In this document: one piece after another, positions 1-43,594 of the stretch
Layout: the number at the start of each line of letters is the position of its first letter
Position numbering within the stretch: position 1 is the first letter of the stretch
Sequence record: OZ035783.1
Length of the DNA: 43,594 bases
Source of the DNA: Kagunavirus PDP21P8
Reading direction: 5' to 3' (one strand)
Translations under genes and position numbers: made by a program
Notes under the pieces: generated by a model
Seen by the model: only the letters and a program-made list of their open reading frames with translations
The model's database searches: none
What the model was told of the DNA's origin: nothing

Positions 1-29
1 GTAACAACGAATATGGGCGAGGTAGAGGA

Positions 30-1280
30 ATGAGTATTCAGCTATCTGCACCCCAGGCACTGTTCCTGAATTGCGATAACAAATACAAAGCCTATGTCGG
101 CGGCTTTGGCAGCGGCAAGACATTCGTAGGCTGCCTTGACCTGCTTACGTTTATGCTCAAGCACCCCGGTACGCGCCTGGGCTACTTCGGCCCTACATAT
201 CCGGCTATCCGCGACATCTTCTACCCGACATTCGAGGAAGCTGCTAACCTGCTAGGCCTTGATGTGCTGGTTAAATCCGGCGACAAAGAAGTCGTTGTCA
301 CACGCGGTAAGACAGTGCTCGGGACGGTTATCTGCCGTTCTATGGATAATCCTGGCTCGATAGTTGGCTTCAAAATCGCGGCTGCGGTCGTCGACGAGTT
401 GGACGTATTGAGTCGCGAGAAAGCGGAGCTGGCGTGGAACAAAATCGTCGCCCGTATGCGCCTTGTTATCCCTGGCGTAACTAACCACATCTCCGTCACC
501 ACGACGCCGGAAGGGTTCAAGTTCGTCTATGCCAAGTTCAAAGAGAACCCGACGCCGAGTTACTCAATGGTGCAGGCTTCCACACACGAGAATGCACGTT
601 TCCTGCCGCCGGATTACATCAGCTCGCTCACAGAGACTTACCCGGCGCAGTTGATTAACGCGTATCTGAACGGCGAGTTCGTCAACCTGACCTCCGGCAG
701 CGTCTACTACGCGTATGACCGCCGTAAGCACCGCAGCAAAGAGACAATTCAACCGGGCGACACTCTGTACATCGGCCAGGACTTCAACGTCACGAAGAAC
801 GCCAGCGCCGTGTACGTGCAACGTAAAGACGGCTGGCACGCGGTAGCCGAGCTGAAAGGCCTGTTCGATACGCCGGACACCGTGCGTGTAATTACTGAGA
901 AGTGGAAGTCGCAAGGCCACCGCATCGTCGTTTACCCTGATGCAAGTGGTAAGAACCGCAAGACCAACTCGGCATCAATCTCAGATATTGCATTACTTCA
1001 GCAGGCCGGGTTTGATGTTCGAGCTAAATCCGCCAACCCACCGGTTAAAGACCGTGTTTTAGCCGTGAATACCGCACTGGAAAAAGGTAAGCTGTGGGTT
1101 AACGACCACTTATGCCCAGAGATAGCGAAGACGCTGGAGCAGCAGGCATATGATGATAACGGAGAGCCTGCTAAAGACGGCATCATCGACCATATGGCGG
1201 ATGCTCTCGGCTATCCTGTAGTTTACGAGATGCCAGTGGTTAAACCAGTAATCAACATCCCGGTGACTTTCGCACTTTAA
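30..1280 (+). CDS. terL: terminase large subunit
   Basis: 416 aa; Walker-A-like GGFGSGKT near N-terminus; first gene of the structural block; its ATG overlaps the stop of the terS-like frame if the window ends are joined. Confidence 0.8.
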   Translation: MSIQLSAPQALFLNCDNKYKAYVGGFGSGKTFVGCLDLLTFMLKHPGTRLGYFGPTYPAIRDIFYPTFEEAANLLGLDVLVKSGDKEVVVTRGKTVLGTVICRSMDNPGSIVGFKIAAAVVDELDVLSREKAELAWNKIVARMRLVIPGVTNHISVTTTPEGFKFVYAKFKENPTPSYSMVQASTHENARFLPPDYISSLTETYPAQLINAYLNGEFVNLTSGSVYYAYDRRKHRSKETIQPGDTLYIGQDFNVTKNASAVYVQRKDGWHAVAELKGLFDTPDTVRVITEKWKSQGHRIVVYPDASGKNRKTNSASISDIALLQQAGFDVRAKSANPPVKDRVLAVNTALEKGKLWVNDHLCPEIAKTLEQQAYDDNGEPAKDGIIDHMADALGYPVVYEMPVVKPVINIPVTFAL

Positions 1281-1292
1281 GAGGATTATTCA

Positions 1293-2765
1293 ATGTTAAC
1301 TATGAACGGTCAGAATCAGGGTGTTAAGACTAAACACCGGGAATGGCTGCATAACTTCGATAAATGGCAGAAGGTACGCCACGCGCTGGAAGGCGACCTT
1401 ATTCGCTATCTTCGAAATGTCGGGAAGAATGAGCCGGACCCGACCTACGCGGCCCAGCGCCAGGAAGAATATGAGAACGGCGCTATCTGCTACAACTTCA
1501 CTAAACGCACCCTGGCAGGGATGGTAGGTAGCGTCATGCGCAAAGACCCAGAGCAGATTATCCCGCCTGAACTGGAGTACCTGTTGCGCAATGCCGACGG
1601 TTCCGGTGTTGGTCTGTGGCAGCACGCGCAGGATACGCTGATGGAGATTGACTCGGTAGGTCGTGGCGGGTTGCTGGTGGACGCGCCGGAGACCGCCGCA
1701 GCAACGGCAGCCGAACAGAACGCGGGGCTGTTAAACCCGGTAATCGCATTCTATACCGCAGAGAACATCATCAACTGGCGATTGACTCGCGTCGGTTCGG
1801 TTAACCGTGTGACAATGGTCGTGTTGCGTGAGGTATGGGAATACTCGGAACCTGGGGCAGAGTTCGAAACAAAGTTCGGTGAGCAATACCGCGTTCTCGA
1901 TTTGATTGATGGTCGCTACCGCCAGCGCATTTACCGCTTCGATGCAGAAGGTGGCGCTCATGGTGACGTAATCGAAATATTCCCGGAACTTGGCGAACAG
2001 TTGCGCGGCAAAATCCCGTTCACGTTCATCGGGGCGAGCAACAACGACGCAACCATCGACGATGCGCCTTTGCTACCGTTGGCTGAGCTCAATATCGGAC
2101 ATTTCCGCAACAGCGCGGACAATGAGGAGTCCAGCTTCGTTGTAGGGCAGCCCACGTTGTTCATCGCCCCAGGCGAGAACATGAGCATGGAACAATGGAA
2201 AGAAGCTAACCCGCACGGTGTGCGCATGGGGTCGCGTTCAGGCCACAACATCGGCTACGGCGGCAATGCGTTTCTGGTTCAGGCGGGTGAGAACAACCTC
2301 GCAAAACAGAACATGCTGGATAAAGAGAACCAGGCCATTCAGATTGGCGCGCAGCTTATCACCCCGACGCAGCAAATCACCGCCGAATCGGCCCGCCTGC
2401 AACGTGGTGCTGATACGTCTGTTATGGCAACAATCGCACGCAACGTAAGCATGGCGTATACCGATGCGCTGCGCTGGGTAGCAGCGATGCTAGGGCTTAG
2501 TGACGGTACTGAAATCGAGTTCAAGCTGAATATGGAGTTCTTCCTGCAACCTATGACAGCTCAGGACCGCGCTCAGTGGATGGCGGACATTAACGCTGGC
2601 CTGCTGCCTGCCACCGCTTACTATGCAGCATTGCGTAAAGCAGGGGTGACTGACTGGACCGACGAGGATATTCAGAACGCTATTGAGGATGCACCGTTGC
2701 CGTTAGGTGCTGTCGCTCCGGTAGCGGGGGAGATTCCGCAGTCGGCGCAGCAACAACAGGAATAA
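1293..2765 (+). CDS. portal protein
   Basis: 490 aa ORF directly downstream of terL; size and position typical of portal; no specific motif verified. Confidence 0.65.
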   Translation: MLTMNGQNQGVKTKHREWLHNFDKWQKVRHALEGDLIRYLRNVGKNEPDPTYAAQRQEEYENGAICYNFTKRTLAGMVGSVMRKDPEQIIPPELEYLLRNADGSGVGLWQHAQDTLMEIDSVGRGGLLVDAPETAAATAAEQNAGLLNPVIAFYTAENIINWRLTRVGSVNRVTMVVLREVWEYSEPGAEFETKFGEQYRVLDLIDGRYRQRIYRFDAEGGAHGDVIEIFPELGEQLRGKIPFTFIGASNNDATIDDAPLLPLAELNIGHFRNSADNEESSFVVGQPTLFIAPGENMSMEQWKEANPHGVRMGSRSGHNIGYGGNAFLVQAGENNLAKQNMLDKENQAIQIGAQLITPTQQITAESARLQRGADTSVMATIARNVSMAYTDALRWVAAMLGLSDGTEIEFKLNMEFFLQPMTAQDRAQWMADINAGLLPATAYYAALRKAGVTDWTDEDIQNAIEDAPLPLGAVAPVAGEIPQSAQQQQE

Positions 2766-2769
2766 AGAA

Positions 2770-2800
2770 AAAGGCCCCATTACGGGGCCTTAGTTTTATT
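2770..2800. terminator. bidirectional rho-independent terminator
   Basis: hairpin AGGCCCC-loop-GGGGCCT flanked by A-run on the left and T-run on the right; sits between convergent genes. Confidence 0.6.
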
Positions 2801-3080
2801 TCTTTCCTAATGCTTTCTCGATTGCTCTGTTTGCCAGATTCAACGGATGGTCTTTATGGCAATCATCGGAAGATACTGCGCAAACATCCTCAACGTAATC
2901 GCGAAGCTGGCGAAGAGCTTCAAGTAACTCGGGTGCTGAGGAAATAAGTTTTGAGTTAGCCAATTTTACTGAGGCCTTCTCCTGCATACTCATTACCTCC
3001 GCCACATAAACGTCACCCGCCCATATAGCCGTTCCGCAATTAACCCATTCACCGTTCGTACCTTTAAATTTGTTAGCCAT
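2796..3080 (-). CDS. hypothetical protein (antisense moron in head module)
   Basis: 94 aa ORF on minus strand; strong SD AGGAGG 7 nt upstream of ATG; own promoter and terminator. Confidence 0.55.
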   Translation of the reverse strand: MANKFKGTNGEWVNCGTAIWAGDVYVAEVMSMQEKASVKLANSKLISSAPELLEALRQLRDYVEDVCAVSSDDCHKDHPLNLANRAIEKALGKK

Positions 3081-3104
3081 TTTACGCCTCCTGTTTAAGT
3101 TAAC

Positions 3105-3136
3105 TGAATAGTACCCTATTATATTGGTGTCTGCAA
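3105..3136 (-). promoter_or_regulatory. early-type promoter with AATAG-N4-CTATT operator
   Basis: minus-strand reading TTGCAG-17 nt-TACTAT; inverted repeat GAATAG-tacc-CTATT overlaps -10; 23 bp identical to site at 14310-14332. Confidence 0.5.
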
Positions 3137-3180
3137 ATATTATTTTTATGCGTTACACTGTCGATACTACAGGAGGGCTT

Positions 3181-4224
3181 ATGAGCTTACTTACATCTCT
3201 AATCAGCCACCAGATATGGCTGCAACGCACCGCATCCGGCGAGGTGAAAGACCTCGCGCCGTTCATCCATGAGATGCGGGATGAAATTAAACGGCAGGTG
3301 CTGTTATTCGGTGACGACAGCCGCAGCGCCGCGCGACTGAATAAACTGTTACGTGACCTGGAAGAAGCGCTAACTGGACTTACAGGTGACTGGCAAACAA
3401 AGCTGACAGAAGACCTTAAGGAACTGGCGGCGTATGAGGCTGAGTGGAACGTAAAAACGCTGACGACTAACGTTAACGCGGAATTTGTTACGCCTACCGC
3501 CGAACAAGTGTGGGCCGCCGCCGAGTTCCAGCCCGTATCGTTAAGCGACAAACCGGCCGACTTCGCTAAACTGATGTCGGGCTGGGGTGAAACCGAAGTC
3601 GCGCGCCTTGTAACCGGCGTTAAGATGGGCTTTGTGCAAGGCCAGACAACACGGCAGATTGTTAAGAATATTGTAGGCGCTGGTGGACTAGCGGACATAT
3701 CCGAGCGCAATGCGGCTACTGTAATCCGCACCGCGCTGTCTCACGTGTCAAACGAAGCCCGTAACGAGACGTACCGCCAGAATGACGACATTATCGAGAA
3801 GTACGAGTGGGTGTCTACGCTGGACAGCCGTACCAGTACTATTTGCAGAGCCAGGGACGGGATGACGTGGGAAATTGGTAAAGGGCCAATGCCCCCCGCC
3901 CATCCGAATTGTCGAAGTACCACGGCACCGGTGATAAGTTCCGAGTTCGACTTCCTCGATAAAGGCGCAAAACGCGCGGCTAAGGGTGCAGACGGCGGTA
4001 CTCAGGTAAGCGCAGACACCACTTACTACGAGTTCCTGAAACAACAACCGGCATGGTTTCAGGATGAAGCACTCGGGCCGACCCGCGGTAAGATTTTCCG
4101 CAACAGCGGTATATCACCGGAAGAGTTTCGCGTAATATCTGTAGATGGTTTCGGGAATCCGCTGACGCTTAAGCAGATGGCGGAACTCGATAAACGTGTT
4201 GCTGATTATCTGAAAGGGGAATAA
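3181..4224 (+). CDS. head morphogenesis protein (Mu F / SPP1 gp7-like)
   Basis: ATG 3181 with SD AGGAGGG; C-terminal PAHPNCRSTT motif resembles the conserved H-x-NCRC of Mu F-like proteins; follows portal. Confidence 0.65.
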   Translation: MSLLTSLISHQIWLQRTASGEVKDLAPFIHEMRDEIKRQVLLFGDDSRSAARLNKLLRDLEEALTGLTGDWQTKLTEDLKELAAYEAEWNVKTLTTNVNAEFVTPTAEQVWAAAEFQPVSLSDKPADFAKLMSGWGETEVARLVTGVKMGFVQGQTTRQIVKNIVGAGGLADISERNAATVIRTALSHVSNEARNETYRQNDDIIEKYEWVSTLDSRTSTICRARDGMTWEIGKGPMPPAHPNCRSTTAPVISSEFDFLDKGAKRAAKGADGGTQVSADTTYYEFLKQQPAWFQDEALGPTRGKIFRNSGISPEEFRVISVDGFGNPLTLKQMAELDKRVADYLKGE

Positions 4225-4685
4225 TGATGGGCTTTTTCAAAGTAACTGATGTACCGTCACGTCGCGTAGTCCAGTACGCCCGCGTGTCTGGCTCTGGCGA
4301 GAACGTGGTATTTATTGAAGATGAAAGTGTACTCGGTACACCTGTAGACGATATGCCGTTCGCAGATAAGACCGGTATTGCGCTGCCAGCGGCGGGTATG
4401 CTTTATGAGATTCCGTATCTGGCGGACGCGGGCGATGTGTATTTCTCTGTGCAACCGCAGGACACGGAACTGGCAGACGGCAGCGCAACTATCACTGTCG
4501 AAGTTAAGGCGGGCAAAGCACCGTATGCGCTGACCTGGTACAAAGACGGTAAGGAAGTGGTAAACGCCCCGGAAGAGGCTTTGTCTCTGACGGTTAATGC
4601 GGTGGGTGAATACTTCGTTAAAGTTACCGATGCCGATGGTGTAGAGGCGGTAAGCAAAGCGGCGAAGGTTAATAAGCCAGAATAA
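4224..4685 (+). CDS. Ig-like domain protein
   Basis: C-terminal APYALTWYKDGKEV...GEYFVKVTD resembles I-set Ig fold signature; TAATG overlap with upstream gene. Confidence 0.5.
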   Translation: MMGFFKVTDVPSRRVVQYARVSGSGENVVFIEDESVLGTPVDDMPFADKTGIALPAAGMLYEIPYLADAGDVYFSVQPQDTELADGSATITVEVKAGKAPYALTWYKDGKEVVNAPEEALSLTVNAVGEYFVKVTDADGVEAVSKAAKVNKPE

Positions 4686-4689
4686 ACTG

Positions 4690-4711
4690 AAGCCCCGAAA
4701 GGGGCTTTTTA
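4690..4711 (+). terminator. rho-independent terminator
   Basis: AGCCCC-gaaa-GGGGCT hairpin followed by TTTTT. Confidence 0.6.
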
Positions 4712-4774
4712 GCGCCTGCGATTATTCCAGTTATTCCACCAAATTGTAAATATTGGAATAAACTATTCGAATAG

Positions 4775-4803
4775 TTGACTTTTCACTAAAAATGTGCTAA
4801 GCT
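4775..4803 (+). promoter_or_regulatory. putative sigma70-like promoter
   Basis: TTGACT-17 nt-TAAGCT; overlaps the perfect palindrome AACTATTCGAATAGTT (4761-4776). Confidence 0.3.
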
Positions 4804-4809
4804 CCACCT

Positions 4810-5004
4810 GAGCTTGTGAAGTATGAACAAGCGACCGCGGCGCGGGCAGGTAACGGAGCGGGACGTAAGTCCTGAGTGTAGTTACGCTGACGCGTTCGGA
4901 AGGGCCATACTCTATTGCTTGTGTAAAAAGTAACTGGTTTACTGAGATTACGCCGTTTCTATGTTTAAATGATAAGGACTAGCGCCCCGCTTTATGGCGG
5001 GGCT
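4810..5004 (+). ncRNA. candidate short transcript (ncRNA or mRNA of a 36-aa peptide)
   Basis: ~200 nt between putative promoter 4775-4803 and terminator 4982-5010; only ORF is 36 codons (4823-4933) with a weak RBS. Confidence 0.2.
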
Positions 5005-5010
5005 TTACTT
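4982..5010 (+). terminator. rho-independent terminator
   Basis: GCCCCGC-tttatg-GCGGGGC hairpin followed by TTTACTT. Confidence 0.55.
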
Positions 5011-5027
5011 ATCGAGAAAGGAGAAAC

Positions 5028-5414
5028 ATGAATCTTAAAGCAACTGTCGTAGCAGGAGCATGTTTCATCATCCTGTTATACACGCACGGCTACTATCAAT
5101 ACCGCAGCGGCTGGAACGGAGGCAGGGCTAATCTAGTTTCGCAGCAACAGCAGAAAGCACAGGCTGAGCTAGCGAAGAAAACACAACGGCAGCAGCAGGA
5201 CGAATCAAAGGCCGCCGCCGCTGACAACGAAGGCAAGACGAAATCAGAGGTGATTACCCGTGAAGTCGTTAAGTACATTAAAACGCCTGGCCGCAGCGTG
5301 TGCACTTTCGACGATGCTCGCGTCCTGCTCAAGTCCCGCGCCGTCGCAAACGCCAATTCCATCCCCGGATACGACGATGATGCAGCCGCCATGCAAACTG
5401 GCCGCGCCAAGTAG
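5028..5414 (+). CDS. i-spanin (Rz-like)
   Basis: 128 aa; N-terminal TM segment (VVAGACFIILLY), Gln/Ala/Lys-rich coiled-coil periplasmic region; contains an embedded +1-frame lipoprotein ORF. Confidence 0.55.
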   Translation: MNLKATVVAGACFIILLYTHGYYQYRSGWNGGRANLVSQQQQKAQAELAKKTQRQQQDESKAAAADNEGKTKSEVITREVVKYIKTPGRSVCTFDDARVLLKSRAVANANSIPGYDDDAAAMQTGRAK

Positions 5415-5523
5415 CGATGCCGATGAGGATTTAGCCATTGACGTTCAGAACACAGAATGTGTACGGCAACTGCGTCTGAAAGTGTTCATGTTGCAGGATT
5501 ACGTGAGGAATATTCTGGAATAG
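5260..5523 (+). CDS. o-spanin (Rz1-like lipoprotein)
   Basis: 87 aa; signal peptide with lipobox LASC; Pro-rich mature region; starts inside the Rz-like gene in +1 frame and extends past its stop. Confidence 0.55.
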   Translation: MKSLSTLKRLAAACALSTMLASCSSPAPSQTPIPSPDTTMMQPPCKLAAPSSDADEDLAIDVQNTECVRQLRLKVFMLQDYVRNILE

Positions 5524-5605
5524 TTGCCTTGCATGTTGGAATAATTTATTCTTGACATGTAAATCCGGGTGGCCCGGGTTCCAACGTCCAGGGGACATAC
5601 TGACT

Positions 5606-6307
5606 ATGAATCGTTTTTTACGTTATCCGTTCCAGGAAGAAGCTGGGGCAGAAGATAAAGCTGGTGGCGGTGACGCGCCGAAAATGTTCACCGCTGAAGA
5701 AGTTCAGGCGCTGATTGAGAAAGAAGTTGCCGGGCTTAAGGCCAATCAGGAAGCATTGCTGGCGGAGAAGAAAGAAGCCGCTCGTAAAGCAAAAGAGGCC
5801 GAAGAAGAACGGCAGCGCGCGCACCAGGAGGCGTTAAAAGCCGCTGGTAAGATGGACGAGTTCGAAAAGACGATTCGTAGCCAGTATGACCCGGTGTTAG
5901 CCGAGAAAGATGGTCGCATCTCCAAAATGGCAGAGCGTATCCTCGGCAGTGAACGTAAAGCGGTGTTAGGCTCTTTCGCGGGCGACTTTATTACCCCGGA
6001 AGCAGTAGACATTCTTGCTCCGTTCGTTAAGACTGAGTTCGAAGGCGATGACGTGGTTACTAAGTTTGTAGGCGCAGACGGCAATGTAATCACGACTGAC
6101 CCGGAACAGTTCCGCAAATACCTGCGGGAACACAAAGCATTTTCGCATTTGATTAAAGCAAATGCAGCTTCCGGCGGCGGGGCTTCCGGTAGCAAAGGCG
6201 GCGGGGCCGCACCAGCGTTTAAAGACATGAGTGAAGCGGAGCGTTTAGCTCTGTATAAATCGAACCCTGCCGAATTTGAACGGCAACTTAAAGCCCTGAG
6301 GAAATAA
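5606..6307 (+). CDS. scaffolding protein
   Basis: ATG 5606 with SD AGGGGA; Ala/Glu/Lys-rich helical protein directly upstream of the major capsid gene. Confidence 0.55.
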   Translation: MNRFLRYPFQEEAGAEDKAGGGDAPKMFTAEEVQALIEKEVAGLKANQEALLAEKKEAARKAKEAEEERQRAHQEALKAAGKMDEFEKTIRSQYDPVLAEKDGRISKMAERILGSERKAVLGSFAGDFITPEAVDILAPFVKTEFEGDDVVTKFVGADGNVITTDPEQFRKYLREHKAFSHLIKANAASGGGASGSKGGGAAPAFKDMSEAERLALYKSNPAEFERQLKALRK

Positions 6308-6309
6308 TA

Positions 6310-7359
6310 ATGGCAATTACCACTATCGGCGATATCGTAACTGGCAACATCCCGGTCCTGGCGTCTTATATGACCGAGGACCCGGTAGAAAAAACCGCGT
6401 TCTTCCAGTCTGGTATTCTGACCCCGACTCCATACGCTGCCGAGATTGCCCGCGGCCCGTCCAACGTCGCTAATATTCCTTTCTGGAAAGCGATTGATAC
6501 TTCTATCGAGCCTAACTACTCGAACGACGTATACCAGGACATCGCCACCCCGCGTAACGTGCAGACCGGCGAGATGATGGCCCGCGTTGCATACCTGAAC
6601 GAAGGCTTCGGACAGGCGGACCTGACTGTCGAACTGACCAGCCAGAACCCGCTGCAATCCGTAGCGTCCCGTCTGGACAACTTCTGGCAGCGCCAGGCAC
6701 AACGCCGTCTGATTGCTACCGCGCTTGGTCTGTACAACGACAACGTAGCCGCTACCGACGCTTACCACGAGCAGAATGACATGGTAATCGACGTGTCTGC
6801 TACTCTGGGCTTCGATGCGGGCGCGTTCATCGACGCTACCCAGACTATGGGTGATGCGCTGATGGGCAACGGCGGTGAAGTGCTGGGCGCTATCGCGATG
6901 CACAGCTTCGTCTATGCACAGGCCCGTAAGCAGCAGCTTATCGACTTCATCAAAGACGCTGACAACGATACCTTGTTCGCCACCTACCAGGGCTACCGCG
7001 TGATTGTTGACGACAGCATGACCGTAGTCGGCACCGGCACGAGCCGCAAGTTCATCTCCATCATCTTCGGCAACGGTGCTATCGGTTACGGTGAAGGTTC
7101 TCCGTCCAACCCGCTGGCCTATGAGCGCGAAGAGTCTCGCGGTAACGGTGGTGGCGTTGAAACCCTGTGGACCCGTAAGACCTGGCTGCTGCACCCACTG
7201 GGCTACAGCTTCACTAGTGCGGTAATCACCGGTAACGGCACCGAGACTGTCGCACGTTCTGCTTCCTGGCAGGACCTGGCGAATGCCTCCAACTGGAACC
7301 GTGTGGTTGAACGTAAGCATGTACCGATTGCCTTCCTGGTAACTGGTGTCGGTGCTTAA
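6310..7359 (+). CDS. major capsid protein
   Basis: 349 aa ORF after scaffold, followed by a strong terminator; position and size based. Confidence 0.7.
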   Translation: MAITTIGDIVTGNIPVLASYMTEDPVEKTAFFQSGILTPTPYAAEIARGPSNVANIPFWKAIDTSIEPNYSNDVYQDIATPRNVQTGEMMARVAYLNEGFGQADLTVELTSQNPLQSVASRLDNFWQRQAQRRLIATALGLYNDNVAATDAYHEQNDMVIDVSATLGFDAGAFIDATQTMGDALMGNGGEVLGAIAMHSFVYAQARKQQLIDFIKDADNDTLFATYQGYRVIVDDSMTVVGTGTSRKFISIIFGNGAIGYGEGSPSNPLAYEREESRGNGGGVETLWTRKTWLLHPLGYSFTSAVITGNGTETVARSASWQDLANASNWNRVVERKHVPIAFLVTGVGA

Positions 7360-7374
7360 GGTTAAGCTATAATC

Positions 7375-7399
7375 GAGAGGGGCTTCGGTCCCTCTTTTC
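7375..7399 (+). terminator. rho-independent terminator
   Basis: AGAGGG-loop-CCCTCT hairpin followed by TTTT. Confidence 0.6.
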
Positions 7400-7418
7400 A
7401 TTTACTAAGAGGTAAATT

Positions 7419-7718
7419 ATGGCTAAGACCGGAAAAGGCTTGCCTCGCAGCCTTAAGAATATCGATTTCGGCGACTTTGATATCCCCGTCACGCCAGCTA
7501 CTACCAGCGTGGTTGGTGGGGTTAAAAAGTCAGCTACCGTAGCTGCACCTGCGGCCATTACCGCCGCAGCCGGGTCGCGGTCCACCGCTGAACCGACTAA
7601 AGCCGAGTTCGACGCGCTTGTAGCCGAGTACAACAAACTGCGAACTGATGTTACCGCGCTGCGCACTACCGTAGCAAATCTGTTGACCGCGCTTAAAAAC
7701 GCAGGAACTGTAAGCTAA
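7419..7718 (+). CDS. hypothetical structural protein
   Basis: 99 aa Ala/Thr-rich ORF with RBS, in head module. Confidence 0.5.
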   Translation: MAKTGKGLPRSLKNIDFGDFDIPVTPATTSVVGGVKKSATVAAPAAITAAAGSRSTAEPTKAEFDALVAEYNKLRTDVTALRTTVANLLTALKNAGTVS

Positions 7719-7730
7719 AGGAGCTTAAAA

Positions 7731-8081
7731 ATGGTTGATGTAATTAAACGTCGCATTACTGGGGTCTCTGACGACTCCCCGGCTGATGGTCAGGTAGAAA
7801 TCGACATGGCAAATATCTCACCGGCATCTTTTTCTATCCCACTGAGCGCTACCACAGCAGTTACAGCCGGGCAGACTATGACACTGACCGTAGTTGTTAC
7901 CGGTGGCCTAGCTCCGTACACCTACCAGTGGTACAAGGATAACAACGCTATCGCGGGGGTTACCGCAGCTAGCTACGCTAAAGCGTCAACCACTACCGCC
8001 GATTCAGGTACGTATAAAGTGGTTGTTCACGATGTGTATGGTAATATTATCTCCAGCAGCACCGTAGCAACTGTGTCTTAA
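7731..8081 (+). CDS. Ig-like domain protein (possible capsid decoration)
   Basis: APYTYQWYKDNNAIAG...SGTYKVVVHD matches the same Ig-like signature as 4224-4685. Confidence 0.5.
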   Translation: MVDVIKRRITGVSDDSPADGQVEIDMANISPASFSIPLSATTAVTAGQTMTLTVVVTGGLAPYTYQWYKDNNAIAGVTAASYAKASTTTADSGTYKVVVHDVYGNIISSSTVATVS

Positions 8082-8117
8082 TACAACGGCCCTTCGGGGC
8101 CGTAATAAGGAAAGGTC

Positions 8118-8297
8118 ATGGCAGATAATTATGTAATCCGCGAAAAGTACACCCACGTTGATATTGTTGATGGCCAAGTGATGCCGGTTCGCGGTGTGGT
8201 AGAAGCGGATGAACTTGTAGCTACTCAACCTGACAACGAAGAAGCGCACAACAACGGTGGTGGTACTAAGCGTCGCCGCCGTAAATCAGAGGAATAA
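8118..8297 (+). CDS. small protein with polybasic C-terminus
   Basis: 59 codons, below the ORF-track cutoff; SD AAGGAAAGG; C-terminus GGGTKRRRRKSEE. Confidence 0.35.
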   Translation: MADNYVIREKYTHVDIVDGQVMPVRGVVEADELVATQPDNEEAHNNGGGTKRRRRKSEE

Positions 8298-8300
8298 TTC

Positions 8301-8813
8301 ATGCCGCTAATCGTGGAAACGGGGGCGATTGTCCCGAATGCCGACAGTTACGTTAGTCTGGCTGACGCCCGCGCGTTAGCGGCTAATTACGGTCTGGAGT
8401 TGCCTGCGGATGATACCGCCGCAGAGGTGGCCCTGCGCAACGGGGCTACTTATGTCGGGCTGGCAGAGCCGCAGATGTGCGGTCGTCGCGTATCCGCTGA
8501 ACAGTCACTGGCATATCCTCGCACTGGTGTAACGTTGAACGGTTTCCCTGTAGCAAACAATGTCATCCCGAAGCAGGTGATTCTTGCGCAAGTAATCGCC
8601 GCGGTTACGTATGGTGCGGGTACTGAGGTGCGGGCTAACTCCGATGGCCGCGCCGTGCAGACTGAGCGTGTCGAGGACACGGTGACAGTGACGTACTTCA
8701 ACAACGGCAGCAGTGGGACTACAACCGCGATTACTGCCGCCGACGACGCCTTACGCCCATTACTGTGTGGCGGTCTTAACAATGGCTTCTCGTTTAACGT
8801 GTACCGGGGTTAA
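8301..8813 (+). CDS. head-tail connector/adaptor (putative)
   Basis: 170 aa ORF in the connector region between head and tail genes; position only. Confidence 0.4.
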   Translation: MPLIVETGAIVPNADSYVSLADARALAANYGLELPADDTAAEVALRNGATYVGLAEPQMCGRRVSAEQSLAYPRTGVTLNGFPVANNVIPKQVILAQVIAAVTYGAGTEVRANSDGRAVQTERVEDTVTVTYFNNGSSGTTTAITAADDALRPLLCGGLNNGFSFNVYRG

Positions 8814-8815
8814 AA

Positions 8816-9430
8816 ATGGCGAAGACTAAAACAGAGATGTTTACCCTTATCGGTGCAAATCTACCCGATAACACCACTGGACTTATTACCCCCGCAGCGT
8901 TGCGCGAGGTGATGACGCAGATGGCGGACTCTCCTATCTATGCCACTCCGGGTGTTAAAGAGGTTGAAGTTCTCCGCGCCGCGTCTACTGTAATACAAGC
9001 GCCCACCGCGGTGGACACAGCATTGCAGTTAACTTTCGGCTCTGCTCAGGGAAGTGCGTCGGACCCTGTAATGATTAATGCCGCAGGGCTTGTTACGTTC
9101 AACACCGCAGGGAACTACGCCGTTCGCATCAAGTTACAGGCCGGGCGCACTGGTGCTAGTGGCACGTCCATACTGTTATCGCGCATTCTCCTTAACGGTG
9201 CTCAGTACGGCTCGCCCGCCGCCACGAAACTGGTCAGCGCCGACGTAACTATTCCGATTGAATCCCGCGTCGTTATTAACCCGACAGCAGGCCAGACGTT
9301 TGCTGTTCAGATTATGCGGGATAGCGCAGGAAGCAACTTCGGTGGCGTATATCCGCAAGCCGCTACCGTGACCGCATGGGGCACAGCGCCATCCGCACTA
9401 CTGGTTATTTCGAGACTGGAGGCCGCGTAA
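8816..9430 (+). CDS. structural protein of unknown function
   Basis: 204 aa ORF, translationally coupled to neighbours. Confidence 0.45.
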   Translation: MAKTKTEMFTLIGANLPDNTTGLITPAALREVMTQMADSPIYATPGVKEVEVLRAASTVIQAPTAVDTALQLTFGSAQGSASDPVMINAAGLVTFNTAGNYAVRIKLQAGRTGASGTSILLSRILLNGAQYGSPAATKLVSADVTIPIESRVVINPTAGQTFAVQIMRDSAGSNFGGVYPQAATVTAWGTAPSALLVISRLEAA

Positions 9431-9789
9431 TGAGCACCGCTTTCAGTAAACGTATGCAAGGCGTGGGCACACGCCTGCTAACCAAATTCGGTAGCACGGT
9501 ATCTCTGATTCGCGCCGGCTCGAAAGTGTGGGATGAAGTTCTCGGCGAGTACGTCTGGTCCGACGATGAAGTGTTGCCGTTGAAAGCTGTTCCGGTTCCG
9601 GTAAACGCGGGCCTGGTGAACGGTACGACGATTCAGGCTGGCGACATGATTGTTAAAGCCGATTACAGCGTCGTTCCTAAGATGGAAGACAAGGTACAAT
9701 TCGGCGGCGAGCAATGGTCGGTTGTGGCTATCGAGAAGAAGATGGTTAACGATGATGTCGTGGCATACTTTATTCAGGTGAGAAAATGA
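9430..9789 (+). CDS. head-tail joining protein (putative)
   Basis: ATG 9430 overlaps upstream stop (TAATG); position only. Confidence 0.4.
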   Translation: MSTAFSKRMQGVGTRLLTKFGSTVSLIRAGSKVWDEVLGEYVWSDDEVLPLKAVPVPVNAGLVNGTTIQAGDMIVKADYSVVPKMEDKVQFGGEQWSVVAIEKKMVNDDVVAYFIQVRK

Positions 9790-10181
9790 GTTTCGCGCTT
9801 GATGTCTCTAAGTTCGTGGAAAAGGCGAAGAAGAACCCCGAGAAGGTGATGCGTCAGGTGTCTATCAAGCTGTTTTCCGCTATTATAAAGGCGACGCCAG
9901 TTGATACCGGTCGCGCGAGAAATAACTGGTTTGCGTCTGGCGGTACTCCGTCACAGGAAACTACCACCTACGGCGCACCGCAAGGAACAGCAACAATCCA
10001 GCGTGTTACTGCGGTTATAAACACCGCTACAGACTGGAGCGAGTTCACACTTACCAATAACCTGCCGTATATACAGCGTCTGGAGTATGGCTGGTCGCAA
10101 CAGGCGCCGCAAGGATTTGTCCGGGTGAATATAACGCGTTTCCAGCAACTCATTAACGAAGAAGCCAACAAGGTGAAATGA
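9786..10181 (+). CDS. tail component, HK97 gp10-like (putative)
   Basis: 131 aa; PVDTGRARNNW resembles the DTG motif of HK97 gp10-family proteins; position. Confidence 0.45.
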   Translation: MSFALDVSKFVEKAKKNPEKVMRQVSIKLFSAIIKATPVDTGRARNNWFASGGTPSQETTTYGAPQGTATIQRVTAVINTATDWSEFTLTNNLPYIQRLEYGWSQQAPQGFVRVNITRFQQLINEEANKVK

Positions 10182-10594
10182 TGGGCTACTTTGAGGACTT
10201 AACAAAAGCGTTCGACGTGCCGCTGGTAGCCTTCGGAACCGCCAACGGCATCAAGGTTGCGCTTGAAAATATCGACGCGCCGACGTCAACAGATACGCCG
10301 TATCTGGCGAGTTACATGTTACTGGCTGATACGGAACAGGCTGACTTATTCTTCACCGAGCAACGCTCTGGTATTTATCAGGTCGACATTAACTACGCAT
10401 CGGTGAAAGGTAGCGCGCCAATCAATAAAATGGCAGACTTACTTAACACGGCGTTTAAAGCAGGTAAGTCATTTTCGCGTAACGACATCTGCGCCGAGGT
10501 TCAATCGGTTAGCCTGGGGCCGCTGATTGTAGAAAACGGATGGGCCAAACGGCCATTGTCAATTAACTTTATTGCATTCACCAAGAGGCTGTGA
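10178..10594 (+). CDS. tail terminator/completion protein (putative)
   Basis: 138 aa ORF immediately upstream of the major tail gene. Confidence 0.4.
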   Translation: MMGYFEDLTKAFDVPLVAFGTANGIKVALENIDAPTSTDTPYLASYMLLADTEQADLFFTEQRSGIYQVDINYASVKGSAPINKMADLLNTAFKAGKSFSRNDICAEVQSVSLGPLIVENGWAKRPLSINFIAFTKRL

Positions 10595-11766
10595 ATATGG
10601 CTACAACTCCTTTTAAGGGCGCGAATACCGCGCAATTCTACGTGGCGGAAGTGACCCCGGGCGTAACACCGGCAAACCCGGTATGGTCGCCGTTGCGTAA
10701 CACTGGCGGCGTTCCTGCGGTAACCCGCGATGCGCTGACTTCCAACGAGCTGGACGGCAGCCGTGAAACTACATCCATCCGCACCGGCAACAAGCAGGTT
10801 AGCGGAGAATATGCTATCGAGCTTAGCTCCCGTAGCCAGGATGATTTCCTTGCGGGTGCTATGACTTCTACGTGGCAGGATGGGGTAACCTTATCCGCTG
10901 TCGGTATTACGGTAGACCCGGTAGCAAAAACTTTCACACGTGGCACTGGCAGTTTCATTACTGACGGTGTAGAGGTCGGGGACCTTCTGTATTTTGATGC
11001 TTTAACTGGCGATAACTCTAAGCCGTTCATCGTTACTGCCGTAACAGCTACTGTGGTTACTGGCGCAGGCATTCAGCACACCCTTACCGCCGAAGGCCCT
11101 ATTGAGACCGATGGAAAAACTGGCGATAAACTGGAAACAGGTAACGCATGTAAGACGTTCTCCATCCTGACATGGTTCAAAGGGCAGTGCGGGAACCCCG
11201 ACGCGTACATGTTGACCAAAGGCGTGGAAATCTCCGGTTTCACCATTGAACAGGCCGTAAACGCGATGGTGACAGGCAGCTTCCCGTTCATCGGCCTGAG
11301 TCAGGAGATTCTTTCCGCGCCGCCAGCAGGTTCCGACTTCTCTCAGGTCACATTCACTGACGAGCCGTTCTCTTCTGTAGATGTGTCCGTGTTCGACGGT
11401 TCTACCCCGTTGCGTTGCGATACTCTGACCATCACCAACGACAACGGTGCTTCCGCGCAGTTTGAACTTGGCAACAGTAGCGTTGCGTTCGTGGAACGTG
11501 GCCGCGCGGCTAACACCTTCTCCATCTCCGGTAAGCTGTACGACATGGCTATGATTCAGAAGTTTATCAACGAACAGCAGGTAGAGATTAACTCTATTCT
11601 GGCGGGGGTAAACGGAGCTATGTCTTTCAGTCTGAAACGTGCGGAACTTACGGCGGTCACACCAGAAATATCTGGCCCGGAATCAATTACCCAAAGTATA
11701 GAAGGGCAGTCCACAGGCAACCAGTATCAGTCGTCTATCGTAATTCAACGTATTAGTTACGTATAA
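10591..11766 (+). CDS. major tail protein
   Basis: 391 aa ORF followed by a strong terminator; position before chaperone/tape-measure genes. Confidence 0.55.
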   Translation: MNMATTPFKGANTAQFYVAEVTPGVTPANPVWSPLRNTGGVPAVTRDALTSNELDGSRETTSIRTGNKQVSGEYAIELSSRSQDDFLAGAMTSTWQDGVTLSAVGITVDPVAKTFTRGTGSFITDGVEVGDLLYFDALTGDNSKPFIVTAVTATVVTGAGIQHTLTAEGPIETDGKTGDKLETGNACKTFSILTWFKGQCGNPDAYMLTKGVEISGFTIEQAVNAMVTGSFPFIGLSQEILSAPPAGSDFSQVTFTDEPFSSVDVSVFDGSTPLRCDTLTITNDNGASAQFELGNSSVAFVERGRAANTFSISGKLYDMAMIQKFINEQQVEINSILAGVNGAMSFSLKRAELTAVTPEISGPESITQSIEGQSTGNQYQSSIVIQRISYV

Positions 11767-11810
11767 CTTGTGGTATAAGAAGTGTAAAGGATAGCTTTAG
11801 CGGGCGAAAA

Positions 11811-11839
11811 AGAGAGGGGTCGTGCCCTCTCTTTCCTTT
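11811..11839 (+). terminator. rho-independent terminator
   Basis: AGAGAGGG-gtcgtg-CCCTCTCT hairpin then TTCCTTT. Confidence 0.6.
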
Positions 11840-11873
11840 ATCTGATAAATACACGAGCCTGACGAGGTGAATA

Positions 11874-12506
11874 ATGTTTCTGTATGAAGAATTTGAAAAG
11901 ATACCCGCGTCAAAACGGGCGGTATCATACCGTAAAACAATCTGCGGTGTCGGTATCAACGACGCTGATTTTACCGCTAGTATTTTCAACGGCAAAAAGT
12001 CTGTTAATCACCCAGTATATGATATTTGGTATGCGATGATATTCAGGTGCTACCACGGGGTCGCCAAGCACCCAACATACGCAGGTGTGGTAGTGTGCGA
12101 AGACTGGCTATATTTCTCCAACTACTTTAAATGGTATAAAGATAATTACGTAGATTGTTGGCATGTAGACAAGGATTTACTTACAGATGCCAAAGAATAC
12201 TCACCGGAGACATGCATCTTTGTCCCAAGAGTTTTAAACAACTTCCTAACCGACAGCGCAGCGGCCAGAGGAAACCTACCAATAGGCCTTACTTATAGAA
12301 AAACAAACGGCAAGATACGGTGCCGTGTTAACAATCCCATAACCGGGGTACGGGAAAACTTAGGCGATTTTATTGACTTGGACGAAGCCATCAAGGCCAG
12401 AACGTTGCGGAAATTGGAAATAGCAGAAGAACTTAAGCCGCTTATGGATTCCATAGACGGGAGAATATGCCCAAGAGCCGTTTCGGTAATTAATTCACAA
12501 CGATAA
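11874..12506 (+). CDS. AP2-like DNA-binding domain protein, possible homing endonuclease
   Basis: C-terminal GLTYRKTNGKIRCRV...LGDFIDLDEAIKA resembles AP2 domain; gene is visibly AT-richer than flanks; no HNH motif identified. Confidence 0.35.
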   Translation: MFLYEEFEKIPASKRAVSYRKTICGVGINDADFTASIFNGKKSVNHPVYDIWYAMIFRCYHGVAKHPTYAGVVVCEDWLYFSNYFKWYKDNYVDCWHVDKDLLTDAKEYSPETCIFVPRVLNNFLTDSAAARGNLPIGLTYRKTNGKIRCRVNNPITGVRENLGDFIDLDEAIKARTLRKLEIAEELKPLMDSIDGRICPRAVSVINSQR

Positions 12507-12534
12507 GAAAAAGGCCCCTTTCGGGGCCTTTTTC
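12507..12534. terminator. bidirectional rho-independent terminator
   Basis: AAAAA-GGCCCC-tttc-GGGGCC-TTTTT between convergent genes. Confidence 0.6.
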
Positions 12535-12537
12535 TCA

Positions 12538-12765
12538 CTAATCAATGTTACTCCTGTACTCCCGTAACTTTTCAAGACTTTCAATTGCTTCGTTAAGGTC
12601 CGTGTCTGCGTCCTTATGCCCTCTGCCACCCATGCATAACAGTTTCTTTAACGCGTGCTGTAACGCGGGGTCGTGGATAACGAAGGCCCTTAGCACATCA
12701 TAAACATCACATGTAATGGAATCGCCTGCGGTGTTGGTGAGTGTATGGTCATATTTTGAAGTCAT
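12538..12765 (-). CDS. small protein, DUF3310-like (tentative)
   Basis: 75 aa; pattern D-x-YDV...HALKKLL..GGRGHK..DL.EA resembles the DUF3310 phage family from memory; ATGA-coupled to upstream gene. Confidence 0.4.
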   Translation of the reverse strand: MTSKYDHTLTNTAGDSITCDVYDVLRAFVIHDPALQHALKKLLCMGGRGHKDADTDLNEAIESLEKLREYRSNID

Positions 12766-13892
12766 CCCAGCATCTCCGGTGAAATAGTTAAACGTGCGAC
12801 CTCGCCAAATTCGGCGCTATAAGTAATTACATTTGCACTACGGCCCGACATCCAACCTCCGCGGGAGGCGTAGGCGTCTTTAGCCGCTAAGGTGCGGTGT
12901 TGCTCAACAATCATGTTACGGCTTTCTACAATCTTCTGGTGGTGCAGATGGCCTACGTGGGCGTAGCTGTAAACACTCTCGCCGAACGCTTTACGGAACT
13001 TGGCAATCATAACAGGTTCAATAGCGTCGAATCGTGCTTTATGCCCGTGATGGAAGAACAGCGTCGTTTTGCCGTGTTGCACCATCTTGTAAACATCCGG
13101 TGACGTATCGACGAACACACGCGGCTCATTGTCATACAGCGTACTGAACATCTCAGCCAACCAAATCATGCCACTTTCGTCGTGATTCCCTTGCACGATA
13201 AGCAAGCGAACATTTTTATGCTTAACCAGCGCCATATCGACAACACGGCGGACCATGCGAATCATGTAGCGGACAAGTTTCTGGTAACGGGTGTCGGCGT
13301 CAAGGGCGTGACCGCTTGCAGGTGTAACGGCAACCAGACTATCGAAGTGCGCGAAGTCGCCCAGCAGGTTAATAACCCCAGTCCCCGCATCCGGTGCTTT
13401 CTGGAATGCCGCATCGAACCAACGGGAGAACAGGTCTTCTGCAATCTTCATATCCCAGTCGTCGCCACTCTCGTCGGCCCAGGCCAGCATACCGAGATGG
13501 AAATCAGACACAGTGTAAAGGTTGAGTAGCTTGTCGTCCCGTTTGGCGCGAACGGCTTTAACAGGAGCAACGGGGGTAATCTCCGACTTCATGCCCTCGA
13601 TTATGGCTTTCATCAACTCGACCTGACGTTCGGCATCGGTGTCGGTCTTAACCCATTGCAACTTAGTGTTGCCGAACTCATCAACCAGCGACGATGTGCC
13701 TTTAATCTTGTAGCCATCTGGTACAAGGTGGCTAACGTCACGCCCGTGGCCTACACCTTTCTTAGCCAGCTTCGCTTTACGGATACGAATAACTCGGTCT
13801 GAGATGCCGTATTTACGGGCGATGTCTACGTTCTTCATCCCGGCGTTCAATTCTTCCTGTAATTGTTCGTCGGTTATTTTCTTCCGGGCCAT
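12762..13892 (-). CDS. HTH-fused calcineurin-like metallophosphoesterase
   Basis: 376 aa; N-terminal HTH (DIARKYGISDRVIRIRKAK); motifs SDFH, LLGDFAHFD, QGNHDES, HHGH, GHLHH match the D-x-H / GD / GNH[DE] / GHxH metallophosphatase set; SD GAGGAAG. Confidence 0.7.
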   Translation of the reverse strand: MARKKITDEQLQEELNAGMKNVDIARKYGISDRVIRIRKAKLAKKGVGHGRDVSHLVPDGYKIKGTSSLVDEFGNTKLQWVKTDTDAERQVELMKAIIEGMKSEITPVAPVKAVRAKRDDKLLNLYTVSDFHLGMLAWADESGDDWDMKIAEDLFSRWFDAAFQKAPDAGTGVINLLGDFAHFDSLVAVTPASGHALDADTRYQKLVRYMIRMVRRVVDMALVKHKNVRLLIVQGNHDESGMIWLAEMFSTLYDNEPRVFVDTSPDVYKMVQHGKTTLFFHHGHKARFDAIEPVMIAKFRKAFGESVYSYAHVGHLHHQKIVESRNMIVEQHRTLAAKDAYASRGGWMSGRSANVITYSAEFGEVARLTISPEMLG

Positions 13893-13957
13893 GCTTACTT
13901 CCTCGTGTTTAGGATTTGTCCTATTTAACCACAGTGCATTCCTTTAAATAAAGGCGA

Positions 13958-14284
13958 CTATTTACTTTCTGCGCCTATTGCCCACCCAGTCATTACCATT
14001 TGCAGGCGGGTAGCGGTCAGTAGGCTGTAAAACGCGTCTCCGTTTTTCTCTACAGAACGTATTACCGTGTATGTTACGGCTTGCGGAGGCAGGCCCGATT
14101 TACCAACCTCTACGGCTGCCTCACACTCGCGAACGGTAGAGTCCTTAAATGCCTTTACAATAGTAGGGTCGGCTCTATCAAGCACACCAGAAGTCATAAG
14201 AACGGATTCACTAAACACCTGTTCACACGGAGACCCAAAAGTAGCAAAAGACATAAAACCAAGAGCTAACACTAATTTACGCAT
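13958..14284 (-). CDS. secreted protein (signal peptide, no lipobox)
   Basis: 108 aa; N-terminal MRKLVLALGFMSFATFG hydrophobic signal; two Cys; SD GAGGAA; first gene of antisense cassette. Confidence 0.5.
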   Translation of the reverse strand: MRKLVLALGFMSFATFGSPCEQVFSESVLMTSGVLDRADPTIVKAFKDSTVRECEAAVEVGKSGLPPQAVTYTVIRSVEKNGDAFYSLLTATRLQMVMTGWAIGAESK

Positions 14285-14309
14285 AATTATTTCCTCAGTA
14301 AGTTACAGG

Positions 14310-14341
14310 TGAATAGTACCCTATTATATTGGGGTGTGCAA
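14310..14341 (-). promoter_or_regulatory. early-type promoter with AATAG-N4-CTATT operator
   Basis: minus-strand reading TTGCAC-17 nt-TACTAT, nearly identical to promoter at 36243-36274; ends ~26 nt upstream of the ATG at 14284. Confidence 0.5.
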
Positions 14342-14448
14342 GTAGTGTGCTAGAATAAGTTTGCGCCTAGTGTCGCACACGAAAAGCGGGTGGTTCCCGT
14401 CTGGCGCGTCAACCTTAACCTGTAACCTCTTAACCAAAGGACTAAAGA

Positions 14449-14865
14449 ATGAAACTTTCTGATTTTTATTTTGCTGACCGCCATGCTGTAGGCACTAAAA
14501 TGCCTATCCTTCTGCCGAGTGGTAAAGACTCCGGTGAATGGTTGCAGGTCATTGGCCCAGATTGTGATGCTGGCGTTCGTGCGGGCCGCGCCTACACAAC
14601 GGCAATTCGACGCCTTACGGAAGAACTTGCGCCGTTAGATAAAGAGTGTGAGGCACTGAATAATTGGGCACGCTACAACGATGAGAAGGGTTGGCGGGTG
14701 ATGGACCTGAACAAGCAGCTTGCCGTGGAAATTGTCACCGGTTGGTCATTCGACGAACCGTTCAGCAAAGAGGCTCTGGCTAACCTGTTTGACCAATACA
14801 GTGGGCTGGCGGAGGCCGTAGTTAAGCATCACACCGACAGTCGCGAGAAACTCTCGGAAAAGTAA
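14449..14865 (+). CDS. tail assembly chaperone
   Basis: 138 aa ORF immediately upstream of the tape measure gene; followed by overlapping -1 frame ORF. Confidence 0.5.
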   Translation: MKLSDFYFADRHAVGTKMPILLPSGKDSGEWLQVIGPDCDAGVRAGRAYTTAIRRLTEELAPLDKECEALNNWARYNDEKGWRVMDLNKQLAVEIVTGWSFDEPFSKEALANLFDQYSGLAEAVVKHHTDSREKLSEK

Positions 14866-15227
14866 AAGCGCTGTATGAATTTGCGCAATGGTGCTTTGTC
14901 GACCGCCACAAACGTAAGCAATTCGACGACATAGCGGCAGGCCACCAGGCGGCTTTGATTGCAATGGGCGTGATTAAAGAACCGCAGATGAAAGAAGCGA
15001 CGGGGCCTGAATGCCCCGTTTCTCTTATCGACGTGTTCGAGAAATACCGTGCCATTAAATTCCTACAGCGCGAAACAGATGATACTATCGTTATAATCCC
15101 GCGCGATGCGCTCAAATGGCAAGATTTGGTAGCGTTTCGTGATGTCGCCGGTTACGGCATAAGTTTGTTCGAAGCCGAGGTTATCATGGGCTTAGACGGA
15201 ATATTTGAGGGCAGAGAAGATGGCTGA
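14826..15227 (+). CDS. tail assembly chaperone -1 frameshift extension
   Basis: -1 frame is open from 14826 (40 nt overlap with upstream ORF) with no ATG until 14964; candidate slip site G GAA AAG at 14856-14862. Confidence 0.4.
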   Translation, partial: ASHRQSRETLGKVKALYEFAQWCFVDRHKRKQFDDIAAGHQAALIAMGVIKEPQMKEATGPECPVSLIDVFEKYRAIKFLQRETDDTIVIIPRDALKWQDLVAFRDVAGYGISLFEAEVIMGLDGIFEGREDG

Positions 15228-17529
15228 TACGGCTTCCCTAATTGCCAGAGTAAAAACAGAAGGCGCTGATGTAGCCGCTAAACAGCTTGACGCTATGGCG
15301 GCATCCGCAGACCGTGCGGACACATCCGTAAACAAACTAACGCCGGATGTTAATAAAGTAAACTCCGCTACGTCTAAAGCGGCTTCTGACGGTTTCGCTA
15401 AATTCCGTAACGCCGCCGGGCAGGTAGGCTTCCAGGTGCAGGACATGGTCGTCCAGTTGCAGTCCGGCACGTCTGCATTCGTAGCAATCGGGCAACAAGG
15501 CTCTCAGCTTGCGGGTGCTTTCGGCCCTGGTGGCGCGGTGCTTGGGGCCGTAATTGCTCTTGCGTCAGCAATCGGTGGTGTCCTGTATAAATCGTTAACC
15601 GAAGCAGAAGGCAGTTCAAAAGACCTCGAAGCCGCACAGAAACAGCTAAAAGATACTTTCCAGCAAACGGCGTCCGGCTCTCTCGAACTGACAGACGGCC
15701 TTATCCAGCTTACCCAAATCAGCAGAGAAGCGGCGGAGACTCAGCTTGCTTTGGCTAAGGCTAACGCTGACCTTATCGCGCAGCAAACAGCTAAAGCCGT
15801 TCGTGAGGATGCAGAATCATGGGAGACATGGAAAGCATCCACGGCATCGGCTATCAGCCAGTATGACGCGCTGGTCTCTAAGGGCGCGGATGTAGGCGAC
15901 ACGTTAGAAAAACTAGGCGGCACTTACGAGGGTAATATCGTCGGCGTCAACATGCTGGCACAGAATATCGCAGAGCTTAGCAGTAAGTTTGGGGTTAACC
16001 GTGACCAGGCGCTGGAGATGATAGCGGCGCAGAGTGCGTTTAACAAAGAGCCAACCGCCGAGAATGCCCGTCGCATCGCCGATGTGTTTACCGACTGGCT
16101 CGGTAATACAAAACAGTTGAACCCGGAACTTATCCGCCTGACCGACAATGCCAACAAGAACGCCACGGCACTGGAGAACGCGGAGAAGTCCGCAAACGCG
16201 GCGGCGGAGGCCCAAAAGAATCTTGGTCGTAACGTCAACTCAACAACGCAGAGATTCCAGGAACAGAACGAAGCTATCGTCAAAAACCAGCAAATCGCTA
16301 TCTTAAGTGACCGCGAGCGTATCCGTGCGCAAGCTGAACTGGATAAGCAGGCGTTCGCTAAACGTGAAGCTGTCACCAAAGAACAGATCGCCGCGTATAA
16401 TGCTGCGCGTGACACGGAAGCACAACAAGACATCGCTCGCATCGACGCTACCGAAAAAGCGAAGGCCGACCGCGAGGCCAAATCGAACGAGAAACGGCTG
16501 GCGGCACAAGCCAAACGCGAAGAAACGGCGGCTGAACGACAGAAAAAAGCGGCGGAAGATTTCCTGGCTACTGTCGACCGCACAACCGGAGATGAGATTT
16601 CGCGCATTACCGCTGCGGAAGAGCAGAAACTGGCAAAACTGGAAGAGTTTAACAGAGCTGGGACTATAAGCCAGCAGCAATACGAAAACGCCAGGACGCA
16701 GATTATGCTCTCGGCCGAACAGGCCCGCCAGGAAGAACTCGCCAAGCGAGAGAAAGAACGACAGGAGAAGAACCAGAAAGGCGAAGACTTCATGGCTCAG
16801 ATTATGGGCCAAAACGCCGCTGAGCTTGAGCTTCTGGAGATTCAGGAGCAACAAAAACTGGACGTTGCTGACAGGTATCGCGAACAGAATCTGATTAACG
16901 AAGAACAGTACCAGGCCGCGGTTAATGCTATAAATGACCAGTACGCGTTAAAACGTGCTAACGCAACGGGTAACGCTTTTGGCATGATGGCGGATAATAT
17001 TAAATCGTCGCTTGGCGAAGCGTCTACTGCGTACAAAGCTTTCGCTATTGCGCAGGCCACTATTGCCACATACACCTCCGCTATAGAGGCTTATAAATCT
17101 GCATCGGCTATCCCTATTGTTGGATGGGTGCTCGGGCCTGTAGCCGCCGCCGCCGCCGTAGCCGCGGGGCTCGCAAACATTGGCAAAATTCGTTCGGCCC
17201 GTGAGCAGGGCGGTAACTTAGCTGCAGGTCAGTTATCTACTATCGCGGAACGTAACAAGCCAGAAGTTATTATGCCTGCAGGGGCGTCACGCGTCCGTAC
17301 CGCAGAACAGATGCGCCAGATTATGGGCGAGAACGGCAACAAGTCAGGCGGTGACAGCGTTACAATCGTCAACAACACCACCGGACGTGTTGATTCCGCC
17401 GTTACAGAGCGTGACGACGAAGGGCGGTTACGTGTTATCATCAGCGAAACAGTATCGGCGGCGTTACAAGACAGCAACAGTGCAATCTCTAAGTCACGCC
17501 GTGCTACACGAAACCAGCCGGGGTATTAA
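15220..17529 (+). CDS. tape measure protein
   Basis: ~770 aa, Ala/Gln/Glu/Lys-rich coiled-coil repeats, Gly-rich hydrophobic segment near C-terminus; ATG 15220. Confidence 0.8.
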   Translation: MADTASLIARVKTEGADVAAKQLDAMAASADRADTSVNKLTPDVNKVNSATSKAASDGFAKFRNAAGQVGFQVQDMVVQLQSGTSAFVAIGQQGSQLAGAFGPGGAVLGAVIALASAIGGVLYKSLTEAEGSSKDLEAAQKQLKDTFQQTASGSLELTDGLIQLTQISREAAETQLALAKANADLIAQQTAKAVREDAESWETWKASTASAISQYDALVSKGADVGDTLEKLGGTYEGNIVGVNMLAQNIAELSSKFGVNRDQALEMIAAQSAFNKEPTAENARRIADVFTDWLGNTKQLNPELIRLTDNANKNATALENAEKSANAAAEAQKNLGRNVNSTTQRFQEQNEAIVKNQQIAILSDRERIRAQAELDKQAFAKREAVTKEQIAAYNAARDTEAQQDIARIDATEKAKADREAKSNEKRLAAQAKREETAAERQKKAAEDFLATVDRTTGDEISRITAAEEQKLAKLEEFNRAGTISQQQYENARTQIMLSAEQARQEELAKREKERQEKNQKGEDFMAQIMGQNAAELELLEIQEQQKLDVADRYREQNLINEEQYQAAVNAINDQYALKRANATGNAFGMMADNIKSSLGEASTAYKAFAIAQATIATYTSAIEAYKSASAIPIVGWVLGPVAAAAAVAAGLANIGKIRSAREQGGNLAAGQLSTIAERNKPEVIMPAGASRVRTAEQMRQIMGENGNKSGGDSVTIVNNTTGRVDSAVTERDDEGRLRVIISETVSAALQDSNSAISKSRRATRNQPGY

Positions 17530-17532
17530 CCA

Positions 17533-18027
17533 ATGAGTGATTTGAGATTCCCTATGTCCCTTCGACCTATAGTGTCGAAGGGGTACTCCCAAACGCGAGG
17601 AAGTAATATCTGGCGTACAGAAGTTCAGGGCGGTGTGCCTCGTCAGGGGCGTGATACATACTTTGAGCCGGTGCCGATTAGCGTTACCCTGGTTGTGTCG
17701 TCACTAGGCCGCCAGGCTTTCTATAGCTTTCTGAATAACATAGACGGCGGGGCGTCTTCGTTCATCATGCCTCACGATACCGGTTTAGGTATCGAAGACC
17801 ACCAGGTTCTTATTACGTCTGATATTAGCGATAGCACTGACGATGGTAAGAACTGGGTGATTACGTTCACAGCCACCGCGGAGCGGACTGCGATTCAGGA
17901 AGACACATGTCTTACTAAGAATCTACCGGATTTGTTTGGTTGCTACTGCGATTGCTTGGGTGGGTTCCTTAAAGCATACGGAACCGCGCAGTCAACGTTT
18001 CCACGAATTTGGGACCCTATGCAATGA
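17533..18027 (+). CDS. minor tail protein (distal tail, putative)
   Basis: 164 aa ORF directly after tape measure; position based. Confidence 0.45.
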   Translation: MSDLRFPMSLRPIVSKGYSQTRGSNIWRTEVQGGVPRQGRDTYFEPVPISVTLVVSSLGRQAFYSFLNNIDGGASSFIMPHDTGLGIEDHQVLITSDISDSTDDGKNWVITFTATAERTAIQEDTCLTKNLPDLFGCYCDCLGGFLKAYGTAQSTFPRIWDPMQ

Positions 18028-18539
18028 GCCAGGAATCAGTAGAAGCAGCCTATCGCCGTAAACTGGCCTCCAACCCGGACGGCGAAATTGACTACACGAC
18101 GCTGGAGATAGTGCATCCGCTTCTTTCGAAGCGGTATTTACTTGTGCGCGGAACTTCTGACCTGACGGCAACGTTAGAGACCGGAGAAGTAGTTACGTTT
18201 GAGGCCACACCAATGGAGGCTAAAGGGGCCGCCAACAATAATGATATGGACCAGCGGGCATCATTCGCACTACCCGACATCGGCAACCAGTTAGACGATG
18301 AGATGGATAGGATACCCCCCGATAATACCGTGTTGCCTAAGTTTATATTCCGCCGTTTTGTTAGTACCGATTTGTCTTATCCGGCGGATGGGCCTGTTGT
18401 GTACGAGTTGCAGTCAATAAACCAGGAAAAGGGGATATTCACCGCTGACGTCGGCGTACCTATGTTGAACCAAAGGGCCACTGGTGAACTAATGACCCCT
18501 TCGATGATCCCATTGTTACGCGGTGTTTTGTCTACATGA
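18024..18539 (+). CDS. minor tail protein
   Basis: ATG 18024 overlaps upstream stop (ATGA); position based. Confidence 0.45.
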   Translation: MSQESVEAAYRRKLASNPDGEIDYTTLEIVHPLLSKRYLLVRGTSDLTATLETGEVVTFEATPMEAKGAANNNDMDQRASFALPDIGNQLDDEMDRIPPDNTVLPKFIFRRFVSTDLSYPADGPVVYELQSINQEKGIFTADVGVPMLNQRATGELMTPSMIPLLRGVLST

Positions 18540-18901
18540 ACATTAATTCTTATACAGGGTTGCCGTACGATTTTCGCCGTCGTAATTGCTGGCACCATGT
18601 GCGTAACGTCCGTGCGGACGCGGGCCTGGCCACGCCTGAGTTTAACGTCGCATCGCCAACACAGATTAATGATGCATTTGAAGAAGGTCATAAAAACGCT
18701 AAAGGTCTCGTACGCGTAGAAACCCCGCAAAACTTTGATGCCGTTCTGATGGCAACACGGCACAGAAACCGTGTAATCTGGCACGCTGGCATATATTATG
18801 ATGGTATGGTCAGTCATTGCGAGCTAGCAAGTCGCCAGGTACGGTTAGACCGACTGGAAGACTTGCGCGAAACTTATGCGGAGATAGAATTTTGGCGCTG
18901 A
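18536..18901 (+). CDS. minor tail / tail assembly protein
   Basis: 121 aa, ATGA-coupled; position based. Confidence 0.4.
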   Translation: MNINSYTGLPYDFRRRNCWHHVRNVRADAGLATPEFNVASPTQINDAFEEGHKNAKGLVRVETPQNFDAVLMATRHRNRVIWHAGIYYDGMVSHCELASRQVRLDRLEDLRETYAEIEFWR

Positions 18902-21444
18902 TATTACATTACACCCGTAACGAAGACGGTACTTTTGACCGCAAACGGTATAACGTACCCCCGATGGAATACGTCGTTGCTAACATCCCAGACGGGGTAC
19001 CTGTGCGTATTTACCGCGGAGAGATTGGTGATGATACAGACGTAACGGAAAACTTCGAAGCGCTGAAAGAAGATGACGTTTTCCATATCATCGAGGGCGC
19101 TGGCGGCGGCGGTGGTTTTCTGGGTAAACTCCTGGACCCTTTGGGTGTGCTTAAATTTGTTACCAAGTTGATTTCTCCGTCGCAGAAAACGCCTAAAACG
19201 AGTTTAGCGAACCAGCAGGCGGAGTCCCCCAACAACAGCTTGACGGACCGAAACAATAAACCGCGTCCGTATGAACGGTCGTATGATATTTGCGGCAGGG
19301 TCCAGACTATCCCTAATAACCTCATGACTACGTATAAGGTCTTCAACGACGCAGGTGTGGTAGTTGAATACGGCTACTATGACGCCGGTCGCGGGTATCT
19401 TGATATTAAAGCCGAAGACATCACCGATGGCGATACTAAAGTACAGGAGATTACAGGAACTTCTGTAGCGGTATACGCCCCATTTACGTCCCCTAACAAC
19501 ACAAATACGCCTCAGCTTCTGGTAGGGGATCCTATTAATCAGAATCTATACATAACTATTGCCTCGAACGAGGTAGATGGGGTCGTTCTTAAAGCGCAGA
19601 ACGACATCAGGGTTAATCCCAGTGATACCGGGGAGATTTCATTGCAGGGGGCAACTGGTGTCGTCCGCGATAACACTGGCGACTCTGCTTTCTCTGAGAT
19701 TTTATCAGTTGGGGACATAGCTGTTTTTAACCTTATTCTGGTAAAAGACGTGGCTAACGTCAGTGGTAGCTATACCGTTACATACGTAGATGACTTTGAG
19801 GTAAGAGTAGCCGCCGGAGGGATGTTGTCAGAATGGCAAAAATTGCCATCAGGATTCACTCCTTTAACGCAAGGTACCGAAGCATGGATTTCACCATCTA
19901 ACACCTACGATAAGTCGTTAACGGACTGGACCACTTTAAACCGCCTGGAAATTGAACGCGTAGTAGCCAACATCGCGGCCGCGAATGGTATGTATAAAGA
20001 CAACGGCAGTAAATTGCGCACGTCGGTAACTGTCGAGCTTCAGTATCAACTCCTTGATGAAACTGGCGTGCCGTACGGGGATGTTTACTCAAAACAGGCC
20101 GTTATATCAGGTCGTTCTGCGGATTACACAGGTGTTACTATTTACGCCGACTTGCCCGTGCGGTCTAAAGTTAGAGTGCGCGCCCGCCGTGTTACTAACC
20201 TTGACCTTAGTTTCGAGGGAACCGTGGTAGATGAGGTTTCCTACATCAATCTTTATGGGCAGGTACGCGACACTACGCCGCATTACGGCAACCGTACTAC
20301 CGTGCACTCCGCACGTAAGCAGACGCCGCGGGCCGCGGAGATTAAGCAGCCGCAACTACGTATGGTTGCCACAGAGATGGTGTACAAATACCTCGGCAAC
20401 GGCGTATTCGACACGGTTATGACACCGAATACTCAGGCGATTCAGTCCTTAATCCGTCTTGCCCGCGACCCGGTAGTAGGTAATCTCAACCTAACCACAT
20501 CCAATATGGACAAGTTGTTAGCGACTCAGAACGAGATAGAAAACTATTTCGGTAACGCAGAGGCTGGTCAATTCTGCTACACTTTTGACGATTATAAAAT
20601 GACTATGCAGGACATAATCAGCACAATAGCCGACGCTATTTTCTGCACACCATATCGTAAAGGGCAAGACATATTACTGGATTTCGAGCGCCCGCGGATT
20701 GGCCCGGAGATGGTGTTCACCCACCGCAGTAAGACAACGGCTTCGGAAAAGTGGACGCGCACATTCAACGACGCTCAGGTATACGATAGTCTTAAGTTCT
20801 CCTATATTGACCCCGACACCAACGTAAAAGAGACTATTAGCATCCCGGCAGAAGGAGGTGTTAATACTGAAACGTATGACTCTAAAGGTATCCGTAACTA
20901 TCGACAGGCGTATTGGGCAGCTTATCGACGTTACCAGAAAAACTTGTTGAAGAAAGTCACGGTGTCCTTTACGGCGACAGAAGAAGGAGTTTTTGTGCTG
21001 CCTGGTCGCGCAATAAGCGTCGTTAAAGGTTCGCGCGTAGCGCCTCAAGACGGCTATGTTGTTGCCGTTAATGGTCTTACTCTGACTTTATCACAGCCTG
21101 TCACATTTACTCCGGGTGACGACCACTCTTTAATCCTTAAGAAGCGCGACGGTGGTGTCCAGAGCGTCGCTGTAGTTCCTGGAAGTCATGGCCGTGAAGT
21201 GGTTATGTTATCCGCGCCGCAGGAAGCAATTTATACAGGTAATAGCGCACTAAAAACTGAGTTTTCATTCGGCAACGAAGCAAGGCATAATGCTCAGATG
21301 ATTCTTGTTTCTACAGTTGACCCAGGAGACGACAGAACGGTTAAGATTACTGGGATTAACTACGAAGCAGATTTCTATAAATACGACGGCGTCGCACCTT
21401 TCGGTAGCGGTTTCTCCGGCGGATTCAGCAACGGTTTTAGTTAA
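18892..21444 (+). CDS. tail tip / central fibre protein
   Basis: large ORF after minor tail genes; start uncertain (TTG 18892 with SD GGAG, or ATG 18964). Confidence 0.5.
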   Translation: MALILHYTRNEDGTFDRKRYNVPPMEYVVANIPDGVPVRIYRGEIGDDTDVTENFEALKEDDVFHIIEGAGGGGGFLGKLLDPLGVLKFVTKLISPSQKTPKTSLANQQAESPNNSLTDRNNKPRPYERSYDICGRVQTIPNNLMTTYKVFNDAGVVVEYGYYDAGRGYLDIKAEDITDGDTKVQEITGTSVAVYAPFTSPNNTNTPQLLVGDPINQNLYITIASNEVDGVVLKAQNDIRVNPSDTGEISLQGATGVVRDNTGDSAFSEILSVGDIAVFNLILVKDVANVSGSYTVTYVDDFEVRVAAGGMLSEWQKLPSGFTPLTQGTEAWISPSNTYDKSLTDWTTLNRLEIERVVANIAAANGMYKDNGSKLRTSVTVELQYQLLDETGVPYGDVYSKQAVISGRSADYTGVTIYADLPVRSKVRVRARRVTNLDLSFEGTVVDEVSYINLYGQVRDTTPHYGNRTTVHSARKQTPRAAEIKQPQLRMVATEMVYKYLGNGVFDTVMTPNTQAIQSLIRLARDPVVGNLNLTTSNMDKLLATQNEIENYFGNAEAGQFCYTFDDYKMTMQDIISTIADAIFCTPYRKGQDILLDFERPRIGPEMVFTHRSKTTASEKWTRTFNDAQVYDSLKFSYIDPDTNVKETISIPAEGGVNTETYDSKGIRNYRQAYWAAYRRYQKNLLKKVTVSFTATEEGVFVLPGRAISVVKGSRVAPQDGYVVAVNGLTLTLSQPVTFTPGDDHSLILKKRDGGVQSVAVVPGSHGREVVMLSAPQEAIYTGNSALKTEFSFGNEARHNAQMILVSTVDPGDDRTVKITGINYEADFYKYDGVAPFGSGFSGGFSNGFS

Positions 21445-21456
21445 AGAGGACTCTAT

Positions 21457-23793
21457 ATGTCAAGCGGATGCGGTGACGTTTTAAGCCTGGCGGATTTACA
21501 AACCGCCAAGAAACACCAGATTTTCGAAGCCGAGGTTATCACCGGTAAATCCGGCGGTGTTGCTGGTGGCGCTGATATTGATTACGCGACCAATGCTGTT
21601 ACGGGCCAGACTCAAAAGACGCTCCCTGCCGTGTTGCGTGACGCTGGTTTTTCTCCTGTATCGTGGGACTTTTCCACCGGCGGTACGTTAACAGTTAATG
21701 ACCGCGACAAAGTGGTGTATGACCCTGTAAGTAAAACGTGGTACTCGTATACTGGGACTCTGCCGGTTGTTGTCCCCGCATCGTTTAACCCGGTTGGTAG
21801 CGCTAACTGGAAGCCGCAGACTGACCCGGATTTGCGCAATGATTTATCCAGCACAGACAATGCGACATTAGGTGATGCCATGGTCGGCGTCCGACAGCCA
21901 TTTACCGACGCTGTCGGCAGGACGCAACACGATAAAAATAGAGAAGTAGTTTCCGTTCTGGACTTCTATTTAGGTACTGACCCTGATTACACAAACGCCC
22001 TTAACCGAGCGCTTACAGCTAGTAACGGGGTGCTTGTACCGCAAGGGGAGTATAGTACGTCGCTACTCTCCCACCCGACATGCTCTCTATTTGGAACAGG
22101 GGGTGGGGTTTTAAAACAATCAAACGATTCTGGAAACCACTTAATCTTTGATAAACCTGCAGGAGGGCTACTTAGCACCCTGAGTATTGTAGGAAATAAG
22201 GCAACGGACCTCACACAGGGTCAGCAGGTTTCCTTCGCCGGTGGGCAGGACGTTACTATTAAAGGTATTGATTTTAAAAATGCAAAGGGAACTGGATTTA
22301 GTTTAATAGCATACCCTAATGATGGGGGTCCGTCTGGATACATTGTAAGCGGCATACGGGGCGACTACTCCGGGTATGCTACAAATAAAACAGCGGGGTG
22401 CGTGCTGTTTGAGTCCGCAAGTAATACTATAATCAACGATGTTATCGCCCGAAACTACCCCCAATTCGGGGCGGTTGAGTTGAAAACAGATGCTAAATGT
22501 AATGTTGTTAGTGGCGTCATTGGGCAAAGCTGTCAGCACGTTGTTTATAATGGCACCGAGACGACCAATGCCCCTAGCAGTAATATTATCAGTAATGTTG
22601 TTGCTAATAACGCTAAGTATGCCGCTGTGGTCACCGGCAAGGGTTCAGGTAATCTGGTGACAAATGTTGTAGCTGATTACTCCTCCTCCGAGGCCACGCA
22701 AGCACACGGCGTTACATTACAAGGCAACTATAATGCCGCTGATAATATTCTAATGGTTGGGTGCAGCGGAACTAATAGTTTAGGGCAAACGCAAACCGCG
22801 ACTTCTATTAGGTTTTTAGCCGGAGCTAGTAATAACTACGCATCGGTTTTCCCTATGTATAGTGCTTCCGGGGTTGTTACACTAGAGACAGGGACTACCC
22901 GTAACTTTGTGGAAGTAAAGCACCCTGGACCCAAGAACAGTCTTCTTAGTTCACTATCTACTATAACCGGGGCCTCTAGCATTGATGGTACTACCACCAG
23001 TAACGTGGTACACGCCCCCGCTATAGGACAATACATAGGGTCCATGTCCGGTAGGTTTGAGTGGTTCACTAAGTATATAGATACTTCTGCATTGCCTTTT
23101 GTGACAGCTGATAAATTCAGACTAATTTCCGATGGGACTACATCTTTGGCTATTGGTGGAGGTACGACCTCTCAGATAAAATTACTCACATCTGATAGTA
23201 CTTCTCGAACTATTTCTCTGGTTAATGGTAATTTACGCTTAGCCTCTGACGCATCGGCGTATATTCAAATAGCCCCGACGGCTATTACACCATCCAGCGC
23301 AAACACCGTCGCTATCGGGTCGGCAAGTCGCGCTTTGTCCGGCGGATTCACTCAAACAGCGTTTACGGTTACGTCTGACGAGAGAGCCAAGACACTACCC
23401 CTGGAATTAACTGACGCTATGTTAGACGCTTGGGCTGAGGTTAATTTAGTTCAATATAAGTACCTGGATAGGGTTGCAGAGAAGGGGGAGGATGCAGCTA
23501 GGTGGCACTTTGGAGTAGTAGCCCAACGAGCAATTGAGGCGTTTACCCGGCACGGGTTGGACGCGACTAAGTACGGTTTCCTGTGCTACGATAAGTGGGA
23601 AGCGTCTCCGGAAATTATTGATGAGGAATCTGGGGAAGTATTAACAAAAGCTACGGCGGCAGGGGAGCGGTATGGTATTCGTTATGATGAGGTATTGATA
23701 TTAGAGGCTGCGTTACAGCGACGTAAAGCAGCTCAGTTAGAGAAAAGGATTATAGCGCTTGAGACATTAGTGGCTACCCTGACAAACAGTTAA
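21457..23793 (+). CDS. tailspike/tail fibre with C-terminal intramolecular chaperone (peptidase S74-like)
   Basis: 778 aa; C-terminal ~130 aa (SDERAKTLPLELTD...WHFGVVAQ...LEKRIIALETLV) matches the endosialidase-type chaperone domain. Confidence 0.75.
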   Translation: MSSGCGDVLSLADLQTAKKHQIFEAEVITGKSGGVAGGADIDYATNAVTGQTQKTLPAVLRDAGFSPVSWDFSTGGTLTVNDRDKVVYDPVSKTWYSYTGTLPVVVPASFNPVGSANWKPQTDPDLRNDLSSTDNATLGDAMVGVRQPFTDAVGRTQHDKNREVVSVLDFYLGTDPDYTNALNRALTASNGVLVPQGEYSTSLLSHPTCSLFGTGGGVLKQSNDSGNHLIFDKPAGGLLSTLSIVGNKATDLTQGQQVSFAGGQDVTIKGIDFKNAKGTGFSLIAYPNDGGPSGYIVSGIRGDYSGYATNKTAGCVLFESASNTIINDVIARNYPQFGAVELKTDAKCNVVSGVIGQSCQHVVYNGTETTNAPSSNIISNVVANNAKYAAVVTGKGSGNLVTNVVADYSSSEATQAHGVTLQGNYNAADNILMVGCSGTNSLGQTQTATSIRFLAGASNNYASVFPMYSASGVVTLETGTTRNFVEVKHPGPKNSLLSSLSTITGASSIDGTTTSNVVHAPAIGQYIGSMSGRFEWFTKYIDTSALPFVTADKFRLISDGTTSLAIGGGTTSQIKLLTSDSTSRTISLVNGNLRLASDASAYIQIAPTAITPSSANTVAIGSASRALSGGFTQTAFTVTSDERAKTLPLELTDAMLDAWAEVNLVQYKYLDRVAEKGEDAARWHFGVVAQRAIEAFTRHGLDATKYGFLCYDKWEASPEIIDEESGEVLTKATAAGERYGIRYDEVLILEAALQRRKAAQLEKRIIALETLVATLTNS

Positions 23794-23823
23794 ATAAACA
23801 AGGCCCCAAACGGGGCCTTTTCT
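23794..23823. terminator. bidirectional rho-independent terminator
   Basis: AGGCCCC-aaac-GGGGCCT followed by TTTT; between convergent blocks. Confidence 0.6.
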
Positions 23824-23961
23824 CTACTCTTCTGATAACTTCTCCAGTACAAACGCCAGTTGCGCATTAGCGGCGTCTCTTTGCTGACGTAGCCGCAGAA
23901 CCTCTTCTTCGAGTTCCTTGATACGTTTTTGCAATGCCGGAATTGGGGCTATGATGTTCAT
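23824..23961 (-). CDS. small coiled-coil protein
   Basis: 45 aa ORF, ATG overlaps helicase stop (ATGA); below track cutoff. Confidence 0.3.
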   Translation of the reverse strand: MNIIAPIPALQKRIKELEEEVLRLRQQRDAANAQLAFVLEKLSEE

Positions 23962-25382
23962 TTCTTACCTCGTCTCTTCATGTAATTAAGCAACTCTTCC
24001 TGGACCGATTTCTTCTCGTCCGTACGCGCCGCAACAACCTCATCCAGCGTGTCTTTAGCAACGATGTGATAGAGGAACACCGGGCGCTCGTGGCCCGCCT
24101 GTTTCTGACGGACCGGGCCTATACGCTCGACAACCTGCAAATAGTGCTCAAGGTTCCAGCCTTGCGAGATGAATGCCAGATGCTGTCCGCCGTCCTGTAA
24201 ATTCAAACCATGACCGGCTGACGCAGGGTGGACACATAAGATTTCGATTTCCCCGCGGTTCCACGCTTCCATCTGCTTATTACCCTTGGCGCCTTTTGCA
24301 AACGCCTGTGCCTGCGGGAATCGCTTAAGGATGCGCTCCAGTTCATGCTTAAACTGATAAGCCACAAGCAACGGTGCGCCCTGTAACTCCTCAACGATAG
24401 ACTCCAGCGCATCCAGTTTCGTGTCGTGCACTTTCTCCCAGTCTTTGGTTGCCTCACCGTCTGGCCCCGACACATATACGGCACCGGAGGCAATCTGCAA
24501 ACACTTTGACGTCTTCGCCGCCGCGTTAGCCGCTTCAACTTCTCCGCTCTCCAGTTCCGCGAATAACTTCTCCTCCATATCGATGTACGCCTGACGCGCC
24601 TTCTTCGGCAGGTCGATTTCAACCGGAACAATAATCGGCGCTTCACACCCGAACCACTCAGCGGCGTCAATCGTGAGGCTTATGTCTTTCATCTTCTGGT
24701 GAATTTCATTATCCGCGCCCGGGCGTGCGTGGTACTCCCGCGCCATCGCCGACTTACCTTTCTGTACCGAGTTAAACCAGCGGTCGGTGAATGCCGTGTA
24801 GGAAGAACCGAGGCGCTCACCAGCGTCGATAAACCAGTTCTGACCCCACAGGTCTTTGAGGCCGTTTGGCGACGGCGTACCTGTCAGGTTAATGAACCGC
24901 TTAACCTTGCCGAACGCCACTTTGCTGAGTGCCTTCGCGCGCTTGCTGCCACCAGAACGGCTACGGAAAGATTTAAGTTTCGTGCTTTCATCGGCAACGA
25001 TAACCGTAAAAGGCCAGTCGTCTTTGCCGTAGTAGTCAATCAGCCACTCGATAACTTCGTAGTTGGTACACACCACGTTAGCATCTGACTCCAGCGCCGC
25101 GATGCGGCGTTTCTCTGAACCTGTCGCATCTACGACACGCAGGCACGGGAATCGCCATTTCTCTTGTTCTGCGGGCCATGTGCCGGACGCAACGCGCAGC
25201 GGGGCGAGGATTAACACGCGGTCGTCATCATTAAGCCGACCATTACGTAACAGTCGGTTTAACGCCCACAGTACGCTGCCGGTCTTCCCGGCGCCCATGC
25301 TTGCCCATATGTTACAGCGATTGTGCTGCAACATGAACGAGGTCATGAGCTTCTGGTACTCGCGCCTTTGAAACTTAGACAT
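23958..25382 (-). CDS. SNF2/DEAD-like helicase
   Basis: Walker A MGAGKTGS, DEST box; ATG 25382 preceded by GAGG; longer GTG start 25415 possible. Confidence 0.7.
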   Translation of the reverse strand: MSKFQRREYQKLMTSFMLQHNRCNIWASMGAGKTGSVLWALNRLLRNGRLNDDDRVLILAPLRVASGTWPAEQEKWRFPCLRVVDATGSEKRRIAALESDANVVCTNYEVIEWLIDYYGKDDWPFTVIVADESTKLKSFRSRSGGSKRAKALSKVAFGKVKRFINLTGTPSPNGLKDLWGQNWFIDAGERLGSSYTAFTDRWFNSVQKGKSAMAREYHARPGADNEIHQKMKDISLTIDAAEWFGCEAPIIVPVEIDLPKKARQAYIDMEEKLFAELESGEVEAANAAAKTSKCLQIASGAVYVSGPDGEATKDWEKVHDTKLDALESIVEELQGAPLLVAYQFKHELERILKRFPQAQAFAKGAKGNKQMEAWNRGEIEILCVHPASAGHGLNLQDGGQHLAFISQGWNLEHYLQVVERIGPVRQKQAGHERPVFLYHIVAKDTLDEVVAARTDEKKSVQEELLNYMKRRGKK

Positions 25383-26058
25383 GATTGGCCTCATGAACTG
25401 CTTTTGCGAAACCACGCGGGGTAAGGCTGCGTATTGTTTTTGTCCTCACCGATTTACCGCCTAATTTATTGTGTTGGTCGGAGTACCCATCAACCACGGC
25501 GACACATGATTTAACGGGCATCACAAAACCGTTACCCGCCCAAATACATGTCTTCTTAGGGTACGCGTCCCGCGGTTTTATGTATTCGGGGAACATTGGG
25601 TGCGTGTCGTCTTCGGGTAAATAGCCGCCGTATTCGTACGGATTGAACGAATAGTCAGGCTTGCGCCATAAAGACGAAAGAACGCTAACCGGGTTCTCAA
25701 TCATATAAGGTACGTTGTACTTTTTAGCCAGACGCGCAGCCACTTTGCATGTAATCACGGCCTCTACCTGAAAAGTTGGATTCTTCTTCCGCTTCGTTTC
25801 GAAATGCGCTGCGCCGCTAACAGCTAAATCTGTGCACGGAGGGAACGCAAAAATAATATCCGGCGCAACCTCGAAGTCGAATTTATTGTCAATCCACGCG
25901 TTTATATAGTGGATGTTCTCGTGTTCAACTTTTGCGCCCAATCGCGCGTAGTCGCCGTGGTCGGCACCGTCGTAGTTGAAACAATAGCAAGTATGGCCCG
26001 CTTCCGCCCACGGTTGGGCCATGAGGCCCGAACCGTCGAACAATGACCAGATAATCAT
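25375..26058 (-). CDS. DNA (cytosine-5)-methyltransferase-like protein, compact
   Basis: 227 aa; LFDGSG (motif I), FPPC (motif IV Pro-Cys), MIENP (motif VI ENV-like) with canonical spacing; no room for a normal target-recognition domain. Confidence 0.5.
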   Translation of the reverse strand: MIIWSLFDGSGLMAQPWAEAGHTCYCFNYDGADHGDYARLGAKVEHENIHYINAWIDNKFDFEVAPDIIFAFPPCTDLAVSGAAHFETKRKKNPTFQVEAVITCKVAARLAKKYNVPYMIENPVSVLSSLWRKPDYSFNPYEYGGYLPEDDTHPMFPEYIKPRDAYPKKTCIWAGNGFVMPVKSCVAVVDGYSDQHNKLGGKSVRTKTIRSLTPRGFAKAVHEANHV

Positions 26059-26246
26059 TTCGCCACCAGAACTAACTCTTTACGCCCGAACGCCGTAACG
26101 TTACCGGTTACGTCTTCGATAACCAGTTTACCGTTCGACTCTACGTACACCGTATCAACGGCAACAGGGCGACGGGTCTTAACATTGAAAATCATGTCGC
26201 CCGGTACGATGTCACGTGCTGGTTTGCGGTCGTATTCGTGTTTCAT
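26055..26246 (-). CDS. hypothetical protein
   Basis: 63 aa, ATGA-coupled to methyltransferase-like gene; SD AAGGAA. Confidence 0.45.
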   Translation of the reverse strand: MKHEYDRKPARDIVPGDMIFNVKTRRPVAVDTVYVESNGKLVIEDVTGNVTAFGRKELVLVAK

Positions 26247-26285
26247 TTCTCAATTCCTTATAGTTAAGGCCCCGAAGGGCCTGTA

Positions 26286-26540
26286 TTAGTTAGATAATTC
26301 GGCTTGAACTTGCTTAATAAGTTCTCCAGCCGTTGTGAAGTCTACGGACAGCCGTTTAGCTACGTCTTCCGCAAGCACTTTGCGGCCAACCGACCCGAAA
26401 CCCAGGATACGGTTTACTTCCGAAACCTTCATATACCATGAGTAATTAACTGATGCCCCTGTGTACTTACAGATTCGAACAGATGAATCGATTGAACCCA
26501 TAATCATGGTGTTTACTGACAGTTGAAGTTCGATAGCCAT
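26286..26540 (-). CDS. hypothetical protein
   Basis: 84 aa; SD AAGGAA; own promoter at 26575-26603. Confidence 0.45.
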   Translation of the reverse strand: MAIELQLSVNTMIMGSIDSSVRICKYTGASVNYSWYMKVSEVNRILGFGSVGRKVLAEDVAKRLSVDFTTAGELIKQVQAELSN

Positions 26541-26541
26541 T

Positions 26542-26871
26542 TTATAATTCCTTATATTGTTGGGGTATGTGCTTACTATAATAGTCTGCTATTAGGGTGT
26601 CAATCTGTTTTATCGAACCAACGACAAAAACATTCGCGCCACGTTTACGCATCCGCTCGTGCTCGCGTAACTGGTGTGGGTCTGGCTTCGTGCTTTCATC
26701 TTTCTTAACCTCAACGAACCAGATGATGCCGCCGGGGAGGATTACCAACAGGTCGGGCGCTCCGTTTCGGCCCTCATACACTATCTTACGAACGAGGCCC
26801 CCCAGGGCCTCGAATCGGTCTTTCGCGTATTTCTGTACGCGGCCCTCTTTAGTCATGGGCGTAGAACCCAA
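26542..26871 (-). CDS. VRR-NUC domain nuclease
   Basis: GAPDLLVIL...WFVEVKKDE matches PD-(D/E)xK core of VRR-NUC proteins. Confidence 0.65.
   Translation of the reverse strand: MGSTPMTKEGRVQKYAKDRFEALGGLVRKIVYEGRNGAPDLLVILPGGIIWFVEVKKDESTKPDPHQLREHERMRKRGANVFVVGSIKQIDTLIADYYSKHIPQQYKEL
26575..26603 (-). promoter_or_regulatory. sigma70-like promoter with operator in spacer
   Basis: minus-strand TTGACA-17 nt-TATAGT; spacer carries AATAG-tctg-CTATT; overlaps 3' end of VRR-NUC gene. Confidence 0.45.
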
Positions 26872-27208
26872 GTAAGGAAAGCCCCTCCTAGAACGGCAAC
26901 ACCGACAAACTTAAAGAACAGGCCATAACAGAACATCGTGGCTATTCCCGCCCCGAGTAACAGTGCAAGCATGGTTACTATTGTCCAAAATACAAACATT
27001 GTCATAATACGCGCCCCTCACGTTTCGTGTGCTCAACCCCGCAGCGCGGACAGATTCGACAGTCTTCTTCATAGAACCAGTAGATTTTCATTCCAGCACC
27101 CACAGATAAATTGCGATGAACATACCTAATACGGCTACAATCATGCCGTATTGGCCCTCGTGACAGTAGACACCGGCGGCAAATCCCGCCAGTACTGCGA
27201 TAATCAGT

Positions 27209-29482
27209 TTACTTAGCATAACGGTACACCTCTCCCCCAGCCCATGTTAACGGGAACCCTTCGGCCCACTCAGGTAATGAGCATAGCAGGTCACCCATCT
27301 CTTTAACCGTGTACTCTGGCGTGTCTGGCGTTTCGGCAACACATTCGTCATGTACGTGGAGTACAATTGGGTAGCCCGCCGCCTCGACCGTCAGGAGTCC
27401 GTTAACCAGTAAATCACGGCACAACGCCTGGATGATGTTTTCACACAATTTTCCGCCGTGGGTGTACAAAGTTGTCCACTGGCGGGTGGTCTGATTTTCA
27501 CCCTGATACTTAATGCGGACGTTAGTAGTAACGCGCCCATCCTCGTCAGTCTCTTTAGTGACGCTTAAGCCTATGCCAGGGTAGGACATGATGCGCCCAG
27601 ACGGCAGTTCCACGCACAACCACCAACCCGGAACCGGATTACCGTGGTTGTCTTTTTCTTTGGTACGCCAGATGCGGATGGCTCTGTCGCCGTTAAGGCG
27701 TACTCGGGCCCCCGCCCAAAACTCTCGTCCCGGATTTCTGATGGCGGCTATCACCGAATCCTTAAGGTCATTCCAGAATTTCACTGTTTCCGGATGGGCT
27801 TCCCGCCACATGCGCTTAATGGCGTCACAGGTGCGCCAGACTTCTTTAGGCAGCACATAAGAGGCCCGTTCATCTTTTTTACCAGGCTTTGGCGGGCGTT
27901 TAGCCTCCTGAATTCTGGCCCATTCGTAGCCACGGGCGGTAGCCGCCCAAATGTGGTCGGGGAACGTGCCCCGCATTGTCTCTGTCATTTTAAAGAGGTC
28001 CAGCCCGTAAGTTTTAGCCATAGTCATAAAAGCCCCTACGCCCCCCTCGTAGCCGAGGCCGAGTTCGCAACATTTCCCGACCTGACGTAGGTCCTTACGG
28101 GTGGCTTTTAGTTCTACGGGGTCCATGCCAAACATCTTGCCCGCGGTGGCGCAATAAATATCAATCCCTGCGCGGAAGGTCTCAAGCGCGGATGTCTCCC
28201 CCGCGGTCCAGGCCAACCCGCGCCCTTCTACGTTTGAGTAGTCGGCAACGAGCAACTTATTACCCTTTTCAGGGATGATGCAACTGCGAACAGTCGAGGC
28301 TGTCAGCTTGGATACGTCGAAACGACGGTGCGCCCGACCCTTTAGCAGCAGATTGATGCCGAACGATAGGGGGTTGAGACGACGGTTCCAGTCTTCGTCG
28401 GACTCCCACGGCTGGCGTACAAGTTTCTTCTCCTCGTTAGTCGGGTCATCATGATAGTACCCGCGCGACAGGTTCTGCGGCTGGAACCCTTTACCCGCAA
28501 ATCGTAAAGTGCGCTTTGCCCCACCGTACTGGATGCAACCGCGGCGGCGGCCGTCTTTGGACCGTCCTAGCAGGAGCGGTTTGTATTTTGTCGACGCCGT
28601 GGAGGCCGCGCCGAGGCGCATCTCAATGATTGTGCGCGCATCGTCAGGTAAGTCGTCGTCCTCTAGCAAACCTTCGAGCGTTGCTTTCTGCGCATTATAG
28701 ATATTGTAGGCCGGTGCCAGCTCCCGAAGGATTGGCAGGAAGTCTTTACCCGTTAGCTTCCCGCCAAATTTAGCCCTGGCCTCGTTTTTTAGCTCTTGCT
28801 TGTGGCGTTCAACTGCTGCTACCGCCGCCTCAGCAAGAGCCGCATCAACAAAGAAGCCTCGGTCGTTGATTAACTGGTCAAGTTCAAGTACACGGTCCTC
28901 GAAATCGGAGTTACCCCAACGTGGCAGCTTATGGAAGACTTCACGCATCGCTGTGATGTCGCTCACGGCGTACTTGATGAACAGCGCCCATTCGTCCGGG
29001 TGCGTTTCGGCGGTGTAGCGGCGGATTTTATAGTTCTTCGGGGTTGGTTTGGAGAAACGCTGAATCAGAGCCTTGCCACGTTTATCTTTCGCGTTGTCGG
29101 CGGATACGCCCAGCACTTCGCATAATGCGTCAAGTGAACCCGGCAGCGCGTGGCGAAACGCCCAAATCATAGTGTCAATGGTGTTGCTGACCGGAATATC
29201 GAAGCCCCAGCAGTTCTTCATGATGAGCCTATCGAAAAGTCCACCGTTATGCCACACCATCTTAATGCGACTGTTTGGCTTCACCAGACGGCGTAACGCG
29301 CGGTGTAAATCTCCCGGCATGTCGCTGCCGTCAGTGCAGTCCCATACCTGAACAGGCTCGTCATCAAAAGCATAGGTGCAGATGAGCACTTCGGTAGTCG
29401 GGTGTTCGGCGTAAGCATAGGAGCCGACTTTCTTCAAATCGGCTTCGGAGAAGGTTTCAAAGTCTAAGAACAGATAACTCAT
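27209..29482 (-). CDS. DNA polymerase, family A, with 3'-5' exonuclease domain
   Basis: FLDFETFS exo motif; pol motif A VADYSNVE, motif B RQVGKCCELGLGYEGG, motif C LHVHDE. Confidence 0.85.
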   Translation of the reverse strand: MSYLFLDFETFSEADLKKVGSYAYAEHPTTEVLICTYAFDDEPVQVWDCTDGSDMPGDLHRALRRLVKPNSRIKMVWHNGGLFDRLIMKNCWGFDIPVSNTIDTMIWAFRHALPGSLDALCEVLGVSADNAKDKRGKALIQRFSKPTPKNYKIRRYTAETHPDEWALFIKYAVSDITAMREVFHKLPRWGNSDFEDRVLELDQLINDRGFFVDAALAEAAVAAVERHKQELKNEARAKFGGKLTGKDFLPILRELAPAYNIYNAQKATLEGLLEDDDLPDDARTIIEMRLGAASTASTKYKPLLLGRSKDGRRRGCIQYGGAKRTLRFAGKGFQPQNLSRGYYHDDPTNEEKKLVRQPWESDEDWNRRLNPLSFGINLLLKGRAHRRFDVSKLTASTVRSCIIPEKGNKLLVADYSNVEGRGLAWTAGETSALETFRAGIDIYCATAGKMFGMDPVELKATRKDLRQVGKCCELGLGYEGGVGAFMTMAKTYGLDLFKMTETMRGTFPDHIWAATARGYEWARIQEAKRPPKPGKKDERASYVLPKEVWRTCDAIKRMWREAHPETVKFWNDLKDSVIAAIRNPGREFWAGARVRLNGDRAIRIWRTKEKDNHGNPVPGWWLCVELPSGRIMSYPGIGLSVTKETDEDGRVTTNVRIKYQGENQTTRQWTTLYTHGGKLCENIIQALCRDLLVNGLLTVEAAGYPIVLHVHDECVAETPDTPEYTVKEMGDLLCSLPEWAEGFPLTWAGGEVYRYAK

Positions 29483-29540
29483 TATTTTGACCCTTAGTAA
29501 AAAGGCCCAATAAAGGGCCTTAATTAAACAGATTCAGATA

Positions 29541-30173
29541 TTAACCACGGCGACGACGTTCGCGGCGCGGTGCTTCATCTTCTTCGTCGTCTTCCAGGTC
29601 GTCGGTGCTCGCTACTACACTGGAGCCGCCGAAGCGTTTACCTTCGCCCATATACTTGATGCCGAGGATGGTAGCGCACAGGTTTTTCCAATCTTTGTGC
29701 CACCATAATTCTACAGATACGTTTGCGATACATCCGCTATATACCTGCTCGCCTTCTATTTCTTTCCCGTCGATGTTGAAATCAGGCTCGGTTTGTTTTT
29801 CACCTTTAGCCGATGTCATAATCACCGGTTGGCGGTTGTTTGTAGCGCGGAAATACAGACCTTCTTCAAAATCCTCAATCGGATTATCTCGCATTGCCAG
29901 GTCACGGACGCAGCATTTGTCTGCGTGGTGGTCTACACCGTAGTTGGCCTTCATCCATTTCTCGGCAGCAGCGGCCCCGATTGCATCTGTTACAACTTCC
30001 AACGCGGTGTCGTAAAGCGCATCAATTTGAGGATGGTCAGGCTGCATAAGAACAGTAACCTGATACTTACCCTTAATCAGTTTACCGGTTTTCTTGTCCT
30101 CAGAGTCGGCGGCACGTTCAAATACGTTAACCCAGGCAGTGTTTACTTTACGCAGATTCAGTTTAATACCCAT
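29541..30173 (-). CDS. ssDNA-binding protein, DUF2815-like (putative)
   Basis: 210 aa, acidic stretch DDLEDDEEDE then basic tail; position between DUF2800 nuclease and polymerase. Confidence 0.45.
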   Translation of the reverse strand: MGIKLNLRKVNTAWVNVFERAADSEDKKTGKLIKGKYQVTVLMQPDHPQIDALYDTALEVVTDAIGAAAAEKWMKANYGVDHHADKCCVRDLAMRDNPIEDFEEGLYFRATNNRQPVIMTSAKGEKQTEPDFNIDGKEIEGEQVYSGCIANVSVELWWHKDWKNLCATILGIKYMGEGKRFGGSSVVASTDDLEDDEEDEAPRRERRRRG

Positions 30174-30226
30174 CTTGATTTCTCGCTTTTAAGTTTACTC
30201 CGGGAACTGCCCGGCCAGTGATTAGA

Positions 30227-30255
30227 AATATAATAGCTAACTATTCAGGTGTCAA
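30227..30255 (-). promoter_or_regulatory. sigma70-like promoter with operator in spacer
   Basis: minus-strand TTGACA-17 nt-TATATT; spacer contains TGAATAG-ttag-CTATTAT. Confidence 0.5.
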
Positions 30256-30503
30256 CCATTCCAGCCAGTTATTTTCTCAACTATCTCAATATACTTGCTG
30301 GGCCATTTCATGTTGTTTATGAATCGAAGCGCCTGTGTCTTCCACGATTTATCGCTCAGGATAGCTTCGATGTCGCGAGTTTGTGTTATACATACCGTAA
30401 TACACATTAAGATAAATGTTGGTAGCGTTAGTGGCATCATAAGAACCCAGAAAACAATACACGCTATAAGCCCACCAAAAATCCTGAACGTTTTACGAAT
30501 CAT
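30252..30503 (-). CDS. small membrane protein
   Basis: ATG 30503 overlaps upstream stop (ATGA) with embedded SD GAGGAGGA; two predicted TM helices. Confidence 0.45.
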   Translation of the reverse strand: MIRKTFRIFGGLIACIVFWVLMMPLTLPTFILMCITVCITQTRDIEAILSDKSWKTQALRFINNMKWPSKYIEIVEKITGWNG

Positions 30504-31741
30504 TCCAAATCCTCCTCTGTTACCTGATTCCACTCAGGACGTTTGTCGTCTGCCGTTGCGACGCATGGCGTGCCAGGCTTACGGGTAATAAAGTCTTTCA
30601 GTTCATCTTCCGACACAACTTTAACCGCTTCGGTCGGCGTCATGAGCACTTCTTTAGTCAGCTTGTCGCCGTAGAGTTCTGCCACTTTCTCCGCGTCTTT
30701 CCACGCGCGATTACCCGGGCGACCCTCAACCAGCTTGTACCCCGGAACTTTCTTACCGGAATGCACCGCGGCGGCCATAGCTTTCTCAACCTTGTCGATG
30801 TGCTGGCGCAATAACGGCAACTTCTCATACTCAGCTACGAGTTGCTCAGGGGTCAGTTCCAGTGCAAAGTCGTCTTCCAGTTCTTCCGCCAGTGCAGAGT
30901 TAACGGTTTTTGTACGCGCGGCGCACTGTTCAGAGAACCGGCACCACTGACACCCATCTACCGACGGTCTGAAGTCCGACGCTTTCAGGTTCTTCTTTCC
31001 ACGGAAATAGGCGTCAAGCGCTAACAATGCACGTTTCTGCGCGAACTTAGCGAACAGTTCCAGACCTTCAACCGAGATGTCCCACTCGGACGCACCGCCA
31101 GCATACGGCTGGAAGATAACAAGACGAACAACTGTGATGTTATAACGTCTCCTGAGTCGGCGATAAACACCGAGAGCGTAAAGCATTAGCTGCTTGTTTT
31201 CTTTCGCTTCGACACGATGCCGTCCCGTTTTAAGGTCGCCAATAATGAGCATGTGCTCGTCAGTGTTTGCCAGTTCCTGAACGGCAACAAGGTCGGCGGT
31301 GCCGAACGTCTCAATGCCTTCGTAGCCCGGATGCAATACCTCAGTAAGATTGACGCGCATTTCCAGCTTGGCGTAAGTCGCTACATCGATAATCGCTTTG
31401 CAGTAATCGGTGTACTTGCGCACCTGCTCAATCATATCCGTCGTAACCAGTACCGCACCTTTCATCGGGCTTATTAGCGCCTTAATCTGGCCTTTACCTT
31501 CATCCAGCACGTAAGCACCGACTTCACGCTCTAATGGCAACGCAGTACCGCGTATATAGGCGTTGAGATGTACCTCAGCTATGGTGTGACACGCGGTCCC
31601 TATAACGGCGGATTTACCCGAAGTGTTAGGAATATCTTTTTCACAGGCCAGTGCTGCACTGCACGCCAGCCACTTTTTGGCGCCCGACGGCGACAGTAAG
31701 GCGTGCACATCATTATTGCCACCGCGTTCTTTTAGAATCAT
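30500..31741 (-). CDS. PD-(D/E)xK nuclease, DUF2800/Cas4-like
   Basis: GTADLVAV...IIGDLKTG nuclease motifs; N- and C-terminal Cys clusters (CQWCRFSEQC) suggestive of Fe-S site. Confidence 0.6.
   Translation of the reverse strand: MILKERGGNNDVHALLSPSGAKKWLACSAALACEKDIPNTSGKSAVIGTACHTIAEVHLNAYIRGTALPLEREVGAYVLDEGKGQIKALISPMKGAVLVTTDMIEQVRKYTDYCKAIIDVATYAKLEMRVNLTEVLHPGYEGIETFGTADLVAVQELANTDEHMLIIGDLKTGRHRVEAKENKQLMLYALGVYRRLRRRYNITVVRLVIFQPYAGGASEWDISVEGLELFAKFAQKRALLALDAYFRGKKNLKASDFRPSVDGCQWCRFSEQCAARTKTVNSALAEELEDDFALELTPEQLVAEYEKLPLLRQHIDKVEKAMAAAVHSGKKVPGYKLVEGRPGNRAWKDAEKVAELYGDKLTKEVLMTPTEAVKVVSEDELKDFITRKPGTPCVATADDKRPEWNQVTEEDLE
30502..30520. repeat. 19-bp exact repeat ATTCCAAATCCTCCTCTGT (copy 1)
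   Basis: identical 19-mer at 33093-33111; encodes C-terminal EEDLE plus SD and stop/start overlap. Confidence 0.8.
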
Positions 31742-31887
31742 TTTGTAATCTCCACAATACGCGCATTAGTGAAACTGCGTTCGAAGCCAAATGTGTAGAA
31801 GACGTACCGGGCTTCGTCCAGACGTGCGTAGCGGCTATGTTCCTGGTCTTTACCGTCTATTTCTACGATTATCGCGTACCTTGTCAT
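31738..31887 (-). CDS. small hypothetical protein
   Basis: 49 aa, ATGA-coupled on both sides. Confidence 0.3.
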   Translation of the reverse strand: MTRYAIIVEIDGKDQEHSRYARLDEARYVFYTFGFERSFTNARIVEITK

Positions 31888-32156
31888 ACCCTGTTCTCCC
31901 ACTGGTCAATTAAATGTCGTGTCTGGTGATGGCAATGCATAGCCCACCCATACATCGACTCGAAGACATAAAAGTCAGGCTTGGCGAATGTCGTGCGCTT
32001 AATCTGCGACACGTGACGGCCTATATCTTTAGGCCGCGGTACTTTGCCTAAGTACGCCATCTCTTCCATCTGGTGCGCACCAGATGTCGCACGTAACAGC
32101 CATAGCGCCTCTGTGTTATCCCGCCTGTCTACGGCGCGATAGAGTTGGTAAATCAT
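31884..32156 (-). CDS. hypothetical protein
   Basis: 90 aa ORF in leftward operon. Confidence 0.45.
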   Translation of the reverse strand: MIYQLYRAVDRRDNTEALWLLRATSGAHQMEEMAYLGKVPRPKDIGRHVSQIKRTTFAKPDFYVFESMYGWAMHCHHQTRHLIDQWENRV

Positions 32157-32199
32157 AATTCCGACCCTCAGTTAAAGCGGCCAGAAGGCCGCGAGATAG

Positions 32200-32733
32200 T
32201 TATTCTTCTTCGAAGTACTTGTTCTTGATTGCCGTCAGGCGTTCCAGGTATTCAGCCAGGTCTTCGTCTTTAATCGCGGCAATCTTCATTTTCTTACCGG
32301 TGAACTCTTCCAGCAGTTCATCGGAAGCATCGCACGCGGCATCGCTCGGACCTTCGTTAATTGCGTCGTCGATAGCCTGAATCTGGTCACGCAGAGACTG
32401 GTAATCGACTTCTTCTTTCTCTTCTTCCGGCTCTGGCGTCGGCTCCTCTACTTTAGCTTTACGTGGCTTACGTTTAGGCTTCTCTTCTTCTTCTTCTGGT
32501 TTAGTGTCAACGACGTCTTCACCTTCTACCGGGATTTCTTTTTTAATGCTGGATTTTTGTAATTCTAATGTATGTTCGAGTTCAAGTTTCTCTTTAGCCA
32601 CCTCGTGCTTGGCAATGGCGATATTTAGTTTTGTGTCCAGTTCTTTCGATGATGCTTGTTTCACGCTATTCGCAGCAATCAGTTCATGCGCAACTACGAA
32701 ACGTTCCAGTAATACTAAGAATTTCTCTAACAT
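32200..32733 (-). CDS. acidic coiled-coil protein
   Basis: 177 aa, Glu/Lys-rich; SD AGGAG; first gene downstream of promoter 32765-32793. Confidence 0.5.
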   Translation of the reverse strand: MLEKFLVLLERFVVAHELIAANSVKQASSKELDTKLNIAIAKHEVAKEKLELEHTLELQKSSIKKEIPVEGEDVVDTKPEEEEEKPKRKPRKAKVEEPTPEPEEEKEEVDYQSLRDQIQAIDDAINEGPSDAACDASDELLEEFTGKKMKIAAIKDEDLAEYLERLTAIKNKYFEEE

Positions 32734-32764
32734 TTGTTTCTCTCCTCTCGTTTGGTATGGGCTA

Positions 32765-32793
32765 ACTATAATAGCGAACTATTCACTTGTCAA
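32765..32793 (-). promoter_or_regulatory. sigma70-like promoter with operator in spacer
   Basis: minus-strand TTGACA-17 nt-TATAGT; spacer contains AATAG-cgaa-CTATT; forward face carries TATAAT toward the XRE gene. Confidence 0.45.
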
Positions 32794-32813
32794 TGGGCTT
32801 TTCTAAAATAATT

Positions 32814-32830
32814 AATATGGTACTATTCAC
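32814..32830 (+). promoter_or_regulatory. second operator-like site upstream of XRE gene
   Basis: AATATGGTACTATTCAC, degenerate copy of the AATAG-N4-CTATT element, ~30 nt upstream of ATG 32858. Confidence 0.35.
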
Positions 32831-32857
32831 ATATCAACTGACTAAGGAGTAATCGAC

Positions 32858-33073
32858 ATGCAACCATCCGAACTAGGCATCCGTGTAGAACAACGCCGTA
32901 AAGAACTAGGCATCTCCCAGCGCCGTCTTGCGGTCCTGGCCGGCGTTTCCCAGGGCGCGATTAACCAGCTTGCGCTCGGGGTAACTCAGGACGTCCGCCC
33001 GGCGACGCTGTTTAAACTGGCGGAAGTGCTGCAAGTAGACGCTAAGTGGCTGGCGTTCGGTGAAGGGGCTTAA
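32858..33073 (+). CDS. XRE-family HTH transcriptional regulator (Cro/CI-like)
   Basis: 71 aa; LGISQRRLAVLAGVSQGAINQL helix-turn-helix; SD AAGGAG. Confidence 0.75.
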   Translation: MQPSELGIRVEQRRKELGISQRRLAVLAGVSQGAINQLALGVTQDVRPATLFKLAEVLQVDAKWLAFGEGA

Positions 33074-33088
33074 CGCCCCTTTCTTTTT
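33063..33088 (+). terminator. rho-independent terminator
   Basis: AGGGGC-ttaac-GCCCCT hairpin followed by TTCTTTTT. Confidence 0.5.
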
Positions 33089-33090
33089 AC

Positions 33091-35349
33091 CTATTCCAAA
33101 TCCTCCTCTGTCACCACCAGCATCTCATTCGGTTCGTATATCGTCTTCGGTCTTAATCTGTCCCCCATCTTTTCAGGTATCCGGTATGTGCCTGGTATAA
33201 CTTCACCGTTAACATCGCACCCGAGCATCAACTCACCGTCTTTCAGCATCTTCTCAAGATGGTGGTTGGTGATGGCGTGGTCCCCCGAGTTCGCCACTAT
33301 CTGCCGTTGGGTAAAACCTCGTCCGGTGTCGTCGGACTGTTGCAGGTCTTCCAGCGCGGCGAGTATTGATTCCTTACGCCCTTCATCCTTCCCGCGTTTT
33401 ACAGCATTCTTTACGTTTTCTTTACCTTCTTTAGTTAACCCTTCTTCCCGCTCCTTCTCCTCGTCAGTTTTGAACGGCTCGAAGCCCCACGGCATCAGCA
33501 CAAGCGCCTTGTGCGGCTCAGGCAGATCGAGGTTTACGATTGTGCCGTATTCCTCTGTGCTACCGAGGAACTCAACCGCACGGTATTCTTTCGGAGGCGG
33601 GGCTTCACGGAACTGTACCGACTCCAGAACCATGCCAACCGTTTTCTGTTGAGGCCCATGCTTAAATTTCGAGTGGTATACGTTTATCTGGCGGTCGGTA
33701 GCGCGCTCAATTGTCAGCTCCACATCAACACCGGCATACAGCGCCCCGCTACCACGGGCTTTCTTTCCACCCTTAGGCGTATGGTGGACGACACCCACAG
33801 CGGCTTTAGTTGCGTCGCGTACTTTTTTAAGGATGGCGATAACTTTACCCATGCCAATTGCAGTTGATGAACTGTTCTCGTCGAACTTGTCAATTGTCAG
33901 GGCCAGCGTCTGGTTGAGGGTATCGAACGCGACCATACCAATAGGCTCGTCCCCTGCAGCTTCACGCATCCTGCGGATTAGCGCGGGGATTTTTTTATCA
34001 CCATGCGCGGCTAGCACCTCACCCATATCAATGACATGTACGTAATCTTTACCTTCCTCGCCGTATTTAGCCGCGAGCGCGTCAATACGTGTGCGTGTAG
34101 CTGCGCCTCCCTCACCGTCGATATAGAAATGGTGGCAACGCTGGGTATCCGCCCCGGCAAACCGGTATCCGGCGGCGCTCAGGTACATCATCCCCAGCGT
34201 ATAGAACGATTTGTACGTGCCGGATTCCCCAACAATATCCCAGATACAATCTGACGGCATGTACCCCTCAACGACGAAATCAGCCTTTACCGGTTCAGGT
34301 AGCTCGTCCTCTTCTGAGTCATCATCGTCTTCCAGGTCGTCGAGGCTGCATGAAACAGATTCACGCACACCCCATCCGATAGCCTCGGCGACTTCACTGA
34401 ACGGCAGCCCGGTCGCATCACACGCGTATTTCCACACTTCTTTCGGGGGCATTCCTTCGGTCGCGGCAATGTCGGTGTCGTGAATCATGGTTACGTTCGG
34501 CGCTTCGTATCCCTCGCGCGGGAAACATAACAGGAAGTCGTCCGGGCGTGGTGTCGGGTCGCTGTAGTTTTCTGCGTGTTCTGGCGTAGCTGGCATCTTA
34601 AGGCCACGCGGCGTCATGATGCCGCCGTACTCGAAGGCCAGTGCTTCAAACGCATCTGTAAACGCGGTGCGCAGTTCTTCCGGTATCTGGTAATCAGATG
34701 CGCTGCTGATGTCAACGGCTGGGACGCCTTCCAGTAACTCATCAGGGTCAATCAGGTCGTTGCGGCGCGACCAGATAACGGTAGCGCCGACAGGAGGCAA
34801 GTACATCGGCTGCGAAAGAGTGAACCCGCTGCGGTCGGCGCCCATGCCTTTGAAGAAGTGCTCCAGCAATCCATGACGAACACGAATGATGTCACCGCCC
34901 TCAACCGTTCGGGCCAGCGGCATGACGACGCGAAAGCGCGGGGCTTCATCTGTGTGTGATGCCGTGGTATAGAGGCACATCGCCCGCCGGCTGCGCTTAA
35001 CCAGGCGCACAGCTTCCTGATACTCTTCCATGGTTGCACTGTCAAAGTCCAGGTACGCCAGCGACGATTTGCTTACAGACGCGTCACAGCGGTAGAAGAA
35101 GCCTTTACGCGCTTGCTTAAAGTCGCCAGTTTCAGGGTCTTTTACGGTGCTGTGCGTAGAGTCGCACGCGGCTGTGATATAGCCGGGGGCGGTCTTCGGG
35201 TTAATCCCGTCGCGAACGGCATCGAGCGGCTGAATTAACTCTTTCAGGTCGTCCAGTGTTGCCGTGTGTGTGGTTCTGACGTTTATATCCTTTTTCTCTG
35301 CCCGCGCGTTGCGACGGGACCACGAGTAGGATAAAATTACATCGGACAT
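33091..35349 (-). CDS. DNA primase-helicase
   Basis: 752 aa; C-terminal NTPase with Walker A GESGTYKS and Walker B-like AFDTLNQ; N-terminal primase-like region. Confidence 0.7.
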   Translation of the reverse strand: MSDVILSYSWSRRNARAEKKDINVRTTHTATLDDLKELIQPLDAVRDGINPKTAPGYITAACDSTHSTVKDPETGDFKQARKGFFYRCDASVSKSSLAYLDFDSATMEEYQEAVRLVKRSRRAMCLYTTASHTDEAPRFRVVMPLARTVEGGDIIRVRHGLLEHFFKGMGADRSGFTLSQPMYLPPVGATVIWSRRNDLIDPDELLEGVPAVDISSASDYQIPEELRTAFTDAFEALAFEYGGIMTPRGLKMPATPEHAENYSDPTPRPDDFLLCFPREGYEAPNVTMIHDTDIAATEGMPPKEVWKYACDATGLPFSEVAEAIGWGVRESVSCSLDDLEDDDDSEEDELPEPVKADFVVEGYMPSDCIWDIVGESGTYKSFYTLGMMYLSAAGYRFAGADTQRCHHFYIDGEGGAATRTRIDALAAKYGEEGKDYVHVIDMGEVLAAHGDKKIPALIRRMREAAGDEPIGMVAFDTLNQTLALTIDKFDENSSSTAIGMGKVIAILKKVRDATKAAVGVVHHTPKGGKKARGSGALYAGVDVELTIERATDRQINVYHSKFKHGPQQKTVGMVLESVQFREAPPPKEYRAVEFLGSTEEYGTIVNLDLPEPHKALVLMPWGFEPFKTDEEKEREEGLTKEGKENVKNAVKRGKDEGRKESILAALEDLQQSDDTGRGFTQRQIVANSGDHAITNHHLEKMLKDGELMLGCDVNGEVIPGTYRIPEKMGDRLRPKTIYEPNEMLVVTEEDLE
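33093..33111. repeat. 19-bp exact repeat ATTCCAAATCCTCCTCTGT (copy 2, orphan)
   Basis: same 19-mer as 30502-30520 but followed by TAG and no coupled start codon. Confidence 0.8.
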
Positions 35350-35407
35350 GTTGTATTTCCTTCAGCAAGTAATTTGGCCTCGGCGTTCACCGCGTCGGGG
35401 CTTTCTT

Positions 35408-35641
35408 TTATTCCAGGTCTTCTAAAGTAGCGGTCATTCCGCGAACTTCAGCAACAGCACTATATTTCCCGCCAACATTCTTCACGACACCGGATTTAAC
35501 CAGTACCTTCAACGACCCTTCAATAATGGCGGAACTATAGTACCTAAAATAACTACGGCGCAAGTCCATAACGCTGCACGACCCTTTTTTACGGGTTAAT
35601 GAAACGACTGCCGTAAATACGCGGGACTGGAACTCGGTCAT
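35408..35641 (-). CDS. hypothetical protein
   Basis: 77 aa; C-terminus TLEDLE similar to the EEDLE tails of primase and DUF2800 nuclease. Confidence 0.45.
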   Translation of the reverse strand: MTEFQSRVFTAVVSLTRKKGSCSVMDLRRSYFRYYSSAIIEGSLKVLVKSGVVKNVGGKYSAVAEVRGMTATLEDLE

Positions 35642-35808
35642 TTTACATTCTCCTTAATCCACGCTTCCACTTTCTCCGGGTCGAAAGTACCCGGCTGCCG
35701 GCGGCCCATAATACGGATGCAACAATCCGGGAACTTCCCACTCTTTAACCAGTTATTCAGCGTGCGACGGGTAACCCCGATACGCTCGGCTACTTCATTC
35801 TGTGTCAT
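35638..35808 (-). CDS. AlpA/excisionase-like HTH DNA-binding protein
   Basis: MTQNEVAERIGVTRRTLNNWLKSGKFP helix-turn-helix; ATG 35808 with G-rich SD; first gene of leftward early operon. Confidence 0.55.
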   Translation of the reverse strand: MTQNEVAERIGVTRRTLNNWLKSGKFPDCCIRIMGRRQPGTFDPEKVEAWIKENVK

Positions 35809-35840
35809 TCTCAAACCCCCATTATCAGTTAACGAAACCA

Positions 35841-35869
35841 AGTATACATTGCGAATAATGGGAAATCAA
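35841..35869 (-). promoter_or_regulatory. leftward early promoter
   Basis: minus-strand TTGATT-17 nt-TATACT, ~26 nt upstream of ATG 35808. Confidence 0.45.
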
Positions 35870-35884
35870 ACATAATCGCACCTA

Positions 35885-35913
35885 TTGACATTATGGAAAT
35901 CTTCGTTTAAGGT
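35885..35913 (+). promoter_or_regulatory. rightward promoter, back-to-back with leftward promoter
   Basis: TTGACA-17 nt-TAAGGT. Confidence 0.35.
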
Positions 35914-36149
35914 GCTTCTGTATCTTAGTTACTTTGATTCTTGTTCACCTTGTAAAACCCGCCGAAAACGAGCGCCCAACGCGAAGTGTTAGGCGGCAGT
36001 TTACTGAACATTCGAATTATCGTAACTTTCCTTCCTAAGTATCTCCGGTTGCCCTGGGCAAGCTCTATTCCAATCGGCGGAATATATCTTAAGTATCTGA
36101 TTTTCTTAAAGTGCCGTAGATTCGCAACCGTAAAAATGTAACGATTATT

Positions 36150-36173
36150 GGGCAGGCTTAAGGCCTGCCCTTT
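36150..36173 (+). terminator. stem-loop, weak intrinsic terminator
   Basis: GGGCAGGC-ttaag-GCCTGCCC followed by TTT. Confidence 0.35.
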
Positions 36174-36242
36174 AGTTACCAAGTAATAAGAATAAAGGCA
36201 CAGCCATACCTGAAGAATCACAACGGCAACGTAACTTTTCTC

Positions 36243-36274
36243 TTGCACACCCCAACATAATAGGATACTATTCA
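36243..36274 (+). promoter_or_regulatory. early-type promoter with AATAG-N4-CTATT operator
   Basis: TTGCAC-17 nt-TACTAT with AATAG-gata-CTATT overlapping -10; ~30 nt upstream of ATG 36306. Confidence 0.5.
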
Positions 36275-36305
36275 CTTATCGAAACGAGACAGAGGAGTGA
36301 GGGTT

Positions 36306-36500
36306 ATGTTTAAACGTGGTCAGTTGGCTAAAACGAAGCGAGGCGAACAGTACGTAATAGTGTTGCAGGACGAGAACGAGTATGACGAGGATAAGCTGGT
36401 TGACGTATGGGGTCTGGTAAGAAAGAAACCCGGGTTCGCCTTACGCGATAATCTGAAACTCATCGGCAACAATTTTAAATTCAAAGGGGATAACACGTGA
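36306..36500 (+). CDS. hypothetical early protein
   Basis: SD AGAGGAG 9 nt upstream of ATG 36306. Confidence 0.5.
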   Translation: MFKRGQLAKTKRGEQYVIVLQDENEYDEDKLVDVWGLVRKKPGFALRDNLKLIGNNFKFKGDNT

Positions 36501-36754
36501 TGGAAGAACTAATTTGTATTGAATCCAGCCAGGATGTGCAGGATTGGTTTGTTAAAGGTAACAGATATTCGTCCGGAGTATATTCCGACGGCCGTCGATA
36601 TGTTTTAGACGAAGACGGTGATGAATGGGATTTAAATGACGATGTAAGAGAAACTTTAACCGTTAGCAGGGTCAATGCTGTTTCTGCCTCATTCACAACG
36701 GCATCGAATCATGATGCTCGTGCCGACGACTCTGAGGGAGGTTGCCGTGAATAA
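36500..36754 (+). CDS. hypothetical acidic early protein
   Basis: ATG overlaps upstream stop (TGATG); Asp/Glu-rich. Confidence 0.5.
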   Translation: MEELICIESSQDVQDWFVKGNRYSSGVYSDGRRYVLDEDGDEWDLNDDVRETLTVSRVNAVSASFTTASNHDARADDSEGGCRE

Positions 36755-36802
36755 TTACCCGTTTATTTTAATAGTCAGCGCCGTTTATGTGGTGCATGCG
36801 TT

Positions 36803-37036
36803 ATGGGGGCTGGTATGAGAAAACACATAATAAAGGTAGACCATCTGGACGGAGTTAAATTGCCGACGAATAAAGTAGAAACGTGGTGTGGGGTCACTCC
36901 ATCGTACGGTGAATGGCTGTTCCAGGATGCTCAACACGCCTTAATTGCTGTAGAAAACGGATTCAGGCAAGAGCCTTGCGCACAGTGCTTATCCGCTATC
37001 GCCCAGATCGCAACTCAGGCGTTAAGTGAGGACTAA
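36803..37036 (+). CDS. hypothetical early protein
   Basis: 77 aa ORF, Cys-containing. Confidence 0.5.
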   Translation: MGAGMRKHIIKVDHLDGVKLPTNKVETWCGVTPSYGEWLFQDAQHALIAVENGFRQEPCAQCLSAIAQIATQALSED

Positions 37037-37187
37037 GTTATGAGAGAAGCATTCGAACGGTGGGCTGTCGTAGAGGGTCTGCCGGTTAACAAGGGTTCGA
37101 AGAAATAGTACCTGAACGTTAAGACGCGTCTCGCATGGCGGGCGTGGAAAGCTGGTGTGCAATCCTTGATTGAAAGAGGTGTGAGAT

Positions 37188-37376
37188 ATGAGTAAGTGGA
37201 TTAAGTGTAGTGAGAGGATGCCGGAAGAGCTTGAGGATGTACTGGTTACTGATGGTAGGTCTGTAGAAGTTATGTACCTCAGATTAGGCCTCTGGTACGT
37301 AACATCCCCGGATTCTGCTATTTGTGGGGATGAGGTTACACACTGGATGCCGCTACCAGAGCCGCCGGAAGTGTGA
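37188..37376 (+). CDS. DUF551-like protein
   Basis: C-terminal VTHWMPLPEPPE is the characteristic DUF551 ending. Confidence 0.55.
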   Translation: MSKWIKCSERMPEELEDVLVTDGRSVEVMYLRLGLWYVTSPDSAICGDEVTHWMPLPEPPEV

Positions 37377-37409
37377 TGTTCAATAGTTTGAGATTTTACT
37401 GAGTGACTT

Positions 37410-37448
37410 ACGCTGCTGAGTAGCAGCGTATCATTTTTCTCATTTTTG
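37410..37448 (+). terminator. rho-independent terminator
   Basis: ACGCTGCT-gagt-AGCAGCGT perfect hairpin followed by T-rich run. Confidence 0.55.
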
Positions 37449-37500
37449 TTCTATTTCACGAAACGCAACAATAGAAGCGACTATTGCGGGAGATGCAACA

Positions 37501-37671
37501 ATGGAACTGAATGACATCGTAACCTGGACCGGTAGAAACGGAGAAAAGCGATTCGGGCTTATTGTTGCGTCAGACGGCAACAAGTACCGTGTTATGCGAT
37601 GGCGTCAGTGGGCACGACGCCCGAGGTACTACTGGATTCGTGGCGAACGATTATCGTTAAAACACCAATAA
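37501..37671 (+). CDS. small basic protein
   Basis: 56 aa, SD GGGAGA; preceded by AATAG/CTATT half-sites at 37451-37485. Confidence 0.35.
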   Translation: MELNDIVTWTGRNGEKRFGLIVASDGNKYRVMRWRQWARRPRYYWIRGERLSLKHQ

Positions 37672-37678
37672 AATTTAC

Positions 37679-37710
37679 TTGTACACTGGGATAGAATAGG
37701 CTACTATTCA
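37679..37710 (+). promoter_or_regulatory. early-type promoter with AATAG-N4-CTATT operator
   Basis: TTGTAC-17 nt-TACTAT with GAATAG-gcta-CTATT; 28 nt upstream of ATG 37739. Confidence 0.45.
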
Positions 37711-37738
37711 TTTACACAAACGAGAGGAGAGACGGAAG

Positions 37739-37876
37739 ATGGGCGGGTACGGTAGCTGGGCATTAGGTGAACTGGTAGACGCTTACGAAATAATGGGTAG
37801 CACTTCGGTATGCGACGGTGACACTAAATCGCTGCTAGTCGGGGTCGATGAGAAAAGGGGTGAAGACGATGAATAA
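37739..37876 (+). CDS. small hypothetical protein
   Basis: 45 aa, SD GAGAGGAGAG. Confidence 0.3.
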   Translation: MGGYGSWALGELVDAYEIMGSTSVCDGDTKSLLVGVDEKRGEDDE

Positions 37877-38024
37877 TTTCGTGGTGCAAGCAATGTACGC
37901 TGAGGAAATGGCAAAAAGTATGTTAGAGCAAACATTACATTTCGCTAAGCTGCAAGGGTTCGACGTACAGACAGTAGGCGACGAAATAGTATTGACCGAG
38001 AAGTCGGAGAACGGCGATGAGTAA
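37869..38024 (+). CDS. small hypothetical protein
   Basis: 51 aa, overlapping neighbours by 8 nt on each side. Confidence 0.3.
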   Translation: MNNFVVQAMYAEEMAKSMLEQTLHFAKLQGFDVQTVGDEIVLTEKSENGDE

Positions 38025-38715
38025 CAATGACGCAGTAATCGAGTTCCTGTTTAACCAACTACAGCAGCAGCTAACGAACAACCCATACAAGCAACAGTGC
38101 GAAGACCTGGCGCATGAGGTGCAGTCACTTAAGAATCAGTTACGTGATGCTTCGGCGCAGATTAAGGAGTTGCAGGAAGACAACATAAGGAAATCTGAGC
38201 ACATATCGCACCTGTCGGGACTGGTGGACGAGTTGATGGGGACTATAACGTTAATGAACGGGGACGTTGAGGCTTACAAAGTTCTACGCAAATGTGCGTG
38301 CGCCTATGGGCAATCCGGTTGTCGCGACGACGCCGCTCATATCGAGAAATCGTGGATTGAGCACGCTGGCGCCGCATGCCCTGTACCGGACGATACTGTT
38401 GTTGATATTAAATTCCGAAACGGCAAAATGGAAAGTAATACCAAAGCGCTATGGTGGAGTTGGGGCCTAAATGGCGGACCATACGAAATTGTTGCGTACC
38501 GTGTTGCCGCGCAACAATGCAATAAGGACGATACTCGTGAGTGCGCGCATGATTGGGTGCTGGACGAAAAAGGGGACTACTTCATTTGCGCTAAATGCGG
38601 TAAGCAAGAAGCTGAATTAATTGATTGCCGACACACTAATACCGTTGGTTTGCGTAAGGGTTTTGCGCCGGGGTTTACTAAAAAGTGTCTGGATTGCGGG
38701 GCTAAACTGAAATGA
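38017..38715 (+). CDS. coiled-coil / zinc-ribbon protein (paralog family)
   Basis: N-terminal coiled coil; YGQSGCR motif; C-terminal C-x-H ... C-x-x-C-G-K ribbons. Confidence 0.5.
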   Translation: MSNNDAVIEFLFNQLQQQLTNNPYKQQCEDLAHEVQSLKNQLRDASAQIKELQEDNIRKSEHISHLSGLVDELMGTITLMNGDVEAYKVLRKCACAYGQSGCRDDAAHIEKSWIEHAGAACPVPDDTVVDIKFRNGKMESNTKALWWSWGLNGGPYEIVAYRVAAQQCNKDDTRECAHDWVLDEKGDYFICAKCGKQEAELIDCRHTNTVGLRKGFAPGFTKKCLDCGAKLK

Positions 38716-38915
38716 CCAGCATTTTATTTATTTGGGTATTGTCCGCTGGCCAGATGCACCTCACGGCATCAGAAACGTTTTACTCGATGGAGGCGTGCCA
38801 GTCAGCGGCACGCGCCGCAGAGAACGCGCACTTCCTGTTTCAGGGCGACAAGCCAAACGATTCAGAGGTACGCGCTATCTGCTCACCTAAGCGACTTGGT
38901 AAACAGGAGAAGTGA
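38712..38915 (+). CDS. small secreted/membrane protein
   Basis: 67 aa with hydrophobic N-terminus; ATGA-coupled. Confidence 0.4.
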   Translation: MTSILFIWVLSAGQMHLTASETFYSMEACQSAARAAENAHFLFQGDKPNDSEVRAICSPKRLGKQEK

Positions 38916-39316
38916 TTGTGGTACAGAGATATGAGTTTAGAGCTGTGTGTGTTAACTCGTGCCACCCGTATCATGAGCTGGTTAAGAGTGACGAAGGCGA
39001 CTGGATAAGTTACGAAGATTACAAGGAACTGGACGACAGTTTCCAGGACTACATAACCACTACGGATATGGAAATAGAGGGGCTTGTGTCAAGACTGGCA
39101 GAAGTAAACGCCGAGTTACAGAAATACAAGGACCAGTTCCCGGATTATGTAGAGTTCGCGAACTGTAGGTCAGTTACACATGTGGAAGGAGTTGAAGACG
39201 CTATGGGGCAATCCGGTTGCCGTAAAGAAGACGCCCAAGAATGTGAACACGTGTGGAATAGGTACATTGTACACCCTCACAGAAAGATATGTTTAGTATG
39301 CGGGGTGAAGGAATGA
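38912..39316 (+). CDS. coiled-coil / zinc-ribbon protein (paralog family)
   Basis: MGQSGCRKEDA and ECEHVW...ICLVCG motifs shared with 38017-38715. Confidence 0.5.
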   Translation: MIVVQRYEFRAVCVNSCHPYHELVKSDEGDWISYEDYKELDDSFQDYITTTDMEIEGLVSRLAEVNAELQKYKDQFPDYVEFANCRSVTHVEGVEDAMGQSGCRKEDAQECEHVWNRYIVHPHRKICLVCGVKE

Positions 39317-39606
39317 CACTTGCAACTGACATCCTGAAACGAAGCGGCATTGCGCCGCTGTCACCGAGAGCTAAAACACAGATATACAAGCGCCGAGGTA
39401 ACGCGCTGTACCCCGAGATTCAGGCCAGACGCAAAGCTGTCCGCGCCTGCGGATTCCAGAACGGGAAGGCCGTGAATCTCGGTGAGTTTAAAACACAGGA
39501 ACGCGCAGCTATCGCTAATCGGCTATTTAATTACTGGAAATCGCTGGGGTACGATGATATTCCGACGAAACCGCAGAGACGGCAATACATCTGGAGACAC
39601 AAATAA
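39313..39606 (+). CDS. hypothetical basic protein
   Basis: ATG 39313 overlaps upstream stop (ATGA). Confidence 0.4.
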   Translation: MTLATDILKRSGIAPLSPRAKTQIYKRRGNALYPEIQARRKAVRACGFQNGKAVNLGEFKTQERAAIANRLFNYWKSLGYDDIPTKPQRRQYIWRHK

Positions 39607-39681
39607 ACCGTTATTAGGATAATTCCTACCCGTGGTATCCTCCAGTTACTGCATACTTAATACGCACCTGGAGGATTCATC

Positions 39682-39990
39682 TTGGATAAATTTACTGAAA
39701 CAGTGACGGGCTGGCTTCTCGCTGCCGCACTCGCCGGAGGGGTCATCGGACTACGACAACATAAGTCCGCTATTTCCGGCCCTATCGACGGATTCTGCTT
39801 TATTGCTACTGGCTTCACTTGCGCCGTATTCGGTGCACCTCTCGCTGCCCAATGGTTTGGCATCACAGGCGAGCGTGAAATCGCTGGCCTCGGATTCATC
39901 ATTGCCATTCTCTGGATGCCTATTTATTCCCGTCTCTCCGGTATTGTTGCCGGAGAATACATCTCACGTCGAGGAGGCCCGGATGAATGA
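39682..39990 (+). CDS. holin (putative)
   Basis: 102 aa with multiple TM segments, TTG start with SD GGAGGA; immediately upstream of endolysin. Confidence 0.55.
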   Translation: MDKFTETVTGWLLAAALAGGVIGLRQHKSAISGPIDGFCFIATGFTCAVFGAPLAAQWFGITGEREIAGLGFIIAILWMPIYSRLSGIVAGEYISRRGGPDE

Positions 39991-40255
39991 GTTATTCTGG
40001 TTCGCCGTAATGTTGGCGATGGGCGCTTCGTCCCTGTTCAACGTGTATAATGAATGTGTTGACGACGGGCTATTCGGTCGGGTGCTCTATATCCTGACTG
40101 CTATCGTCTGCGCCGCCGGATGTATCCACCTGTTACAGGGCAGCATGTCACCTACGCTGCCAGAAACCTTAATCACATTAGTTGCGCTGCGCCAGATTCG
40201 TCAGGCGTGGCTGTCATACGGAGGACATAAGCGTGTCTCGAAATATTTCAGATAA
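39983..40255 (+). CDS. lysis-associated membrane protein (holin/antiholin partner, putative)
   Basis: 90 aa, two TM segments, overlaps both neighbours. Confidence 0.4.
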   Translation: MNELFWFAVMLAMGASSLFNVYNECVDDGLFGRVLYILTAIVCAAGCIHLLQGSMSPTLPETLITLVALRQIRQAWLSYGGHKRVSKYFR

Positions 40256-40718
40256 TGGATTGCATTTTACCGCTGCGTTTGAGGGATTCCGTGGAACCGC
40301 GTATCGTGCTACACCAAACGAGAAGTACTTAACCACAGGCTACGGGCACTACGGGCCAGACGTGACCCCCGGTAAAACCATCACCCCGGGCCAAGGCCTC
40401 CTGTTACTGAATCGCGATATGGCTAAAGCCGTAGCTGCGGTTGATGCAGCAGCACACCATTCATTGACACAGGCACAGTTCGATGCAGTGTGCGACCTGG
40501 TGTATAACGCTGGTGCTGGTGCCATTGCGGCTACTACAGGCACGGGTAAGGCCCTGCGTTCCGGTGATATTTCGACGCTGCGGGCTAAGCTGACGCTGTT
40601 CATCAACCAGAACGGCAAACCGTTACTCGGCCTGCGTCGCCGTACCGCAGGCCGCCTGGCGCTGTTCGATGGTAAGCCGTGGCAAGAGGCTGAGGCTATC
40701 GGGAGGGCTGTTAAATGA
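40233..40718 (+). CDS. endolysin, GH24 lysozyme-like
   Basis: GTG 40233 with SD GGAGGA; AAFEGFRGTAY...TTGYGH matches phage lysozyme signature. Confidence 0.75.
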   Translation: MSRNISDNGLHFTAAFEGFRGTAYRATPNEKYLTTGYGHYGPDVTPGKTITPGQGLLLLNRDMAKAVAAVDAAAHHSLTQAQFDAVCDLVYNAGAGAIAATTGTGKALRSGDISTLRAKLTLFINQNGKPLLGLRRRTAGRLALFDGKPWQEAEAIGRAVK

Positions 40719-40846
40719 TGGACGAATATGAAGGCGTTTAGTAAACTTATCCCTACGCTGTTTGTGCTTGCATACTAAGCCCCGGTAAACCCGAAGCAGC
40801 AGCCCAAGCGGTGGAGACTGCGTAGGGTTCAGGGGCTTATGACCGA

Positions 40847-40876
40847 AACCCGGACCGCGAATCCGGGTTTTATTTT
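40847..40876 (+). terminator. rho-independent terminator
   Basis: AACCCGGA-loop-TCCGGGTT followed by TTTTATTTT. Confidence 0.65.
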
Positions 40877-40881
40877 ACCAA

Positions 40882-40910
40882 TTGACACCTAAGACTAATC
40901 CGACGATACT
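40882..40910 (+). promoter_or_regulatory. putative sigma70-like promoter
   Basis: TTGACA-17 nt-GATACT. Confidence 0.3.
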
Positions 40911-40916
40911 TAAATC

Positions 40917-40981
40917 ACCTCCTGTTCCATCCCTCTGCTCTCCAGTTTTATCCCGGCCCTGACCCAGCCGGGATTTTTTTT
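40917..40981 (+). ncRNA. candidate ~65-nt small RNA
   Basis: no ORF; pyrimidine-rich CACCUCCUGUUCCAUCCCUCUGCUCUCC then strong terminator hairpin. Confidence 0.2.
40950..40981 (+). terminator. rho-independent terminator
   Basis: ATCCCGGC-9 nt loop-GCCGGGAT followed by eight T. Confidence 0.7.
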
Positions 40982-41003
40982 ATCTGTTTTCCACAATGAC
41001 TAG

Positions 41004-41032
41004 TTGACTATTATCTACGACCCTATTATATC
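41004..41032 (+). promoter_or_regulatory. putative sigma70-like promoter
   Basis: TTGACT-17 nt-TATATC with two CTATTAT elements; upstream of small-gene block. Confidence 0.4.
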
Positions 41033-41065
41033 TACTTCATCGACAACGAGAACGGAGTAGAGAAG

Positions 41066-41143
41066 ATGAGTAACTTCCATAATGAACGTGTGATGCAGTT
41101 CTATCGCAATAATCTGAAAACTAAAGGGGTTTTTGGGAAATGA
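41066..41143 (+). CDS. very small ORF (25 aa)
   Basis: SD GGAGTAGAGAAG; overlaps next ORF start. Confidence 0.25.
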
Positions 41144-41289
41144 AAATCACAGATATCGATGCATTCGAAGACGCGCAACTGATGGCACGCATCGCCGTTG
41201 GTAACCTTAGCGGTAATATCCCGGCCGACGCGTTCTGGGCCGCCGCGATGCAGGCACTGAAAGCAGCTTATGCAGGAGAGAAGAAATGA
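41140..41289 (+). CDS. small hypothetical protein (49 aa)
   Basis: translationally coupled chain of small ORFs. Confidence 0.3.
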
Positions 41290-41441
41290 GCGAACAAGGC
41301 CCAGTAAGCCAGCCGTTACGAGTAGGCCGTAAAGTCAATCACACCCCGTTCCCGACACGCGAGGAACTGATGAAACGTAACAGTTTCCCAGGGCCGGACA
41401 AGAACAAGTATCTCAATCGCATGTGGGGAGAGCGTAAATAA
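41286..41441 (+). CDS. small hypothetical protein (51 aa)
   Basis: ATGA overlap with upstream ORF. Confidence 0.3.
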   Translation: MSEQGPVSQPLRVGRKVNHTPFPTREELMKRNSFPGPDKNKYLNRMWGERK

Positions 41442-41614
41442 TGACTAACAACGAATACGAGAAACTCAGCGTAGAATCCGCGACTGGTGAATCTGAAATA
41501 GTGTGGATTGACGCCCACATAGAGCACCACTTACGGCAGGTAGATAAACTTATGGAGCGCCGCCGTGAACTGATTAACCGCTTCAATCTGAACAAAGGTG
41601 ACACCAATGCCTAA
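41441..41614 (+). CDS. small hypothetical protein (57 aa)
   Basis: TAATG overlap with upstream ORF. Confidence 0.3.
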   Translation: MTNNEYEKLSVESATGESEIVWIDAHIEHHLRQVDKLMERRRELINRFNLNKGDTNA

Positions 41615-41846
41615 AATCACAATCGCATCGCTGGAGCGCCGTATTCTGGTGCTTGAGTCAGAGAAACAGACGTTAGGAGGGCAATTGTCGATTAACGGTG
41701 AATTTCAACTGGAGGCGTTTAAGATGTTGCTTGATAAGTTGAAAGCGGACGAAAAGCCTTGCGAGCACGATTACTACCTACATGTGGTTGGTGGATTACA
41801 TCGGGCCACGTGCATCAAATGCGGTAAAGCGTATGGAGTCGCCTAA
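41607..41846 (+). CDS. coiled-coil / zinc-ribbon protein (paralog family)
   Basis: C-terminal PCEHDYYLHVVGGLHRATCIKCGK matches the ribbon module of 38017-38715 and 38912-39316. Confidence 0.45.
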   Translation: MPKITIASLERRILVLESEKQTLGGQLSINGEFQLEAFKMLLDKLKADEKPCEHDYYLHVVGGLHRATCIKCGKAYGVA

Positions 41847-42015
41847 GCCGGTAGTTATTGAGGGCGTCCTGTGGAAACCTTACTCGGTTAACCACATCGA
41901 CGCCGACGGGAAGAAGTTCAGCTTCTACATTTTTGCAATTAGCCGGGAGCACGCCGCTTGTGTGGTAGACGATATACGAGAAACGGCGTGGCTTGGTGAT
42001 GAGATAGTGGGGTAA
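41833..42015 (+). CDS. hypothetical protein
   Basis: 60 aa from ATG 41833. Confidence 0.35.
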   Translation: MESPKPVVIEGVLWKPYSVNHIDADGKKFSFYIFAISREHAACVVDDIRETAWLGDEIVG

Positions 42016-42019
42016 GAGT

Positions 42020-42103
42020 ATGAGTCTAGAGGTGGTTATCGGTCTGGTTGGTCTTAGTTACTTCGTTGGGCTGTTGGTCGGGTTTATGTGGGGTAGATAC
42101 TAA
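42020..42103 (+). CDS. small hydrophobic peptide (27 aa)
   Basis: MSLEVVIGLVGLSYFVGLLVGFMWGRY, single TM helix; weak RBS. Confidence 0.25.
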   Translation: MSLEVVIGLVGLSYFVGLLVGFMWGRY

Positions 42104-42273
42104 TGTTCAGTGACATCAACGCGGCAATCGAAGAAGCAATCTGGCGTCGCTACAACGGCGAACAACAGCGCCACTTCTGCCTGGTGCAACGTGGAAACAT
42201 GATTGCTGTGGTGCAGGACCGTGATAACAAATATCCGAATGCGATGTGGACAACAAGGAATTTCTTAGGATGA
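42103..42273 (+). CDS. small hypothetical protein (56 aa)
   Basis: TAATG overlap upstream, ATGA-type overlap downstream. Confidence 0.3.
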   Translation: MFSDINAAIEEAIWRRYNGEQQRHFCLVQRGNMIAVVQDRDNKYPNAMWTTRNFLG

Positions 42274-42545
42274 TTACCAGCATTCCGAACCTGATTAAAG
42301 AATTTGGCACGATGGCGGAGACATGTCGGCAAACCGGCATCAACGAAATGACGATTGCCAAGTACCGCAACGACGTGAACTGCGAGCGCCACGTAATTTA
42401 TAACAACCGTCTGATGACACATGTTAAGACAAGCCCGGTGTTATTCACGCGCCGGGGTATAACTAAAACTGAGCAACGCATTGCTAAAGAGGAGAGTGGG
42501 GATGAGCGAAAAACTATTGTTACTTATGCTGCATACGCTTCTTGA
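42270..42545 (+). CDS. putative DNA-binding protein
   Basis: TMAETCRQTGINEMTIAKYRN resembles an HTH. Confidence 0.4.
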   Translation: MITSIPNLIKEFGTMAETCRQTGINEMTIAKYRNDVNCERHVIYNNRLMTHVKTSPVLFTRRGITKTEQRIAKEESGDERKTIVTYAAYAS

Positions 42546-42702
42546 CGACAACGGGCAGGTGGTATTCCAGTTTATCGGGCGCGATGACCTCCTAATCGAC
42601 GTCTCTGATGGAACATTTGCTATTGGCGACGAGTTTGTAGAAAGAGGGGATGCGTTCCAGTATCTAAGCGATAATTACGACGTACTGGTAGATATTTGCT
42701 GA
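42502..42702 (+). CDS. small strongly acidic protein
   Basis: 66 aa, 14 Asp/Glu vs 3 Arg/Lys; SD AGAGGAGAG. Confidence 0.4.
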   Translation: MSEKLLLLMLHTLLDDNGQVVFQFIGRDDLLIDVSDGTFAIGDEFVERGDAFQYLSDNYDVLVDIC

Positions 42703-42817
42703 TGAGACTACTAATCATCCCTAACGCCCGGACCATTCCCGTAGCTAACGACCATTACGGCGGTGATGGTAAAAGAGCACCACGACATGGCATATACAAC
42801 TGATTGGAGAGCGAGAG

Positions 42818-42958
42818 ATGAAAGATATTCTGGATAAAATAAGTGACTGGATTGTAGCTAAACCATACCGGTATTGGGTCGCGCAATGGTTGCTGAACTG
42901 CGTTACGTTCTTCGCCGCATGTGTTACAATAGCCTTCGTATTTAAGGCTATCTCCTGA
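42818..42958 (+). CDS. small membrane protein (46 aa)
   Basis: SD TGGAGAG; C-terminal TM helix. Confidence 0.3.
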   Translation: MKDILDKISDWIVAKPYRYWVAQWLLNCVTFFAACVTIAFVFKAIS

Positions 42959-42963
42959 CCAAC

Positions 42964-42986
42964 AAGCCCTCTACGGAGGGCTTTTC
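42964..42986 (+). terminator. rho-independent terminator
   Basis: AGCCCTC-tacg-GAGGGCT followed by TTTT. Confidence 0.6.
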
Positions 42987-43016
42987 TGTACATCTCGCCT
43001 AATCCCCTTATATAAT
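42987..43016 (+). promoter_or_regulatory. putative promoter upstream of terS
   Basis: TGTACA-18 nt-TATAAT; followed by nested inverted repeats. Confidence 0.4.
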
Positions 43017-43081
43017 CCCTTTAGACGCGTAGGGCGCGTCTGATGCGCTCTGATGGTCAGACGCATATGCAAGGGGATTCT

Positions 43082-43594
43082 ATGAAGCTGAAACTTAAGC
43101 AGCCATCGCCTGAGGTGGTGCAAGCTGCACATGAAGAGGCTGTTAGTGCCAACCGTCGCCGTAAACGGCCGCGCGGCAAACAGAGCCTTTACCAGTCATC
43201 CCGTAATTCTGCGGCATTGTGGGACCCGGACTATTGTGACGAATTAATCGAGTTCTTCGACCGCACGTCGTGGGAACTTGTGCCTACGTCCAAGGGTGAC
43301 GAACGTCCGTTGATTCAGGATAAACCGCCATCACTGGCCCGCTTCGCCTTACACATCGGCGTCACTATCCCGATTATTAAGCTGTGGCTGCGTGAGATTC
43401 CTGCATTTGCAGAAGCCTGGGAGACAGCGCAGGCGCTGGAGGAGGCGTATTTCACTGAGACAGGCGCGGCCGGTATCTCTGCTACATTTGCTGCCGCTAA
43501 GCTGGGCCTTAGCAAAGAGAAACCGGTCGAATCCGCCGAAGAAACAGCACCGACTGAGATTATTTTCAGTGTTGCAGAGCCTGTAGGTAAAATT
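43082..43594 (+). CDS. terS: terminase small subunit-like protein (3'-truncated by window end)
   Basis: open frame from ATG 43082 to window end; PPSLARFALHIGVTIPIIKLW resembles terS DNA-binding region; frame continues at nt 1 and stops at 31-33 on the terL ATG. Confidence 0.5.
   Translation, partial: MKLKLKQPSPEVVQAAHEEAVSANRRRKRPRGKQSLYQSSRNSAALWDPDYCDELIEFFDRTSWELVPTSKGDERPLIQDKPPSLARFALHIGVTIPIIKLWLREIPAFAEAWETAQALEEAYFTETGAAGISATFAAAKLGLSKEKPVESAEETAPTEIIFSVAEPVGKI

Follow-up and report, generated by a model that had tools for sequence, protein, structure and literature searches.

A small-terminase gene divided between the two ends of a linear Kagunavirus genome record

Results

Packaging genes at the ends of the record

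The DNA analysed here (the window; the whole stretch of 43,594 nt) carries part of its packaging module at each end, all on the plus strand. At the right end, a stop-free frame of 513 nt (171 codons) runs from an ATG at 43082 to the last base, 43594, as the first-pass annotation had described. The frame, a match to phrog_3064 and the annotation of relatives identify this feature (43082..43594, +) as codons 1–171 of a 181-codon gene for the small terminase (terS), the 3′ end of which is cut by the end of the window. The missing codons are found at the left end: nt 1–30 read GTA ACA ACG AAT ATG GGC GAG GTA GAG GAA and supply VTTNMGEVEE, i.e., codons 172–181, followed by a TGA stop at 31–33; the assignment of this segment (1..33, +) is based on the tails of homologous proteins and on a gapless alignment across the junction 43594|1. 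The same continuation had been proposed from the letters alone, including the coding nature of nt 1–29 and the overlap of the TGA with the ATG at 30–32 of the large-terminase gene (terL), and the sequence bears out each of these points.

The overlap takes the form of an ATGA motif (nt 30–33), the usual terS–terL coupling, and the Shine-Dalgarno sequence of terL (GAGG; 19–22, +) lies within the 3′ portion of terS (1..33). The terL frame (30..1280, +; 416 aa) matches the Pfam families Terminase_6N (E 3.5e-21) and Terminase_6C (E 5.9e-11), and the packaging module continues with a portal protein gene at 1293..2765 (+; phrog_145 portal, E 2e-149; DUF4055). The three genes are co-oriented in the order terS–terL–portal, with terS directly upstream of terL, and the terS–terL arrangement is common to all relatives examined. 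The observation that the small-terminase gene is split across the record ends (43082..43594 plus 1..33) is confirmed.

Identity of the small terminase

When the two parts are joined, the 181-aa protein matches phrog_3064 (‘terminase’, head and packaging) over residues 1–166 (E 7.2e-73, PHROGs); it has no match among Pfam or NCBIfam models. Depositors of related genomes annotate its counterparts as terminase small subunit or DNA-packaging protein gp3. We file the product as a predicted small terminase on its position, its coupling to terL, its PHROG membership and the names used by depositors.

We also looked for more distant similarities. PDB sequence searches with the single terS sequence and with a 19-sequence profile returned chance matches only (oxidoreductase, uricase, enoyl-CoA hydratase), and TerL had no PDB match at E ≤ 0.01. 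The AlphaFold model of terS has a pLDDT of 61; a Foldseek comparison with viral models retrieved several small terminases named ‘DNA-packaging protein gp3’ at weak E values (0.01–0.1). In hhalign, a shallow terS profile aligned residues 44–150 with residues 26–134 of P22 gp3 (104 columns, 26% identity), at a weak E value of 0.34, and a BLASTP comparison of TerL with P22 gp2 gave hardly any match outside the Walker-A region (E 0.05). Bearing in mind that both of these comparisons with P22 are weak, we claim no P22-type membership. A GenBank note for the relative Shashou cites HHpred 99% to P22 gp3, which was not reproduced in the present searches.

A structured leader upstream of terS

The region preceding terS contains several candidate regulatory features. 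The first is a terminator-like hairpin (AGCCCTC-TACG-GAGGGCT, then TTTCTGT; 42965..42989, +) that would close the upstream operon; a consensus terminator scan did not call it, and it is listed from its sequence and its conservation only, an equivalent GC hairpin and T-run being found at this position in all relatives compared. Just before this hairpin ends a 46-aa ORF (MKDILDKISDWIVAKPYRYWVAQWLLNCVTFFAACVTIAFVFKAIS; 42818–42958, +) with a hydrophobic C-terminal half, the last gene of the operon that precedes terS. The second feature is a candidate sigma-70-like promoter (TGTACA-18-TATAAT; 42987..43016, +), proposed from a consensus match only (10/12 positions); distant relatives keep TATATAAT or TACAAT at this site. 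The transcript start predicted from it coincides with about the first base of a third feature: two adjacent, conserved hairpins at 43023..43066 (+), delineated by folding and covariation.

Hairpin 1 is AGACGCG-TAGGG-CGCGTCT (43023–43041) and hairpin 2 is ATGCG(C)TCTGA-TGG-TCAGACGCAT (43043–66); the minimum free energy is −21.7 kcal/mol (z −1.9). An RNAalifold consensus from eight diverse relatives comprises 17 pairs, 12 of which show compensatory double changes; both sides of the top three pairs in hairpin 2 change in three to five of the eight sequences, and these pairs are never broken. The layout of the hairpins and a YGG loop are conserved even in relatives with TerS only 51–86% identical, and the stems covary. 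An Rfam scan of 42900–43200 gave nothing credible for the hairpins. They are probably an RNA-level element. More tentatively, they may represent an undescribed cis-acting RNA element of the Guernseyvirinae, situated where the late (packaging) transcript is predicted to begin; factor-independent antitermination of the HK022 put type, stabilisation of the 5′ end, or translational control of terS are possible roles.

The start codon of terS

Downstream of a TAG stop at 43022, the terS frame contains ATGs at 43043 and 43067 in addition to that at 43082, and the annotations of relatives are divided between the first and the last of these: terS is 546 nt long in Jersey, L223 and L AB-2017 (corresponding to ATG 43082) and 585 nt in EF2-1, Shashou, Ivi, phiSD1 and K1G (ATG 43043). 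A start at 43043, giving a 194-aa protein, thus has an open frame and the longer annotations in its favour, and gene callers have also produced 194-aa proteins in several assemblies. The more distant relatives (n = 6; TerS 51–61% identical) speak against it: among those with terS 51–59% identical, two have in-frame stops, 3 nt and 15 nt upstream of the conserved ATG, and in four the extension lacks any start codon. Moreover, the 39 nt that separate 43043 from 43082 make up a covarying hairpin stem rather than showing a codon-wise pattern; a good Shine-Dalgarno sequence precedes 43082 only (AAGGGGA; 43071..43077, +; 4 nt before the ATG; kept in relatives as AAGGGGA, AGAGAGGA or GAGGAA); and a transcript that begins at the predicted position of ~43023 would leave 43043 buried in structure. 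In view of the upstream stops and missing starts in distant relatives, together with the covarying leader hairpins, 43082 is the better start, the one chosen in the first-pass annotation, and we consider 43043 unlikely. These comparative data indicate that the 194/195-aa terS of many GenBank relatives (RefSeq K1G included) is 13 codons too long.

Variants of the TerS C-terminal tail

The tail of TerS (window 43500–43594 plus 1–33) exists in at least three unrelated variants within proteins that are otherwise 80–90% identical: ...KIVTTNMGEVEE, ...VTIKVVSGER and ...IEIRFVKAVKPGVE. The two shorter tails (VTIKVVSGER and IEIRFVKAVKPGVE) are alternative modules and not truncations, and the set of variants points to an exchange of modules, with the breakpoint lying within the 3′ portion of terS. 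The ...IEIRFVKAVKPGVE tail occurs together with a TerL N-terminus of MDIPLTEPQ... in place of MSIQLSAPQ.... The C-terminal tail of TerS is the part presumed to bind TerL. The association of tail variants with different TerL N-termini may be read as an indirect hint at such binding.

Contiguity of the junction in relatives

We joined the last 600 and the first 600 bases of the window into a 1200-nt junction query. In 41 GenBank phage records this query aligns unbroken, with terminase small and large subunits annotated beneath it, and a multiple alignment with seven relatives is gapless at 43594|1, no base being missing or duplicated. Homologs of terS that are 90–98% identical end in ...KIVTTNMGEVEE, which are exactly the residues supplied by nt 1–30; the tail is identical to that of the window in six homologs, and also in six of eight public metagenomic contigs that encode an identical TerL. 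The terS annotated in relatives measures 546 or 585 nt, its end overlapping terL in an ATGA, and the closest homologs do not stop short of the window boundary; the length of terS in relatives, which had been put forward as a check on the join, supports it. Relatives carry terS uninterrupted in the same place, and the proposal that the linear window was opened inside this gene holds.

The eight contigs just mentioned (41–45 kb; TerL 100% identical) each cross the junction in a single HSP with no gap, and the junction falls at differing internal positions among them. Each has a gene directly upstream of terL with a 4-nt overlap; its product is 181 aa long (194 aa in one). A search of viral contigs located the exact 52-nt junction string in one IMG/VR contig, which is 92% identical to the window over 2.3 kb across the junction. 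We considered whether this contig derives from the same phage, and rejected the idea: it is only a 92%-identical relative.

The level of identity is similar in cultured phages. Dozens of records of Escherichia and Salmonella phages are 88–93% identical to the last kilobase of the window, and the terS–terL region is 87–93% identical to many Kagunavirus records; in the phage collection, no record exceeds about 93% identity to the window with a 995-nt query (42600–43594), a 700-nt query (1–700) or the 1200-nt junction query. At the protein level, the 416-aa TerL is present at 100% identity in 380 blocks of public assemblies. In the eight contigs described above, terL differs from that of the window at 95–112 of 1251 nucleotides, all of the differences synonymous. 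Such synonymous-only divergence would imply extreme purifying selection on terL, among sequences whose retrieval was conditioned on protein identity.

The position at which the record opens

If a 43.6-kb circle were opened at random, the break would land in a 546-nt terS ~1.3% of the time, and its position therefore needs an explanation. Six other ‘Kagunavirus’ records (OZ035738, OZ035752, OZ035758, OZ035791, OZ035812 and OZ035764; phages LM08P2, LF7074P1 (two records), LF7074P3, LM08P1 and 536P11) begin at the same homologous base as the window. In two further records, OZ035819 (LM02P1) and OZ035754 (BCH953P1), the first 29 nt are non-homologous, yet the terL ATG again occupies nt 30–32; in these two phages the terS tail is non-homologous, the TerL N-terminus is different, and terS is split between the record ends. 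The same offset is seen outside this group: the ATG at 30–32 opens a T7 gp18-type small terminase in Kayfunavirus AN24P4, a T4 gp16-type small terminase in Tequatrovirus NIC06P2, and TerL in Felixounavirus LF82P5. Altogether, a terminase-gene ATG lies at nt 30–32 in all 11 of the ENA records checked (OZ0357xx–OZ0358xx; four genera), having been read directly in five of them and inferred in six from base-for-base alignment with the window from nt 1. A terS divided between record ends occurs in at least eight Kagunavirus deposits.

The offset shared by these records leads us to the rule that a record starts 29 nt ahead of whichever terminase gene is recognised first; the break point reflects a deposit convention (terminase-gene ATG at nt 30), not a packaging end. 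This rule is deduced from the 11 records and is absent from preprint 10.1101/2023.11.22.567924, which describes a collection with matching phage names, prepared with Nextera libraries, SPAdes and Prokka, and which does not mention PhageTerm; we infer the link between the OZ0357xx–OZ0358xx records and this preprint from the style of the phage names only; the window, too, would belong to that series, with which it shares its start point. The convention is apparently anchored on the first terminase gene to be recognised by the annotation pipeline. With no Pfam or NCBIfam model for terS, this gene would be terL, and the terS that overlaps it is cut.

We envisage the following course of events. The genome would have been closed into a circle during assembly, and the linear record then begun 29 nt ahead of the terL start codon. 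Because terS ends atop the start of terL (ATGA), its last ten codons fill those 29–30 bases, and the convention divides the gene: codons 1–171 lie at 43082–43594, and codons 172–181 plus the stop at 1–33. It is very probable, in our estimation, that the window represents a complete circular genome that was opened by convention 29 nt before terL, with the splitting of terS as a consequence. The in-frame join, the identity of the tail, the synteny of the junction, the collinearity with phage K1G (see below) and the ATG-at-30 offset are direct observations.

An alternative is that the ends of the window are real physical termini, created in the 3′ end of terS by the initial (pac) cut of the terminase or by a cos cut, on which the record was then oriented. 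There is precedent for this: the P22 pac site lies within the small-terminase gene and the P22 RefSeq is numbered from pac, a pac site is predicted for the relative Shashou, and PhageTerm can output genomes that are reorganised on their termini. A cut derived from reads would not, however, keep a constant distance from a start codon, and the offset of 30 is maintained both where the first 29 bases are non-homologous (LM02P1 and BCH953P1) and in T7-like, T4-like and FelixO1-like phages, the packaging systems of which are quite different. Furthermore, the likely source study employed tagmentation libraries, and PhageTerm is unmentioned in its preprint; libraries of this type do not recover physical ends (PMC9409062). 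Finally, the position equivalent to P22 pac maps near 43403–43430 in a weak alignment, and not to nt 1. We regard physical termini at these positions as very improbable. A narrower version, in which the start shared by the six records is a pac cut derived with PhageTerm, was rejected on the same observations: the ATG at 30 behind non-homologous leads and in three unrelated genera, and the Nextera/SPAdes/Prokka workflow of the preprint.

Completeness and closure of the genome

Phage K1G (NC_027993; circular, 43,587 bp) is collinear with the window end to end: nt 1 of K1G corresponds to nt 30 of the window, and nt 43587 of K1G to nt 29. The length of the window, 43,594 bp, is inside the 40.6–45.8 kb range of its relatives, and it has no terminal direct repeat. 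The contiguity of the junction in relatives, taken with the collinearity of the entire window with K1G, leads to the conclusion that this is a complete genome linearised inside terS; completeness, already claimed in the first-pass annotation, is upheld by that collinearity, by the gapless junction and by the typical length. The window shares nucleotide similarity and gene order with members of the genus, and we assign it, as a whole genome, to the K1G/Jersey-like siphoviruses (Guernseyvirinae, Kagunavirus-like). That the contig might be incomplete or mis-closed, with bases lost or repeated where 43594 meets 1 and the frame continuing by accident (as it would at one junction in three), deserves almost no credence in the face of the gapless junction in seven GenBank relatives, eight metagenomic contigs and the IMG/VR contig, the identity to homologs of the ten residues encoded past the junction, the conserved stop and ATGA overlap, the lack of a terminal repeat and the exact closure against K1G.

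The description of the genome as ‘circularly permuted’ stands in part: the record is a rotation of a circular map, but an in-frame join does not show that virion DNA is permuted. By analogy with relatives only, we infer that headful (pac) packaging may leave the virion DNA terminally redundant and circularly permuted. PhageTerm reported Shashou as ‘pac’ and Sciku as ‘headful’ (PMC6776780, PMC6753286), and the relative fBC-Eco01 was reported to be without obvious termini; these reports, all of which concern relatives of the present phage, are compatible with headful packaging. The contiguous junction in relatives and the lack of a terminal direct repeat fit an assembly that closes on itself, and this self-closure is weak evidence for headful packaging because the pipeline may have trimmed overlaps.

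Discussion

Consequences for annotation

The split terS brings no new biology: it is ordinary and already known from relatives, and its value is practical. Gene prediction on the linear sequence will overlook terS or cut it short, both here and in a minimum of eight sister records with the same kind of opening, and nt 1–29 would look non-coding. The record is best annotated as circular, with terS = join(43082..43594,1..33), and its ends must not be taken for packaging ends.

Comparison with known systems

The closest parallel is K1G, in which terS likewise crosses the origin (join(43004..43587,1..4)) with an ATGA overlap onto terL. The two genomes share their architecture and are collinear over their whole length, with 68–95% nucleotide identity in aligned blocks that cover 31.6 of the 43.6 kb of K1G; they differ in several modules (the tail spike and some early genes). 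The K1G record begins exactly at the terL ATG and the window 29 nt earlier, and K1G annotates a longer, 195-aa terS. Eight ENA Kagunavirus records share with the window the terL ATG at nt 30–32 and a terS split between the ends; they are 87–93% identical to the window, so none of them is the same phage. Both the C-terminal tail of terS and the type of TerL in LM02P1 and BCH953P1 differ from those of the window.

The record of P22 (NC_002371), a headful packaging phage, is also opened inside the small-terminase gene, and the depositors of the window’s relatives call terS gp3-like. Gene 3 of P22 is given as join(41461..41724,1..225), and pac has been mapped to nt 4–25. A terS that crosses the origin of its record has thus already been annotated for both K1G and P22, and P22 is a textbook precedent.
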